Positions 1 to 64,000 of a stretch of 64,000 bases of DNA are shown in pieces. The notes beneath the pieces were generated by a model that made no database searches, was not told where the DNA came from, and was given only the letters and a program-made list of their open reading frames with translations. Position numbers and translations under genes: made by a program. Source of the stretch: Blastocladiella emersonii ATCC 22665 (lineage: Eukaryota; Fungi; Blastocladiomycota); NCBI GenBank assembly GCA_025594325.1, contig JANHCV010000001.1, positions 1,488,001 to 1,552,000 on the forward strand, in the 5' to 3' direction. Positions within the stretch are counted from its first letter, which is position 1. The number at the start of each line of letters is the position of its first letter.

Positions 1-148
1 CCCGCCGCATTCGATTCCGCGACAGAGTACCGGCGCGCAGCACGAATTTACTCAACCGCCGCCGCGTATCCCGACAGAGACGCAGGGCGCGCACGTTGCG
101 CGAGCCGTCTCCGCTTGGTCTTCTCAGCGGGCGGGCGCCGCTCCTTTT

Positions 149-2503
149 ATGCGGCCGAGCCAGACCCAGAACCCCGCGCAGCAGCAGCCGCCGCCCCTCA
201 TCATGTCGCTTCCGCCCGGTCAGCAGCTTCCCGCGGGCGCCGTCCTCGTTGCCGCGGCGGGTGGCGCCAACGAGGAGTCGACCGCGCTCCGCGAGGACCT
301 CTCCCGGACCAATTCGGAGCTTCTCGCGCGCACGGGCGAGATCGCCATGCTGCGCCAGAATCTCGCGCGGCTCGAGGCGCAGCGCACCCAGTCCGAGACC
401 GAGGCCAACCGTGCCGCTGCCCAGCTTCGCGAACAGCACGAGCGCGAGGTCGCCGACCTTCGCGCCGAAATGGAGCGCATGCGGTCCGAAATGGCCTTCC
501 ACGAACACAACTCGCGCCAGCAGGCGTGGCGTGCCAGCCGCGTCGTCTACTCGCAGCACCCGGCCCAGTCGCAAATGTCGCCGGTTGTGGGCAGCAGGGT
601 CCCGCAATCGCCGGCCCCCTTTTCGCAGTCTCACGCTCGTGGTGCGTGGCCTGGTGCGAGCGGCCTCGGTCGCCGTGATTTGCCGCCACCGGCTCCGCGC
701 TTGACGCAACTCGCAGCGTCACGTCCACCTGGATCCGATAGCCCCGTCCCCGCGCATCCTTCCGCATCGGCATCTTCGGCCATGGATGTGGATGTCGACT
801 CGATGCCGCCACCACCGCTTCCGCCGCCGCCCGCCCCGCTTCCCGCATCCAATGTCGCTGCTGTCGTTCCTGTCGCGCCCGAGCTTCTCGCACCTCCTTC
901 CCCAAGCACGACGGATCGCCCACCTTCGGCGGCCAGTGTCGCTGTGCAAGCCATCAACGAGTCGCTTCCGTCCGCGCCTACCGCTCCTCCAGAACCCATC
1001 CTGATTGCCCTTCGCGACGTTGCCGCTGCCTCGCCGTCCTGCATCTCCGCCAGCGTCCGCGACACCATGTTCATCCTCGCCGCTCGCGGCGACGCGGACG
1101 CGCTCTGCGCCACGTCCGTGTTCCTCAGTACGCTTCTCGGCGCCCAAGCTACCATCGGCTCGCCCACTCTTCCCAATCTTCTCGTCGGGACCGCGCGGGT
1201 CTTGCAGTGGCTCACGGACTCGCTGCGGGCGCGGGGTCTCCTCGCCGGCCTGCTTGACGCGATCCTCGACTACGCCGCGAGCGATCCGCGCCACATCATT
1301 AGTGTGCTTCACGAGGCCATTTGCGCGTGCGCGGCTCACGTCAACCGGCTCCATTACGGCGACGATCGCGCGGCCGCGACGAGTAGCCCGCCCAGCTTGA
1401 CCAAAGGGACCACAAGCACTGCTCCGTCACCGCCGCCACGCGACCGCCTCGAGCCGTGGTACCGCGCCGTGTGTCGCCTGTTTGCCGTCATCGAGTCGAT
1501 TGCCCGCGCCTCGCGCAAGCACCTGTCGCTCGTGGCGCGCGTCGCCGGCCCGTTCTGGCAGCGCAACGAGATCGAGTACCTCGCCAAGGACCGCGACTGG
1601 TCCGACGCCGTCCACGCTGCGCTCGCGCGCTGGATGGTGCTCCTGGTCCAGACGCCGCAGACGATCGCGTCGCTCGCGCACCGCCGGTCCCTCGTCCCGT
1701 TCCTCGGCAAGCTCCTGCGCGTCGACCCGCCGCGCGAGTCGCCCGCCATCGCGCCACCCGCGGACGTTGGTGGTTGCGAGCAGGCGGCCGACAACGCAGA
1801 GCGCGAGTTTGGGATTGCCGCGACGCACGTCGCCGTGCTCGAGGTGTACTCTTGTCTCGCCGCGCACTTTCCCGTGGCCGTGTCGTGGCACTGGATGGCC
1901 GTCGACGGGATCGCCGCGCGGATCGTCGCGGTCCTGCACGACACGGCGAGCCAGCTGCACTCGGCCCCACCAAGCCCCTGCTGCCGCCGCGTGACGCGGA
2001 TGCGGCTCCGCGTCGTGTCGCTCGCGATGCGCATCATCCACTCACTCGCCCTGCGCATGCAGCAGTCGACTATGGCGGACCCGGACGCGCGCCGCGCGGC
2101 GCTCGCGGCCCTCGATGCGCTCGCCAAGGCCGGCGGCGGGATCCCCAGCAACGAGGGGCTCGGGACGGGCGCGCCGACGGCCGCGGCGTTCCCGCTGCTC
2201 CTCGAGGACCTGCTGCGCCAACCGCTCGGCCTGCCCGAGCTCGCCAAGCACAAGCTCATGTCGTCGATTGCCATGGTCCACGCGCTGCCGGGTGCGCCGC
2301 CGTTGCCGAGTGCTTCTGCTGGAGCGGCGAGTTCGGTTGCAGAGCGGAGCGCCGCGCGGAGGCTTCGGCGATCGGATCCAGCAGGAGCGACCGAGGCCGT
2401 CGCGGTGGTCTGCACGCTGGCCAAGGAACTCGAGTCGATGCTCATTTCGACCAAGCACATCAAGGCGCCGATCCCGCCGGCCGATCCCGTAACGGCTTTG
2501 TGA
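149..2503 (+). CDS. ATRIP/Rad26/Ddc2-like ATR-interacting protein (probable)
   Basis: 784-aa ORF. The N-terminal coiled coil ELLARTGEIAMLRQNL...EVADLRAEMERMRSEMAFHE resembles the GEIxILR coiled coil of ATRIP/Rad26. It is followed by a Pro-rich linker and a helical Leu/Ala-rich C-terminal region. Family assignment is from recall. Confidence 0.55.
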   Translation: MRPSQTQNPAQQQPPPLIMSLPPGQQLPAGAVLVAAAGGANEESTALREDLSRTNSELLARTGEIAMLRQNLARLEAQRTQSETEANRAAAQLREQHEREVADLRAEMERMRSEMAFHEHNSRQQAWRASRVVYSQHPAQSQMSPVVGSRVPQSPAPFSQSHARGAWPGASGLGRRDLPPPAPRLTQLAASRPPGSDSPVPAHPSASASSAMDVDVDSMPPPPLPPPPAPLPASNVAAVVPVAPELLAPPSPSTTDRPPSAASVAVQAINESLPSAPTAPPEPILIALRDVAAASPSCISASVRDTMFILAARGDADALCATSVFLSTLLGAQATIGSPTLPNLLVGTARVLQWLTDSLRARGLLAGLLDAILDYAASDPRHIISVLHEAICACAAHVNRLHYGDDRAAATSSPPSLTKGTTSTAPSPPPRDRLEPWYRAVCRLFAVIESIARASRKHLSLVARVAGPFWQRNEIEYLAKDRDWSDAVHAALARWMVLLVQTPQTIASLAHRRSLVPFLGKLLRVDPPRESPAIAPPADVGGCEQAADNAEREFGIAATHVAVLEVYSCLAAHFPVAVSWHWMAVDGIAARIVAVLHDTASQLHSAPPSPCCRRVTRMRLRVVSLAMRIIHSLALRMQQSTMADPDARRAALAALDALAKAGGGIPSNEGLGTGAPTAAAFPLLLEDLLRQPLGLPELAKHKLMSSIAMVHALPGAPPLPSASAGAASSVAERSAARRLRRSDPAGATEAVAVVCTLAKELESMLISTKHIKAPIPPADPVTAL

Positions 2504-3240
2504 CGAACGTGACACTATCTGAATAGCAAACGTATTGATACAACTGTGATCCGTCGCGAGGCAAGTCAGTGTCGCGGTGGCGCAAGCCTCGACTGTCCTC
2601 GCCTTGTACCCGATCTCGCACCACTGACGAACGCGCGAAAGACTTGCTGACCGATACACACGTACTCACTGTGAATTTCGGGCGTCTGCGGAAATCCCGA
2701 TGAGTCTTGGGCGAGGACGAGGAACCTGCAAGCAAACAGAATCGTGCCGATGCGCCACGCACGTGCTCGTGAACGTCGCGTCTCGGCGACCTGTAGCCGG
2801 CTCGGATTCGCCACCAAGTGGGCACGCCGCAATGAAGTCTGATGTTTTCGTGTCCTTCGCAGCAAGGCGCTCACATGTCGTGCTTAAGCGTGGCCAACGG
2901 CATTGCCGCTACGACCCAACGCGTCAGCGACTGAGCTCGCCATGCCATAAGGTCCTCGTGCCACAACGGAGAGGCCATCGCGGACCTGCTGTACCATCAA
3001 GCCGACTCTCTGTACGCCATCGGCGGCTGGTAGACGAGCGATGGTACTGATGGCCACCATGATCGTCACAGCGACAAGAGTCCAATGCTGTAGATCGAGC
3101 CTGCGTTGATGACCAGAACAATTGCACGCCTCTTGGACAATCTGATGATGATGGCCAATAGATCTCGCTTTCGAGCGAGTACGTGAGGCTGGTCGCAGCC
3201 CCTGAACGTGAATTCAGCGAGTAAAGCTCGATTTCTGCGG

Positions 3241-4150
3241 GTGGGAGTGACCATGGCCATCCGACTTGGTGGTTGGCGGATCACCTCCGCCATCAACTCC
3301 TGTATCACCCAACCAAAAAAAATTCGCATCTAGAAGATGCTTTTACTCGAATGCTCATGACCTGAGAGTAAAATCACGGACTAAAACCGAATTTCGGGGG
3401 TGGGGGTGACCATGGCCATCCGACTTTGGGTCGGCCGCCCACCTCCACCATCAACTCCCGCGTCACACAACGCAAAAGAATTCACATCTAAGAGATGCTT
3501 CCACACATTATGGCGAAAGAAGCGAGAATTGGATAAATCTGAAGGTGGGAGTGACCGTGGCCGGCGACCTCCTTCGCGTCAGATCACCTCCACCATCGCC
3601 CCCAAGATCACCTAACTAAAAAAAAAATTCGCATCTTAAAGATGCTTCCACTCAAGAAAATATCTTCGGAGAGTGGAAGCAGTGAGTAAAACACGAATGC
3701 TGGGGATGGGGGTGACCATGACCACCGCCCGACCACCGACTTCCTGGCAGTCAATCGACTCCACCCTCAACTCCCGCGTTACTTAACAAAAAAATTCGCA
3801 TGTTAGAGATGCTTCCACTCACCATGACGGTCCTCCAGGAGCGAAAGAAGCAAGGCTGCGACGAATCCTGGGGGTGGGAGCGACCATGGCCATCGTCCGG
3901 CCACCGACTCCTCCGCCTCCGACCACGTCCACCATCAACACCGGTACCACTAACAAAAAAAAATGGCTTCTTAGAGATGCTTCCACTCAATCAAACAATC
4001 TCGGTGCGCGAAATCGGTGACTAAAACACGAAGCCTGGGGGTGGGGGTGACCGTGGCCAGCGACTAACCACCGACTCTCCCGCTTCCACCATCAACTCCC
4101 GTATCACACAACTCAAAAAAAATTCGCATCTTAGAGATGCTTCCACTCAA
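3241..4150. repeat. Degenerate tandem array of six ~145-168-bp units, each ending in the U6 3' module
   Basis: Units start with GTGGG(A/G)GTGACC-like sequence at 3241, 3400, 3545, 3706, 3874 and 4041. Most carry CCACCATCAACTCC-like sequence. Each has an A7-10 tract (interrupted in unit 2) and TTCGCATC-N5-GATGCTTCCACTC-like sequence, followed by a ~30-40-nt more variable segment. Confidence 0.95.
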
Positions 4151-4181
4151 GAGACAGTGTGTCATCCTTAACGCAGGGACC

Positions 4182-4212
<31 letters not shown>

Positions 4213-4228
4213 GAATGTGCCCTAAGGC
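4115..4228 (-). ncRNA. U6: U6 spliceosomal snRNA (5' end approximate)
   Basis: Minus strand reads GCCTTAGGGCACATTCAAAATTGGAACGATACAGAGAAGATTAGCATGGTCCCTGCGTTAAGGATGACACACTGTCTCTTGAGTGGAAGCATCTCTAAGATGCGAATTTTTTTT. It has a 5' stem-loop, ACAGAGA box, AGC triad, ISL and a T8 Pol III terminator. Confidence 0.93.
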
Positions 4229-5265
4229 GAAGTGTGCGTCGAAAACCGCGTATTTGATGGTTCAGCCGAGTTACACAAGCAACGGTTGTGGGTCCCGGCT
4301 TAGTCTTCTCTGGCGGTGTTTCACACTCTTTGACGGCCCGGCACCGTGGTCTCGGAGGCTGCCGTCAGGGGCCACTTGCACTCCACGTCCGTCGTCCTCC
4401 TGACCTCAGTCCCATAGATGGCCATGAAGCTCGACAGTTGATGCAACCTTTCGGTGCCTGGGACGCTCGCCCACCTTCTGCATGACCGTGCACCGTGTGA
4501 CCATCCCCCGAATCCTTCGCCAGCGACGCCCGCCCGTCGGTCCTCGTTGCCACCATACAAGGGCCCGTCGACAACCGGTCCTTCTATCATACTACATGAA
4601 ACAACTGCTCTCGATGCTGTCCTTGGGAAACCAGGTCGACGTGAGTCGGGGCAGCGGCCCGGGCGAAGTCTCCTGACGGGACCCCCTCGTCCGCCGCTCG
4701 TCTCGCTTCGGCCATGATCCTTCTCTACCCGCAAACTCTCGATGGTATTTGTGCTCTGACAGAGGACTTGGACATCTCCATGCCTCGTTCGGTCCTCCCG
4801 AGTCCGCATCTGCCTTCCGATCAGGCTCGTCGACGCTGCTCCTCGCTGCCCGCTCTTCGGGTCAGGCCCTTCGTGTCATGTTCTCGCCACGGCCGTCGTC
4901 GGCACTGCATCCTGACGTTCTCGCAGCTTGCTCCTACAAGCGGCCCTCTCGGCGTTTGAGCAGCATGCCTAGTCCCTCCTGATGCGACCGCGTACTTCGA
5001 CCGCCGCAAGTCCGCTCGATCCGACCTGATCCGAATATGCGAGACCCGCCATTCTCCATCATACTTGCCAGCCGAGCAACATTCTGGTGGCTATCTGCAA
5101 CACTCGAGCCGCGGTATCGCGCAAGGCTCGTCCAAGTGGACTCCCTCCCACCTTGCTCGCGCGGCGATCTCGTAGCGGCCTCACACCGCTTGTCCTTCAC
5201 AAACCCCTCACTCCTCATCTCACTAGTCCAGCAGCGACTACATCTTACAGCTTACATTCCCGCTT

Positions 5266-7154
5266 TCAGCGGCGACTGAACACGAGCGGCACCTCGACCG
5301 GCCGCGCCGTGATCCCGTACTTGATGGTCGGCACAAAGTCGTGCTTGTCCTCGGGCAGGGCGACGCGGAAGCGGGTGAGCAGGAGGGCGATAAAGACCTT
5401 GAGCTCCATGACGGCAAACGACCGGCCGATGCACGCGCGCGGCCCGTTGATGAAGGGGAGGTACTGCGTCGGCATGATGGTGCGGGTGGCGGCGGGGTTC
5501 GGGTCCTGGCCGGCAAGCTGGATCTCCTTCCACCGGTCGGGGCGAAACGTGTCGGCGTCGTCGCCCCAGATTTCGTGGTCGAGGTGGATCGCTTGCTACA
5601 AACGCGGGTGGGTTGGGTCAGTCTCCTAGTGCCGTCGCGCGCAAACAAACGAAAGCCTGCGTACGATCGGAACGAGCACGGTCGCGCCCTTGGGCAGGAC
5701 CAGCGTGCGGCCGTCCGCGAGCTCGACGGGGGTGTCGGCGAGGGCGGCGCGCGAGACCACGTACGCCGGGCTGTGCACGCGCAGGGCCTCGTTGACGACG
5801 CGCGCGAGCTCGTCGTGCTTGAGGACGGCGTCGATCCACGCCGAGTAGTCGTCGGCCGGGTCCATGCCCGCGAAGGCGTCGCGCAGCGCGGCCGCGAGCG
5901 TGTCCTGGATCGCCGGGTTGCGCGCGAGGTGGTACATGGCCATGGATAGGGCGTTCGACGTGGTTTCATGGCCTGTGGGAAGTGGGCGAGTGAGCCGGGC
6001 GTCGCGACGAGGGGAAAAGGGCGAAGCGTACCGGCCACCAAAAACGTGAGCATCTCGTCGCGGACCTCGACCGCCGACAGCGCGCGGTCGGTGCCGTCGC
6101 CCGCGGCGAGGAGCACGCTGACAAGCGACGTGGCCTCGGACCGGGCCTTGGGCGAGACCGGGTCATCGTTGGCGTCGGCATGCGCCGCGCGGCGCTCCTG
6201 CAGCGACGCGATAATGGACTCGACCTGCGAGAAGACGGTGCGCTGGGCGCGCCAGTAGGTGAGGTTGGCGGGGACCGGGAGCAGCTCAAAGACGGGCAGG
6301 ATCTGCTTGAGGATGCCGAATGCGCTGGCAAAACTGGCCAGGGTCAGGGTGTGGTAGGCGCGGGTGAGCGGCGACTCGGTGTCGTTGAGGGCGTCAAAGT
6401 CGGTGGCGAAAGCTGCATGGTCGAGAGATTAGCTTCGGTCCCGCTTCAAGAGGTACTCGGAGAACGTACAGGTCCGCCCAATGACGTTGAGCGTGAGACT
6501 GGTCGAGAGCTTCTGGAAATCGACCTCTTCCCCGACCCGCGCATCGAGCAGGCGCACGAGCTCCTCGACGCTGTCGACCATGGTCGGGACGAGCCGCTTG
6601 AGCGTGGACAGGTTGAAGACGGGGTTCATGAGCCGGCGGTGGCGCTTGTGGACGTCGCCGTCAATGACGAGGAGGCCCATATCGCCCGTGATCTGGGCAA
6701 TGAACCGGCGCGCGTCGCTCGTCTTGCCGAACGCGTACGACCGCGCGGACAGGATCGTGTGCAGGGCCTTGGGGTCGGTCACGGTGACGTTGCGCCCGCC
6801 GAGCAGGGCGCGGGTCATGTAGACGCGGCCGAGCGTGCGCGTGTGGTGGCGGTGCCACGCGACGATGGACGGGAACTCGCGGAAGCTCGTGGCGTGGCCC
6901 CACAGCCAGCGCTGCAGCAGCGTCGCGGGCGGCGAGGGGAGCGGCTGGCCGTCGAGGGCGAGGGCGCGGTTGGCGCGAGTGCGCGCGGCAATGGACCAGG
7001 CGAGCGAGGTGGTCTTGGCAAGGAAGGCCACGGAGCCGAGGACTGCGAGGAGGCGCAGCGGCGACGCGGCGCGCAGGTGATTGAGCACGGCGAGCAGCGA
7101 GTCGGCGGCGTGGTGCGCGAGGGCGTGCGCCGAGGCGCTCACGGTCGATTCCAT
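5266..7154 (-). CDS. Cytochrome P450 monooxygenase (4 exons)
   Basis: Spliced product has an N-terminal TM anchor, AG|HETT I-helix, NEALR (ExxR), FRPDRW and the FINGPRACIG heme motif. Introns at about 6469-6413, 6031-5973 and 5664-5598. Confidence 0.95.
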
Positions 7155-7305
7155 GGTGTTGCGTCGCGGTTGCGTGAAGTGTCCATGGCAGAGCGGGGAT
7201 GTCGAGGGTTTTTATCCGCGGCAGAGTGGAAGGAGGGTACGGAATCGGGGGCGCGCCGCTCACCTCAGCGAGGTCAGCGACGCGTTCTGACGTGGCGCGC
7301 GTCTC

Positions 7306-7333
7306 GCTGCTGCTGCTGCTGCTGCTGCTGCTG
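7306..7333. repeat. (GCT)9 microsatellite
   Basis: Perfect trinucleotide run upstream of the P450 start. Confidence 0.9.
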
Positions 7334-7439
7334 ACACACGGGCGACTCGAGGCGCCACGTCCTCCCTTGCCTCCGACCTCATGCGGGCGGTCGCTGCGGT
7401 TCGTCTCGAGTTCGTTTATTGAATGGTACAGGATGTGGG

Positions 7440-8384
7440 TTAGCTCGAGGGCACGATATGGCAGCTACACGGACGACGGAGGGCACGGGCGTCAGCCGAG
7501 GTACAGAACTTGGAAACACGAAGGGCGTACCCGAGGAGACCGCGTCCACCCCACTTCCGCGGGGTCAAGCTGAGCGTGAGGGTTTCGGACTCGCGCTGGA
7601 CGATGATGGCGAGTGCGCGCTAGCGGAGTGGGGGGAACGTCAGATCGAAGCGCGAGGCAGCACCGTGTTAGACGACGTACATTCTCGTGCGCAGCGACGA
7701 GTGGTAGGAGAGCCTTGAGCGAGTCGTGATTGGTGGCGTCGAGGGAGCCGAAGCCGAGGATGTGGTCGCCGCGCTTGAGGCCCTGTACAAACGCACAGCG
7801 CAGTCAGTCGTCTGCCATCGCACAGATCCGAGCCCGAAGAAAGCGTACCGCAGCCGAAGCAGGCGAGTCGGGCGACACGGCGTTGACGCGCGCAAACGGA
7901 CGCGTTGGGCGCGACGACGCACCTCCGTTGGCGGGTGGTGCGGCGGCGGGCTCGGCGGGGAACTTGTGCACGTCGAGGAGCGCGGCCTCGATGCGCTTGT
8001 ACATGTCCTTGAGGTCGTTGCGGCGGGCTGGACTCGGATGAGCAACCGTGGTGGGACGGCGAGATTTCAAGGGAGAGAAGGAACGTACAGATGATGTCGG
8101 TGCGCAGCTTGCGGATGGCGTACACATCGACGTCGGCGCGCGGGAAGCCCTGGGCGTCGACGAGCGGGTCGTCCACGCTGACCTTGTGCTGTGCGTTCAG
8201 GGATCGGATCAGTCCCGAGTCAACGCGTGATCGAGGTAGCGGGGAGACGCACGCTCTTGAGCACGTCGTGCATGGTGGTCAGGTCGGCCTCGAGCGCGTC
8301 CTTTTCGGCCATGAGGGCGCGCGCGTGCGCGAGGGCGGCGTCGCGCGACGCGGGCTCGGTGGTTGCGGCGGTTGTGGACATCAT
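7440..8384 (-). CDS. NAS2: 26S proteasome assembly chaperone Nas2/PSMD9 (PDZ), multi-exon
   Basis: Spliced motifs PLVDAQGFPRADVDVYAIRKLR, RNDLKDMYKRIE, PFARVNAVSPDSPASAA|GLKRGD and LTPRKWGGRGLLG|CHIVPSS*. Confidence 0.92.
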
Positions 8385-8793
8385 GGTTGCATGGATCAGG
8401 GGTTTCATTGACAGACAGAGGAGAAAGGGAGGAGAGCAGCACGCAGAAGAAGCTGACGCGAGCGCGCGGCAGGCTCCTGCGTGCGGGCACGTGTGCGCCG
8501 AGCCCACGCGGTCGGTCGCCTCGCTGTGCCGCGCCGTGGCGCCTCCGCCGTCGCGCACTGTGTGGGCGGGCCATCGGCACGGCGCTCCGTCGCCACACGG
8601 CACCCGCACCGACCTCAAACGACCGCGAGACGCGACTGGACGCAACGCACCCGCCCGCCCGCGCCGGCACCACGCATCGACCCTGTCCTGCCGCGGCCGC
8701 GTCCACTGGAGGTGAACGCGCCGCGCCCACTCGGATCCCAACACGCCGATCCACCCGAGCCCTACGCACCACTTGCTCCGTCCTGTCCCCGCC

Positions 8794-9917
8794 ATGGCCT
8801 CGCGCGGCGACGGCCCACCCGACGCGGCCGCCGACCCGGCCGCGCGCGACGTGCCGCTGCTGGCCTCGGCCCAGCTCGACCGCGAGCCCGGCTTCTACTA
8901 CGGCTTCCACGAGGACCGCAACCGCCTCAACCGCCGCACCATGGAGGTGCGTGCTGCTCTACCTTGCTCGCTGCATCATCTCCATGCTCACAACCCCCGA
9001 ATCCACAGGACTCGCACGCCATGGTCGTCAACTTTGCCCGCGTGCATGGCCAGGGCTTCTTTGCCGTGTACGACGGCCACGCCGGGCGCCAGGCCGCGCA
9101 GTGGTGCGGCGAGCACCTGCACGGCGTGCTGGCCGACCTGCTCGACTCGCACCCGGGCACCCCGATCCCGGAGCTGCTCAACGAGACGTTTGAGCGCGCC
9201 GACGCGCTGCTCGCCAACCACGGCATCCACGCCGGGTGCACCGCCGTCGCCTCGCTCATCCACGTCGAGGGCGACCGCCGCGTCCTGTACACGGCCAACG
9301 TCGGCGACGCGCGCGCCGTGCTGTGCCGCAAGGGCCAGGCCATCCGCCTGTCCTACGACCACAAGGGGTGCGACCCGTTCGAGGCCAAGCGCATCACCGA
9401 CGCCGGCGGCTTCGTCCTCAACTCGCGCGTCAACGGCGTGCTCGCCGTGACCCGCTCGCTCGGCGACGCGTCCATGAAGGACCTCGTCGTCGGCAACCCC
9501 TACACCACCGAGGTCGAGCTCACCGCCGACGACGAGTTCCTGATCCTCGCCTGCGACGGCATCTGGGACGTCATGTCCGACCAGGAGGCCGTCAACCTGA
9601 TCCTCGGCCAGCACGAGCCGCAGCAGGCCGCCGAGCTGCTCGTCCACCAGGCTCTCGAGAACATGTCCACCGACAACCTCTCGGCTATCGTCGTGCGCTT
9701 CGTCCACCCGAAGCGGCGACCCTCGCATGCCTCCGCACTCGAGTCGGCCGACTCCGAGGAGATCATCTACGACAACGACGAGACACCGACCCCGCGCAGC
9801 GTCTACGCCGCGCACCGCGCTGCTGCCGCCGCGGGCGCGTCCGCGGCATCGCTGGTGTCCGTCGACGCCGACTCAAGAACAGAAGGTGACGATGCGCCAG
9901 GACCAAGGGACCCATGA
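8794..9917 (+). CDS. PTC1: Protein phosphatase 2C, Ptc1-like
   Basis: RRTME|[43 protein letters not shown] and STDNLS motifs. One intron after exon 1. Confidence 0.93.
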
Positions 9918-10057
9918 TATCGTCTCCCTCTCTCTCTATATTTACCTTGCCTTTCGTCCCTCCCTCCCCCGTTCCCGCCTCATACTCCGACTACTCAAAG
10001 AGATAGTGATTCATTTCAATTGCATGCAGCCCTACTCCTTCGCTGGCACTGACGGTA

Positions 10058-13000
10058 CTACCACCACGGACTCCCCGCGGCCGCCGCCGCCGCCACGCGG
10101 TCGCGCACCGTCGGACTCGCGTCGCCCGCGAGCGCGTCGCGCGCCGTCGCCAGCGCGCGCACCAGCGGGCCCGCCACGTCGGCTGACAGCTTGACCGCCG
10201 TCGCAGTAGTAACCGGGGATTCGTGCACGGCTGGTCTCGGCGCTGCTGGTGTTGGTTTCGCCGCGGCAGCAGCCGTGTTGCTGAGACTCCGCGGCCGCGG
10301 GATCGACGCGACGACGGGCGACGTGACCGTCGAGCTGGGCCTGGACACGAACGCGATCCCGCCGTCGTCCTCATCCTCGTCCTCCTCCTCGCTATCCGAG
10401 TACGGCGGCGGAAGCGGCGGCATCGCGGGCGCGCCGACAGGCGTCGCCGCAGCGAGCGCGTGGATGACGGTCGCGCCGTTGAACGCGGCGGCGATCTGCA
10501 TGCGGACGTCGAGCACGGTGTCGCGCGCGAGCGCGACGGCCAGCGACGCGAGGTCGTTGGCGAGCGCCAGCGGCGCCGTGGCGTCGCGCCGCAGCGCCGC
10601 GTGCACGCCCGCGTCGGACCCCGTGGCCGCGGCTGCCGCGACGGGGAGAAGGTGCGCGACGGCGGCGGCGGCGGCCATGCGGTCGTGGAAGTGTGTCGAC
10701 TCGGCGAGATGGACGAGGCGCGCGGCCACGTCCGCGAGGAGAGGCGCGGGGAGCTGCGCCGTGACGAACGGCAGGCGTTCGGCGGCTTTCGCGCGGACGG
10801 CTGTCACGGGGTCGGCGAGCAGAGCGAACAGCGACGGGGTGAGCGCGGTCCAGGCCGCGTGCACCGGGTCCACGATCTCTTCATCCGCCTCCACCTCCGC
10901 GAGGACGTGGTCGGGCATCGACGCGGCGGCCGGCGACGAGACCGCGGCGGGCGCCTCGGCGGCCGTCGGGGGCAGGATCGAGCCGTTGACCTCGCCGTCC
11001 TCGAGTCCGGCGACGGGCGACGTCGGCGCGCTCGTGCTCTTGGTGGTACGGGCGCGCGCCACGACGCCGGGCCGCAGGTACAGCTCGAACCACGACGGCA
11101 GCGCGCGCGCCAGGACGAACCGCAGGTGCCAGTTCGGGTGCGCGGCGAGCAGCGCGGGCGCACGGAGCAGCTCGAGCGGCATGTCCGCCGGGTCGAGCTG
11201 CGCGAGGATCCCGGGCACCTTGGCGTACAGGACGGCCTTGGTCTATACCGATGAAAATGTCAGCAACGGCTCTTGGACCACATCGCGAGAAAGCGTACCT
11301 GGTCGTCCTCACGCTCGAGCCAATCGACGAGCACCGGCACGAGATCCCCCGCGACCGCGGACCGCGGAACCACACGCGCGAGTACGTCAATGGCCGCAAT
11401 CAGCGGCCGGCGGACGTCCATGAGCGGGTCGCGCGCGAGGTGGACAAACACCTGGCGGAACCGCGCGTGCCACCACGCCGTCGGGAGCACCGCCGCCATG
11501 CCGGGCAGCGTGAACGCGGACCGCGCCATGCGGTCCGGGTCCTTCCACTTCATGTCGGCGAGGCAGTACCGGTCGAGAAACTGGTCGGGCACGCGGTCCG
11601 GGAACGCGGCGCGTCGCGGGAGTGCGGCGAGCGGCGGGCCCGGGCTCAGCGCGTCCGGGTCGCCCGCGTCCAGCGCTAGGTCCATGGCGAGCGGCGGGCG
11701 CGCCGCGTCGGCCGCGGACTCGGCGGCGTGCTCGGCCGACGTCGCGGGGCGGAGCGAGTTGAGGATCTCGCCGCTGGCCGCGGTCGCGGGGGCAGCAGCG
11801 TCATCCTCCTCGGCGGGCGAGTCGGACGCGAACGCGAGGATACACCGTGCGAGCCCGCCCTGCATCGCGTCGCGGACGTTCTTGCTCGGGTCACCCAGAA
11901 GACCCGACACGATCTCGGCACCGGGCCCCTGGCGGAGCCGCCACGGCATCGCCTCGATGACGGCGGGCACCGACTCGGCCGCGCGGCGCCGCGTCACGTA
12001 CACCTTGTCGGCCGCAACTGTACGAAGAAGCGGGACGACGGCCGCCTCGATGACAGCGGGGGCGACGGGGACACACGCCGCGACGGCCGCCGCCGCGCCG
12101 GCGCGCACCGCGTTGCTCGCGTGCGCGGCAAAGTTGCGCGCGAGGAGCACCGTGAGCCGCTCGCGCTCGCGCGGGGAGAGGCCGCGCGCGACAACGGGTT
12201 CGGCGAGCAGCTCGAGCACGGCTGCGTGCACGTCCTCGAGCCGCTTGGCGGGCGACGGCGGTGCGGTCGGAGTCACGGCGCCGCCGCCGCCGACGTGGCT
12301 GAGCGAGTCGAGCTGGCCGAGACTGCCCGAGAAGCCGAACCCGCCGGACCCGAACCCGCTGCCGCCGAGAACGAGACCCGACCCGCCCGCGCCGCCCGAC
12401 GCGGGCTGCTCGTGTACCGCGCCGAGCTGCGTCAGGTAGAAGAGCAGGCTGCGCAGGTGCGGGTCGCTCGCGGTGCCGTAGCTCGGCGTCGTCGTCGCGT
12501 CGCTGGCCGTAGCGGCGGTCGTGGCGGAAATGGGGGTATCGGGAACGACAGCGGCCGCGGGATCCTCGTCGGACGACGACGCGTAGCCCGATGGCACGGG
12601 GACAGGGACCGCGCCGGCGATCGCGAACAGCGTCGCGGCATCGGGCGGGGTGCCCGCGGCGACGCTCGCGGCGAGCGTGGGCGAATTGAGCGCGGCGAGC
12701 CCGTTCGCGGGCGTGGCGGTGGTCGCGGCGCTCGCACCCGAAGCTGCGGCCGCAGCAGCCGCCGCCGCCGCCGCTGCGGCGGGATGTGGTGGCAGCGACG
12801 GCGTGAGCGACGTGAACCCGGCGGTGGTACTCGCGGTCTCCTCGGCGGCCGCCGCCGTGGGCGTCGCGGGGGACGCGATCCCGGCCGCGGGATCCGCGGC
12901 GCGCTGCTTGTAGTTCTGGGTGTGGTCAATGAACCGCTGGTGCTTGGGCTGCATGCGCGGTGACATGGGTTTGGCGCCGAGGTGGGTCAGGCTGCCGTTG

Positions 13001-14711
13001 GCGCTGCCGGTCGGCGAGGTGGTGGTGCCCGTGGTAGCCGCTGCCGCCGCAGCTGCCGCGGCGCTGCTCGATGCGGACGCTGCGGCCGCGGCCGCGTTGG
13101 CGGCAGTCAGGGCGTGGTCAATGAGCTCCTGCGCGTGCTCGGGCGTCATGCTGAGGAGGCGGAGACACCAGTCGGCAATGTGGCGGCCGAGCCCGACGGC
13201 GGCGGCGTGCTGGGCGCTTGTCTCGACGGCGGGCCCGCGCGACGCGGTGCCGGCGTTGGCGCGCGAGGCGGCGGACGGGTGGTGGCTCGCGAGGTGCGCG
13301 GGGTCATGGGCGAGGACGAGGGCCTGGACGAGGTGCTCGTGGGCGAGCTCGGCGATGCGGCGGACGGGATCGACGAGGAGCGGGAGCAGGGCCACGTTGA
13401 GGAGGTGCATCGGGAGGTACGCGGGCACGGCGGCCGAGTCGTCGAGCGGGACGAGAGCGCGGTCCGGGTCGTCGAGCGCGAACGGCGCGGCAGACGCCGA
13501 GAGCGGCGGGCTTAGCAGGCCGGTGCCGTTGAGCGACGTGGACGAGGCCGAGGTCACATCGTTGGGGCGGTACCACCGCAGGTCCTGCGGGGTCGACATT
13601 TGCAGCAGCGAGACGCAGTGTGACGGCGTGAGTGCATCGTTACGGCCGCCCGGAGCACCGGCGGCCGCGGCGTTGACGGCGAGCGACTGGTTGGCCATCC
13701 ACTCGATGAGCGAGTCGGTCGACTTTGCGCTGGTGACGGGCGGCGCGGCGCGGGCGGCGGCGTAGGCGCACAGGACGTCCGAGATGCCCGTGGCGCATGC
13801 GGTGCGGACATTGGCGTCGGCGTCGGTGGCGAGGGCGTAGACGCGGGCGAGGGTGTCATTGAGGGTGGACTGGCGGGTGATGCGCGGGAGGATGGTGGCG
13901 AGCGAGCGGGCGAGGAACATGCGGTGCGCGGTCACGGACGAGTTGGCGTACTGGCGCAGCTTGTCGGCGGGGCGCAGGTACTCGATCTGCTCGAGCGGCA
14001 CGTAGTGGTCCGGGATCACGACCACGTCGGGCATGTTGCCCTCGTCGCCCGACGCGAGCGCGGTGCCGAACCCGCCGGGCGCGGTGCTGGTGGTGCCGTT
14101 GAGGAACCCGCCGCCGGTGCCCGAGGACGAGGCGGTGCCGGCGGCCGGGTGGTCGGCGTCGCTGTCCGTGTCGGCGATGCGGTCGCCCGGGTGGGTGGCG
14201 ACGGGCGCGTTGCGGGCGGCGAGGGCCTTGGCGATGGCGTCCGAGGCGTTTGGCGGCATGGGCGGGTGCGCAAAGGGTGGCGGAGGGGTATTGAAGGCGT
14301 TGCCGGTGGCGGTGCTGGCGGTGACGGCAGGTGAAGGGGCGACCGAGGGCGGCTGCGACTCGACGGCGATCTCGTCGTCGTCGTCAAAGAAGCCGAGGTC
14401 TACGCGCGTGCGGAATCGTTCGCTTTAGTACGAGTCGGGCGGACGACGCGCCGTGCAGGTGTGGGGGTGGCGCGGTCTCACTCGGAGGTGGCTCCGAGTC
14501 TCGGTCGGCCCACATGGTCGGCGGGACAGCGGCCACGGTGACGGCAGCAGGAGGCGCGCGTCGCGAGGCAAGTCTCTGAGACCGCAGTCGGCGCTTTCGA
14601 TTCATTTCATTTCATCGTTCGTGCATCATCCATCCGAGTCCGAGCATAGAGCAAGAAGAACCTGAACGAGGGCCACCCCCACACGCGCAACAAGAGACGC
14701 GTACCAGCCAT
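10058..14711 (-). CDS. PPP4R1: Protein phosphatase 4 regulatory subunit 1 (HEAT repeats)
   Basis: Exon 1 is ATGGCTG (14711-14705) in a CCGCCACCATGG context. Intron 14704-14400 is followed by DLGFFDDDDE. Motifs LRQYANSSVTAHRMFLARSL and PDQFLDRY...AFTLPGMAAVL...W...F..LARD...VRR match PP4R1 from recall. A second intron lies at about 11298-11243. Confidence 0.8.
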
Positions 14712-15772
14712 GGTGGCGGCAGATGGCGGGAGAGCGCGCGCCGAGGCCGGTGCGATCAGAGCGGGCACGGCTGTAGTGGCGGCGACCGTCGGGCGCGGGC
14801 GTCGTCGTCGTCGTGGCAGGGCGGGTGCCGAGGGCAAGAGTGGATGCGCGAGTGGGAGGAGGGTTGGACGCGACGCGCAAGGTGCATCGGAGGCAACGGA
14901 GCAGGGCGCGGCGGGTGGTGTTGACGGCCGACGACGACGGACGGGGTACACGCGCGCGAGGAGGAGAGTGGAGCGAGCGTCAGTGGCCGGGTCCGACAGG
15001 GAGGAGGGGAGGAGAAGAATCGACGCGCGCGCTGAGCCGCAGCGGCAATCCAATCCAGGTGCGCCAAGGTTTCGTTCCTGGAGCGCTTCCGCTCTCACGC
15101 GACACACGACTCACGGCTGCTCGCGCTCGGTGCAGCGATGGGAAGGAACGGCCGCAACAGGGGCAGGGTGATCGAGCAAGGGCGGATCGCCGGGACACGC
15201 ACACGACGGCGCGGCGGCAGGGGAGGGGCGAGCGCGCCGGAAGAGGCGTCGGGTCGGGCGCGCGGCGTGCGGGTAGTTGTTGCAATGTAGATGCGCTCTC
15301 AAGAGGTTGCGAGGCGGAGCGGAAGCAGAGGCGAGGCGGGCCTTGCATTCGGGCGTGTTGTGGCGTAGCGCCTGGCGTAGCGCCGCCTTGGCCACCTCGC
15401 ATCGCTCTCCTCCCGGCTCGCGCCGTGGCCTCCGTGAGGACCGTCAACCGATCCGCCCTCTCCCACGCGCCCGATAAATCCTGGCCGCGGCCGTGAGGCG
15501 TGGGCGGGGTCGAGGGCGTGGAAGGGAGGGCGGGGGAGACGTGAGGCGGGCCACCGCGGCGGCGGACCCAAAACGCGTTTTGGCGCGGTCAGCTGGGCGC
15601 ACGCGGTCTGAGCAAAACGAGGTGCCGGTCCCACAGCGCGGCCCGTCCCTCTCCTCGCGCCGCTCTCCTCCCCCTCCCTCCCCTGTGCATACACCCAACC
15701 CCTCGCTCTTGCAACGCATCAACAAACCGCCCCACACACGCCTGCAATCCGCTGCACACACCGCATCACCAC

Positions 15773-18307
15773 ATGTCCCTGCTGCGGCCGCCCGGATCGA
15801 CCGCGCCCTCGACCAACGGCGCTGCCGGCCCGCCCGCCCCGACCTCCTCGCTGCCCGCCCCGGCTCTCGCTGGCGGCGCCGCCTTCAACCGCAGGGAGAG
15901 CCTGATCCCCTCGTTTGGCGCCTCGACCGCCACCGCGTCCGCCCTCCGACCGCCCTCGTCGGGCCTCGCTGCGCCGTCCCGCGTCCCCTCAGTCGGCAAC
16001 GGATCTGCTGCCACTGCCGCTGCCGCTGCTGCCGCCGCCGCGTCCGCGCCACCACTGAGCGCGCAGAACCGCGCGCCACGACCCGTCACCTCCGCCGCGA
16101 CCGCCCCCGGCACGGGATCCCTCGCGCGCCCTGACCGGCCGCGCAATACGAGCGCCGAGGGCACCGCATCTGGCTTTGCCCGATCCACCAACATGTCTGG
16201 CCGCGGACCCAACGGCGAGCCGCCGTCCAAGCGCGCCCGCTCCGTCGGCGGATCTTCGTCGTCATCGTCGGCGGGCGCCTCGCGCACCGCGCTGCCATCG
16301 GGTAGCACCGGTGCTCCCGCCTCGGGCATGCGCCGGCCTGGGACCGTTGGTGTCCCGCGCGCCGTCGGCTCCAGTACAATCCCGCCGCGCACCGCCGCCT
16401 CGCTCGCGGCGCGCCGCGCGGGCTCGGGGACTCCTGATCTGCCGCCAAGTGATGCCTCCGGCACGAGTGGCAACAGCAAGTCGCAGAAGCGCGCCCTCAC
16501 CGACACGAGCGGGCGGATCGCCGACCTCGAGCGTGCTGTCGAGACCCTCGTCAACAGCAACATGCAGGCGCGGTCGCAGTCCGAGACCATGGCCGCGCGC
16601 CTGCACCAGGCGACCGCCGAGTCGGCCGAGCTCGCCGCGCAGGTGCGCGACCTGCAGTCGTTCCGCGACACGCTCGAGACCACCATCTCCGACAAGGATC
16701 GCGAGCGGTCCGCCATGGAGGCGGAGCTGGCGCGGCTGCGCGCCGACAACGCTGCGCTGCAGGACGCGCATCGCGCGCAGCTGCGCGCCCACGAGTCCGA
16801 GTTCCAGCAGCAGGTCCGCGACCTCAAGCTGCGCGTCCAGGACCTGACCCGCGCCAATGCCGACGTCCAGGCCAAGCTCGACGCCGCCAACCAGCAGCGT
16901 GCCTCGCTCGAGCAGGCGCTCCAGTCGTCGACCGCCAACGCCCTCGCCCTCCAGGCCACCAACGCCGGGCTCTCGGCCCAAATCACCGCGCTCGGGTCCA
17001 AGCTCACCGGCACCGAGTCGGACCTCTCCAACACGGCCGCGCAGCTCGACGCCGCCAATGCGCGCGTCGCCGACGTCGAGGCCAAGCTGCGCGAGGCCGA
17101 GACCGAGCGCCGCCGCCTCCACAACGAGATCCAGGAGCTCAAGGGCAACATCCGGGTCTTCTGCCGCGTGCGCCCGCTGCTGTCCAAGGAGGCCGAGCGC
17201 GGGAACATGGCCAACATCGCGTTTGGCGACAAGGGCGACTCGCTCGAGCTCGTCGACCAGCAGAAGTCGGCCGACGGCATGCGCACCGTGCCTAAGTCGT
17301 TCCCCTTCACCTTCGACAAGGTGTTTGGCCCGGCGGCGACGCAGGCGGCCGTGTTCGACGAGATCGCGCAGCTCGTGCAGTCGGCGCTCGACGGGTACAA
17401 CGTGTGCATCTTCGCCTACGGCCAGACCGGGTCCGGCAAGACGTTCACCATGGAGGGCGCCACGGGCAACGAGCTGGTGGCGTCGCCCGTGTCCACGACC
17501 GGGTCCGGGATCGGCGACCTCGAGATCGGCAACCCGTACGCCGACGACGCGCGCGGCATGATCCCGCGCGCCGTCGACCAGATCTTCGCCACGGCGCGGG
17601 ACCTCGCGCCCAAGGGCTGGACGTACGCGTTCGAGGGGACGTACCTCGAGATCTACAACGAGACGCTGCGCGACCTGCTGTCGCCCGACGTCGGCACCTC
17701 GGACGCGCGCAAGCTCGAGATCCGGCTCACGCCCGACGGCAAGGCGATCCACGTGCCCGACGCGACCGTGGTGCCGCTGCGCACGCCCGGCGCGGTCCGC
17801 GACATGCTGCAGCGTGCGGCGCGCCACCGCAGCGTCGGGGCCACGCTCATGAACGACCGGTCGTCGCGCAGCCACTCAGTCTTCACGCTGTCGCTCACGG
17901 GCAACAACTCGATCACGGGCGAGGCGTGCGAGGGCCGCATCCACCTCGTCGACCTCGCCGGGTCCGAGCGGCTCGGGTCGTCGGGCGCCACGGGCGACCG
18001 GCTCAAGGAAACGGTCGCCATCAACAAGTCCCTGTCGGCGCTCGGCGACGTGATCATGGCCCTCGCCAAGGACGCGGCCAACGGCGGCGACGGCAAGGGC
18101 CATGTCCCCTACCGCAACTCCAAGCTCACGCACCTCCTCCAGTCCTCGCTCGGCGGCAACTCCAAGACGCTCATGTTCGTCAACGTGTCCCCGCTCGCCG
18201 CTAGCACCAGCGAGACGCTCAACTCGCTCCGGTTCGCCGCCAAGGTTAACAAGTGCGAGATCGGGACCGCGCGCAAGAACTCCAAGGCCACGGGCGGCGG
18301 CAAGTAA
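15773..18307 (+). CDS. KAR3: Kinesin-14 (Kar3/KlpA/Ncd) C-terminal motor
   Basis: Low-complexity tail, coiled coil, ERRRLHNEIQELKGNIRVFCRVRP neck, GQTGSGKT, SSRSH and DLAGSE. Confidence 0.95.
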   Translation: MSLLRPPGSTAPSTNGAAGPPAPTSSLPAPALAGGAAFNRRESLIPSFGASTATASALRPPSSGLAAPSRVPSVGNGSAATAAAAAAAAASAPPLSAQNRAPRPVTSAATAPGTGSLARPDRPRNTSAEGTASGFARSTNMSGRGPNGEPPSKRARSVGGSSSSSSAGASRTALPSGSTGAPASGMRRPGTVGVPRAVGSSTIPPRTAASLAARRAGSGTPDLPPSDASGTSGNSKSQKRALTDTSGRIADLERAVETLVNSNMQARSQSETMAARLHQATAESAELAAQVRDLQSFRDTLETTISDKDRERSAMEAELARLRADNAALQDAHRAQLRAHESEFQQQVRDLKLRVQDLTRANADVQAKLDAANQQRASLEQALQSSTANALALQATNAGLSAQITALGSKLTGTESDLSNTAAQLDAANARVADVEAKLREAETERRRLHNEIQELKGNIRVFCRVRPLLSKEAERGNMANIAFGDKGDSLELVDQQKSADGMRTVPKSFPFTFDKVFGPAATQAAVFDEIAQLVQSALDGYNVCIFAYGQTGSGKTFTMEGATGNELVASPVSTTGSGIGDLEIGNPYADDARGMIPRAVDQIFATARDLAPKGWTYAFEGTYLEIYNETLRDLLSPDVGTSDARKLEIRLTPDGKAIHVPDATVVPLRTPGAVRDMLQRAARHRSVGATLMNDRSSRSHSVFTLSLTGNNSITGEACEGRIHLVDLAGSERLGSSGATGDRLKETVAINKSLSALGDVIMALAKDAANGGDGKGHVPYRNSKLTHLLQSSLGGNSKTLMFVNVSPLAASTSETLNSLRFAAKVNKCEIGTARKNSKATGGGK

Positions 18308-18408
18308 GGCGAGGCGGGGTGTCGGGTCTGTTTTGTCGTATTGGCTCTAATGTAAACGCGTTTCTCTCACGACGATGGTGGCTCGAGTGAAGACAATGAT
18401 ACATTCCG

Positions 18409-18849
18409 CTATCCACGGTTGAGCGCCTTGCGCTTGGCTTGCTACACACAGCGTACCCCGATGTCAGCGGGACGTGCCGCGGGCGATGGTCGCGCAACAG
18501 GCGAGCGTACCCACTCCTTCTTGCAGTTCTGGTAGTCCTGGAACAGATCGTTGCAGATCTTGCGGTCGTACGCGTACGTCTCGAGGCACTACACTCGTCC
18601 AGCGAGGCGCGCGCGCGTCAGCCTACGAGGCGCGATCTCAAAACGCAGCAGCAGCTGGACCTTGAACGACTCCTTGGCCTCAATCCGGCAGTACTCGTTG
18701 AGCGACGGGAACTTGCCGTCAGCCGTCGCGTCCTTGACCGACTCGCCCGACCCGGCGCGCCGCACGGGCGCACGCGGCGCGGCCGGCGACCGGTAGCCCG
18801 ACGGCGTGCCGTTGCCGGTAGTGGGATTCGGGGTCTCGGTAGCGTTCAT
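18409..18849 (-). CDS. COX23: Twin CX9C mitochondrial IMS protein, Cox23-like (3 exons)
   Basis: Spliced CRIEAKESFK|CLETYAYDRKICNDLFQDYQNCKKEW|QAKRKALNRG* contains two CX9C motifs. Confidence 0.85.
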
Positions 18850-20614
18850 GGTTGGGTGCAGGACTTGGGGAGCGAGGGAGGGAGCGGAGCTGCGATGGAC
18901 CAAATTTGGTTTTCTCAGGTGACCGCGCCGATCGCACGTGGCGTTGACCAACGCGCTGCGCGGTGTGCTGCGGCAGGAACCCCGCTCGCCGGCCTGCTCC
19001 CCAACCGTTGTACATGAAGCACTTCACGAATTGGGGACTCGTGCCGCTGCGTCTTCGATTGGCTCCGCCGGCACCGCGACCAGGGCCAGCTCGGCGTCAA
19101 CGTGCTTGATCCGGCTCGCTCTCCGCTTTGCCCTGCACGCCCGGAACGCCGAAAGGCTGTGGGTGCGAAAGGCTAACTTGCACTCTCATTTTATGCGTTA
19201 CGGTTGTGTCGGGCAGCTTACCCCACACCGCTCGCGGAGTTGGATTTTGAACCCGGCGGCACGCAGCGACGAGAACCCGGCCCACGCTCACAAAGCGTAC
19301 ATGAGCAGCCTCCGGGACCTCCTAGGTGGCGTGCACGCGCGGCTCGTCGGTTCACCCAGGAACTATCGCCTGCCAGCTTCTGTCAGGGTCTCGGATCGCC
19401 CTGACGAGCGGTGTGGATTTGCAGGCGCGCGTGGAAGAGCCACATACTTGAAATCTCGTGTGCGTGAAGTCGCAGATGTGTGCGCACGGCAGCTTTGCTT
19501 ACAGCGCAACGACACGCAGGCATCTTCGAATCGCGCGCTGCGGTGATCGTGGTGTTGATCGCCATAGTGAACGCGATGATTTTTTGTCGGAGAGCGTCGA
19601 TGCAATCAGTTGGGCGCGTGCGCGGGCTCGTGGATCAAGGTGCTTCAAGAGAGGCTTCGAAACTTGAATATGAAGCAAACCAATTGTGAAGGGGGCCGCC
19701 CATGGTCCTCGAAAACAGTTCGAGCTCCGGACGAATCGTAGGGAGCTCGTCGCGTTAGCGAGCCAAGTGATCATATGGAAGGACGAACAAGGTGTGTAGG
19801 AATTGCTGAGCCTTGTTTGCCGAGGATCACGAAAGCAAAGAGGGACGGGGCCTTTGCAGCAAAAGAGTCGTCCTGTGATAAGCGGCGCTGCTTGGATTGG
19901 GCGGGCCGTGCAGCGAAATATGGCAGGACGTGGGACGCGAAGCGCCACAGTGTGACGATCAAGCGAGGCGGCGACCTCGCGTCTCCCGCTCTCGCACGCT
20001 GGGCGACAGCCAGCGGCTCGGCCGTCCGCATCTGGGCCAGGTTTGCCGCGTGCCCTTGGCCACGAAGAGGGCTATTCGTTAAGAGCGGATAGTGTATGGG
20101 CCGGGTCGACCCTCTGATGGTAATTGATGCACTCGTGCAGCACCAGGCTGAATCGGTGGGCCTTCCCCTTCCCTTTTGTCGTTTTGCCCCCTCGCACGTC
20201 TGTAGAAGAACAGTAACCTCAAGCTTAAATTGTATTCATACTCCGATTTTTGCGTGCGCTGAGCAATCGTCGAGTCAGCGAAATCCAAACGGTCGACTGA
20301 TGCGCGACCAGTCGACTCGTTGCGTTACACGAGTCCTGATTCGAACACTGATGCGAAGCGGAGAATGATCGGCCTGGCGCAATAAAAGCTCGATTATGCA
20401 AATTCATAGAGAAATATTATAATCAATAGAAAGGAGGAGGGAGCGAAAAGGTTGTACGACCAAGCTCCAACAATTACGCACCCCGTCGTGTTCCTGGCTG
20501 AGCCGTAAAAGCGACGGCTGCGCTGCTAGCGTGTTCCATTAGGATTCAGAGCGTGTCTATAAAAGTCAGGACAGGATCTTCTTGGCACGCTATCACAAAC
20601 CCCCACCACGCGCG

Positions 20615-22394
20615 TTACGTGACGTGGGACGGCGAGGCTTCAGTCCCGGTCGCGCCCACGACGACGTCCACGCCGCCGACGATGAGCGTGCGCAAATTCG
20701 ACGCACGCACTCGCTTCTTGAGCGCATTGAGAGCTGAGTTCGAGATGTAGCTCGTCACCAATCGCTTGAGGTCGCGCGGGAGCCAGGTCCCCAGAGCACG
20801 CACGGCCATCTCGTAGAGCGAGCCAAAAATCTTGCCGTCGCAGAGGACGAGGCCGCTCAGGTTAAGCGACGTGAGCGCGGGCGGAAGCGAAGAGAGCAGG
20901 ACTGCAATCTCCTCGCACACCGGCAGGCGGAACGCGGACCAAGGTTTGGCCCAGCAACGGCAAGTTGTTGCGTGGTCGGTGCGTTTCTCGAGAACCGCGC
21001 GTGCCGCACGGGTGAGGACGGGGAATCCCGACGCGGCAACGATCGCGGTAGCCGCTGTTGTGGTGGCGCGGCGCGTCGCCGCGGTTTCGACGGGGTACTG
21101 AATAGAGCATGTGAAGTTGCAGCCAGCGAGGTTGAGCTCCGTCAGACCATGCGGGAGGCCTCGCGCGAGGGCGCGCACGGTGCCCAGGTCAAGCTTGGCG
21201 CCAGCAAGTGAGAGGGTCTTGAGCGAGGCCGGAAACGGCCATGTCGGCGGCGGCGGGGAACCGGCGGGCTTGCCCGAACCACCGTTGACTCGAAGGTTGC
21301 TCCCGCCGAGGTCGAGCGATGTGAGCGTGGGCGGTAAGTGCTCAATCATCGCGGTCAACATGGCCGCGTTGAGTTTGCTCGAGTACAGGCTAAGGACCTC
21401 GAGACCCCGCGGAAGCGCACGGCCGATGGCCTTGGCCGTGCTCGGGTTCTGCAGGGTGCAATGCTCGATGCGAAGCTTGCGCAAGTGCGAAAGTGAGCCG
21501 GTGTCGGTCGGAAGCAGGCGAGGCACGAGCGACGCGCGCAGCCACGCAAACTTGATCGTCAGCTCACCGAGGTGCTCGGGCCAGCGCACGCGGCGCATCA
21601 TATCGTTCCAGGGAAGCCACTTAAGCCAGAAGCTCGCAACCTCAACTCGAAGAACCGAGCCGGGAAAGTCCACGTCGAAAAGCCGCTCCAGGTCGAGTGG
21701 GCAGCGGGCGAGGACGATGGTATGGATCGATTTCACGGGTTTGCCGTTGTCGGTGCGTCCCGCCATGAGAGCGTTGAGCTCGGAAACCGCGCGGCGAGTC
21801 AGCACAAGCCCTGAAAGATCGAGCTCGCAATCGCCCGAGCTGCCCATCAGCTGGCGATGAATCTTGGCCTTGATGTTGGACCACCCAAGCGGAAGCTGGG
21901 ACGTCTACACGCGCGTCCATCGTCAGTTCGATGTGTAGGGTGCCCTCTGATCGTCAAAGAGAAACGTACCAGTGGCTCAAAGAAGCCATCCGAGAAGCCG
22001 ATCGGGTCTTTGGCGCACACGCCGCCGATGGCAGCCTTGAGCTGCGCCGCCGCGCCATAGTCACGCCAAAACTCGAGCGCGCTGAGGTGACGCTGGAACA
22101 TGACATCCTCGAGCGCTTGACGTGAGCACGAAACTGAGGATCCGAGCTCGGCCAACTGCGTAAGCAGTCCGACCATGCCCTTTTCAGTCGCCCGGCCTTG
22201 GTCTACGGGTCTCGAGAGACGCTTGAGAAGCACGCTGTGTACGCGGGAATGGCCTCACGCGACATGACACGCGCGTATTGATGCATCGCGCCGAGGTCTG
22301 GTAGCCCGCCGCTGTGGAGTTCGATGGCGCGGACCAGGACCTCCTCAATGACCAAGGCGGGGAAGTGCGAGGAGTGGCTCGCCATATTTTGCAT
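20615..22394 (-). pseudogene. LRR (RNI-like) protein with F-box-like/ankyrin-like N-terminus; frameshift near 22235
   Basis: FPALVIEEVL start; one-base frame break (IPAYTA / VLLKRL); HLSALEFWRDYG; one intron (~21968-21905). The long exon has LPxxLxxLxL repeats (LPRGLEVLSL, LPPTLTSLDL, FPASLKTLSL, LPHGLTELNL, LPPALTSLNL). Confidence 0.7.
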
Positions 22395-22748
22395 GAGCTT
22401 ATCGTAGTCTAAGAGTGCTTATTAAACAGCGAGAGTAGACAGGCGCGTGCGCGAAGACGCACCGCGACGCGTAGGAGGAGGGGAGGGAAACGTGTCGCTC
22501 AGCATCACCTGTTTTCCACGTGATGTCTCGCAAGTCGCGTGTCTCACGTCCGGCCACGATGACGGCCCTCGAGTGGTTTCCATCAGCGGTGTGGGCCTGC
22601 TGGGCCCGCCGTGCATTCAACTCCATCCGCGCTTGTAGTTTAGGTGTGCCGGAGCCGGGCGGTTTGAGCCGACGAGTCTCAGTCACCACTTCTCAGCGAA
22701 GAAAACTATGGTTCATTACGTGATCCACGGATATGCGATGAGAATCCC

Positions 22749-24438
22749 CTAAGCCTGTCGACACGCCTCAGCCAACGACTCGTAGAGCTTCGCGACGTCG
22801 AGGAACCGGCCGATGACGACGATCCGCGACGGCGCCGACGCGAGGTCGGCCGCGCTCCACGCGTCTTTGGTGTCGAGGAGCTCGAACAAGTCGGTGACGC
22901 CCTGGAGCAGGACCACGTTCCGCTCGCCCGCGACGCGAAGCTTGCCCTTGACGCGCCACAGCTCCATGTTGCCGCGGGAAGCGTCACTCGAGTTGGCGCC
23001 GCCGTCGAGCGAGTACTCCCACACGAGGGCGCCGAGCCACAGCGTGATCTGCTCGCGCGTCACGGCGTGGTCGACGGTCAGGGTGACCGAGGAGACCGAC
23101 TACAGTTGACGCATGACAGTGGTGAGCCGCCTAAGCGTTCCTCGTCGAGAAGTACTAGATCAGGGGCTGAGCGTGCGCGCGCGTGCGTACCTCATCAACG
23201 TGCCCGACATTTGCGGAAGACGATGCCGGCGCTGCATGATCGTGGTCGTGGTTAGTGCATCCAGGCGCTGAGCAGGACGCCGTCGCTATTACCATTGAGG
23301 AAGCAGCGGCGCTGAGCCCGGCCTCAACAGCCGTGAAATCGCGCGCGTCGTACGCGTGCAGGTCAAGAATCTGGTTCAGGTCGATACTAAAGTGAGGACA
23401 ATCGGGAAGTGCAATCAAGGACATAGCGTTAGTCAACTGGACGATGGGTTGCGCTCAAGATCCGGTAGCAAACCGTACCGCGAGCGCTCGGTCCGGAACA
23501 TGGGCGCCATGGCGTTGACGCGGCGCAGCTCGGCCTCGAGCTGGTCCAGCTCGGCCGGCGCCATGAGGTCGATCTTGTTGACGAGGATGCGGTCCGCTAG
23601 GGCGATCTGGCGCACGGCCTCGCGCTCGAACGGACCACGTGCGAGCAGGTTGCGCGCCACGTTCTTGCCGTCGACAACCGTGATCACCCCGTCCAAATAG
23701 ACCTGGCTGCACAGTTCCGCATCCATCCAGAACATGCTGATGATGGGCCTGGGAGGAAATTGAGAGGAATGGTGACCGTCAGCAGGTGGGTCGTGAGAAT
23801 GACCGCGCGGTTCCCGACAGGGAACACGTACTGCGGGTCAGCAAGGCCAGTCGTCTCGAGGAGAATGTAGTCGAACTTGCCGCGCTTCTCCATGAGCGCC
23901 TCGATGGCGCGAACGCCCGTGTCCCTATACACCCGCGTCAATCAGTGACCCGAGCAAAAGTTCCGAGGTTCGAAAGAGCGCACTTGACGCTGCAGCAGAG
24001 ACATCCGTTGCCGAGCTCCATCCACTCCTCGGCCTTCTGCCCGCCTTCGGCCACCGACAGCGACTTCTCCATGTCTTGCGCTACACGGCACGCGCTGACC
24101 CGTTAGATCACTTCGTACCCAGTTCATGGACGGCATGGCACGTACTGTCGCCAAACTCGTTGAGGATAACCGCAATCTTCTTGCCATGGTTCTCGGTCAG
24201 GATGTACTGCGCGTTGCTGAGCGTTAGAACCGTCATCACACCACCCTGATCCGACGCTATGGCATACGTTGAGCAATGTCGTCTTGCCGCTACCAAGCAG
24301 CCCCGTCAGGATCGTGATGGGGACCTTGTCCGCGATCGACGCGGGCGGCGGAACCAGCTCGGCGGGCGCGTCGAGCACGTCCTCGGCGATGAGGTCGGGA
24401 AACTCGTCCCCGTCGAATGCATCTAGTTTCGTTGTCAT
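22749..24438 (-). CDS. ZNG1: CobW/COG0523 zinc metallochaperone GTPase (Zng1/CBWD), multi-exon
   Basis: [71 protein letters not shown] and a CobW_C region (LWRVKG...LLQGV). Confidence 0.93.
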
Positions 24439-24585
24439 GGTTGCAAGCTTCGTTCGCTGGAGGTCAAGCGCCGGAGAGGAGAAGCGAAGAGAGGAGGAGG
24501 TCGATGAGCGAGCGACCAGTCGCCGTGCATCCTTCCGCACCCTCGCTCTCCGCTTCATCATCTATTCTCGTCGGAAACTGCCATC

Positions 24586-25287
24586 ATGTCGGTAAGTCTC
24601 CCTGCAATGTATCTCTGCCGTGCCTAAGCCTGCATCTCACGACCTTGCGACCTTGTGTCGCACTTGAAGATGGATGGGGGCTCGTGAGCAGCTCAGTTGC
24701 GAACCGGCCCTCCTCTACCCCCACCCGCGGATGTATGTAGCCGGTCACGATGCTCACGCGCTCGCTGTACCTTGTGTTGTGCGTGTAGTACCTTCTCCCG
24801 CACCTGACGAACGGCTGGCAGGTGGACCAGGCGATTCTGTCCGAAGAGGACCGCGTGGTGGTGATTCGGTTCGGGCACGACGCCGACGAGGACTGCATGG
24901 TCATGGACGAGACGCTGGCGTCGATTGCGGACAAGGTCAAGAACTTTGCCGTCGTGTACCTGGTCGACATCCGCGAGACGCCCGACTTCAACAAGATGTA
25001 CGAGCTGTACGACAACTGCACGCTCATGTTCTTCTTCCGCAACAAGCACATCATGATCGACCTGGGCACGGGGAATAACAACAAGGTCAACTGGCCGATC
25101 AGCGGTACGCTAAGGCTGTTCCTTGGGTGGTGCTAATGGAGATACGGGAGCTGACGGACGCGCGTGCGCTCGGCGTGTAGAGAAGCAGGAGCTCATCGAC
25201 CTGATCGAGGTCGTGTACCGCGGCGCGCGCAAGGGCCGCGGTCTCGTCATCTCTCCAAAGGATTACTCGACCAAGTACCAGTACTGA
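24586..25287 (+). CDS. DIB1: U5 snRNP thioredoxin-like protein Dib1/Dim1/TXNL4A
   Basis: MS|YLLPHLTNGWQVDQAILSEEDRVVVIRFG...MIDLGTGNNNKVNW...YRGARKGRGLVISPKDYSTKYQY*. Confidence 0.97.
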
Positions 25288-25400
25288 GCGCGGGTGGAGG
25301 AGGACTGACGCGTGGTGATTTGATACTGTTTTTGCATTTCTGGTTGGACTCGACGACGACACACCATCATCACACACACACACGGCTCGAGCAGAGAGAC

Positions 25401-26069
25401 TTACTGGTCGTAGTACTTGGCCTCCATGCCCTCGGGCGGCTTGGTCTCGACCTTGCCCTTGCCGACCTCGTCCCAGTTGGTGGAGAGGGCGGTGCCGTTG
25501 GACTCAACGTAGGACTTGATCATGGCGCGGCGCGTGTCCTCGGAGGCGTTGGCGTAGATCTTCTGGAACAGCGAGTTGAGGGCCTGGTCGCCCTCGGCCT
25601 TGTCCTCCTCGGTGGCGGCCTCCTTGGACAGCTTGTCCCAGTTCTTGGGGCCCTTCTTGGACGAGGACGGGTACGACTTGGCGGCGGACTCGAAGGCGGC
25701 GGACCCGTGGGCCATGGGCACGGCGACCGTGTCCTCGCCCTCGAGCACGGTCCACTTGAGGCCGACGTCGGCCTTGGCCATGGAGATCTCGATCTTGGTG
25801 CCGAGCACCTCGTGGCGCGACGCGGCCGGGTCGACGGCGTGCGCGAGGTCGAGCTCGAGCGTGTACTGCGCGCCCGTGGGCAGGTCGACGGCGACCGACA
25901 GCGCGCGCGGCGTGATGTCGACGTGCACCGCGTCCTTGGCCGCCTTCTTGATGAAGATGGAGACCACGACGTGCGAGTCGGTCTGGTACCACTCGTGGCG
26001 GACCTTGGTCTGCGGCGTGTCGATGGCCTGCGCGGCCGGGGCGGGGGCGGCGGCGGTCGACGACATCAT
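25401..26069 (-). CDS. SGT1: Sgt1 Hsp90 co-chaperone (CS + SGS domains, no TPR)
   Basis: RHEWYQTDSHVVVSIF (CS domain); YPSSSKK..KNWDKL, ALNSLFQKIY and MIKSYVESNGTALSTNW (SGS domain). Confidence 0.93.
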   Translation of the reverse strand: MMSSTAAAPAPAAQAIDTPQTKVRHEWYQTDSHVVVSIFIKKAAKDAVHVDITPRALSVAVDLPTGAQYTLELDLAHAVDPAASRHEVLGTKIEISMAKADVGLKWTVLEGEDTVAVPMAHGSAAFESAAKSYPSSSKKGPKNWDKLSKEAATEEDKAEGDQALNSLFQKIYANASEDTRRAMIKSYVESNGTALSTNWDEVGKGKVETKPPEGMEAKYYDQ

Positions 26070-26372
26070 TTGGGTTGTGCCAGGTTCAGGCGGTGCAGCT
26101 GGTTGCGTTGCAGATACGTTTGCCGATGCAGGGCGCGGGGCAGGAGAAGAGAGGGGAGCGGGAGCCGGACGAGCGACTAGGGCGGGGGTCGCGCGTTGGA
26201 ACGGGTGCGGTGACCCACACGCTTCTGCGGCGTTCCTCGCGCGCGTCAAGTCTGTCGATCGCGTCGCCGCCGAGTCGTCCTCCCGCTCCAGCAACAGCAA
26301 TCGACATTTACACGATTTTATAGATGTATTTACTGTTGACACGAGCTACCAAACCAGTGTGCACGCGCAGGC

Positions 26373-26860
26373 TCACCGGCGGGCGTTGTTCATGGCTTCC
26401 CGGCGCGTCGCGTCCTGCAGCAGCGCCGTGTCGACGTGCTGCGCGGGCAGGTTCACGTAGCGCACGACCGACCCGCGGATGAAGCAGTTCTTAAGCGTCA
26501 TCTACGAGGTGTGCGGTCCCGTGGTCAGTATCGTGAGGGGATCGCGTCCTCCGAGACACTACGTACGACGTGCGGGTACCGCGCCGCGTCCGTGACGCGC
26601 ACGTTGTCGAGCTTGATGTTGAGGAACTGGTCGACGGACGCGAGCGTGCCCTCCATGGTCATGTCGTTCTTGAGCTCCACCGTCACGGTGCGCCCGACCA
26701 GCGTCTTGAAGAAGGAGTAGAACAGCTACTGGTGCGCGCAGCGAGAGGCCAGCGTCAGCGACCCGATCCTTCATTCATTCATGCCCAGTCAGCCGGCCTG
26801 GACGGCCTTTGTGCCGACAAGGGGGTGCCTGGGCGCCGCAGGGCGGAGGTGACAGACCAT
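26373..26860 (-). CDS. LSM2: U6 snRNA-associated Sm-like protein Lsm2
   Basis: ATG|intron|LFYSFFKTLVGRTVTVELKND...SVDQFLNIKL...YPH|MTLKNCFIRGSVVRYV...LLQDATRREA. Confidence 0.96.
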
Positions 26861-27199
26861 GTTTCGGCTCCCGCGCGCGTCACGATAGCAAGAGCTTGAT
26901 GCGTAGAGTTACGTGGGTGCCGTGGCGGCAGTGCGACAAGTCGTTCGTTCGCGAAGGATCGAGCAGCAACGGGAACGGGTCGAAGCACGCGACGAGGCCG
27001 GCCGCCCTGCTCGACGGGGTCACCTGACGCTGGCCGCACCCGGCTTTCCCTCCCCGCCCTCGTCGCTGCGCTGACTCCCGCTCTCCAAAGCTACCACGAC
27101 GACGACGACGACGAGGACGACCACGGCTCGCTGGCCTGTACACGCCTGACGCACCCCGAGACTCTTCGCCCCGCTGTCCACCACCCCGCGCGACCGACC

Positions 27200-28846
27200 A
27201 TGTCCAATTCCGCGCTCTACACGGCCCTGGGCGTGCGCCCCAACGCCTCCGAGGATGAGATCAAGAAGGTACGCCCTCGTGAACCGTCCAGGGACGAGCT
27301 GGATGGCCGTGGTGCTGACGCCTCGCTCGTATCCGTTCGTCTAGGCCTACCGGTACTTGCTCTTCTCTCGCGCCACGAACGAACGACTCTTGCGGGACCT
27401 TATGTGAACGGATGAATGATGGATGATGATGGATGCTGCTGTGAAGACGAACATGGACAGTTGCTAACCTGCCCGGCTGCGCGCTCCCTTCGCTTCCCGC
27501 AGCAAGATGGCCCTCAAGTACCGTACGTGGGCTCTCACCACGACCGCGTACCACCGCCAGTCACACTCACACGCGTTCACCCCGCCCTAGATCCCGACAA
27601 GAACGCCGGCGACGACGCGGCCGAGGCCAAGTTCAAGGAGATCTCGCACGCGTACGAGATCCTGTCGGATCCCGAGAAGCGCGAGATCTACGACACGTAC
27701 GGCGAGGACGGCCTTAACGGCAACGGCGGCATGCCCGGCGGCATGCCCGGCGGGTTTGACGTGAACGATCTCTTCGAGGCCTTCATGGGCGGCGGCGGCG
27801 GCGGCTTTGGCGGCTTCGACCCACACGGCGGACCCGGCGGCCGCCGCGGCTCCCGCAAGCCCCGCAAGGGCGCCGACGTCAAGGTCGAGCTCCCCGTCAC
27901 CCTCGAGGACCTGTACAAGGGCAAGGAGATCAAGCAGGCCCTCACCAAGGACGTGGTGTGCTCCGCGTGCAAGGGGTACGTCCTCATTCCTTCATGTCGC
28001 AGCTCCGGCCGTCTGGCACATCAGCTAACCCGTCTCCTCCACCCGCGCGTGTGTAGCAAGGGCGGCAAGAACGTCAAGCAGTGCCAGGGTTGCGGCGGCG
28101 CCGGGTTCAAGAACGTGGTGCGCCCCGTCGGGCCGGGCATGTACACGCAGGCGCGCGCCGAGTGCGGCAACTGCCAGGGCCGCGGCGAGACGTGCGCGGC
28201 CAAGGACAAGTGCAAGAAGTGCAAGGGCAAGTGCGTGCAGACCGAGAAGAAGACAGTCACGCTGCACGTGGAGCGCGGGATGCGCGACGGCACCCGCATC
28301 GTGCTGCGCGGCGAGGCCGACCAGGAGCCCGGTGTCCCGCCCGGCGACGTGATCGTGATCCTCGACGTCGAGGAGCACCCGGTCTTCACCGTGGTCGGCG
28401 ACGACCTCGAAATGGACATGCAGATCACCCTGTCCGAGGCGCTGTGCGGGTTCACGCGCTACGTCAAGCACCTCGACGGCCGGTTCATCGAGATCACGCA
28501 CCCGCCCGGCCGCGTCATCAAGCCGCGCGACACCAAGTGCGTCGTCGACGAGGGCATGCCGCGCGCCAAGCGGCCCGGAGACAAGGGCAACCTGTACATC
28601 CGCTTCGACGTCGAGTTCCCGCGCGACATGTGGGAGTCGGAGGACCGCATCCAGGAGCTCCGCGCCATGCTCCCGCCCGGCCGCGCCTCGGACAAGCCGC
28701 GCGACAAGAAGGCCATCATCGACCCCGTCTCGCTCACCGAGGCCGGCCGCCGCGAGGGCGCCGGCGCTGGCCACCACGGTGCTACCCACTCGGACAGCGA
28801 GTGGGAGGATGAGGATGACCACCAGCCGGGATGCGCGCACCAGTGA
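27200..28846 (+). CDS. YDJ1: Type I DnaJ/Hsp40 (Ydj1/DNAJA)
   Basis: J domain assembled from micro-exons (EIKK|AYR|KMALKY|HPDK), G/F region, four CxxCxGxG-type repeats and a C-terminal CaaX (CAHQ). Confidence 0.92.
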
Positions 28847-29029
28847 ACGGAACGATGTAGGTTTTGTGATTTGGATTTCATTGAAATGTACTGTACTTGC
28901 TAGCACCTGTTCACGCCGAGGTAGTTGATGTCTTACGCGCTTATATTACGATGCAGCATGGCCTAGGTGAGGTGTGGTGTGGATGACGAGGGAGAGAAAA
29001 GGACGGAGGGGGAACGGGACAAAAACGGC

Positions 29030-31703
29030 CTACAAGTTGAGCTCCAGCAACGACCCGAGCAACGTCTCGAACACGGACTCGACGCTCGGGATCGCGTGCG
29101 CGGGGGCCTCGAGCAGCGCCGCGATTGCTGGCGGCATGCCGGCGACGGCGCGCGCAGCCGCTCCACTCGTCGGTGCTGCGGGCGCGGCGGCAGCGGCAGC
29201 AGCAGCCTGCGGACCGGCCGTTGGCCGGCGGATGAACACGGACGTCCGTGGCGCGGTGCCGGCGACGACCGAGGGCCGCGCGGCGGCGGCAGCGACGGTC
29301 GCGGCGGACAGCGCCTTGTGGGCGCGCGGCGCCGAGAGCACCTTGAGGTTGTGCTCGCGCGTCAGGTACACGAGCTGCGTGTCTTCGGGCGCGGCGTTGG
29401 CCGCCGTGGTGGTGAAGGTGACGGCGAGCACGTCGTCGGCAATGTCCTGGATCGACACGGGCACGGGCGACACGAGGTTGAAGAGCGTGAGCCGCGACGT
29501 GGGGCGGGACGCCGCGTCCTCGGCGTCTTCGACGGGGCTCGCGGGCGAGCCGCCGGCGCTGGGCGCGGCCGTGACGATGGCGAGGTGGTCGCGCTTCGGG
29601 CACACGGCGAACGCGCGGAGCGTCGGGGCCGCATAGCTCCACGCGGGCTCGAGCGTCAGCAGGTTCCACACGCTGACGTGCATCGCGTCGAGGCCGACAA
29701 TGTACGGGCAGGTGGCGGAGCCGAGGCGGACCGCGGTAACGAGGTGGTCGGCGGTCAGGACGCCGGCGAGGACGAGGCTCGCGGGGTCCCACAGCGTGAT
29801 CTGGACGCCGAACGCGACGGCGAGAATCGACCCGTCGGCCGACCACGCGGCGCTGCGCGGCGTGAGCCCGCGGTAGTAGCCCGACGACCGGCACCGCCAC
29901 ACGGGCCGCGGCGCGCCGACGCGCACCTTCGGGTTGCCCGGCGCCGCCGCGACCTTGATCATCTCCCACACGCTGAACTGGCCGCCGTCCTGGGTCGTGG
30001 CGAGCATCGCGTCGCCCGTCGTGGTGGGGCGGAATGCGAGCGAGTGGATCCGCGGCAGCGAGTCGATGCGCGTGTTGAGCTCGTACCGCTGCTCGGCCGT
30101 CTTGAACAGCCAGATACGCAGCGTGCACGTCGACCCGCGCCGCTCGTCGAAGGTCGCCATCCACGTGCCCGTCGGGTCAAAGGCGAGGTGCGTGACCTTG
30201 GGCGTGACGACGCCCTCGCCGGGGATGTAGTTGTAGGGCACGACGGCGAGGTCCAGGACGTGGCAATCGGCGTGCAGGTTGTAGAACTGCACGGTGCCGG
30301 GGGTACCCTCGAGGGCAATGTGGCCGTTGCGCGGCTCGATGGTCAGCAGCGCGCGGAGCGACGTGTCGTCGAGCTGGCCCGCGGCGGCGAGCTTGGTGAA
30401 GGGGTCCTCGAGCTCGGGCGGCTGCAGCGAGACCACGTCGGCGGCGGACGCGGCGCCCGGCTGCTGCTGCTGCTGGAGCTGGAGCTGCTGCTGCGAGCCA
30501 GCCGTGTTGAGGGTCGCGGTGATGGCGGTCGACTTAAGACCGACCACCGACTGCTGCACCGTGAAGCTGGGCGTGTCCACGAAGCGGATCGAGTTATCGA
30601 GGGTAGCGACGGCGAACCGCATCATGTCGGGCGAGACGGAGATGCTGAGGATCTCGGCGCCGAGGCCCTTGCTGAAGTCCTTCTGCGACGTCTCGAGCTG
30701 CCAGACTACGAGGCGGGCCTCGTCACCACCACTGAGCAGCTGGCGGCCGTCGAGCGTGAAGGTGATGTGGTTGACGCACCGCGCGTGCCAGTGGAACGTC
30801 TGCACGAGCGGGTTCTTGGCCTCCTCGTCGGAGAGGCCGAGGACGTGCCACAGCTTGATGCGGCCGCTCTCATCGCCCGCCGCGACGCAGTTGTCGGTCG
30901 GGTGCACGGCGACGCAGGTCATCTTCTTGTTGTTGACGTAGCACTTGGTCGAGTACACGAGGTCGTCGAGGCGCAGGGGCTGGGCGTCCGAGCCGGCGTC
31001 AGCGCGCTCCTCGAGGGTACCGACGTGCAGCTTGAACTTGGACGCCAGGGCAATGCACTTGCCGTCGGTCGACACGTCGAAGGCCGAGCAGATGCGCGTC
31101 TTCATGATGCGGCGGATGTGCGTCGTGTTGAGGTCGATGGCGTAAACGATCGAATTGATCTTGCGCGCCGAACGGCCCGACGACTTGGTCATGACGATGA
31201 AGGCGAGGTTGGGCTGCGCCGGGTGGATGCGGAAGTGCGAGATGGACGCCTGGAGGTCCCACGTCTACAAGGAGAAGAAAGTCGCGCGTCAGGATGCCAC
31301 CCTCGAATTGCGCGAGTGTGGCGGGAGTCCGAACCTTGAGTAGGGCGCCATCATTGATATCCCAGAGGCGGATCGAGCCGTCGAGGCCGGCCGAGTAGAC
31401 CTGGAACGGGTTCTTGGGCGACAGCGCAAGGGCCGTGATGTTGGCCGTGTGCGATGATGGGTGGTCGGGCGGCGAGATGACGCGAAGCTGCTGAGTAGTG
31501 TTCGCCGAGAAGATCTTGATGGACGACGACGCGATGCACAGAACGCTGGCCGAGTCGGCCGTGAAGAGCGGCGGGTGCGACGACAGCTGGCCACCGACCA
31601 CCTTACTTAGGCTGAGGATCTGCGTCTCCTCTGCGGCGGTATCGGCACCGTTGGCGGCCGCACCGCCGACGGGGGACGGCGAAGAAAGATCGCCCGACGG
31701 CAT
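29030..31703 (-). CDS. UTP17: SSU processome UtpA subunit Utp17/Nan1/WDR75
   Basis: GGQLSSHPPLFTADS, VYSAGLDGSIRLWD, TFHWHARCVNHITF and LLSGGDEARLVVWQL. One intron near 31270-31340. Confidence 0.88.
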
Positions 31704-32523
31704 GGTGGAAGAGAGCCCGGCGAGTAGTGTCGATAACGTGGTGCTGTGCGGGATTACGGCGGCGGCTCGTTTCGTGGGCGCGCGATTCGCTACGCTTGCA
31801 GGAACTACGTTGACGGCTTCGTGCAACCCGGCCAGTGACACGCGTCGATACACCGTGATTGGCGACGGCGACGCGAGCGTGAGCGCGGTGGGGCGACAAG
31901 TGCGCCTTGGTCAGACCGCATCACCTGACCCGTTGTGAGGCCGCTTTGAGCGCTGCTTTTGACGACCCTGACGTCCTCTTCCATCCGCAAGGTCTCCGTA
32001 CCCGCCAAAAGCTCTTCCATGGAACAGTTCAACTTCATGCAATTGACATTGAGAACACTGGAATACTCTCGCAGACGCGACGTACCGCCTGCTTCGCCAC
32101 CCCACAGATCGCTTCTCGAGCACCGGCCGCCGTGACCATGTCCACTGCGATCTACTTGTGTGCTGGATCTTCCGTGATGCTTACGTTGCACGAGATTGGC
32201 ACCGCCCTCACACGGTAACTTGGGCATGAGATTTGAGCTTCCCTCACCGACGCGGTCCAAGAAGCCTTCGCGCGCTTGGTCGGTTACACTTGAGCGTGCG
32301 CCCCCCAAACCAACCTTACAATGTGACTTGCCGATCCCGTTGTATCGGCTGCCTTGACCCAACTCGCAGCACGCCATCGCACGATTGTTGCCCGCGCAAA
32401 GCACGCAAGTTTGAGACTTGTCGTGGCATAAGCGACGGCGGTGGCCCCGTTGCTCAGCTTTTCACTCAGCGACCCGACTGAGGCGGTTGCAGAGTATCAA
32501 GGGATCGAGGCCGGTCATGTATT

Positions 32524-33179
32524 CTACTGTTGCTGCTTCTGCTGCGCCCGTGCCGCTTCGCGCTCGCGGGCCATGGCCTCTGTGTCCAATGCCATCCTCC
32601 TGTCGCTAATCTCGAACTCCCGCTGGATACGCGCAATGAGCTCCGCCCTGCTCGATTGATGCCTCTTTTGATGGACATGGTGAGAACGAGGCGGTGCAGC
32701 AGGAGTGATAGTCTTTGGGATCGCAGCGATGCTGACGTGGTTGCTCGCAGGCTTTGGTGCCTCCGGAGCGGTTTGCACACCCGAGACGGACTGCTGCACG
32801 GGTGTGATCGTATGCTGCTCGAGCCGATTGACGAGGTCGAGCATGCGCGGGTCTTGGAACATAGCGTTCCGCACGCACTTGATGATTTCCGGCGGAGCTG
32901 CGCAGACTTCACCACTGCGAGCCCGTCTGGATTGCTGACTACCCGGACACCGGGGGCCGAGTGCAAGGCCCGAACCGGGCGAGCGCTGGTATGCACCGTT
33001 TGGGGAGCTTGAGCTAGATGCGAGGCAGCGGTAGCAGTTAGAGGGAGGAAAGTTTTACGTTGCTTCGCCGTCCGCACTTGAGGCCATGACGAGGCTTCTG
33101 TGAGAGCCGCTTGCCGAGGGAGGGCGGCGAGCGACTTTATGTAAGCCTCAAGACTGGCTCGGTGCCTGGATGCATTCAT
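32524..33179 (-). other. Possible degraded or orphan ORF fragments in a lower-GC island
   Basis: Overlapping ORFs in different frames, one ending in a coiled-coil-like stretch (ELIARIQREFEISDRRMALDTEAMARERE). Codon usage differs from flanking genes and no family was recognised. Confidence 0.2.
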
Positions 33180-33756
33180 TCACGGAGGGTGGTCAGCCCC
33201 TGATCGGCCAACTGACCGCCTTGCACTCCGCTCCGCCACCTCACGTGCGGATGACCGGCGCGCCTCAGCATACGGATGGACCCCTCACCGCTTGCACGAC
33301 GGATGAACCTCTCAGAACTTGAGGTACAGCTCGGGCCCAGGACGGTCCGCGACGCTCTTCGTGAGCTGCGGCCCAATCGTTCGTCAAAACTCCACCCGCT
33401 CACCCGGCTAGTTGTGTCGTTCGATCACCCTGGGGCTCCGCAGCAGTAACACAATGCGAGGAATAGTTGCAGGAGCATGTGCTGGTCGGCGAAGTCCGGC
33501 GGGGGCAGTGGAGCGGTCGCAACGCGGAAGCGGAAGTGTTGGGTCATGCAACCGCGACTTCCGGGGCACGCGTCGAGGCGTCGAGGCATCGGGGACCTAC
33601 AAAAGCCACGCGTTTCCCGCTCCCCCGAGTTCGAGAACAGCAGCCGATCGCCATTCTTCCGAGCGACCCAAACTCTCATCACATCCATGTAAGCAGCAGC
33701 ACTCTGACCCCATGCAACACGTTCCCAGACTCACGATACACGCTTCCCTGCTAGCC

Positions 33757-36084
33757 ATGCCGGCCGCGACCCACGACACCCTGGTCGACGTTGCCGTTCT
33801 CGGAGGCGGTCCCGTCGGCCTCTTCCTCGGCAACCTGGTGCACGAGTACCTCTCGACCGTGCCCTCCACGCTCGGCGGTCCCGATCCGGCGCGCCGCGTG
33901 CTAGTTGTCGAGCGCGCGGACGGCGCGTCGCCTAACTCCAAGGCGATCGCGGTGCACGCGCGCACGCTCGAGGTGATGGCGTCGCTCGGCCCCGAGTCGC
34001 GCGTCGCGCAGGACCTCGTCGACGGCGAGCTGCCGTACCCGGACCGCCGCGGCGACCTGTGCGCGGGGTCGCCCATCGAGGCCATGCAGTTCGGCGACTT
34101 CAAGCACTCGTCGCTCGGCGAGCTCAACCCGCCGACCGCCGACCGCATCCAGTCGCCGTACCCGTACATCATGATGCGGCCGCAGTTCGACACGGAGCGC
34201 CTACTGATCGACGAGATGAAGCGTCGCACCGCCAAGGACGGCGCCATCGACCTGCGCCTGCGCACCGAGGTCGTCGGGCTGCGCGCATCGACCAGGCACG
34301 CCGAGTACCCCGTCGAGATCACCCTGCGCGACCTCGCGTCGGGCACTTCGCGCGTCGTGTTCGCCAAGTACGCGGTCGGGTGCGACGGCGGGCGCAGCAC
34401 AGTGCGGCACCTGGCCGGGATCGCACTCGAGGGCCACACGCGCGAGGATATCTTCTGGATGGCCGACGTGCGCATCCGCACCAACGAGGGCGGCGACCGC
34501 GTCAGCCGCGACACGGCGTGGAACGCGGGCCGCGTGTTCAAGATCTCGTTCAGCCGGTTCGGGACCGTGTTCATGATGCCGCTGCAGGGCGACCACCTGC
34601 GCGACCCGATCCACCGCATCGTCATGCTCGGCGGCGACGAGCAGGTGGCCGCCATGGGCGAGCCGCTCGAGTCGTTCCTCGACACGGCGGGGCTGCCCGA
34701 GGGCGCCGCCGCCAGTTCGGCCAAGGCCGCCGACGGGTTCCTCGACAAGCACTCGGGCGGCGACTCGGGCACCAGCGGCTCCGGCCGTCGCACCGCCGCG
34801 GTCCCGACGCCCCCGCCGACGCTGGCCGGGTTCGAGCGCCTCTTCAACGCGCGCCTGCAGGTCCCGTGGTCCGAGGTGGTGTCGCCGGGCGAGCCCGTGA
34901 CGCTCGACGACCCGCACCGGACCGGGTACACGCTGCACGACGCGCAGTGGCTCACACGGTTCCGCGTCAACGAGCGCGTCGCCGCGGCGTACGGTGTCCC
35001 GGCGCCGGGCGCGACGGGCGACGAGGCCAGCCGGCTCCGCGTGTTCCTCGCGGGCGACGCGGCGCACGTCCATTCGCCAGCCGGCGGTATGGGCATGAAC
35101 CTCGGGCTGCAGGACGCGCAGAACCTGGCGTTCAAGCTCGCGGCGGCCGTGATTTCCGGGTCGACGGGTCGCGACACCGCGCTCGCCACGTACGGCGCCG
35201 AACGCCGGCCCATGGCGCAGGCTGTCGTCGCCAACACGAGCCGACTGACCGATCTGGGCGCGCGGTTCCCGCGCGTGCTCCGGTTCATTCTCGGCACCGT
35301 GCTCCCGTTCTTTGCGCGGTGGTTCCCGCGCGTGCTCGCGCCCGAGAAGACGGCGGCCAACGTCGGCCTCGCCACTGTGTACCCCGCCAAGCCGAGTGCT
35401 GTCGCTGGCGAGGCGACGTGGGTCGACGCCAAGGCCGCGTCGCGCGTCACGTCCAAGGGCGGCGTGGGTCTCCTTCACGCCGCTGGGCATCGCGGCCCTG
35501 CGCGCGGGCTCCTCCAGGCCATCACGACCGATTCCACCGGTAAGGCCTCGGCCGTCACCGCGGCGCCGCTCGACCTGATTGTCGCGAGCCGCATCACGCA
35601 CTCGGTGCTCCTTCTCGCGCCGCACGACCGCATGGACCAGGTCAAGTTCACCCTGCCCTCGGCGTGCGCCAACTGGTGCACCGTCCAGCTCATCTCGCTG
35701 CGCACCACGCCACCGGCCGTCCCGCACTGCCTGACGCAGCAGTCGCCGGTCCCGCTCATCGTGACGGGGTCCGACTGCCACCACGGCAAGCTCGGCGACG
35801 GCAAGGGCCGTTCGGTGCGCGACGCGATGCAGCTGCAGCGCACGGCGGTCCCGGCGGGCGTCGCGCGGTGGGAGGACGCGAACGGCGACGTCGCGCAGTA
35901 CCTGTTCGGCACCACGCACCACCACGACTTTGGCGTGTCCAAGGTCCACGGCGGCGCGGAAGCGGTGCGCGCGTGGGCCCTGGTCGTGCGGCCCGACGGG
36001 ATCATGGCGATGGCCGGGCTCGGGATCACGGGCGATGAGGTCGCTGAGTTTCTCGCCAAGTTTGTCCCTCTCGGAGTCGAGTAG
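33757..36084 (+). CDS. FAD-dependent aromatic monooxygenase (FAD_binding_3, PheA/TfdB-like)
   Basis: VAVLGGGPVGL (GxGxxG), HARTLEV, GCDGGRSTVR and VFLAGDAAHVHSPAGGMGMNLGLQDAQNLAFKLA. Intronless. Confidence 0.92.
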   Translation: MPAATHDTLVDVAVLGGGPVGLFLGNLVHEYLSTVPSTLGGPDPARRVLVVERADGASPNSKAIAVHARTLEVMASLGPESRVAQDLVDGELPYPDRRGDLCAGSPIEAMQFGDFKHSSLGELNPPTADRIQSPYPYIMMRPQFDTERLLIDEMKRRTAKDGAIDLRLRTEVVGLRASTRHAEYPVEITLRDLASGTSRVVFAKYAVGCDGGRSTVRHLAGIALEGHTREDIFWMADVRIRTNEGGDRVSRDTAWNAGRVFKISFSRFGTVFMMPLQGDHLRDPIHRIVMLGGDEQVAAMGEPLESFLDTAGLPEGAAASSAKAADGFLDKHSGGDSGTSGSGRRTAAVPTPPPTLAGFERLFNARLQVPWSEVVSPGEPVTLDDPHRTGYTLHDAQWLTRFRVNERVAAAYGVPAPGATGDEASRLRVFLAGDAAHVHSPAGGMGMNLGLQDAQNLAFKLAAAVISGSTGRDTALATYGAERRPMAQAVVANTSRLTDLGARFPRVLRFILGTVLPFFARWFPRVLAPEKTAANVGLATVYPAKPSAVAGEATWVDAKAASRVTSKGGVGLLHAAGHRGPARGLLQAITTDSTGKASAVTAAPLDLIVASRITHSVLLLAPHDRMDQVKFTLPSACANWCTVQLISLRTTPPAVPHCLTQQSPVPLIVTGSDCHHGKLGDGKGRSVRDAMQLQRTAVPAGVARWEDANGDVAQYLFGTTHHHDFGVSKVHGGAEAVRAWALVVRPDGIMAMAGLGITGDEVAEFLAKFVPLGVE

Positions 36085-36347
36085 GCCGTGGTCGATAGCG
36101 TTTTTGTAATAGTATGCGCTTATTATCTCACGGAATCTCGCACATTTGCCTTCCACTGCGAAAGAGCGAGCGAGAGACGCGTCGCGAAAACAGGTGACCG
36201 GTTGCCGCCTTGTGCCAGCTCCACGGCTTCGGCGCGTCGCCGCTGAGATCGGCACTCCCGTAAATCCGCCGCGCCTTCGCCGCACCTTGCAACGTAATCT
36301 CTCCCAACCATCTGCAACGAACCACGCATCGACCATCACCCGTCACC

Positions 36348-38441
36348 ATGCCGTCGCCGCTGTCGGCCTTCCGCGCCCCGCCGCGCGGGTACGCGCGCGT
36401 GGGCTGCGCCACCCTGCTGCTGGTCCTGTCGGCCGTCTACCATATTGCCGGCATCATGTTCCTCGTCAGCGTGCCAAGCAGCTTCATCGCCTACGGCCTG
36501 CTCGCCATCCTCGTCCCCTCGATCCTCCTGTCCTTTTACCTCTACCCGGGCTGGCACCGGACCCAGGGCCACGCCGCCAGGGACAAGGGCCACGCCGCCG
36601 CCGAGGAGGATGCCGGCGCCGCCCGCGGCCGGTCGTCGACGGACGCACCCGCACCGCAGCGCCGCAACGACGGTGTCCCGCGCGGGCTGCGCGTGTTCGG
36701 GCTCGACCCGGCCACGATCCAGTCGCGGCCGCGGTCCGCGTCCACGTCGTCGGCCGACCCGCTCAACGCGACATCGTCGCAGCCGCGGCGCCGGTCGCCC
36801 GGCTCGTCACCCATCAACGGGTCCGTCGAGTCGCTCGTGCGCGGCCTCGACGAGCTGCAGGTGCGCAGCGGGAGCGACGCCGACTTGGCGGCCCCCGGCT
36901 CGCCTACCTCCTTCCCGCGCGGCTCGCCGACGCCGGATACGGACGCGCGCAAGTCCCGCGTGTGCGTGCGGTGGATCGACTGCCGCAAGCTCGTGGTCGT
37001 GAACTTAGTTCTGCAGGTCGCGTGGCTGCTCGTGTGCGCGTACATCATCTTTGCGCCGCGCGTGCTGCTCGACCTCGAGCCTGTCCAGTTTGTGCGCGTC
37101 GGCGAGACCTCGCCCACCGCCGTCAACCTGCAGTTCCGCGTGCGCGCCGCGTCGCGCGTCGCCGTGCAGTACCGCGCCATCAACGGGTCGTCAGCGACTG
37201 CCGCGACCGCAGCGGCATGGACGACGCTTCCGCCCATCACCGTTGCTGCCGAGTCCGACTTCACGGCGACCGCGCGCATCACGGGGCTCGCGCCCGCGAC
37301 CGCGTACGAGTACTTTTTGATCGACGCCGACCGCGGCACGCGGTTCCCCGAGTCCGAGTTCCTGTCGGGCCGCATCAAGACGCCGCGCGCCGTGACGTCC
37401 ACGGCGGCGCTCGCGGCGGCCGAGGCGGCGGACTCGCAGACGCCGTACCTGTCGATCGCGTTCGGGTCGTGCATCAAGCCGAGCACGCCGCCGCTGCTGG
37501 AGCGCGGGATCCGCGGGTTCCGCGAGCTGCTGTCGCGGCCCGAGCTGCGCGCAGACCTGCTGCTGTTCCTCGGCGACTTTATCTACGCCGACGTGCCGTT
37601 CCGGTACGGGACCACCATCGACCACTACCGGTGGCACTACAAGTACGCGTTCAGCGTGCCCGAGACCCGCGCGCTGCTGTCCTCGGTCCCGACGTATTTC
37701 GTGTACGACGACCACGAGATCCTCAACAACTGGGACCGCGGCGAGTCCACGGCGCCGTTCCCCGCGGCGAGCCAGGCGTACGCCGAGTACGTCGGGCGCG
37801 CCAACCCCGTGTCGGCCGCGGGCGCCGACCGCGCCTACTACAACTTCACCACGGCGCCCGTGTGCTACTTTGTCGTGGACCTGCGCCGGTACCGCACGCC
37901 GCCGGCGCAGCCCGACTCGGTGCTGCTGGGCGCCGAGCAGACGGCCGCGCTACACGCGTGGCTCGAGGACTCGGTCGACCCCGCACGCGGGTGCCAGTGG
38001 CGCGTGCTCGCCAGCAGCGTGCCCATGACGACCAACTGGCACATAGACGCCGATACATGGGTCGGTTACCGCGCCGAGCGCGACGCGCTGCTCAACTGGA
38101 TCCACGACCGCGCCATCCCGAACGTGGTCGTCGTCTCGGGCGACAGGCACACGGTGGGCGTGCAGAAGTTGCGCCCGCACGCCGAGGTCGTCGAGTTCTC
38201 GTCCTCACCGATCAGCCAGTTCTACCCGCCACTCAACTTCTACGACCCGAACGGCGGCGACGAGGCGCTCTTCGACGCGTCCGTCGGCAACGTCAAGATC
38301 GGCATGCTCGACGTGTTCTGGGACCGCCTCGTGTTCCGCCAGTTCATCAACGACCGCATCGTCTTCAACTACACGGTCGAGGCCGCGCCGCAGACGCGCA
38401 AGGCGGCGGTGCTCGCTGCTACTGCCGCCGCGAAACCATGA
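36348..38441 (+). CDS. PhoD-like alkaline phosphatase with N-terminal TM segments
   Basis: IAFGSC, LFLGDFIYAD, YDDHEILNNW, DLRRYR, SGDRH and EFSSSP. FN3-like TGLAPATAYEY and three hydrophobic helices lie upstream. Confidence 0.9.
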   Translation: MPSPLSAFRAPPRGYARVGCATLLLVLSAVYHIAGIMFLVSVPSSFIAYGLLAILVPSILLSFYLYPGWHRTQGHAARDKGHAAAEEDAGAARGRSSTDAPAPQRRNDGVPRGLRVFGLDPATIQSRPRSASTSSADPLNATSSQPRRRSPGSSPINGSVESLVRGLDELQVRSGSDADLAAPGSPTSFPRGSPTPDTDARKSRVCVRWIDCRKLVVVNLVLQVAWLLVCAYIIFAPRVLLDLEPVQFVRVGETSPTAVNLQFRVRAASRVAVQYRAINGSSATAATAAAWTTLPPITVAAESDFTATARITGLAPATAYEYFLIDADRGTRFPESEFLSGRIKTPRAVTSTAALAAAEAADSQTPYLSIAFGSCIKPSTPPLLERGIRGFRELLSRPELRADLLLFLGDFIYADVPFRYGTTIDHYRWHYKYAFSVPETRALLSSVPTYFVYDDHEILNNWDRGESTAPFPAASQAYAEYVGRANPVSAAGADRAYYNFTTAPVCYFVVDLRRYRTPPAQPDSVLLGAEQTAALHAWLEDSVDPARGCQWRVLASSVPMTTNWHIDADTWVGYRAERDALLNWIHDRAIPNVVVVSGDRHTVGVQKLRPHAEVVEFSSSPISQFYPPLNFYDPNGGDEALFDASVGNVKIGMLDVFWDRLVFRQFINDRIVFNYTVEAAPQTRKAAVLAATAAAKP

Positions 38442-38615
38442 TTCCCTGTCGTGAGAGTAATACACCGTTGCGAGCTCGCTTTTGGACAAATAAGATTAAT
38501 TAACAGTTACGTAATAGAGCAATCGATAAGGTACAAATCCGAGGCGCCGTTCGTTGGGCCCTCGGAGCAAAAATGGACATGGCGTCGCAACACGCACGCG
38601 CGAGCGAAAGCACGC

Positions 38616-38889
38616 TTAGTGCTGGGTCTTCTTGGGGAGAAGACCGAAGCGCTTCTTGATGGTGACACGGTGGCGCGAGTACTTGTCGTCGGGCGAGAAG
38701 CGGGCGGGGTGGGCCGACTTGGTCATCTCACCGGACTCGGTCGACTTCTACGGAAGCAAAACGAGCGCGCACGGGACGACAGGGTCAGCCGTCTGGCCTC
38801 CACACGGACGTGGCGTGTGCGCGGCGATGGCGCACCTTGAGGGTGTAGACGCGCTTGCCCTCGGCGTTCAGAGAGTACATGAGATGCAT
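38616..38889 (-). CDS. NOP10: H/ACA snoRNP subunit Nop10
   Basis: [18 protein letters not shown]|[43 protein letters not shown]. Confidence 0.97.
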
Positions 38890-39148
38890 GGTGGATGAGG
38901 CGGTGAGGGGGTTGCTGCGTGTGGATTTGCGTTACGACGTCGTCCTGAGGCCCGATTCCGTGAGGTCAATGGATTGCGGACGAATGCGCGGCGGGCGTGG
39001 CGGCGAGCGCGGAGCGAGGAGAGTGAAGTGCGTTTCGACTCGGCTGGGGTCACGTGGCCAGTCGCTACCCGGATTTTTGAACAGTGTGCAAGTGATTTCG
39101 AGTTTATTGGGCCACAGCGCCGGTGGAGAGGTTACAGAGAGGGAGAAT

Positions 39149-40224
39149 TTAGGGGTGCTTGGCGGTGTAGTCCTCGACAAACTAGGTGCGGGAGCGCGGG
39201 AGGGTCAGCGGGCAGTCGCGACGCGCAGCGGGTGGGCGGCTGAAGGACGCGTACCTCGTCAATGAGTGATGGCCACGCGCCGTACGGGTCGTAGTCGCTC
39301 ATGGACTTGAGCTCGGTGAAGTCGAGCAGCACGTTCCACGTGTCCTTGGGGATCGAGCGCTTGCAGTTGGCCTGTTCGATGGGCGCGCGTGGGGGCGGTG
39401 GGTTAGCCATCGCAGCAAGGATCACGACCCCCGAAACAGGCGCGTAGCGAACCTTGACGAACTTGATCCAGTCGGCCGTGAGCTTCCAGCGGTCGGCGAG
39501 GAGGAGCTCCCACAGGGCGACGGCGGTCTCGAGGGCGAGCCCCTTCTGGCCCTCCTCGCGGCTGAAGGTGAACGTGTACTCGTACACGTTCTTGAAGAAG
39601 GCGGGGTCGTTGGCGAAATCGGAGCGCAGCTTGGCGACGGCGGCCTTCATCTTGTCGAGCGAGTCGGCGCCGAGCTTGGACCAGCCCGCGGTCCACCCGG
39701 CGCGCGTGAACTCGCACATGTGCGGGCACTGCAGCATGTACGCGACCGACAGCATGACCACGTCCGACGGGTCGACGCCCAGGTCCTCGCACAGCTGCTC
39801 GGTGCCCTCGACGCCGATGATGCCGTCGTCGGCGTCCTTGTACTTCTCGAACAGGTCGTCGAGCGCCTTGAGGTTCACGCGGCTCGCCGCGGCCTGCGCG
39901 CTCGCACCCGACATGAAGTAGGCATCGGCCGCGAGCTCGATGTTGCCGCCGTGCTTGGCGAGCAGGTTCTTGGCCACCGGCTCGCTAGAGGTGGCGGCAG
40001 GCGGGCGGACGGGTCAGATCTAAGGCGTGGCAAGGCGGACGGCGAGAAGATCGCGTACGTGACGCCAATGGCGTTGCACAGGGCCTGGATCGAGGAGCGC
40101 GGGATGGTGCCCGAGGAAGTGCGTCCAAACTAGTCGACGAGGAGGGCGGGGAGCGAGATCGATCAGCACTCGTGTCCAGCGGTGCGGCGTTACATGGCAG
40201 CGGGGGAGGGTGTCTGCGGACCAT
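39149..40224 (-). CDS. DCN1: Dcn1 NEDD8 E3 (UBA-like + PONY), multi-exon
   Basis: ATG|intron; [57 protein letters not shown] and AWPSLIDE|FVE. Confidence 0.93.
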
Positions 40225-40521
40225 TGCAGCAGGTCAGTCGCAGGAGACGGGTAGGCTCGTGGCAGAGAGGCCGAGTCGAGGGCTGATGGGGAAGAGCGAG
40301 GAAAGAAGCATCGCGCGAGCGGCGGGTGGTCGACGCGGTCGCCAGGTCGGGTCCCGTGGCCGAGCGCCTCGCGCTGTGCCGTGTCCACGGACCCTCGAAG
40401 GCGCGCTGCCCCTCCTCAGCGCTGTGAACCGACCAGTAAACCCCACTCGGGCACTCCATGCAATCGCCATAGCACCGTGAATCTGCAACCGAAGCGCCCC
40501 GCGAGCGCCACCACCACCACC

Positions 40522-41595
40522 ATGTCAATCCAACCGCCACCACCAGCGGGAGCCGCTGCCAGCGCGACCACGACGTCCGCGTCCATCCACACGTTCCTGC
40601 AGCGCCACACGGCGTACGACATACTGCCGCTGTCGCTCAAGGTCGTGGTCATCGACTCGCTCCTGCCGCTGCGCAAGGCCGTGGCCGCGCTCGTGCTCAA
40701 CGGGCTGGTCGCGGCGCCGCTGTGGCAGTCGGAGACGCAGTCCTTCTACGGCCTGCTGACCGTGACCGACATCCTGCGGCTGATCCTGCACTACTCGGAG
40801 GCCGAGCTGCGCGACGCGGACGTGGGCGACCTGGTCGACGAGATCGACTCCATGACGGTCGAGTCGCTGCGCGCGTTCCGCACCGACGCTGACGCTGGCG
40901 CCGACGCGGCGGTGCCCGCGCCCGCGTTCCGCGTGCACCCGATGCACTCGGTGCTCGAGGCGAGCCAGACCATGCTGCAGTACCACCTGCACCATGTGCC
41001 GCTCATCGACGCCGACTCGCTGACGCGCCAGGAGACGATCGTGTCGGTGCTCACCGGGTTCAAGATCCTCAAGTTCCTCGCGTGCAACTGCCCCATGACC
41101 CGCACCCTCACCGGCACCATTAGTGAGCTCGGCATCGGCACCTTCTGGAAGGTCCAGACCGTCTCGCCCGCCGCCACCGCGCTCGACGCCATCCGCCTGC
41201 TCGTCGACGAGAACGTCTCGGCCCTCCCCGTCGTGGACAGCGCTGGCCGCCTCCTCGACGTGTTCACCGAGACGGACGTTCTGGTGCGTTTCCGTCGCTG
41301 TTCCTTCTCTTCGCCGATTGAGGCTCACGATCGCCCGCGTCGAGTGTAGCTCACGGTGCGCGACTTCCCCGCCGTGTCCATGTGGATCACGGTCGGCGAG
41401 GCCATGGCGCGGCGCCCGCCAGACTTTGAGCCCGTCCACACGTGCCTGCGCACCGACTCGGTCAGCTCGCTGTTCGCCGCCATCCAGAAGGGCAAGATCT
41501 CGCGCTTCGTCGTCGTCGACCAGGACAACCGCGTCGAGGGCGTCGTGAGCTTGGGCGACCTGCTCGGCTTCGTCATCAACAAGGCCAACGTGTAG
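40522..41595 (+). CDS. SNF4: AMPK/Snf1 gamma subunit (4 CBS domains)
   Basis: HTAYDILPLSLKVVVID...APLWQSETQSFYGLLTVTD, VSVLTGFKILKFL, VSALPVVD and VEGVVSLGDLLGF. One intron. Confidence 0.88.
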
Positions 41596-41987
41596 CGTAG
41601 CGCATCCCTGAGTGTACCTTAGCAATGCATAAGTCTGTATCATCGTCAAGAGTAGGCAGGGCACCGAGGGCAGGGTCCCCCGACGCGTTGAGTTTTCGCG
41701 GCTGCCTCCACCTCGGCGTCTGAGACCCGCGCGGGCCACGCTTTCCCCTCCCTCCTCCCACACAAATTCGGCTTCCCATGTATCTCGCCTAAAGCATCGG
41801 CTCCGCGCCCGGGTCTCCCTGCAACGAACTTTGGCCTGCATCCACCTGCCTTCGGCCCCGCACACGGGCGCCGCTGCACGCCCGCCCATCGCGCGCGCGT
41901 CGCCGGCCTCACCACGCACTCGCACACTCCACGTCGTCCCTCTTCGCGTCCGCGCCACGCCGCTGCGGCCCGGACCCGAGCGGCACC

Positions 41988-44900
41988 ATGTCCCTTGGCT
42001 CGTCCTCATCGTCGTCCAAGGAGTCGCGCTCCGCGCACGGTCTCATCAGCTTCGAGGAGGGCAGCAAGCCGCGCCAGACGGTCATCTCGCGCTTCTTCAA
42101 GCGCGTCCGCTTCTCCTTTTCCGGCGGCAACAGCAGCAGCAACAACAGCAGCGGCAGTGGCAGTAGCAATGGCGGCAGCGGCAGTAGCGGCTCTGGCCCC
42201 GCCTCGCCTTCGGGCAGCAGCAGCGCCGGCGGGCCCGGCGGCTCGCGCTCCCCGACCGCGACGCCCGCCGAGCTCAAGCGCGGCCGCAACAACTCGGTCC
42301 CGACGTACGGCGGGTCCAGCTACGGATCGCCGCCGTCCGCGTTCCAGCTCTCGTCGCTGCCCTCGCTGCCCGGATCCGAGTCCGGCCGGTCCAGCCAGCC
42401 GGCGACTTCGCCACGACCAGCATCGACGACGCACCTCACGGACCCTGGTGTCTCGCCGCGCCTCGCTTCCCCGAAACTCGAGCGCGAGCGCCTCGACTCG
42501 GTCGCGGGATCGCCCGGCAACGAGGAACCGGGCGGGTACCCGGCGCCCGGCGCGAGCGAGGAGCGGTTCTCGCCGTGGCCGACGCAAGAGTACGCGTACC
42601 TCGTCTCCAACTTGCCCATCAGAGTCTGACTCCCGTGTTGCTAGTGACGGCCCACCACACGAGTTCATGCGCGACACGTCGACGCAGGCGTCCGAGCACG
42701 GCGAGGTGTCGCCGTACATCCCGGGCGCGCGGCTCGCCACGCTCGGCAACGCCGACTCGGAGGCCCCCGACGACCAGCTCGCGTCGGGCTTCCACCGCAT
42801 CATCCGCAAGCTGCGCCGCGGCGACGAAAAGGCGCCCGTGTCGCGCCGCGACTACTGGATGAAGGACGAGGCGTGCAAGGAGTGCTACGACTGCAAGACG
42901 CCCTTCTCCACGTTCCGACGGAAGCACCACTGTCGTATCTGGTACGGTTTGTCCCGCGATTGCTTAGACGTGGCGCCGGCTAACGGCTCTCATTCGTAGC
43001 GGCCAGATCTTCTGCTACCGGTGCGCCTCCAACACCATCCCGGGCGAGTCGCTCGGGTTCGTCGGCTTCATCCGCGTCTGCGATTACTGCCTCAACGTGA
43101 TGCGGTCCTACTCGGAGAACCAGGAGTCGCCCCCGTCGTCACCACGCCCGCCCTCCACGCTGCTCCTCGCGGCGCGCGTGCGACCGCGCTCCATCTACGT
43201 CGAGCACAACGAGTCGGCCCCGTTCCGCGGCACCGAGGACGTCAACGACGAGGACAGCGACGACGACTCGGACTACGAGGAGGAGAACTACAACACGCTC
43301 ACGCCGCAGCTCCTCCTGCAGTCGCAGATCTCGCGGCCCTCGACGCCCGTCAAGGACGAGGACCGCCGCCGCACCTTCTTCCACCGGCGCCGGTCGCTGC
43401 CGACCCGCACGTCCGTCGTCCTCACCGAGTTCTGGCTCGAGCCCGACACGTCGCGGCCGCTGCTCGACCCGACGAGCATGGCGCACCTCAAGCGGCTCAT
43501 CCAGCAGCTCACGGCGCGCCGCGGGCTCAGCACCGCGTGGGAGCAGGTCATGTACGACATGGCGGCCGAGGTGTGCCAGAAGGTGAGCTGCACCGCGCAG
43601 GACATGGACGTGCGCCACTTCATCAAGTTCAAGAAGGTGCCCGGCGCGAAACCCGCCGACACCTTCTTCCTGAGCGGCGCGGCGACCAAGAAGACGCTCG
43701 CGCACCGCAAGATGCGGCAGACGATGCAGAACCCGCGCATCCTGATCCTCACGTTCCCGCTCGAGTACAACCGCGTGCAGGACCAGTTCATCAGCATCAA
43801 CCCCGTCATCTCGCAGGAGCAGGAGCACCTGCTCAACCTGTGCAACCGCCTCCTCGCCCTCGAGCCGCACGTCATTCTCGTCGAGAAGACGGTCGCCCGC
43901 ATCGCCCTCGAGTACCTGTACCAGATGGGCGTCTCGGTCGCGTACAACATCAAGCTCGGCGTGCTCGAGAACATCAGCCGGTTCACGGGCGCCGACATCA
44001 TCACGTCCATCGACAAACTCGCCCTCAGCCCCGCCGTCGGGACGTGCGGCACGTTCCAGATGCAGATGTTCGCGCACGGCCGCCACGTCACGCCGCTCAT
44101 GGTCTTTGACGGGTGCCCGCCCGACCTCGGCGGGTGCATCATCCTGCGCGGCGAGGATACGGCCACGCTGCGCGTCGTCAAGCAGATCATGAGCTTCGTC
44201 CTGTTCGCTATGGTCTCGCTCCACCGCGAGTCGTCGCTGTACCAGACGCTCCACAGCCGCGTCGCGCTGCCGTCCGCGGCGTCGGCGCCGCTCCCGCCCG
44301 CCTTTGACGACGACCTGCTCAACAAGCTCCTCACGCCGTACCAGGCGCTGCTCTCGACGTCGCCCGGCGTCATATTCCCCCCGCCGTACCTCATCGAGCG
44401 GTACCGCAAGGAGGTCATGAACCGCAAGCAGCGCTCCTACAACCTGTCGCGGCTCGTCTCCGCGTCGCCCGCCCCCGCGCCCGGGCAGCAGTCGCTCACG
44501 GGCAGCGGCAACTCGAGCCACGCGCACCACCACCACCGCGAGTCGACCACGTCGGGCATCGACCGCGTATCGCGCGACGCGCTCAACTACATTCTCGAGT
44601 CGGAGCAGGCCGTGTCCCCGATCGCGCACCAGTCCATCATCTTCCTGTCGTGCACCATCACCGACTCGGCCAAGTGCGCGGTGCCGCACCTCCAGTACAT
44701 TGAGTACTACGGCAACGACGACATGACGCTGGCCGCGTTCGTCGAGCACGTCGTCGAGACTGCCGCCATCCAGTGCTCGCAGTGCCAGCAGTCGGCGCTC
44801 CGCCACCGCCGCATCTACTACCACGGGTCCAAATCGGTCACCATCACCGTCACCGAGGACGCCGGCGCCCTGCCCGTCACGGTGCTCCCGCCGCCTGCCG

Positions 44901-47783
44901 CGTCGTCGCTTTCGGCCGTACCCACGGCGCAGGGTGAGGAGCAGCAGCAACAGCACCCGCCCATCCTGCTTCCTCCCGGCGTGGCCGCTGCCGCTGCGAG
45001 CATCCCGCTCCCGCCGACGCCGATGTCGGCCGTCCCGAACGGCGCGCCGCCAAGCAACGGCACGGGCGGCGCGTCATCAACCGCGACCACGACCGACCTC
45101 GCGCAGTCGCAGCTCCTGTACGTGCAGACCATTTGTCGCGAGTGCGGGACCGTCGGCCCGCGGCGCCGCGTCCCGCCCGAGGCCGCGGCCTTCTCGTTCG
45201 CCAAGTACCTCGAGCTCGCCTTCTACAGCGACGGCGCCACGTCGACGCGGTGCGAGCACGGCACCTTCACCGCGCTGCGCCACTGCTACTCGCTCGGCGG
45301 GTACACGGTGCACATCGACGTCAACCCGATCGCCCTGTACGAGGTGAGCCTCCCCGGCATGCACGTCTACGTCGACGGCGCCCGCGTGCTCGCCGCCAAG
45401 GACCACGCCCGCGCGCAGGTGTGCGCCCTCGTCGACTCGGTGTACATGTCCGTCGACCGGTGCATCACGCAGCACCTGCACCAGGTCACGGCTGCTGCGG
45501 GCGGGAACGCGGCGCCGGGCGTTGTGTCGACGCACGCGACGGGGAACGGCGGCGTCGGGTCGATGGGTCCCAGTGCCGGGGCTGCTGCAGCTGCTGCGCT
45601 CGTCGCCTCGCCAACCTCAGCCGCGCCCAGCAGTCCGATCTGGGCCGCCGCGTCGTTCACGGCCGGGTTCACGGCACCTCCGCTCCCGCCAGCACCGCCG
45701 TCAGGCGGCATGTTCTCCATGGCGCTGACCACGACGGCGGCGCCCAACGGGCTCGACGAGTCCGTGTTCCGCGACCTGTGCGTTCTCGCGCGGCACGAGA
45801 AGCAGGAGATGCTCGACATGTGCAACGCGCTGTTCGAGTCGACGCCCGTCCACGACAACCTCGCCTTCAACAGCGTCATCCGCGTGCTCATGGACCGCAG
45901 CTCCGTGTGGATGGACCAGCTCGCGCAGCTCAAGCAGATGGTCGCCACCGCGTCCGCGCCCCTCGATGCGGCCGGCGGGAGCGGGCTCGGCGGTGGCGGC
46001 GCGGGGAACGGCGGCGACGGGAGCGGCGGGACCATCGGCATGGCCGCGCCCGGCTGGCTGCTGCGCGCGCTCCAGGAGATGGCGCAGGACCACCGCCGCG
46101 TCGCGCCCAAGGTCGAGCTCCCGACGCCGTCCACGTCGCCCATCTCGCGCCCGCTGCTCCTGCTGCGCGACTCGCCGCAGCTCGAGCCCGGCGACGAGCT
46201 GTCGTCGCCCGTGTCGCCGACGGGCATGCTGCTGCCCGTGCTCGACAAGGAGGAGGAGCTGCTGACGCGGCCGTCGTCGGCGCGCGCCGACCGCACCGAC
46301 CTCAAGAAGTCGAGCGGGATCGTGCAGTCGCTCGTCAACCTGCTCACGTCCGGGTCGAGCGCGGCCGCCGCGCTGTCGCCGCTCACGGCGATCCTGTCGC
46401 CGACCGAGCACATGTTCCAGGGCAACCCCGTGATCATCCGCGAGGACGAGCCAACGTCCATCGTCGCATTCGCGCACTGCTCGACTGCGTACCTCGGCAA
46501 GCTCGAGGCGCTCGGCCGCCGCGAGCTCGCGTCCGACACGCCCATGTCCGAGATGTCCGTGTCGCCGTTCCGCGAGATCCAGGCGCAGGAGGTGGACGTC
46601 GACGTGGACGTGGACGAGGACACGCTCGGCGAGACGTGGCTCGACCACGACCCGGGCGCGCGCGGCCACATTGACGTCGAGTGCACCGAGGGCCCGCTCA
46701 AGATCGGGTGCCGGACGTATTTCGCGTCCGAGTTCCACCAGCTGCGCCAGCACTGCGGGATCGAGGCCTACTTTACGCACAGCATGTCGCGGTGCCACGC
46801 GTGGGACGCGTCCGGCGGCAAGTCCGGGTCCACGTTCCTCAAGACGCAGGACGACCGGTTCGTCATCAAGCAGATCTCCAAGATGGAGCTCGAGCTGTTC
46901 ACGCTGTTCGCGCCGTCGTACTTTGCGTACATGAACAAGGCCATCTTCAACCAGGTACGGCCATTCGGGTCATGAAGCGTGATGATTCGCAGGCTGACAC
47001 GTCGTTTACGCGTGTAGATCCCGACGATCCTGGCCAAGATCTTTGGTGTGTACCGCGTCGCGCTCAAGAACTCGACGACGGGCAAGTCGATCAAGCTCGA
47101 CTTTCTCGTCATGGAGCACTTGTGGTACAACAAGAAGATCACGCGGGTACGCTTCGTGACTGTCGCCGCGGTGACCCGCCCAACTCACCGAACAACATCT
47201 CTAGCTCTTTGACCTCAAGGGTTCGACCCGCAACCGACACGTTCCCGTGGCGCCGCCGCCGCCAGCGACTACTGGCACCAGCTACGGTTCCAGCAGCGGC
47301 ATGGGGAACGGCAAGCCAGCGGCCGCAAGCGGTGTCGGCGCGGCACCATCGGCTGGCGCACCACCACCACAACCGCCGCTGCAAGTGCTCCTCGACGGCA
47401 ACTTCATCGAGATGACGCACATGGCCCCGCTGTTCACGCGCGAGTACTCGCGCAAGGTGCTAGCCACGTCCATCTACAACGACACGCTGTTCCTGTCGAA
47501 GCTCAACATCATGGACTACAGCCTGCTGGTCGGGATCGACGAGACGAACCAGGAGCTCGTGGTCGGGATCGTCGACTTCATCCGCACCTACACGTGGGAC
47601 AAGAAGCTCGAGTCGTGGGTCAAGGAGACGGGCCTGCTGGGCGGCGGCAAGGAGCCGACCATCGTGTCGCCCAAGCAGTACAAGACGCGGTTCCGCGAGG
47701 CCATGGACCGCTACTTTTTGCTCGTCCCCGACAAGTTTTGTACAGCCAAGGTCGGGGTCGGCGCGCAGAACCTCTTCTCGTGA
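41988..47783 (+). CDS. FAB1: PI3P 5-kinase Fab1/PIKfyve
   Basis: FYVE domain ([13 protein letters not shown]...RRKHHCRI|CGQIFC), CCT-like domain ([16 protein letters not shown]), [13 protein letters not shown] and a PIP5K domain ([43 protein letters not shown]). Several introns. Confidence 0.96.
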
Positions 47784-48288
47784 CTATGTAATACATTCCT
47801 CTCATTCTTTGCGCAGTTCCTGACGAGCTTGATGCGCTCGCGTGTCGGCGAAGTAAAGAGCAGCGCTGCGTGGACGGACGAGCGGCCATGAAGCGAGAAA
47901 CGGCAGGACGCGTGACGCGTTGCGCCACAGTCTGATGGTCGTGACCATGATCGTGATCGAAGGCGCTCGTGTCCCCTCGATCCGGTTTGACGAGGCACAA
48001 CGCTCAAGAGCTGGAAAATTGATTGCACGCCTACGGGGAACGCATTCAGAGTGTATTGGCCCACCAGGGAGGTCGGGAGCACAAGCCAACGCGAGCGCGA
48101 ACGATCTTCAGTCAGTCGCTAAGGTTGAGAGAGAAGTCGTAGGACTAAAACCCGCCATCGAAGCGCACCCAGGAGCACGCCTCGCGCACATGAGGCGGAG
48201 CATCGCGAAGCGCACCGGGTACGGCGGCCGCGGAGCCGTGACGACTCCTTGACCGTGGAGGCTTGAATCGTGGACGGGATGCGTTGCA

Positions 48289-49100
48289 TCACGTACACGG
48301 GTGCGAGTTCGGGCAGGTCGCCGGGAGCCAGTTGCTTAGATCAGCCACTTTGAGCTGCGCTGGCAGCGATGAGAACACGAGCGCGAGGTCCTCCCCGGAA
48401 GCGTGACACGTACGCTTGACGGCGAGAAGCAACCCCATCGAACCATTCCGTTGGACGACAATGTGACTGGCTGATGAGAGAGATCGAGCTTGGCAAGGCC
48501 GCGCGGCAGACTCCGAACAAGAGCGAGGATGGAGTAACACCGAGTAAATAGAGCGAGGGACAAGACCAAGTCAGCGTCAGGGGAGGCCCCGTCAAGGCCA
48601 CGAGCTCGAGTCGAACATAGAGTAGCAACGCATGCGATCGAAATCGCGAGCAAGGCATCTTTTCAGAATTAGGAAAGGTTATCAGCATGTGTAAAAAAAT
48701 TGTGTTACTAAGTGTGAGCTGAATTGTTTCTTCATCACGAAAGATGATTGGGCAGGCGACGCGAGGAGCGCGCGCGCAGCTGTCGGACGTATAACTAATA
48801 GCAAGGCAAGATGCCGTCCCGATGGACGAGCGGGGCGAGGAACGTGGCTGAGCACGACGGTTCAGGCTCTTGGCGGGGTGGTTCGGCCACAGCGAACAGA
48901 GACGGGTTGCGTCGAGACAGTGCTTGTGGAGATCGTTGCTCGTGGAGATCGTTCCGTGGCTACATGATTTGGACTGGTTCATAGATCGCTGTATTCCCAC
49001 CGAGGCATCCGATTCGACTTTATGCCGTGGGGTGGTTTTGCGTCCTGTGTCGGCTGAGATCAGCTGACTGGTTGCTTTGCCAGTTGCTTTCACGGTGGTG
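48289..49100 (-). pseudogene. Decayed LRR gene relic (boundaries approximate)
   Basis: Short frame-broken ORFs with ALVRSLPRGLAKLDLSH and LVFSSLPAQLKVADLSN resemble the repeats of the 20615-22394 gene. Located in a lower-GC island. Confidence 0.5.
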
Positions 49101-49228
49101 ACATCACTGCAGGACGCGTGAGCGACGCCTCTCGCCGGCTCGGAGGCCGCCGCCGCGCCGGCCCACCTCGCTGCTCTCCTCTCCCCTCCCCTCACCACAA
49201 GTGACCATACACAACGACCAGCCTAGCC

Positions 49229-50352
49229 ATGCAAGCACCGCCCATGCCACCACCACCGCCCGCGAGCCTGCGCCTGCAGGGCTTCCAGGGCTACGCCTCC
49301 GAGTTCTCGCCCTTCTTTGACAACAAGCTCGCCGTCGCGAGCGCCGCCAACTACGGGATCGTCGGCAACGGGCGGCTCTGGATCATCGACCTGTCCAAGC
49401 AGGGCTACCTGGTCCCCGAAAAGTCGTTTGACACGCAGGACGGGCTCTTTGATCTCGCGTGGAGCGAGTCGCACGAGGCCCAGCTTGTCACGGGTAGCGG
49501 CGACGGGAGCATTAAGCTCTGGGATATCGGCCTCAACGTACGCTTGTCGCGCCCGGTTGCGCGACGCGATGTGAGCTGACGCGCTACCGTGGTCCCACCA
49601 TTGCAGGAATTTCCCGTGGCCAACTGGGCCGAGCATCAGCGAGAAGTCTTCTCGGTCAACTGGAACCAGGTCGACAAGTCGCAGTTCGCTTCGGCGAGTT
49701 GGGATCGCACCATCAAGCTGGTCCGTTCCCACTACCTGTGCTTCTCGGCGGACTTCGCGCGCTAACACTCCACGAACCCGTGTAGTGGGCGCCCGGGCAC
49801 GCCACCTCGCTGCTGACGCTCGCCGGGCACCACGAGTGCGTCTACTCGGCCGTCTTCGCGCCCGACGCGGCGACGATCCTCGCCAGTGGCTCGGGCGACC
49901 GCACGCTGCGGGTGTGGGACACGCGGTCCGCCGCGGCGGGTCCCGCGAGCACCGTGATCGCGCACAACCACGACGTGCTGAGCGTCGACTGGGACAAGTA
50001 CCGGCCGACGGTCGTGTACACGGGGAGCGCGGACCACGACGTCAAGGCATGGGACACGCGGCGGCTCGACGTGCCGCTCGCGACGCTCGGCGGGCACGAG
50101 TTCCCGGTGCGCCGCGTCCGCGCGTGCCCGCACCGCGCCGGCCGCGTCGTGTCGGTCGGCTACGACATGTCGGTGCGCGTGTGGGACGTGGACGTGATGG
50201 CGCCCGGCCACCCGGTCCCCGCGCGGCCCGTGTGGCGGTCCGATGCGCACACCGAGTTTGTCCTCGGCGCCGACTGGTCGCTGTTCCACCCGGGCCAGCT
50301 CGTCACGGCCGGTTGGGACAGCGCCGTGTGTCTGCACCAGATCCCCATGTAA
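49229..50352 (+). CDS. PEX7: PTS2 receptor Pex7 (WD40)
   Basis: FQGYASEFSPFFDNKLAVASAANYGIVGNGRL, DGLFDLAWSE, GSGDGSIKLWD, DWDKY, VGYDMSVRVWD and HTEFVLGADW. Two introns. Confidence 0.95.
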
Positions 50353-50562
50353 TGTAAACTCTCTACAAGCAACTACACTTTGCACCACCGCATACAACGC
50401 TTGTGGAGCGCCTCTTCGTCGATGTCTGGAGTCTTCGCGCTGTGACTCGACAAGCTGCCGCCGAGCGCCGAGCTGACCAAGCGGGAGCTGCTTCTCGTCG
50501 CCCCTTCTCTCTCTCTCCCGCTGAGCAACCCTAGCAACGAATCGACAAAGCAACGAATCACC

Positions 50563-51235
50563 ATGCCACGCACCCTCCGCCCACGCACGGCTTCGGCAGA
50601 GGCCAAGGGGAAGAGCGCGCCCGTCACGACGCGCGCCGTGAAGAAGGCGGCGGGCAAGGCGACCACCGCCACCACACGGAAGAAGGCCAGCGCGGCGACC
50701 GTTCCCCCGCCGTGGGATGAGTCTCTCGCGCCGCTGACTTTCCCAACAGCTGAGAGTGAGCGCGCAACGGCGACGCGGCAAGACGGCGGGCGCGTCACGC
50801 CCTTCATGTTCCGCGTGTACGACGCGCTTCTCCAAGTACGGCCTCGCCTGTTGCTTCCGGCGCTCATGACGTGATGCTCACTGGATCGTCTCGAGCAGAT
50901 CTCGAAGGGCAAGTTTACGACCTACGGCGAGCTCGCTAGCCATCTCGGCACGTCGCCGCGCGCCGTCGGCCAGGCGCTTCGAGTACGGCGACGCTCCCGA
51001 CGGATCCCGGCGGCTGCTGACTCTCTTCTCCTACCGCTAGGTCAACCCGTACGCGCCGCACATCCCTTGCCACCGTGTGATCGCCGCGTCGGGCCAGCTC
51101 GGCGGCTTCTTCGGGCAGGCGGGCAACGGCGAGTACACGGACAAGAAGCGACGGATGCTCGCGGAGGAGGGCATCGCGATCCCCGACGCTGGTCTCGATA
51201 TCGAGCAGCACGCTGCCAGCCTGCATCGGTTCTGA
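50563..51235 (+). CDS. MGT1: O6-methylguanine-DNA methyltransferase (PCHR active site)
   Basis: FRVYDALLQ|ISKGKFTTYGELA..L..SPRAVGQALR|VNPYAPHIPCHRVI...KRRMLAEEG. Confidence 0.88.
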
Positions 51236-51662
51236 GCCGGCGATGGCCGAGACATGTCTCCCGATGCCCCGAGACACGCGACCGCGGCGCAGTACCACAT
51301 GATACACTTGTGTTTCTCCACGTCGAGCTCGGCTGATCGTGGGTAACGGGAGAGGCCTCTTGAGACATGGCCTGGCAGGAGACAAACGCCGCCGGAAAGA
51401 AGAACACGCTTTTGGCAGCGTCACGTGTTATCGCGACGCGTCTCCCACCGCGTCTCCCGCGGCGCCACACGCCTACCCGCTTGCGAGGCGCGGCGTGCGC
51501 GCGACATGGCCCGTCGGCCGACCCCCTCGGCCGTGGATCGTGCATATAACGGGGCCGACTTTCCTCTCTTGATGCACTAAGCCGCTGCCAGCTCTCCCTC
51601 TCTTCCCCCTTACCAGGCCGACGGATCTAAACCTACGCATCAAGAATACTCGCAGCACCACC

Positions 51663-54600
51663 ATGGCGTCGTCGACTGCGCCACTCGGCGCGGCGGGCCC
51701 GCGGCGTCGCCGGCTCCGTGACGCGTCGCACAGCATCCTCCTCGCCCTCGCCACGGTCGCGCTGCTGCTGCCGTGGATGGCCGAGGCGCTCAAGGTTCGG
51801 CTCATTGCCGACACCGATCGTGCGTCTCGATTGGGTCTGTCGCCGTTGCCGTGACGCCCGCTCACTCGGTTTCGTATGTAGTGACGGCGCCGTTCACGGC
51901 GCAGGCGATGCGCGGGTGCACCAACGTCGCGAGCAGCAACTCGGCCGTCTCGTGCAACTTCTCGCGCGTGTCGGGATCGCTCTCCAACGCCGACCTCTAC
52001 GCCGCGTGGGAGAACCTGGTCATCAACTGTACGTTGCCCGCGCGAGCGCATCGCCGGACTGCGACTGACCCCCGCTCGCTTTAGCCGGCGACGACGTGTA
52101 CATTGGGAGTTACTTCGGGTTCGTTTCTACGATGGATCAGCTTGCCGCCAAGTACCCCGCGAAGCTCTTTGTGGCCCTCGACTCGGCCATGTCGCCGCCC
52201 AAGGACAACACCATGGGCGTCACCTTCGCCGAGGACCAGGCCGGCTACCTCGCGGGGGCGCTCGCCGGTGTTTTCAGCACGTCGAAGCGCGTCGGTGTCA
52301 TTGGCGGTCTCCCGATCCCGTACGTCTCACTCGTGTGCTCGGACCACCGACTGGGGCACTCACACCCTGTACGTGTAGGCCCGTCAAGAAGTTTGTCAAC
52401 GGCTACCTCGCCGGTGTCCTGTCGGTATGCCCGACGTGCGAGGTGTACTCGACGTACCGTCCGAGCTTCGACAACTCGACGGTCGGCCAGCTCGCGGCGC
52501 GGTCGCTGATCGCGCAGGGCGCCGACGTCATCTTCGGCGCGGGCGGCGGGATGGGTAGCGCGGGGATCCTAGAGGCGGCGCGCAACCGCGTCTTCGCGAT
52601 CGGCGTCGACTCGAACGAGGCGCTGACGACCTTCAAGGACCGGGCCGAGATCGACTACCTGCTGTCAACGGCCGAGAAGAAGGTGGACGTGGCCATCTCG
52701 AGCGCCATCACGTCGATCCTGGCGGGCAAGCGCGGCGGGTTCAACATGGTGCTCGACACGAGTCTCGGCGGCGTGGCTCTCGTGTCGCCGTTCAACTCGA
52801 CGACGCTGCACGATTTCTCCGTGCCCGTCACCGTGTCGATCAAGAACGCGTACGACACGTGCGCGACCACGTCCTTCTCGCCGCGCTCGACGATCCTCAC
52901 GCTCATCTTCAACTCGCTAAAGAGCAAGCTGACGTTCACGTCCGTGGTTCCCGCATCCGGCGACCTACAACCGCTCACGACCTTCGCCAACAAGACATTC
53001 TACGACATGGCGCCGTTCGGCCAGCGCAGCAGCATGCCCGCGGGCACGCAGGGGCTCGGCGCGGCCATGGTCGGCGGCAACCGGATCCTGGCGTGGGGCG
53101 GGCAGACCAAGTTCGGCGAGTACCCGACGGCCATGATGGCGCTCGACTTTGACAGCTTCACGTGGACGCAGGTCGCCGACGCGAGCTCGGTCAAGCCGGC
53201 GGGCCGCGCGTTCCACGCGCTCGGCTACGACGCGGCGGGCGGCAACATCTGGATCTACGGCGGGCAGTCGGCGTCGAGCGTGCTGGGCGACACGTGGAAG
53301 TACTCGGTGGCCGCGGCAACGTGGACGGCCGTCACGACCTCAGCATCGCCAGGAACGCGGACCAACTTTGCGCACGCGACGCTCGACCAGACAATGTACG
53401 TGTACGGCGGCGTGACGCCGACGGGCGAGATCCAGCGCGACCTGTGGGCGCTCGACATGGCCGCGGGCGCGTGGTCGCCGGTCGCGGCCAAGGGCGCCGT
53501 GGTGCCGCCCGCGCTGCAGCACGCGGCGCTCGTGGCCGTCAACGGGACGCAGCTGGTGCTTTACGGCGGGACCAACGAGCAGGGGTCCGTGACCAACTCG
53601 CTGTACGTGCTGGACGTGCCGAGCAAGACGTGGCGCGTCGAGCAGCCGAGCACGCTCAAGACGGGTGCGCCGCCGGCGGCTGAGCGGATGCGCGCCGTGT
53701 ACCTCGACCAGCGCCGCGTCCTGTTCACGGGCGGTCTGGGCACGTCGGGCCCGCTCAACGCGACGTGGGTGTGGAAGATGGACGAGGGCGAGTGGTCCAA
53801 CAACGCGTACGGGTCGCTGCCCGCGGCGCTGCACAGCCACGCGCTCGTCACCTTCAACCAGAGCGCGTACGCCAAGGCGTGCCAGTACGCAGAAATCCCC
53901 GTGCTCTCGCTGTGCACGCCCGCGACCGTCAACGCCGTGGTCGCCGTCAGCGGCGTCACCAACAGCCCCGGCGGCGGCGTGGTCGTGTCGTTTGCGAACC
54001 CGGACCCGCCGCCGCCGCCGGTCGGCGTGATTGACGCGGGCGCCAAGTGGGCCGTCACGGTGCTCAACGCGGTCGGCCTGATGCTCACGCTTGCGCTGTC
54101 GACGTTCCTGTGGCTCAAGCGCGGGCACAAGGTGATCAAGGCCAGCAACGTGAGGTTCGCGGCGCTCATCCTGCTAGGCACGCTGCTCGCGCACATTGGC
54201 CTGATCGCGAGCTCGTGGGTCCCCGACGCGCGCACGGCCATCATGCTCACGGCGTTCCTGGTCGGGTCCGGCTACACATTGGTCTTCAGCGCGCTCGTTG
54301 TCAAGACGTACCTCATTTACGGCATTTTCTCCTCGAAGCGCGCCGTCAAGCGCAAGATGCCCAAGTACTTTGCCGCGGTCGTGTTCGCGCTCGGCATCCA
54401 GCTGCTCCTGGTCGGCCTGTGGTTCCAGTTCGACAGCAACGCCATCATCTCGATCAACGTGGCGGGCACCGTGTGGAACATCCGTTCGCTCGACTCGAAC
54501 TGGGTGCTGCTCTCGTCGCTGCCCGTGATCCTGCTCACCATCGCCGGCGTCTTCCTCAGCTTCAAGACCCGCCACATCGCCAGCAGCTTCAACGAGTCGT

Positions 54601-55043
54601 ACTACATTGGGATCGCGACGTACTCGATCGCGCTCGCGCTCATCGTCGTGGCGCCCGTGATCCTGCTCCTCCAGGCGCCGCTCGTCCAGTACATCATCTC
54701 GGCGATCCTGGTCACGCTCACGACGATCGGCGTCCAGCTCATCTTCTTCGGCCACAAGGTGTCGGCGGTCTTCATGCCCGCTAACATCGCCGAGGTCGAC
54801 AACTCGACGGCCAGCGAGTCGTCGGCGGGCGAGAGCTCGACGGGCGTGCTCCGGTGCAAGTACTGCAAGCAGGCGCTGCAGGCGGGCAGTGCGGCGGGCG
54901 GGAACAGCACGATCGCCACGGGTATGGGCATGGGTACGCTGCAGGGCAAGATGGGGTCGGTCAACAACATGGGCACGCTGCAGGGCAAGGGCGGGTCCGC
55001 GTCGCCGTCCGCGCGGCCATCTCTCAAGCAGGCGTTGATGTGA
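51663..55043 (+). CDS. Class C (GABA-B/Grl-like) GPCR: signal peptide, Bmp/PnrA domain, Kelch propeller, 7TM
   Basis: Four exons. Bmp motifs VTFAEDQAGYLAG, GVIGG.P.P.V..F..GY..G, GADVIFGAGG and AIGVDSN. Five or six Kelch blades (GG...W). 7tm_3 motifs VIKASN, GYTLVFSALVVKTYLIYGIF and KTRHIASSFNES. Confidence 0.88.
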
Positions 55044-55433
55044 TTGAGGAGGGGGTCGGGTGGGTGATTGCGTGATATGTGATATAGACTAGCACTTGCT
55101 TTGCTTACATCATTGACTGATGCTCCTTTGGGGCGAGGACTTTCACTCGCGTCGCACACTACACGTGAGTGGCTCAACTTCGCGTTGCGCCACTCCAGCC
55201 CGCGGCTCGACTTTCGCAGCATCGCGCTTTCAATGAATCTCGCAGGAAGCTTATACGTGGTTCCGTGTCGTCGCTGTGAAGCATACAAAGATCAAAGTGG
55301 TTCCGCGTCAGCGTCCGCGTGTGGCACTCGTTCCTCAAGGCGGCTCAGATGCGACCAAGAGTGGCAGGCGACGGACTAGAATACGTGGTATACACTTTCA
55401 AACAAAAAAAGTTCTCGTTGCGCATCGGCAAGC

Positions 55434-56889
55434 CTAGGCGCGCCACGCATCAATGTTGTAGCGCTCAAAGGCGTCGCGCTCGAGCTCCTCGCGGTGGTCG
55501 GGGTGGGCGATGCTGATGAGGGCCTTGGCGCGCTGGTGGTAGTTGAGGCCGAACAGGTTGACGGCGCCATACTCGGTGACGACCCAGTGGACGTGGTAGC
55601 GGGTGGTGACGACGCCGGACCCGGGCGCGAGGGTCGGGACGATCTTGGAGGTACCGTTCTTGTTGGTCGAGGGCATGCAGATGATGGGGATGCCGCCGTC
55701 CGAGAGCGCGGCGCCGCGCTCGAAATCGACCTGGCCGCCGACGCCCGAGACCTGGTAGGTGCCGACCGAGTCGCTGCACACCTGGCCCGTGATGTCGACG
55801 GCGACGCACGAGTTGATGGCCACGACGCGCGGGTTGGACCCGATGATGACGGGGTTGTTGGTGACGGACGCGTCCTGGAAGAGCACCTGCGGGTTGTCGT
55901 CCACAAAGTCGTAGAGCTTCTGCGACCCGACGACAAACGAGGTGACGACGCGGCCGGCCTGGTACGTCTTGAGCGAGTTGTCGACGACGCCGGACTCGAT
56001 GAGCGGGATGAGGCCGTCGGACCACATTTCAGTGTGACAGCCAAGGTGTTTGTGGTTGGTGAGGCACGCGAGCACAGCGTTGGGGACCGCGCCGATACCC
56101 ATCTGCAGAGTGGCGCCGTCGGGGATGAGCTCGGCAATGTGCCGGCCAATGGCCTCCTCGACCTCGGTCATGGGGCCGGGGGCGGCGGAGATGATGGGGT
56201 CGTCGGTGTGCACGACGGCATCGAACGCCGAGAGCGGGACGAAGGTCGAGCCGCGAGTGCGCGGCACGTTGGGGTTGATCTGGGCGATCAGGGTGCGGGC
56301 GGTCTCGACAGCGGGGAGGGCGGTGGCGACCTCGGCGCCGAGCGTGACGAAGCCGTGCTTGTCGGGCGGGCTGACGTTGAGCAGGGCGACGTCGGGGGCG
56401 AGGCGGCCCGAGCGCATGAGGCGCGGCATCTCGGAGAGGAAGACGGGGATGTAGGACCCCTGGCCGTTGGCGACGTTGCGGCGCTCGCGCGCGCCGACAA
56501 ACAGGTTGTTGGAGAAGAAGCGGTCCGGGTGCGCCGTGCACGGGTTGGCGGCCTCGAGGTGCAGGTGCAGCAGCTCCATGTCGGTCAGGTCGTCGCGCGC
56601 GGCCAGGGCGTCGAGCAGGCGTGTCGGCACGCACGCCGCGCCGTGGATGTACACGCGCGACCCGCTCTCGATGCGCGAGACGGCCTCCTCGGCCGACACC
56701 ACGTCGGGGGTGGCTAGGTGCGCGAGGTTGCGCGAAGTGAGAAGGTGCTGCTGGTCGCCGAAGCGTGAGCGGATCGAGCGTACCGGCACGGGCGGCAAGC
56801 AGGGTGCGGCGCTGCCACGAGCTCGCGACGACACGGGCGGCGGCCGAGGCCGAGAAGGTGTTGGCGTGGCGCTTCAGGGCGGACAGCAT
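55434..56889 (-). CDS. Acetyl-CoA hydrolase/CoA-transferase, 4-hydroxybutyrate CoA-transferase type, with probable mitochondrial presequence
   Basis: MLSALKRH... presequence, one intron, SAEEAV, TLQMGIGAVPNAV, HTEMWSDG, SGVGGQVDFERGA and VVTEYGAVNL. Confidence 0.9.
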
Positions 56890-57421
56890 GATGGCTTCGC
56901 GATGCGCCGAGTGTCTAGAGATACATGCAAGCGGTCGGGCGGCGGGCAGGGAGGGCGGGGCCGTGGGGGCGCGCAGGGCTCTTATAACCTTAGCCTTCAT
57001 TGCGGAACACGTTGCTTGCTTGGCGCGCTGCAGGACGGCGCGGGTGGGGCCGGTCCGACGTTTCGGCGCGGCGCGCCTCATGCATGCACGGTGTGTTCGA
57101 CGCGCCGATCACCGCGTCATCGTGCGTCACCGCCGCGGCCGTCGATCACGCGGCTTATGCGGGCCATGCGGATGGGCGCGCGATGGCCATGCCCTTTTCA
57201 CGCCACCGCGCGCGCCACAGTGACGCTCACGCGCCGCGCCACGCTCGCTCGGCTCACGCGATAGCCGATGCCCGCGTGATTGCCGGTCGCGGTCGCGAGG
57301 CGGTGCGACCCGGCCGTCCCTATCGCCCGGATTTGCCTTCTCGCTCGTCCCTCTCCGCAATCCGCTCTCGCTCTCTCAACCCATGCAACGCGCCTGATAC
57401 TGCAACGCGACGTAATCGACC

Positions 57422-58811
57422 ATGTTCACCCGCCGCCGCAAGGACTCGGGTCCGTCGCCCGCCATCGCCGCGCTGGCCGTGGCCGCGAGCTCGGCCGACG
57501 CGCTGCCACCACCACCGCCGTCTGCGCCGGTCGCTGGAACGGGTTCTGAGATGGACGCTGCGGATGCGAGCGCGAGCAGCAACCCGCTCAAACGCTTCTC
57601 GTGGAAGCGCATCAAGGCCGCCGCCATCACGCTGGCGTCACGCGAGCCCAGGAAGGAGACGTCGTCGTCGCGCGTCGACACGGGCACGCTCTCGCCCGAC
57701 ACATCGGCTCGCCCAGCGGCACCTGCCATCGGGTCCACCGCCGCGCCCGAACCGAGCACCGCGCTCAGCGACTCGGGTGTCCCTGTCGTCCTCAAGACGC
57801 TCCGCCGCACCGAATCGGACCCGAGCACCAGTCCCGCACCTTCTTCAACGACACCCAGTGGCCGCCCGCTGAGCGTCTCGGGTTCGCGGTGGGGTACGTC
57901 GCGCGAGATCGAGATCCTGGCCATGCTCGCCGACGCCAAGGACCGCGACGCCAAGGCCTTCCGCCACGTCGTGGCACCGCGCGACGTGTACATCAACGAG
58001 CTCGGCGAGAACGTGGTCGTGTTCGACGCCTACCTCGAGCTCCCGTTGCGCGACATGCCGCTGCGCCGCGCGGCCGAGCTCACGCGCCAGCTGCTCTCGG
58101 TGCGCAATCTTTGCATCCCGACTGTACCCCTCGCCATGACTGATCTTGCACCGCGAGTAGGCCCTCGCTGCCGTCCACTCGCTCAGCATCTGCCACCTCG
58201 ACGTCAACCCGTCCAACCTGATGCAGGACGCCAAGGGCAACCTGATCCTCATCGATTTTGGCCTCGCGCGCGTGTGCGACGGGACGCCGCACCCGCCCGG
58301 CCGCGGCACGCGCGGGTACATTGCCCCCGAGCTGTTCCCGCCCAAGGTGTGCCACTCAACGTCGCCCGACCTGTACTCCGCGGGGATCGTGATCGGCCAG
58401 CTGCTCGAGCCGTACCTGGCCCACTGCAACCTGCGCATCCTCGGCGGGTCCGCGTCGTACCCGTTCCACGTCGAGGAGGTGTGGCAGGCCGTGCGCGAGT
58501 TTGTGGAGATGGACGCGCTCACCAACGACGACCTGTTCCCACCCGTCCTCCAGCTCGCCGCCGACCTGCTCCTGCGCCTGCTCACCTCGTCCACGCCGTC
58601 CACGCCGTCGCCCGGCCACCGCTACCTCCGCCTCTCGGCCGCCCAGGCCCTCCAGCACCCGTGGCTCGCCGTCCTCGACTCGCCCAACCTCGCGGAGGCC
58701 AGCTTCCGCCACCTCACGCCCAACGAGTGGCGGTTACGCCGCGCCGGCGAGCAGCTCCGCGAACGTCAGCGCCGCCGCGGCGTCGACTTTTCGCGCATCG
58801 TTGGCTATTGA
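57422..58811 (+). CDS. Atypical Ser/Thr protein kinase
   Basis: VVLK, REIEIL, HLDVNPSN, LIDFGLA, GTRGYIAPE and DLYSAG. Intron 58100-58160. Confidence 0.85.
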
Positions 58812-59020
58812 CCACGTATACACGTATTGTCGCTTCATCCGTCCCTCTCAGTATACCCCTTTCGTGTCACATCCCTGAGCTGGCCGGCCGCGGTGACTTG
58901 GTAACTGTGAGAGGGTTGGTCGCGGTCACGGCCACGGCCGCTGACCAAGGCTCGCGGCCTCTCCCCTCTGCTCTCCACCCTCGCGCGCCGACCTGAACGG
59001 CGGCACCCACACATCCTGCA

Positions 59021-60269
59021 ATGAACTCTTCAAAGACAGTCAATGATCGGAAACCAAATGCCGTTGAGAAACCGAAACCAGCGGCGCTGAAGTCGCTCGA
59101 CATCGACGGCGTCGCTGACTTCATCAAGTCCGGCCTCGCCAAGCGCATCGTCGTCATGGCAGGAGCTGGGATCAGCACGAGCTGTGGCATAGCTGACTTC
59201 CGGTCTCCGGGGACAGGCCTGTACGATAACCTGCAAAAGTACAGCCTCCCGCACCCTATGGACATCTTCGACCTCGAATACTTTGAAGAGAACCCTCGCC
59301 CGTTCTTTGACCTCGCCAAGGAGCTGTACCCGGGCAACTTCAAGGTACGCTCGCCACATAGCCCTTGGTGATAGAGCGTTCCGAGCGACCAGTTCTGATC
59401 CCTCGCCCGCGTAGCCGTCCCGCACGCACTTCTTCCTCAAACTGCTCGCCAACAAGGGCCTGCTGCACGTACTCATGTCGCAGAACATTGACACGCTCGA
59501 GTCCGTGGCGGGGATCCCGCGCGAGCTCGTGGTCGAGGCGCACGGCAGCTTCGCGCGCGCGACGTGTCTCGCGTGCTTCCACGAGGTGGACGCCGATGCC
59601 ATCAAGCCGCACGTCTTCGCGGGCAAGGTGCCCATGTGCGCCAAGTGCGAGGTCGGCGTCGTGAAGCCCAACATCATCTTCTTTGGCGAGGCGCTCCCGC
59701 AGGCGTTCCACACGGCCGCCAACGACCGCGTCCCGCAGGCCGACCTCCTGCTCGTCCTCGGCACGAGCCTCAAGGTCGCGCCGTTCAACTCGCTCGTCGA
59801 TTTCGTCGAGCGGGATATCCCGCGCGTCCTGATCAACCGCGAGCGTGTTGGCGATGTACGTCTGCGACTGTGAACGTGGTGTTGCGCTCAATGCTCACGA
59901 TTTGCTCGATTGTAGTACGGCAACGGGACCCTCGGCTTCGACTTTGAGGGCAAGCGGCAAAAGATCCGCCGCGACGTGTTCCTGCCCGGCTCGTGCGACG
60001 ACGTGGTCACGGAGCTGTGCGAGTTGCTTGGGTGGAAGGTCCGTCACAACCGAATCCGCAACATGAGCGCGAGGCTAACTGCTCGCGCGCCGTACCGTGT
60101 GTAGGACGACCTGATCGCGCTCGAGACCGACTTTGACCTGACCAGCGCGTTCGGCAAGGTCTCGCTCGGATCCGACGACGAGGACGAGGATGCGAGCGAG
60201 GAGAAGGGCGATGACGAAGAGGCGGCCAAGCAGGAGGAGAGCGACGAGGACACTCGCTCGACGGAATGA
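59021..60269 (+). CDS. HST2: Class I sirtuin (Hst2/SIRT2-like)
   Basis: [52 protein letters not shown] and LINRE. Three introns. Confidence 0.92.
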
Positions 60270-60306
60270 CGGACGAAATAAGTCTAAACGGTTTCTATTT
60301 ATCAAT

Positions 60307-61934
60307 CTAGTACATGATCTTGTGCATGGCCTGCACGTTCTTGATGGCCTGCGAGCCCTCGATGACCGTGATGACCTTGGGCTGGCGCTTCTGCCTACAC
60401 GCACACGCGAATACACCAGGTCAGTTCGACCACATCGAGCGACGGTGAACAGAACGTACAGAATGACGTTGGTCCGGCCGTTGACGACGAACAGCGGATT
60501 CGCCTCCTCCATGATGTGCTCCTGGACGCTGATGCCGTCGAGGTACGCCTTGAGGACGGCGCGCAGCGACTCGTTCTCGCGCGCCAGCTTCTCGCGGCGG
60601 GCCTCGAGCGCGAGCTTGTCGAGCAGCACCTTGTTGTACCGCTTCTGGAACTTTTCGAGGACCAGCTTGTCGCGCAGGGCACGCGTGATGGGCTCAATGG
60701 GCGGGTGCGCCGGGTCGTCGTCCTCGTCGTCCTCGTCGAGCTCGGTCACGGCTTCCTCGATGCGCGCGGGCAGGCCGCCCGTGCTGGTGACCGAGGCCGA
60801 CGCGGCCGAGGTGGCAGCCGCGGCGGTGGCGGCGCTGTTGGCGTTGGCCTCGCGCTCCATGGACCACAATAGCTTCTCCTCCTGGGTCTCGAGCTTGGAG
60901 TTCATTTCGCCGAGCTTGATGATCTTCTCTGCGAGGGAGACCTGCTTCTCGAGCTGCTTGGACGAGACGTTGGCGAGGCGGGTGAGCTCGATGAGCTTGC
61001 GCTTCTCCTCGTCGCGGTAGCCGTTCATCTTGCGCTTGAGTGCCTGGAAGTCGACGACGACGCGCTCCTTGGCAGCCTTGAGGGCGGAGATGGCGTGCTC
61101 GGCCTCCTTGGCGTTGGTGCCGAGGCGCAGCTTGAAGCTCGAGATCATCTCGGACAGCTTGGCGAGCTTGCGCAGCTGGGTCTCGATGAGGGTAGCGCTC
61201 AGCTCGTCCTTGGCCTTGAGGTCCTCGAACTGCTTCTTGCGCTCGTCGGTGGCGGCGTTGTAGTTGGCGAGGGCGACCTGGAACTGGCGCCACAGGTCCT
61301 CGATGGTGCCCTCGAGCTGGATGCGCAGGGCGTGCTTCTCCTCGAGGTTCTTGTTCTTGACGTCGTCGCGCGACGACTGGTACTCGTGGCGCGCGTCAGC
61401 CTCGGTCTCGGAAAAGTCCTGGTCCATGCGGTAGATGACGCCGAGAATGTCGTTCTTCTCCTTGACGTGCTGGGCCTGCAGGCGCACGCGCTCGGACCCG
61501 AACTCGAGCTCGAGGTCCTTTTTCTCGATGTCGTAGTCGCGCTCGAGCGCGTCGAGCCGCGCGTACTGCAGGTCGAGCAGGTTGTCGAGGTTCTGGAAGT
61601 GGGCCTGGTACGCGGCGTCGTACTGGTCGTCGGCCTCGTGCAGGGTCTGGGCGGCCGTGGCCACGGCGTGGTTCTTGCGGTCGACGTGGCGCTCGTGGAC
61701 CTGGCGCAGCACCTCGAGCTGCTGCAGCAGGGCCTCGGACTTGACGCGCTTCATGAGCTCGCGCCACTGGCCGGCGATCTTGAGCTGGTTGAGCTTGGCG
61801 GCGCGCATCTCGCGGTCAAAGACGGCCTTGCGCCGCGCCAGCTGCTGCTCGGCGTACTTGCGCCGCTGCTCCTCGGTCTTGAGCATGTCGGCCTCGGTCT
61901 TGACGACCCCGGCCGACTTTTTCTTCTTTGCCAT
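60307..61934 (-). CDS. DRC2: Dynein regulatory complex subunit 2 (CCDC65)
   Basis: Coiled coil with QWRELMKRVK, NLEEKHALRIQLEGTIEDLWRQFQ and KIIKLGEMNSKLETQEEK, matching CCDC65 from recall. One intron near the 3' end. Confidence 0.88.
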
Positions 61935-62499
61935 GGTGTTAACGTCTTGCTGAGAGTGCTGCTACTGCTGCATGGGGCTGCCAGAGCCGTATCGTCGAGA
62001 GCAAGAGCGAGAATGTGGCGCGGCGCGAAACGTCTCGCGGATCAAGCCTCGCTCTCGCGCCGCACAGGTGAGCGAACGTGACGCAGAGTGTCTCCCGCCG
62101 CGCGCGCTATTTCGGGTCTCAGCAGAGTTCGGGCAGCAACCACCTCCGCGCGCCGCGCCTCCTTTCGCGCCCGCGCCGACTCGCTGCAACGCATCGCACG
62201 CACGCCAGGGACTGATTCCGCGCTCCCCTTCCGCTTCGGGACGTGAGTGTGATCCCGACCAAGCGACCATCGCTCGCCGCCGTGAGCCACACCACCCGCG
62301 ACTACGCCACCCCGCACCTGCTACACCTGCGCCCCCCTTTTGTGGTGTTCCCTGCCGGGTCCCCGAAGATTCCCGTACACTCGCCTGCGCGCCACGGCGA
62401 CATTCCCATCGCGGCGAACCCTTCCTCTCTCCCGCACTGCCCCGATCACCACCCGCAACTGCAACGTAACGCACGCAACTCAGCTCCATCGGCGCATCC

Positions 62500-64000
62500 A
62501 TGTCGACGGCCGCACCGCCACTACCGCAACCACCACGATCGCCCGTCGCCGGCGCGCCCGCGGCGACCCCGTCGTCGTCGAGCAAGCGGCAGCGCGATCC
62601 CGACGCGGGCGACGCGCATGGCGGAAAGGAGTCTTCGGCCAAGTACGCCTTAAGCCTGCGTAACCGCGATCAGGGATGAACCACGGCTAACCCGTCCCCG
62701 ATCGACCGCGTCTAGACGCTCCAGCATCGTCGGTGCTCCGCGGCCCGATGCCGACCCGGAAACCGCGCCCGCACCGTCATCGCGCTCGCTCCGCGGCGCG
62801 TCCTCGTCGCGCCTGAGCGTCGGTAAGTCGCCCGCGGCGCTGCGAGCCGCCGCACGCCGCCGGTCCACGCCCGTCAAGGCGGCTGCTGCATCGCCGGCGG
62901 CGACGGGTGCAAACCGCATGTCCATGGCGTTCGTGTGGCCCTCGAGCCCCGCGAAACCGTCGCCGCTCGCCAGCGAGTCGGGATGGACCTGGCCCGCGGC
63001 GTTCCCGAGCTCGGCGACGGCGGCAGCAGCGCCCGCATCCTCGTCGGCGCCCGTCAACCCGTTGCCCGTGATCCCCGGGTTCCAGGTCGTCGATGGCGAC
63101 GCCGTCTCGTCGTCGGATGACGAGGACGACGACGACGACGACGACGACGACGAGGCGCTCGCCGCACCACCACTGGTCCCCGCGCCGCCCGAGATCCCCG
63201 CCGAGCTGCCGAGCGACCCCGCCACGCTCGAGGCCCTGTACCGCGCGCAGATGCTGAGCGAGAGCGCCGCCATCGAGGCGCAGGCGCAGCTGCGCAAGTT
63301 TGCGCGCGGCACCGCCGCCGCCACCGCGAAACCCGTCACGCCCGGCCGCCCGCGCGGCTGGCTGATGCGGCCGCGCAGCGGCATGCCCCCGCCGCCGGCG
63401 TCCGAGCCCGAGCACCCGAACGAGCCCGTCTCCGCAGCCGTCGACTCGGCGTACGCGTCGTCGGCCGACATGTCGCTTGAGAGCGCACTGCACCAGCTCG
63501 AGGTGTCGCAGCAGTCGATCCGCGGGCTGACGTCCATGGCGCGCGAGCTGCAGGCGCGCAACGCCGAGCTCGATGCCGCGCACCGCGCCGCCGCCGCCCA
63601 GCTCGTCGCCGCCGAGGCCGACCTCGAGACCATGCGCCGCCGCGCCACCCGCATGGCCGACGCCGAGAAGCGGCTCCGCGGCCACGTCGAGACCCTCGAG
63701 TCGCAGCTCCGCGACAACGACCTCCAGCTCACCTCGGCGTCGTCGGGCGCGCACCGACTGCATGGCGAAACCGCCAAGCTGCGCGCGACCAACGCCAAGC
63801 TGCTCGACGAGATCGAGGAGGCCCGCGCCAGTCTCGCCGCCGCCCAGGCATCGGCCGACGACGCGCGCAAGCACGCCGACGCCGAGGCCGCGTCGGTCCG
63901 CCGCGCGCTCGCCCTCGCGGTCGGCGAGCGCGACCAGTGCTGGCGCAAGGTCGACGAGCTGCGCCAGGAGAACGAGATGCTGCGCCGTAAACTGGCCAAA
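62500..64000 (+). CDS. Uncharacterised protein (low-complexity N-terminus, poly-Asp, coiled coil); runs off the window
   Basis: ATG at 62500, a GTACGC...CTAG intron at ~62643-62715, then an open frame with GC3-rich codons to the window end. The listed minus-strand ORF 62650-63999 is its antisense shadow. Confidence 0.7.

Follow-up and report, generated by a model that had tools for sequence, protein, structure and literature searches.

A tandem array of the U6 snRNA 3′ end, terminator and downstream flank beside the U6 gene of Blastocladiella emersonii

The U6 gene of the water fungus Blastocladiella emersonii ATCC 22665 is followed by a series of copies of its own 3′ end, each of which carries with it a terminator and the DNA that lies beyond the terminator. 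A repeat search of the window (the whole 64-kb stretch of contig JANHCV010000001.1 that we analysed) identified six in-register copies of the U6 tail together with a T-run, namely the one that belongs to the gene itself and five extra copies. The extra units lack the body of U6 and its promoter and so are not U6 genes, and most likely they are not independent genes at all. We lean, on balance, towards reading the array as a promoter-less tandem duplication of the U6 3′ end and its flank that would have kept terminator-competent modules.

Judged by its match to Rfam family RF00026 (minus strand, 4131–4228; 72.4 bits against a gathering score of 44; model positions 1–105), the locus is a genuine U6 spliceosomal RNA gene of B. 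emersonii. The RNA is about 114 nt in length when its extended 3′ tail is included, and ends in a 6-bp terminal hairpin (4126–4140) that is followed by T8 at 4115–4122. Only the gene reaches the RF00026 threshold for a full-length U6; none of the extra units does. The array begins inside U6 near position 4150 and ends at about 3190 in the head/loop part of a unit, with no further tail, thereby occupying the DNA that separates U6 from the 3′ end (3079) of a convergent ATRIP-like gene (Table 1). On the other side, the interval of ~1.6 kb that runs from the promoter side of U6 to the 3′ end of a P450 gene (4229–5841) is without a called gene in the public annotation.

Table 1 Features of the U6 locus and its array (positions are those of the window).
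Feature	Position	Strand	Details
ATRIP-like gene	149–3079	+	Public annotation; converges on array
Unit u5, last	3190–3352	-	Tail 3323–3349 (GG to AA); T8 3315–3322; block 2 3285–3300; block 3 3235–3259
Hairpin R5, second head-loop-tail hairpin	3315–3396	-	Ends at T8
Unit u4	3353–3510	-	Tail 3481–3507; interrupted T-run 3472–3480; block 2 3443–3458; block 3 3394–3418; head 3365–3393
Unit u3, B-type head	3511–3657	-	Tail 3628–3654 (hairpin intact); T10 3618–3627; block 2 3588–3603; block 3 3539–3563; head 3511–3538
Hairpin R3, strongest head-loop-tail hairpin	3618–3702	-	11-bp perfect inner stem and 12-bp outer stem; ends at T10
Unit u2	3658–3824	-	Tail 3795–3821; T7 3788–3794; block 2 3759–3774; block 3 3700–3724; head 3670–3699
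Unit u1, B-type head	3825–3992	-	Tail 3963–3989 (hairpin broken); T9 3955–3963; block 2 3927–3942; block 3 3868–3892; head 3838–3867
Unit u0 (U6's own tail)	3993–4152	-	Tail 4123–4149; T8; block 2 4084–4099; block 3 4035–4059; head 4005–4034
U6 gene with extended hairpin-ended 3′ tail and T8 terminator	4115–4228	-	Rfam RF00026; sequence reading
P450 gene	5842–7730	-	Public annotation

Each unit is made up of the last ~27 nt of U6, a T-run terminator and ~125 bp of flank, and these last ~27 nt with the T-run are the only U6 sequence that the gene and the extra units have in common. In plus-strand coordinates the copies of the tail and T-run start at 3315, 3473, 3620, 3787, 3955 and 4115, which places successive copies 158, 147, 167, 168 and 160 bp apart. 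A 26-nt tail pattern searched with up to 3 mismatches gave 5 matches, compared with 0 in 100 shuffles, and a 24-nt flank motif searched at the same tolerance likewise gave 5 matches against 0 in shuffles. The initial annotation of this DNA, which had described the U6 tail and its flank as recurring five more times, is therefore borne out. Alignment of the six units indicated that it is the whole ~160-bp unit that is repeated head-to-tail, the DNA past the terminator included, with pairwise identities of 63–78%. With its six copies, its period of 147–168 bp and the untranscribed flank as part of the repeat, the array is a tandem DNA repeat of the minisatellite-like kind. Tandem Repeats Finder did not detect the array, because its units are no more alike than the above identities. 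A protein-coding repeat was considered and rejected, since the unit lengths do not run in multiples of three and the units contain only short, unrelated ORFs.

The array arose by tandem duplication at the level of DNA and not by retroposition. Retropseudogenes copy only the RNA, without the downstream flank; here ~125 bp beyond the terminator were copied along with each tail, indicating that the copies were made from DNA rather than from U6 RNA, and the co-duplication of this flank in all six units led us to reject a retroposed snRNA pseudogene. Neighbour-joining analysis grouped u4 with u5 (bootstrap 97%), u0 with u2 (78%) and u1 with u3 (71%), a pattern that fits stepwise unequal exchange and from which it follows that the array grew by the copying of a two-unit block together with a separate duplication at the far end. 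The shortest branch is that of u0, the unit attached to U6 (0.09 versus 0.15–0.18), as expected if u0 alone is tied to a working gene. Towards the far end the tails decay, with branches of 0.13–0.15 for u4 and u5 and loss of the T-run in u4. Multiplication of snRNA sequence, either locally or dispersed through a genome, is also seen in tandem snRNA clusters such as those of insect U6 genes (PMC1761439) and in the truncated or retroposed U6 pseudogenes of mammals. Unlike snRNA clusters, however, which consist of whole genes with their promoters, the array described here multiplies only the last ~27 nt, the terminator and the untranscribed flank. The literature we searched contains no described U6 locus with such a layout, in agreement with what had been stated at the outset.

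Change is distributed unevenly along the unit. Expressed as Fitch changes per gap-free column, it amounts to 0.41 in the tail and T-run, 0.50 in block 2 (GGAGTTGATGGTGGAG) and 0.52 in block 3 (GGCCATGGTCACCCCCACCCCCAG), compared with 1.64 in link 1, 1.36 in link 2 and 1.26 in the head. Blocks 2 and 3 are thus about as conserved as the tail, changing ~3-fold less than the linkers, and the earlier description of the intervening sequence as diverged applies to the linkers but not to these two blocks. Evenly spread divergence, the pattern singled out beforehand as speaking for a neutrally decayed duplication, was not what we observed: change is clustered both in a tree-aware count (P = 0.016) and in a star count of the extras (P < 0.001), and among the extra units alone 10% of cells differ within the blocks versus 27% outside them. 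This clustering indicates that something has kept the three blocks alike, the candidates being constraint and patchy homogenisation. Block 2 is in part complementary to block 3, and the hairpin that the two could form is no stabler than shuffles in five of the six units (z +1.1 to −1.1), that of u3 alone reaching z −2.7.

The T-runs are among the parts that have been kept. Uninterrupted runs are present in four of the five extra units (T9 in u1, T7 in u2, T10 in u3 and T8 in u5), just as had been reported for runs of 7–10 nt, and the run of u4 is interrupted (TTCTTTT). Going by their sequence, these four would be competent Pol III terminators, having five or more uninterrupted T residues on the transcribed strand. 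Runs of T7 or longer occur seven times on the two strands of the window, and five of the seven lie in the array. By our own estimate, which takes a per-branch flank divergence of 16–20%, only about one T-run in six would be expected to have survived by chance. The terminal hairpin (GCATC-N5-GATGC) is intact in U6, u3 and u5; u2 and u4 keep a weakened form and u1 a broken one, so that the initial description of it as largely kept holds for two of the five extra units. A role for the extra units as fail-safe terminators, which had also been proposed, is possible; such a role, and with it any terminator activity of the extra units, would probably be incidental, however, because the T8 of U6 is already a strong terminator, one that from established Pol III knowledge we take to be efficient by itself.

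The 45–50 nt that precede each tail are homologous between units and belong to the repeat, and in u0, u2 and u4 this head is a reverse-complement copy, 72–78% identical, of the tail that follows. These findings run counter to the view that the segment before the tail is an unrelated variable head that is not U6, and equally to the suggestion that it might be a guide-like variable region. Head, loop and tail together form a hairpin, with the T-run at its end. The strongest of these hairpins, R3, has a predicted folding energy of −30 kcal/mol (z = −6.2; 0 of 200 shuffles; duplex test 0 of 500) and the second, R5, one of −21 kcal/mol (z = −3.0; duplex test 0 of 500); the folds of R2 and R4 are no better than those of shuffles, that of R1 is marginal, and in the u1 and u3 heads half of the pairing is gone. 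With the structure held fixed, 76% of cells are paired, compared with 31–51% when the partners are slid, which indicates that the inverted repeat is real. Covariation across the five sequences came to only 2 compensated pairs, a number matched in 140 of 500 shuffles. The paired changes comprise G-C to A-U in R4 and, in R5, GG to AA in the tail together with CC to TT in the head, and the closing stem of the head-loop-tail hairpin has been re-registered. Such paired changes could reflect selection or, alternatively, a switch of template from one arm of the inverted repeat to the other, which is a documented neutral source of them (PMC8794818). Hairpins produced by template switching (PMC8794818; PMC10710096) share with those described here a diverged inverted repeat and clustered changes that restore complementarity (as in R5, and in the perfect 11-bp stem of R3), and by analogy the inverted repeat may have originated by template switching; what sets the present case apart is that the copied sequence is an snRNA 3′ end and that the inverted repeat was then tandemly amplified. 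The minus-strand folds are mostly more stable than the plus-strand folds, and wobble pairs number 9 on the minus strand versus 3 on the plus strand, a difference that is not significant (p about 0.07 by our own binomial estimate). An H/ACA-like two-hairpin RNA was rejected as a candidate, neither an H box nor an ACA box being visible in the sequence.

Were the array a promoter-less duplication, as we favour, it would have originated locally, when DNA at the 3′ end of a functional U6 gene underwent tandem amplification between two breakpoints, one inside U6 at ~4150, roughly 78 nt into the RNA, and the other ~160 bp beyond it in the 3′ flank. The flank would already have held a diverged inverted copy of the tail before the amplification took place, after which a two-unit block would have been duplicated (u0u1 giving rise to u2u3), with u4 and u5 coming from a separate duplication. 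The hairpin and T7–10 modules of the extra units would stop Pol III that reads through U6. The better-kept blocks are probably either cis elements that derive from the U6 3′ flank or the product of homogenisation, both among the repeats and from arm to arm of the inverted repeat. Uneven divergence, the retained T-runs, the R3 and R5 folds and the strand bias, taken together, suggest some constraint beyond pure decay. If the array is a duplication scar, it provides a natural case in which the 3′ end of a busy Pol III gene is a hotspot of duplication, both inverted and tandem, and in which hairpin and terminator modules, the raw material of new small RNA genes, arise without selection.

The same blockwise conservation raises the possibility, which we consider real but rather unlikely, that the array is a selected, cis-acting one in which the poly-T runs and blocks 2 and 3 work at the level of DNA or chromatin. 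The units might then serve as redundant Pol III terminators, as a boundary of phased nucleosomes, or as factor sites like the downstream box B of SNR6 or "extra TFIIIC" sites. That the blocks are better kept even when the extras are compared only with each other (10% versus 27%), that the T-runs are retained, and that the array is located between U6 and the end of the convergent ATRIP-like gene are all consistent with a cis-acting array. Against it, the T8 of U6 should, on established Pol III knowledge, suffice for termination, and the units share no recurring B-box consensus, so that any factor site would be of an unfamiliar kind. There is a precedent in yeast, where the promoter of SNR6, the U6 gene, includes an essential element located past the terminator and linked to box A by a positioned nucleosome (PMC9136082). 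As in SNR6, the DNA of interest in B. emersonii reaches past the T-run, here for ~125 bp with conserved blocks, and it is the gene-adjacent unit that evolves most slowly (PMC9136082). SNR6 has one downstream element, whereas the B. emersonii locus has five reiterations that include the RNA 3′ end and terminator and that lack a B-box consensus; if blocks 2 and 3 play a downstream role of the SNR6 type, then they would do so with a different sequence. A period of ~160 bp with one nucleosome-excluding T-run per unit would fit the phased-nucleosome option. The unit period of 147–168 bp is near the fungal nucleosome repeat length and each unit has one poly(dA:dT) tract, phasing itself being put forward as an idea only. 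Should the blocks prove functional, they would amount to downstream control elements of U6 in an early-diverging fungus, and the locus would offer a natural array for studies of Pol III termination, recycling or boundary function.

It is unlikely, in our estimation, that the units are short Pol III genes in their own right, each giving a 45–90-nt RNA that would end in the U6 tail and oligo-U and be paired, in part or throughout, with an anti-tail segment of its own. An RNA of this sort might act as a competitor for La or Lsm2-8, as a mimic of the U2/U6 helix II partner (in helix II it is the U6 3′ tail that U2 pairs with) or as a precursor of hairpin-derived small RNAs. Several of the features set out above are in keeping with such genes: the tail and T-run are the best-kept part of the unit, the R3 and R5 hairpins end exactly at a T-run (z −6.2 and −3.0), two compensated pairs and a re-registered closing stem are present, the minus-strand folds are the stronger ones, and the position of blocks 2 and 3, upstream of the hairpin, is one that an external promoter could occupy. 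On the other hand, the u1 and u3 heads are half unpaired, R2 and R4 fold at the level of shuffles, and covariation does not rise above that level either. Nor did a search for promoter sequences identify any that the units share. When the 172 nt upstream of U6 were locally aligned with each unit, the scores lay at the shuffle mean, which amounts to no similarity to the U6 promoter. A scan for box A (TRGCNNAGTGG) and box B (GGTTCGANNCC) yielded isolated matches with 2 mismatches, none of which recurs across units; a TTTTAG/TTTTAC element is confined to the A-type units, and no TATA-like element is conserved across A- and B-type units. Rfam searches at E ≤ 10 gave no credible match to U6 or to any other family within the array (2900–4114) and no second U6 match in 2900–4700, and ARAGORN found no tRNA in the window. 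The proposal made from the sequence, of short Pol III RNAs that join a variable head to a U6-like tail, found no positive support, the units being without a promoter copy, a convincing A or B box, or an Rfam match.

Viral Pol III microRNA clusters offer a comparison for a series of hairpins each with a T-run, since they consist of ~70–85-nt hairpins of this kind at a spacing of 100–170 bp. The viral units, however, carry internal A and B boxes, which were not found here, and give rise to demonstrated transcripts. We regard as quite doubtful the more specific proposal that the five units form an expressed family of Pol III RNAs in which the U6 3′ tail and oligo-U are folded on an anti-tail and which would act as U6-tail decoys, competing for La/Lsm2-8 or for the U2 5′ end. 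If the units are expressed, they would represent a new class of U6-tail-bearing RNAs, and, if such a family exists, inverted duplication followed by tandem duplication would have turned the 3′ end of an snRNA into new small RNA genes.

That the repeat was mis-assembled or expanded artificially is highly improbable, for the units differ by 22–37% and by indels, which is incompatible with collapse or stutter of a single copy, the assembly (GCA_025594325.1; 21 contigs, 34.27 Mb) was made from PacBio HiFi reads with a mean length of 10.5 kb (SRR19593111; PMC9730499), and contigs from three DNA runs, all from one sample, contain 32–99% of the sampled words (0.99 and 0.96 in two of the runs).

Scans of metagenomes returned nothing beyond two chance matches, which lie in bacterial-looking coding sequence and have no U6 context. 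In B. britannica the neighbours of the ATRIP-like orthologue differ, and that locus is not syntenic with the window. Within the B. emersonii assembly, contig JANHCV010000011.1 encodes an annotated protein of 459 aa (10001–11461 of the fetched locus) that is 86% identical over 61% of the ATRIP-like ORF and that is, by this measure, a partial paralogous copy of it; comparison of the region around the paralogue showed no U6 array nearby. Outside the array, minus-strand T7 runs occur in the window only at 48693 and at 55404–55410. The run at 55404–55410 falls just past the TAG stop of a minus-strand ORF and is an ordinary 3′ UTR feature. The other T7 lies within a segment of ~85 nt (48665–48745, minus strand) that Rfam did not report at the gathering score and that is a candidate box C/D snoRNA, with a C-box-like GTGATGA, an internal CTGA, the T7 and a terminal, D-box-like TTCTGA.

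What the first reader, a model, noticed from the sequence alone, without database searches (positions are those of the whole stretch)
51663..55043. Class C GPCR with a Kelch beta-propeller between a Bmp/PnrA sensor and the 7TM domain
Seen: signal peptide; Bmp-family periplasmic-binding fold (~51830-52790); five or six Kelch blades (~53060-53850, e.g. IWIYGG...W, MYVYGG...W, LVLYGG...W); 7tm_3 domain (~54040-54760). Known: Bmp/PnrA/TmpC proteins are bacterial purine-nucleoside-binding ABC components, Bmp + 7tm_3 receptors occur among Dictyostelium Grl proteins, and Dikarya largely lack class C GPCRs. I do not know a described receptor with a Kelch propeller in place of the cysteine-rich linker. 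Inference: a two-input receptor (small nucleoside-like ligand plus protein or glycan surface), plausibly for zoospore chemotaxis or settlement.
Basis: partly seen in the sequence, partly recalled or inferred. Interest (0 to 1): 0.8.

Follow-up and report, generated by a model that had tools for sequence, protein, structure and literature searches.

The report
Fungal GPCR with Bmp-Kelch sensor
This water-mould-like fungus has an intact gene for a seven-helix membrane receptor whose outside part joins a bacterial-type nucleoside-binding clamshell to a six-bladed propeller; I found no paper describing this sensor pair, which also occurs in other swimming-spore fungi, in single-celled relatives of animals and in an amoeba.

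Summary
Window 51663-55043 (+) is a four-exon gene of Blastocladiella emersonii (identical to NCBI H9P43_000555, 1067 aa). It encodes a signal peptide, a Bmp/PnrA clamshell, a six-bladed Kelch propeller, a 12-residue proline stalk and a class C (7tm_3) seven-helix domain. The distal Bmp half, the Kelch and the 7TM lie in one 887-codon exon. AlphaFold gives a confident model (pLDDT 87.6, pTM 0.74).

The architecture is not unique to this gene. The same layout occurs in Allomyces, Catenaria, Sorochytrium, at least seven chytrid species and the holozoan Corallochytrium. The Bmp-Kelch pair alone sits on receptor kinases and receptor guanylyl cyclases in Pigoraptor and Chromosphaera, and on a single-pass protein in Amoeba proteus.

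The Bmp nucleoside-pocket residues are conserved across the family. The Kelch keeps only its fold residues plus one membrane-side Cys pair. This favours one conserved small-ligand input with the propeller as a rigid relay in place of the cysteine-rich domain, not a conserved second binding site.

Krishnan et al. 2012 listed the Allomyces orthologues as BMP-type Glutamate receptors without mentioning Kelch. I found no paper describing the Kelch. The scan had already noted the 81%-identical paralogue on another piece of this genome (s1-248138). No RNA evidence was obtainable.

The parts
51663..55043 (+). Whole coding region (start codon to stop codon) of the receptor gene, 1067 aa
   Evidence: Spliced translation has no stops and equals NCBI H9P43_000555
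51663..51819 (+). Exon 1 (residues 1-52 plus 1 nt); followed by intron 1 at 51820-51881
   Evidence: GTGCGT donor and TAG acceptor; frame joins to give ...IADTD|LTAPF
51882..52028 (+). Exon 2; followed by intron 2 at 52029-52084
   Evidence: GTACGT donor and TAG acceptor
52085..52319 (+). Exon 3; followed by intron 3 at 52320-52378
   Evidence: GTACGT donor and TAG acceptor
52379..55043 (+). Exon 4: distal Bmp half, linker, Kelch, stalk, 7TM and tail in one open frame
   Evidence: ORF 52335-55043; Pfam Bmp, Kelch and 7tm_3 all within it
51663..51788 (+). Signal peptide / N-terminal hydrophobic helix (residues 1-42)
   Evidence: RRRR n-region and helix 22-38 in the model; hydrophobic window 21-39
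51792..52925 (+). Bmp/PnrA-type periplasmic-binding (Venus-flytrap-like) domain, residues about 44-362, interrupted by the three introns. Pocket residues F57, D134, F185, F210, V256, D257, K280.
   Evidence: Pfam Bmp; phmmer to PnrA, Lbp, TmpC, BmpD and BmpA; Foldseek TMt 0.75-0.81 to nucleoside-bound SBPs; pocket conservation
52926..52982 (+). Bmp-to-Kelch linker (residues 363-381), conserved and confidently modelled
   Evidence: pLDDT 89-94 over residues 361-400; aligned in a single HMMER stretch across family members
52983..54005 (+). Six-bladed Kelch beta-propeller (residues 382-722). Blade 6 is closed by the N-terminal strand 388-390.
   Evidence: 24 strands in six groups of four; VIA Z 38.6, rmsd 2.0 A over 302 residues to the LZTR1 Kelch domain, model range 382-720; Pfam PF24681 and PF24981
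53859..53930 (+). Family-specific insertion in blade 6 (residues 674-697, QSAYAKACQYAEIPVLSLCTPATV) with the conserved pair C681/C692, on the face where the chain leaves for the membrane
   Evidence: Translation; C681 36/38 and C692 37/40 conserved; Q674, C681 and C692 are the only non-canonical conserved Kelch positions
54000..54035 (+). Proline stalk PDPPPPPVGVID between the last propeller strand and TM1
   Evidence: Translation; the Kelch end lies about 12-15 residues before the TM helix in GPCR, kinase and cyclase members alike
54036..54773 (+). Class C 7TM domain (residues 733-978). K822 (K3.50), R911, N918-E919 and K973 are conserved. There is no TM3 Cys, and H972 stands in place of the Pro of the TM7 PK motif.
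   Evidence: Pfam 7tm_3; phmmer E 1.5e-11 to mGlu7 and 1.9e-11 to GABA-B2 with alignments; seven helices in the model; column counts
54849..54872 (+). Conserved cytoplasmic tail motif LRCKYCKQ (CxxC) inside an otherwise disordered tail (54774-55040)
   Evidence: Translation; C1006 17/19 and C1009 22/23 conserved across family members that reach this region; tail pLDDT below 50

Best explanation
Shown. The gene encodes a class C (Glutamate-family) G-protein-coupled receptor of a zoosporic fungus. Its ectodomain is a conserved two-domain cassette: a Bmp/PnrA-type clamshell followed, through a short well-ordered linker, by a six-bladed Kelch propeller. The propeller sits directly on the seven-helix bundle through a 12-residue proline stalk. 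It therefore occupies the place that the cysteine-rich domain has in mGlu, CaSR and taste receptors. The same cassette sits on single-pass receptor kinases and receptor guanylyl cyclases in unicellular holozoans.

Inferred. A small ligand with a planar ring and a ribose-like diol (a nucleoside or a similar heterocycle) binds in the Bmp cleft, between the aromatic pair F57/F210 and the polar set D134, D257 and K280. Cleft closure is passed on by the rigid Bmp-Kelch unit, probably within a dimer, to the 7TM bundle. The bundle keeps the class C TM3-Lys/TM6-Glu lock and so probably activates a heterotrimeric G protein. On this reading the propeller is mainly a rigid relay, spacer or dimer platform rather than a conserved second ligand site.
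For: Gene and domains.

Structure: full-length AF2 model with pLDDT 87.6 and pTM 0.74, and linker pLDDT about 90. The Kelch matches the LZTR1 and KLHDC2 six-bladed propellers at Z 37-38.6. The Bmp part matches nucleoside-bound Lbp, PnrA and BmpD at TMt 0.75-0.81.

Pocket: PMC13325309 gives the conserved nucleoside pocket of Bmp-family binding proteins as Phe27, Asp98, Phe151, Phe176, Val224, Asp225 and Lys242 (BmpA numbering). These map onto F57, D134, F185, F210, V256, D257 and K280. The alignment ranges give near-constant offsets for this mapping: about 7 to BmpA 9q1u and about 34-36 to BmpD 6shu. Those positions are 79-100% conserved, counting aromatic for aromatic, over 33 non-redundant cassette sequences, against a domain mean of 0.49.

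Kelch conservation: only fold residues plus Q674/C681/C692 are conserved, and top-face loops are no more conserved than bottom loops.

Cassette: colinear single-stretch HMMER alignments over Bmp+Kelch, with Pfam and source names. These cover GPCRs in Blastocladiomycota, Chytridiomycota and Corallochytrium; kinase plus guanylate cyclase in Pigoraptor P0029 and Chromosphaera P0044; kinase in P0050 and P0053; and Amoeba proteus P0074. The juxtamembrane geometry is the same in all of them.

7TM: K822, R911, N918-E919 and K973 are conserved and align to the mGlu7 KT..IF and FKTR..FNE motifs.
Against: No ligand was tested and no coordinates were available. The pocket mapping therefore rests on sequence spacing and alignment ranges, not on superposition.

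Bmp-family proteins also bind other ligands. The same PDB hit list includes an atrazine-binding AtzT and TpN38(b). The base-specifying N-terminal loop (D50, T58) is variable here.

This protein lacks the TM3 Cys of the class C TM3-ECL2 disulfide, which chytrid members keep (12/29). It also has His where Pro stands in the TM7 PK motif. Coupling could therefore be atypical.

Lack of family-wide conservation on the Kelch top face does not exclude lineage-specific partners.

Dimerisation and G-protein coupling are assumed by analogy with class C receptors. No transcript evidence could be obtained.
Confidence: 0.55

Rival explanations
1. Two-input receptor. The Bmp cleft binds a small molecule, and the Kelch top face independently binds a protein or glycan such as a surface cue. 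The receptor integrates a soluble and a contact signal, much as Dictyostelium fAR1 senses both folate and LPS.
For: The long B-C and D-A loops lie on one face, as in ligand-binding Kelch propellers such as Keap1, KLHDC2 and LZTR1. Weak sub-threshold similarity exists to the sugar-handling Kelch protein NanM/YjhT: PF24996 at 28-43 bits against a cutoff of 45 in relatives, and 2uvk at Z 30.5. A class C receptor with two ligand types has a precedent (PMC5969738).
Against: No non-structural residue on the top face is conserved across 31 non-redundant members. In fAR1 both ligands bind the VFT itself. The NanM similarity is no better than to any other Kelch.
Confidence: 0.25
2. The architecture is the same, but the Bmp domain senses a non-nucleoside ligand such as riboflavin, a folate- or pterin-like compound, a free base or a sugar derivative.
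For: Solved relatives in the hit list include atrazine-binding AtzT and TpN38(b) alongside the nucleoside binders. The N-terminal specificity loop is variable in the family. The first ~90 residues of the domain (P0001:44-140) have no detectable PDB relative on their own.
Against: All seven positions of the conserved nucleoside pocket carry the canonical residue in this protein. The best sequence matches to the Bmp part and the best structural matches to it are nucleoside-bound proteins.
Confidence: 0.3
3. The receptor works only as a heterodimer of the two B. emersonii paralogues with a GABA-B-like division of labour, or it is a non-signalling or decaying copy.
For: Two paralogues at about 81% identity exist. 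GABA-B-like traits are present: no cysteine-rich domain, and no Trp at the mGlu TM6 position. Both paralogues carry the P-to-H change in the TM7 PK motif.
Against: Both paralogues keep the Bmp pocket, the TM3 Lys and the TM6 FNE motif, and both have intact reading frames. Nothing suggests asymmetry. The strong conservation across phyla argues against decay.
Confidence: 0.1
4. Annotation artefact: two or three neighbouring genes read as one.
For: No RNA reads were available. One relative (P0033, 2932 aa) does look like a fused gene model.
Against: The distal Bmp half, Kelch and 7TM share one uninterrupted 887-codon exon. The same order is seen in more than 20 proteins from more than 12 species.
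Confidence: 0.02

Closest known systems
Allomyces macrogynus AMAG_08984 / AMAG_12053, listed as Glutamate-family GPCRs with a BMP N-terminal domain (Krishnan et al. 2012, PMC3251606)
   Same: These are true orthologues: 48-50% identity over 94-96% of the exon-4 query (P0004, P0006). Precomputed Pfam shows the same Bmp+Kelch+7tm_3 content.
   Different: The paper names only the BMP domain. Kelch does not occur in its text, so the propeller and the cassette were not described there.
Dictyostelium Grl receptors (Bmp + 7tm_3; 13 of 17 per Krishnan 2012). fAR1 is a characterised Dictyostelium class C chemoattractant receptor (PMC5969738).
   Same: A class C 7TM with a bacterial-type binding-protein ectodomain and no cysteine-rich domain. 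The nearest ESM-Atlas cluster is an Evosea Bmp+7tm_3 family (score 0.77, a lead only). fAR1 shows that such receptors can drive chemotaxis to a heterocyclic ligand.
   Different: Grl proteins are about 700 aa and no Kelch is listed for their cluster; here about 340 residues of propeller are interposed. I did not test whether fAR1's VFT is of the Bmp type.
Bacterial and archaeal Bmp/PnrA/TmpC/BmpD/BmpA/Lbp nucleoside-binding proteins of ABC importers
   Same: Same fold (TMt 0.75-0.81), clear sequence similarity (E 1e-20 to 1e-10) and a conserved aromatic cradle with Asp/Asp/Lys pocket.
   Different: Here it is a domain of a eukaryotic receptor with no lipoprotein anchor or ABC partner. It carries extra Cys pairs (C65/C77; C197-x-x-C200) and an N-terminal lobe too divergent to find PDB relatives alone.
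Metazoan class C GPCRs (mGlu, CaSR, T1R) and GABA-B
   Same: 7tm_3 domain with TM3 Lys, the FKTR..FNE motif in ICL3/TM6 and the TM7 Lys. A clamshell ectodomain is joined to the 7TM through a rigid intermediate module.
   Different: The clamshell is Bmp rather than ANF_receptor. The intermediate module is a Kelch propeller rather than the nine-cysteine domain. There is no TM3-ECL2 disulfide in the Blastocladiomycota members, and no Trp at the mGlu TM6 position.
Natriuretic-peptide-type receptor guanylyl cyclases and Venus kinase receptors (one clamshell type used with GPCR, cyclase and kinase outputs)
   Same: The Bmp-Kelch cassette is likewise found with a 7TM, with kinase plus guanylate cyclase (P0029, P0044) and with kinase alone (P0050, P0053).
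   Different: The sensing unit is a different two-domain cassette. The parallel rests on my own knowledge of those families plus the Pfam results here. It was not tested functionally.
Extracellular Kelch propellers of the attractin/LZTR1 type (PF24981)
   Same: A six-bladed Kelch matching PF24981 at 97 bits (cutoff 50) and the LZTR1 Kelch at Z 38.6, placed outside the cell next to a membrane anchor.
   Different: No CUB, EGF, PSI or lectin neighbours. Here it is fused between a binding protein and a GPCR.

Membership tests
Class C / Glutamate-family GPCR (Pfam 7tm_3) | 7tm_3 profile match above the curated threshold, with seven helices | tested here: met
   PF00003 at 104.8 bits against a cutoff of 33.5, residues 555-793 of exon 4. 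Seven helices at 733-978 in the model. phmmer E 1.5e-11 to mGlu7 and 1.9e-11 to GABA-B2.
Class C / Glutamate-family GPCR (Pfam 7tm_3) | Conserved TM3 Lys and TM6 Glu (ionic lock), FKTR..FNE motif and TM7 PK motif | tested here: met
   K822 26/28, R911 22/24, N918 22/25, E919 22/24 and K973 18/20, aligned to mGlu7 motifs. Exception: P972 is His in both B. emersonii paralogues.
Class C / Glutamate-family GPCR (Pfam 7tm_3) | Large extracellular clamshell (periplasmic-binding-protein fold) as the orthosteric ligand site | tested here: met
   The clamshell is Bmp-type, not ANF_receptor. Ligand binding itself was not tested.
Class C / Glutamate-family GPCR (Pfam 7tm_3) | Nine-cysteine domain (NCD3G) between clamshell and 7TM (absent also in GABA-B) | tested here: not met
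   No PF07562 hit at E<=1. A Kelch propeller and proline stalk occupy that position.
Class C / Glutamate-family GPCR (Pfam 7tm_3) | TM3-ECL2 disulfide | tested here: not met
   Position 801 is Ile here and I/V/L in Blastocladiomycota, but Cys in 12/29 family members, mostly chytrids. There is no Cys between residues 692 and 1006.
Class C / Glutamate-family GPCR (Pfam 7tm_3) | Obligate dimer and G-protein activation | not testable with these tools
   No multimer prediction or assay was available. C341 is a conserved (33/36) seventh ectodomain Cys with no evident partner and could form an inter-chain bond; this is inference.
Bmp/PnrA family of substrate-binding proteins (PF02608) | Profile match and fold | tested here: met
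   61.5 bits for the exon-4 part alone (cutoff 24.1) and 80-132 bits in full-length relatives. Foldseek TMt 0.75-0.81 to 7x0r, 6y9u and 6shu.
Bmp/PnrA family of substrate-binding proteins (PF02608) | Aromatic sandwich plus the Asp/Asp/Lys ribose-binding set | tested here: inconclusive
   F57, D134, F185, F210, V256, D257 and K280 fit the BmpA set by spacing and by the alignment ranges, and they are conserved. No structural superposition or binding data were available.
Bmp/PnrA family of substrate-binding proteins (PF02608) | Free or lipid-anchored partner of an ABC importer | tested here: not met
   It is an internal domain of a eukaryotic 7TM protein.
Dictyostelium Grl-type receptors (Bmp directly on 7tm_3) | Bmp and 7tm_3 in one chain | tested here: met
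   the family is described.
Dictyostelium Grl-type receptors (Bmp directly on 7tm_3) | Clamshell joined to the 7TM without a further folded domain (about 700 aa in total) | tested here: not met
   A 341-residue propeller lies between them. The Atlas Evosea cluster is 704 aa with only 7tm_3 and Bmp listed.
Kelch beta-propeller | Six four-stranded blades with GG / Y / W / R-type repeat signature and ring closure | tested here: met
   Six GG doublets, and Trp in the outer strands. 24 strands, with N-terminal strand 388-390 completing blade 6. Z 38.6 to the LZTR1 Kelch.

The most novel reading that the evidence does not exclude
The Bmp-Kelch pair is an ancient modular extracellular sensor cassette of Amorphea (fungi, holozoans, amoebozoans). 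It was wired repeatedly to different outputs: a class C 7TM, an unclassified multi-pass membrane domain, receptor kinases, and receptor guanylyl cyclases. This parallels the shared use of the ANF-receptor clamshell by animal GPCRs and cyclases. In zoosporic fungi it would provide a class C receptor for extracellular nucleosides, which to my knowledge has not been described.
Probability: 0.4. Interest if true: 0.7.

Novelty: new variant of a known kind. Interest (0 to 1): 0.55.

Why it matters
Class C receptors are the textbook case of a bacterial binding protein grafted onto a seven-helix bundle. How clamshell closure is passed to the bundle is studied almost only in animal receptors, which have a cysteine-rich domain or, in GABA-B, none.

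Here a different clamshell (Bmp) and a different intermediate module (a six-bladed propeller) do the same job. The same two-domain unit is reused on kinases and cyclases in animal relatives. That gives a natural experiment on how ectodomain movements are transmitted.

It also points to a concrete, testable ligand class (nucleosides or similar heterocycles) for orphan receptors of zoosporic fungi. These are a group in which Glutamate-class (class C) GPCRs are enriched and which includes parasites of plants.

The interest is tempered in three ways. N-terminal domain variety in early-fungal class C receptors is already known. The Allomyces orthologues are already catalogued. Nothing functional is shown here.

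Tried and rejected
- RNA evidence: the look-up of sequencing runs listed no RNA run for the locus.
- First pocket mapping: I initially mapped the ribose-binding Asp and the second stacking Phe to E151/D152 and F232. I rejected this because the spacings (Phe176 to Asp225 = 49 in BmpA) and the alignment ranges fit D134, F185 and F210 instead. E151-D152 and F232 remain highly conserved, with an unassigned role.
- PDB search with the N-terminal 97 residues of the Bmp domain alone found nothing significant, so residue-level alignment to TmpC for F57 and D50 could not be printed.
- Word-index search with the 7TM region alone gave only family members, one chytrid SBP_bac-type class C receptor and insect mGluRs. 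It did not resolve where the 7TM sits among class C subfamilies.
- ESM Atlas feature search gave only a 0.77 hit, below the level that counts as evidence.
- The supplement of the B. emersonii genome paper is not held, so I could not see how H9P43_000555 was classed there.
- The cassette tree (quick method) resolves a Blastocladiomycota clade and a chytrid clade (both SH-aLRT 99), but deep nodes are open and long branches meet. It cannot decide between vertical descent and transfer, nor the order of fusions.
- Model coordinates are not exposed. The relative orientation of the Bmp cleft, the propeller faces and the bundle could not be measured, and neither could the partners of C341.
Full report
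**1. The observation**

The region 51663-55043 (+) lies in DNA of 61-72% G+C and holds a long ORF at 52335-55043. Reading the three frames upstream gives three short introns with GTGCGT/GTACGT donors and TAG acceptors.

The spliced model has exons 51663-51819, 51882-52028, 52085-52319 and 52379-55043. It is 3204 nt with no internal stop and encodes 1067 aa. The word-index search returned an identical protein, H9P43_000555 of Blastocladiella emersonii ATCC 22665, and a direct string comparison confirmed identity.

Pfam on exon 4 alone finds three things:
- the distal half of a Bmp domain (E 8.6e-17);
- a Kelch propeller (PF24681 E 1.8e-42, PF24981 E 1.2e-27, plus six single-repeat models);
- 7tm_3 (E 7.8e-30, 104.8 bits against a cutoff of 33.5).

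The flanking genes are separate: an alkyltransferase-like gene upstream, and a CoA-transferase on the minus strand downstream from 55434.

**2. Anatomy**

I built a full-length AlphaFold2 model from a 45-sequence family alignment (A2). Mean pLDDT is 87.6 and pTM is 0.74. Only residues 1-20, 984-1001 and 1014-1067 fall below pLDDT 50.

The layout along the chain is as follows.
- Signal peptide: a hydrophobic helix at 22-38.
- Bmp domain: an alternating beta/alpha fold from about 44 to 362.
- Linker: a confidently modelled stretch (pLDDT about 90).
- Propeller: 24 strands forming six four-stranded blades (residues 382-722). The N-terminal strand 388-390 completes blade 6.
- Stalk: the sequence PDPPPPPVGVID.
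- 7TM: seven helices at 733-978.

Foldseek and VIA place the propeller with the six-bladed Kelch domains of LZTR1 and KLHDC2 (Z 38.6, rmsd 2.0 A, 302 residues). They place the clamshell with nucleoside-bound Lbp, PnrA and BmpD (TMt 0.75-0.81).

By strand order, both the entry into the propeller (strand 6D) and the exit from it (strand 6C) lie on the face with the short A-B and C-D loops. That face also carries the one family-specific insertion (residues 674-697, with C681 and C692) and leads into the stalk. This short-loop face should therefore point to the membrane, and the long-loop face should point away. This is inference from topology.

**3. The family**

The word search found eight further proteins with the same three Pfam families, at 45-80% identity. 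They are a B. emersonii paralogue, three in Catenaria anguillulae, three in Allomyces macrogynus and one in A. arbusculus.

The exhaustive HMMER search added many colinear single-stretch matches. Pfam scans and source names identify them.

Bmp+Kelch+7tm_3:
- Sorochytrium milnesiophthora;
- Phlyctochytrium bullatum and P. planicorne;
- Fimicolochytrium jonesii;
- Chytriomyces confervae and C. hyalinus;
- Chytridiales sp. JEL0842, matched colinearly over Kelch and 7TM but not itself Pfam-scanned;
- the holozoan Corallochytrium limacisporum (P0054).

Blyttiomyces (P0031) matches colinearly over late Bmp, Kelch and most of the 7TM and has six C-terminal hydrophobic segments, but was not Pfam-scanned. 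Clydaea (P0105) shows Bmp and Kelch only, with no 7tm_3 and no C-terminal membrane segment.

Bmp+Kelch with other outputs:
- one TM helix, a kinase-like domain and a guanylate cyclase in Pigoraptor chileana (P0029) and Chromosphaera perkinsii (P0044);
- one TM helix and a kinase in P0050 and P0053;
- one TM helix in Amoeba proteus (P0074);
- a multi-pass membrane region with no Pfam match in P0038 and the metagenomic P0067. The neighbours of P0067 look eukaryotic.

In every type the last propeller blade carries the ..NQS..AC....C.P.. insertion and is followed within about 12-15 mostly Pro-rich residues by the first membrane helix.

A quick maximum-likelihood tree of the cassette recovers a Blastocladiomycota clade and a chytrid clade, both at SH-aLRT 99. 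It leaves the deep branches open.

The Kelch is therefore not a lineage-specific insertion into one receptor. Bmp-Kelch is a cassette.

**4. What binds where**

PMC13325309 names the pocket shared by solved Bmp-family nucleoside binders as Phe27, Asp98, Phe151, Phe176, Val224, Asp225 and Lys242 in BmpA numbering. Phe27/Phe176 form the aromatic sandwich and Asp98/Asp225/Lys242 hold the ribose. PMC7093131 gives the matching BmpD and PnrA residues.

The spacings in the fungal protein are F57-D134-F185-F210-V256/D257-K280. These fit that set. The alignment ranges give near-constant offsets: about 7 for D134, F185 and F210 against 9q1u, and about 34-36 for F210 and D257 against 6shu.

Across 33 non-redundant cassette sequences the counts are:
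- position 57 is aromatic in all but one;
- D134 is kept in 26 of 32;
- position 185 is aromatic in about 90%;
- position 210 is aromatic (F or W) in 32 of 33;
- V256 and D257 are kept in 88%;
- K280 is kept in 91%.

The mean for the domain is 0.49. The N-terminal loop positions that tune base specificity in bacteria (here D50 and T58) vary.

The propeller is different. The only positions at 80% or more are the canonical GG doublets, Trp, Pro and Arg/His of the repeat, plus Q674, C681 and C692. The long-loop face is no more conserved than the short-loop face (0.396 against 0.393).

This pattern fits one conserved small-ligand site in the Bmp cleft and a structural, relaying role for the propeller. 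It does not exclude lineage-specific partners on the propeller.

The ectodomain has seven cysteines. Two pairs are evident (C65/C77 and C197-x-x-C200), as is the pair C681/C692. C341 is conserved in 33 of 36 sequences and has no evident partner. It is a candidate for an inter-chain bond, by analogy with other class C dimers. This is inference only.

**5. The seven-helix domain**

phmmer aligns it to mGlu7, mGlu2-5 and GABA-B2 (E 1e-11 to 1e-8).

Conserved features:
- the TM3 Lys (K822, in VVKTYLIYGIF against mGlu7 LTKTYRIYRIF);
- the FKTR..FNE motif before TM6 (R911, N918, E919);
- the TM7 Lys (K973).

Three departures:
- no Cys at the top of TM3 (Ile 801), although 12 of 29 relatives, mainly chytrids, have Cys there, so the TM3-ECL2 disulfide was lost in Blastocladiomycota;
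- Leu where mGlu has the TM6 Trp, as in GABA-B2;
- His 972 instead of the Pro of the PK motif, in both B. emersonii paralogues.

The tail is disordered except for a conserved LRCKYCKQ motif.

**6. Literature**

Krishnan et al. 2012 list AMAG_08984 and AMAG_12053 as Glutamate-family receptors with a BMP domain, together with 13 Dictyostelium receptors. These are the orthologues P0004 and P0006. The paper reports no NCD3G outside Metazoa, and Kelch is not mentioned.

De Mendoza et al. 2014 note Bmp+7tm_3 as conserved across distant eukaryotes, again without Kelch in the text. The 2025 surveys of holozoan and fungal GPCRs do not mention Kelch or Bmp ectodomains. Seppala et al. 2016 show that gut-fungal class C receptors carry many unusual N-terminal domains, but not this one.

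Full-text searches for Kelch with 7tm_3, and for Kelch with GPCR and Chytridiomycota, returned no paper. The B. emersonii genome paper speaks only of GPCRs diversified by domain recombination. Supplementary figures and InterPro architecture tables could not be checked.

**7. Other points**

The paralogue locus (L001) encodes a full-length protein. tblastn finds the signal peptide, the N-terminal Bmp exons and the complete TM5. The annotated 893-aa model H9P43_005756 omits them.

The scan had already reported that paralogue (s1-248138). Its conclusion that no paper describes the ectodomain agrees with mine.

**8. Verdict**

It needs correction on three counts. The architecture is a conserved family rather than a singular receptor. 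The Kelch belongs to an older Bmp-Kelch cassette shared with receptor kinases and cyclases. The conservation pattern favours a single conserved ligand site with the propeller as relay, over a conserved second input.

Function, ligand, dimer state, coupling and expression all remain untested.

Noticed in passing
L001:3809-6954 (JANHCV010000006.1, about 1298518-1301663): The paralogue H9P43_005756 is under-annotated. The DNA encodes the signal peptide and N-terminal Bmp exons upstream of the annotated start, and also the 29 codons of TM5 that the 893-aa model skips. Its exons 1 and 2 appear fused: there is no intron at the DTD|LTAPF position.
   Followed up: partly
window 54849-54872: A cytoplasmic CxxC motif (LRCKYCKQ) about 25 residues after TM7 is conserved from Blastocladiomycota to several chytrids, inside an otherwise disordered tail. 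Its role is unknown; metal binding, palmitoylation or a partner site are possibilities.
   Followed up: partly
P0038 (Pigoraptor chileana, 1380 aa) and P0067 (JGI metagenome 3300059473, 1278 aa): Here the Bmp-Kelch cassette is followed by five to seven hydrophobic segments that match no Pfam family at E<=1e-6. This may be a fourth, unclassified membrane output for the cassette, or a very divergent 7TM.
   Followed up: no
P0033 (Phlyctochytrium planicorne, 2932 aa): This protein is annotated as 'Coiled-coil and C2 domain-containing protein 2A', but residues 1957-2917 are a complete Bmp-Kelch-7tm_3 receptor. It is probably two genes merged in the model.
   Followed up: no
P0020, P0022, P0024, P0025 (2333-4666 aa, Logan and others): These giant proteins have 9-21 separate matched stretches to the query. 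They may be tandem arrays or merged gene models. Their origin is unknown.
   Followed up: no
window 54240-54242 (residue 801) and 54753-54755 (residue 972): There are lineage-specific changes at two class C hallmark positions. The TM3 Cys is lost in all Blastocladiomycota members but kept in chytrids. The Pro of the TM7 PK motif is His in both B. emersonii paralogues, but Pro in Allomyces and Catenaria.
   Followed up: partly
P0049, P0058, P0066, P0071 (bacterial, 689-1155 aa): Bacterial proteins with two or three Bmp domains in tandem ranked high in the search, for example from Anaerolineaceae and Hyphomicrobiaceae MAGs. They are not related to the cassette beyond the Bmp fold.
   Followed up: no
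window 52113-52121 (residues 151-153) and 52533-52535 (F232): The segment FAEDQAGYLAG and F232 are among the most conserved positions of the Bmp domain (85-88%), yet they are not part of the published nucleoside-pocket set. Their role is not assigned; a hinge or a second shell of the pocket are possibilities.
   Followed up: no
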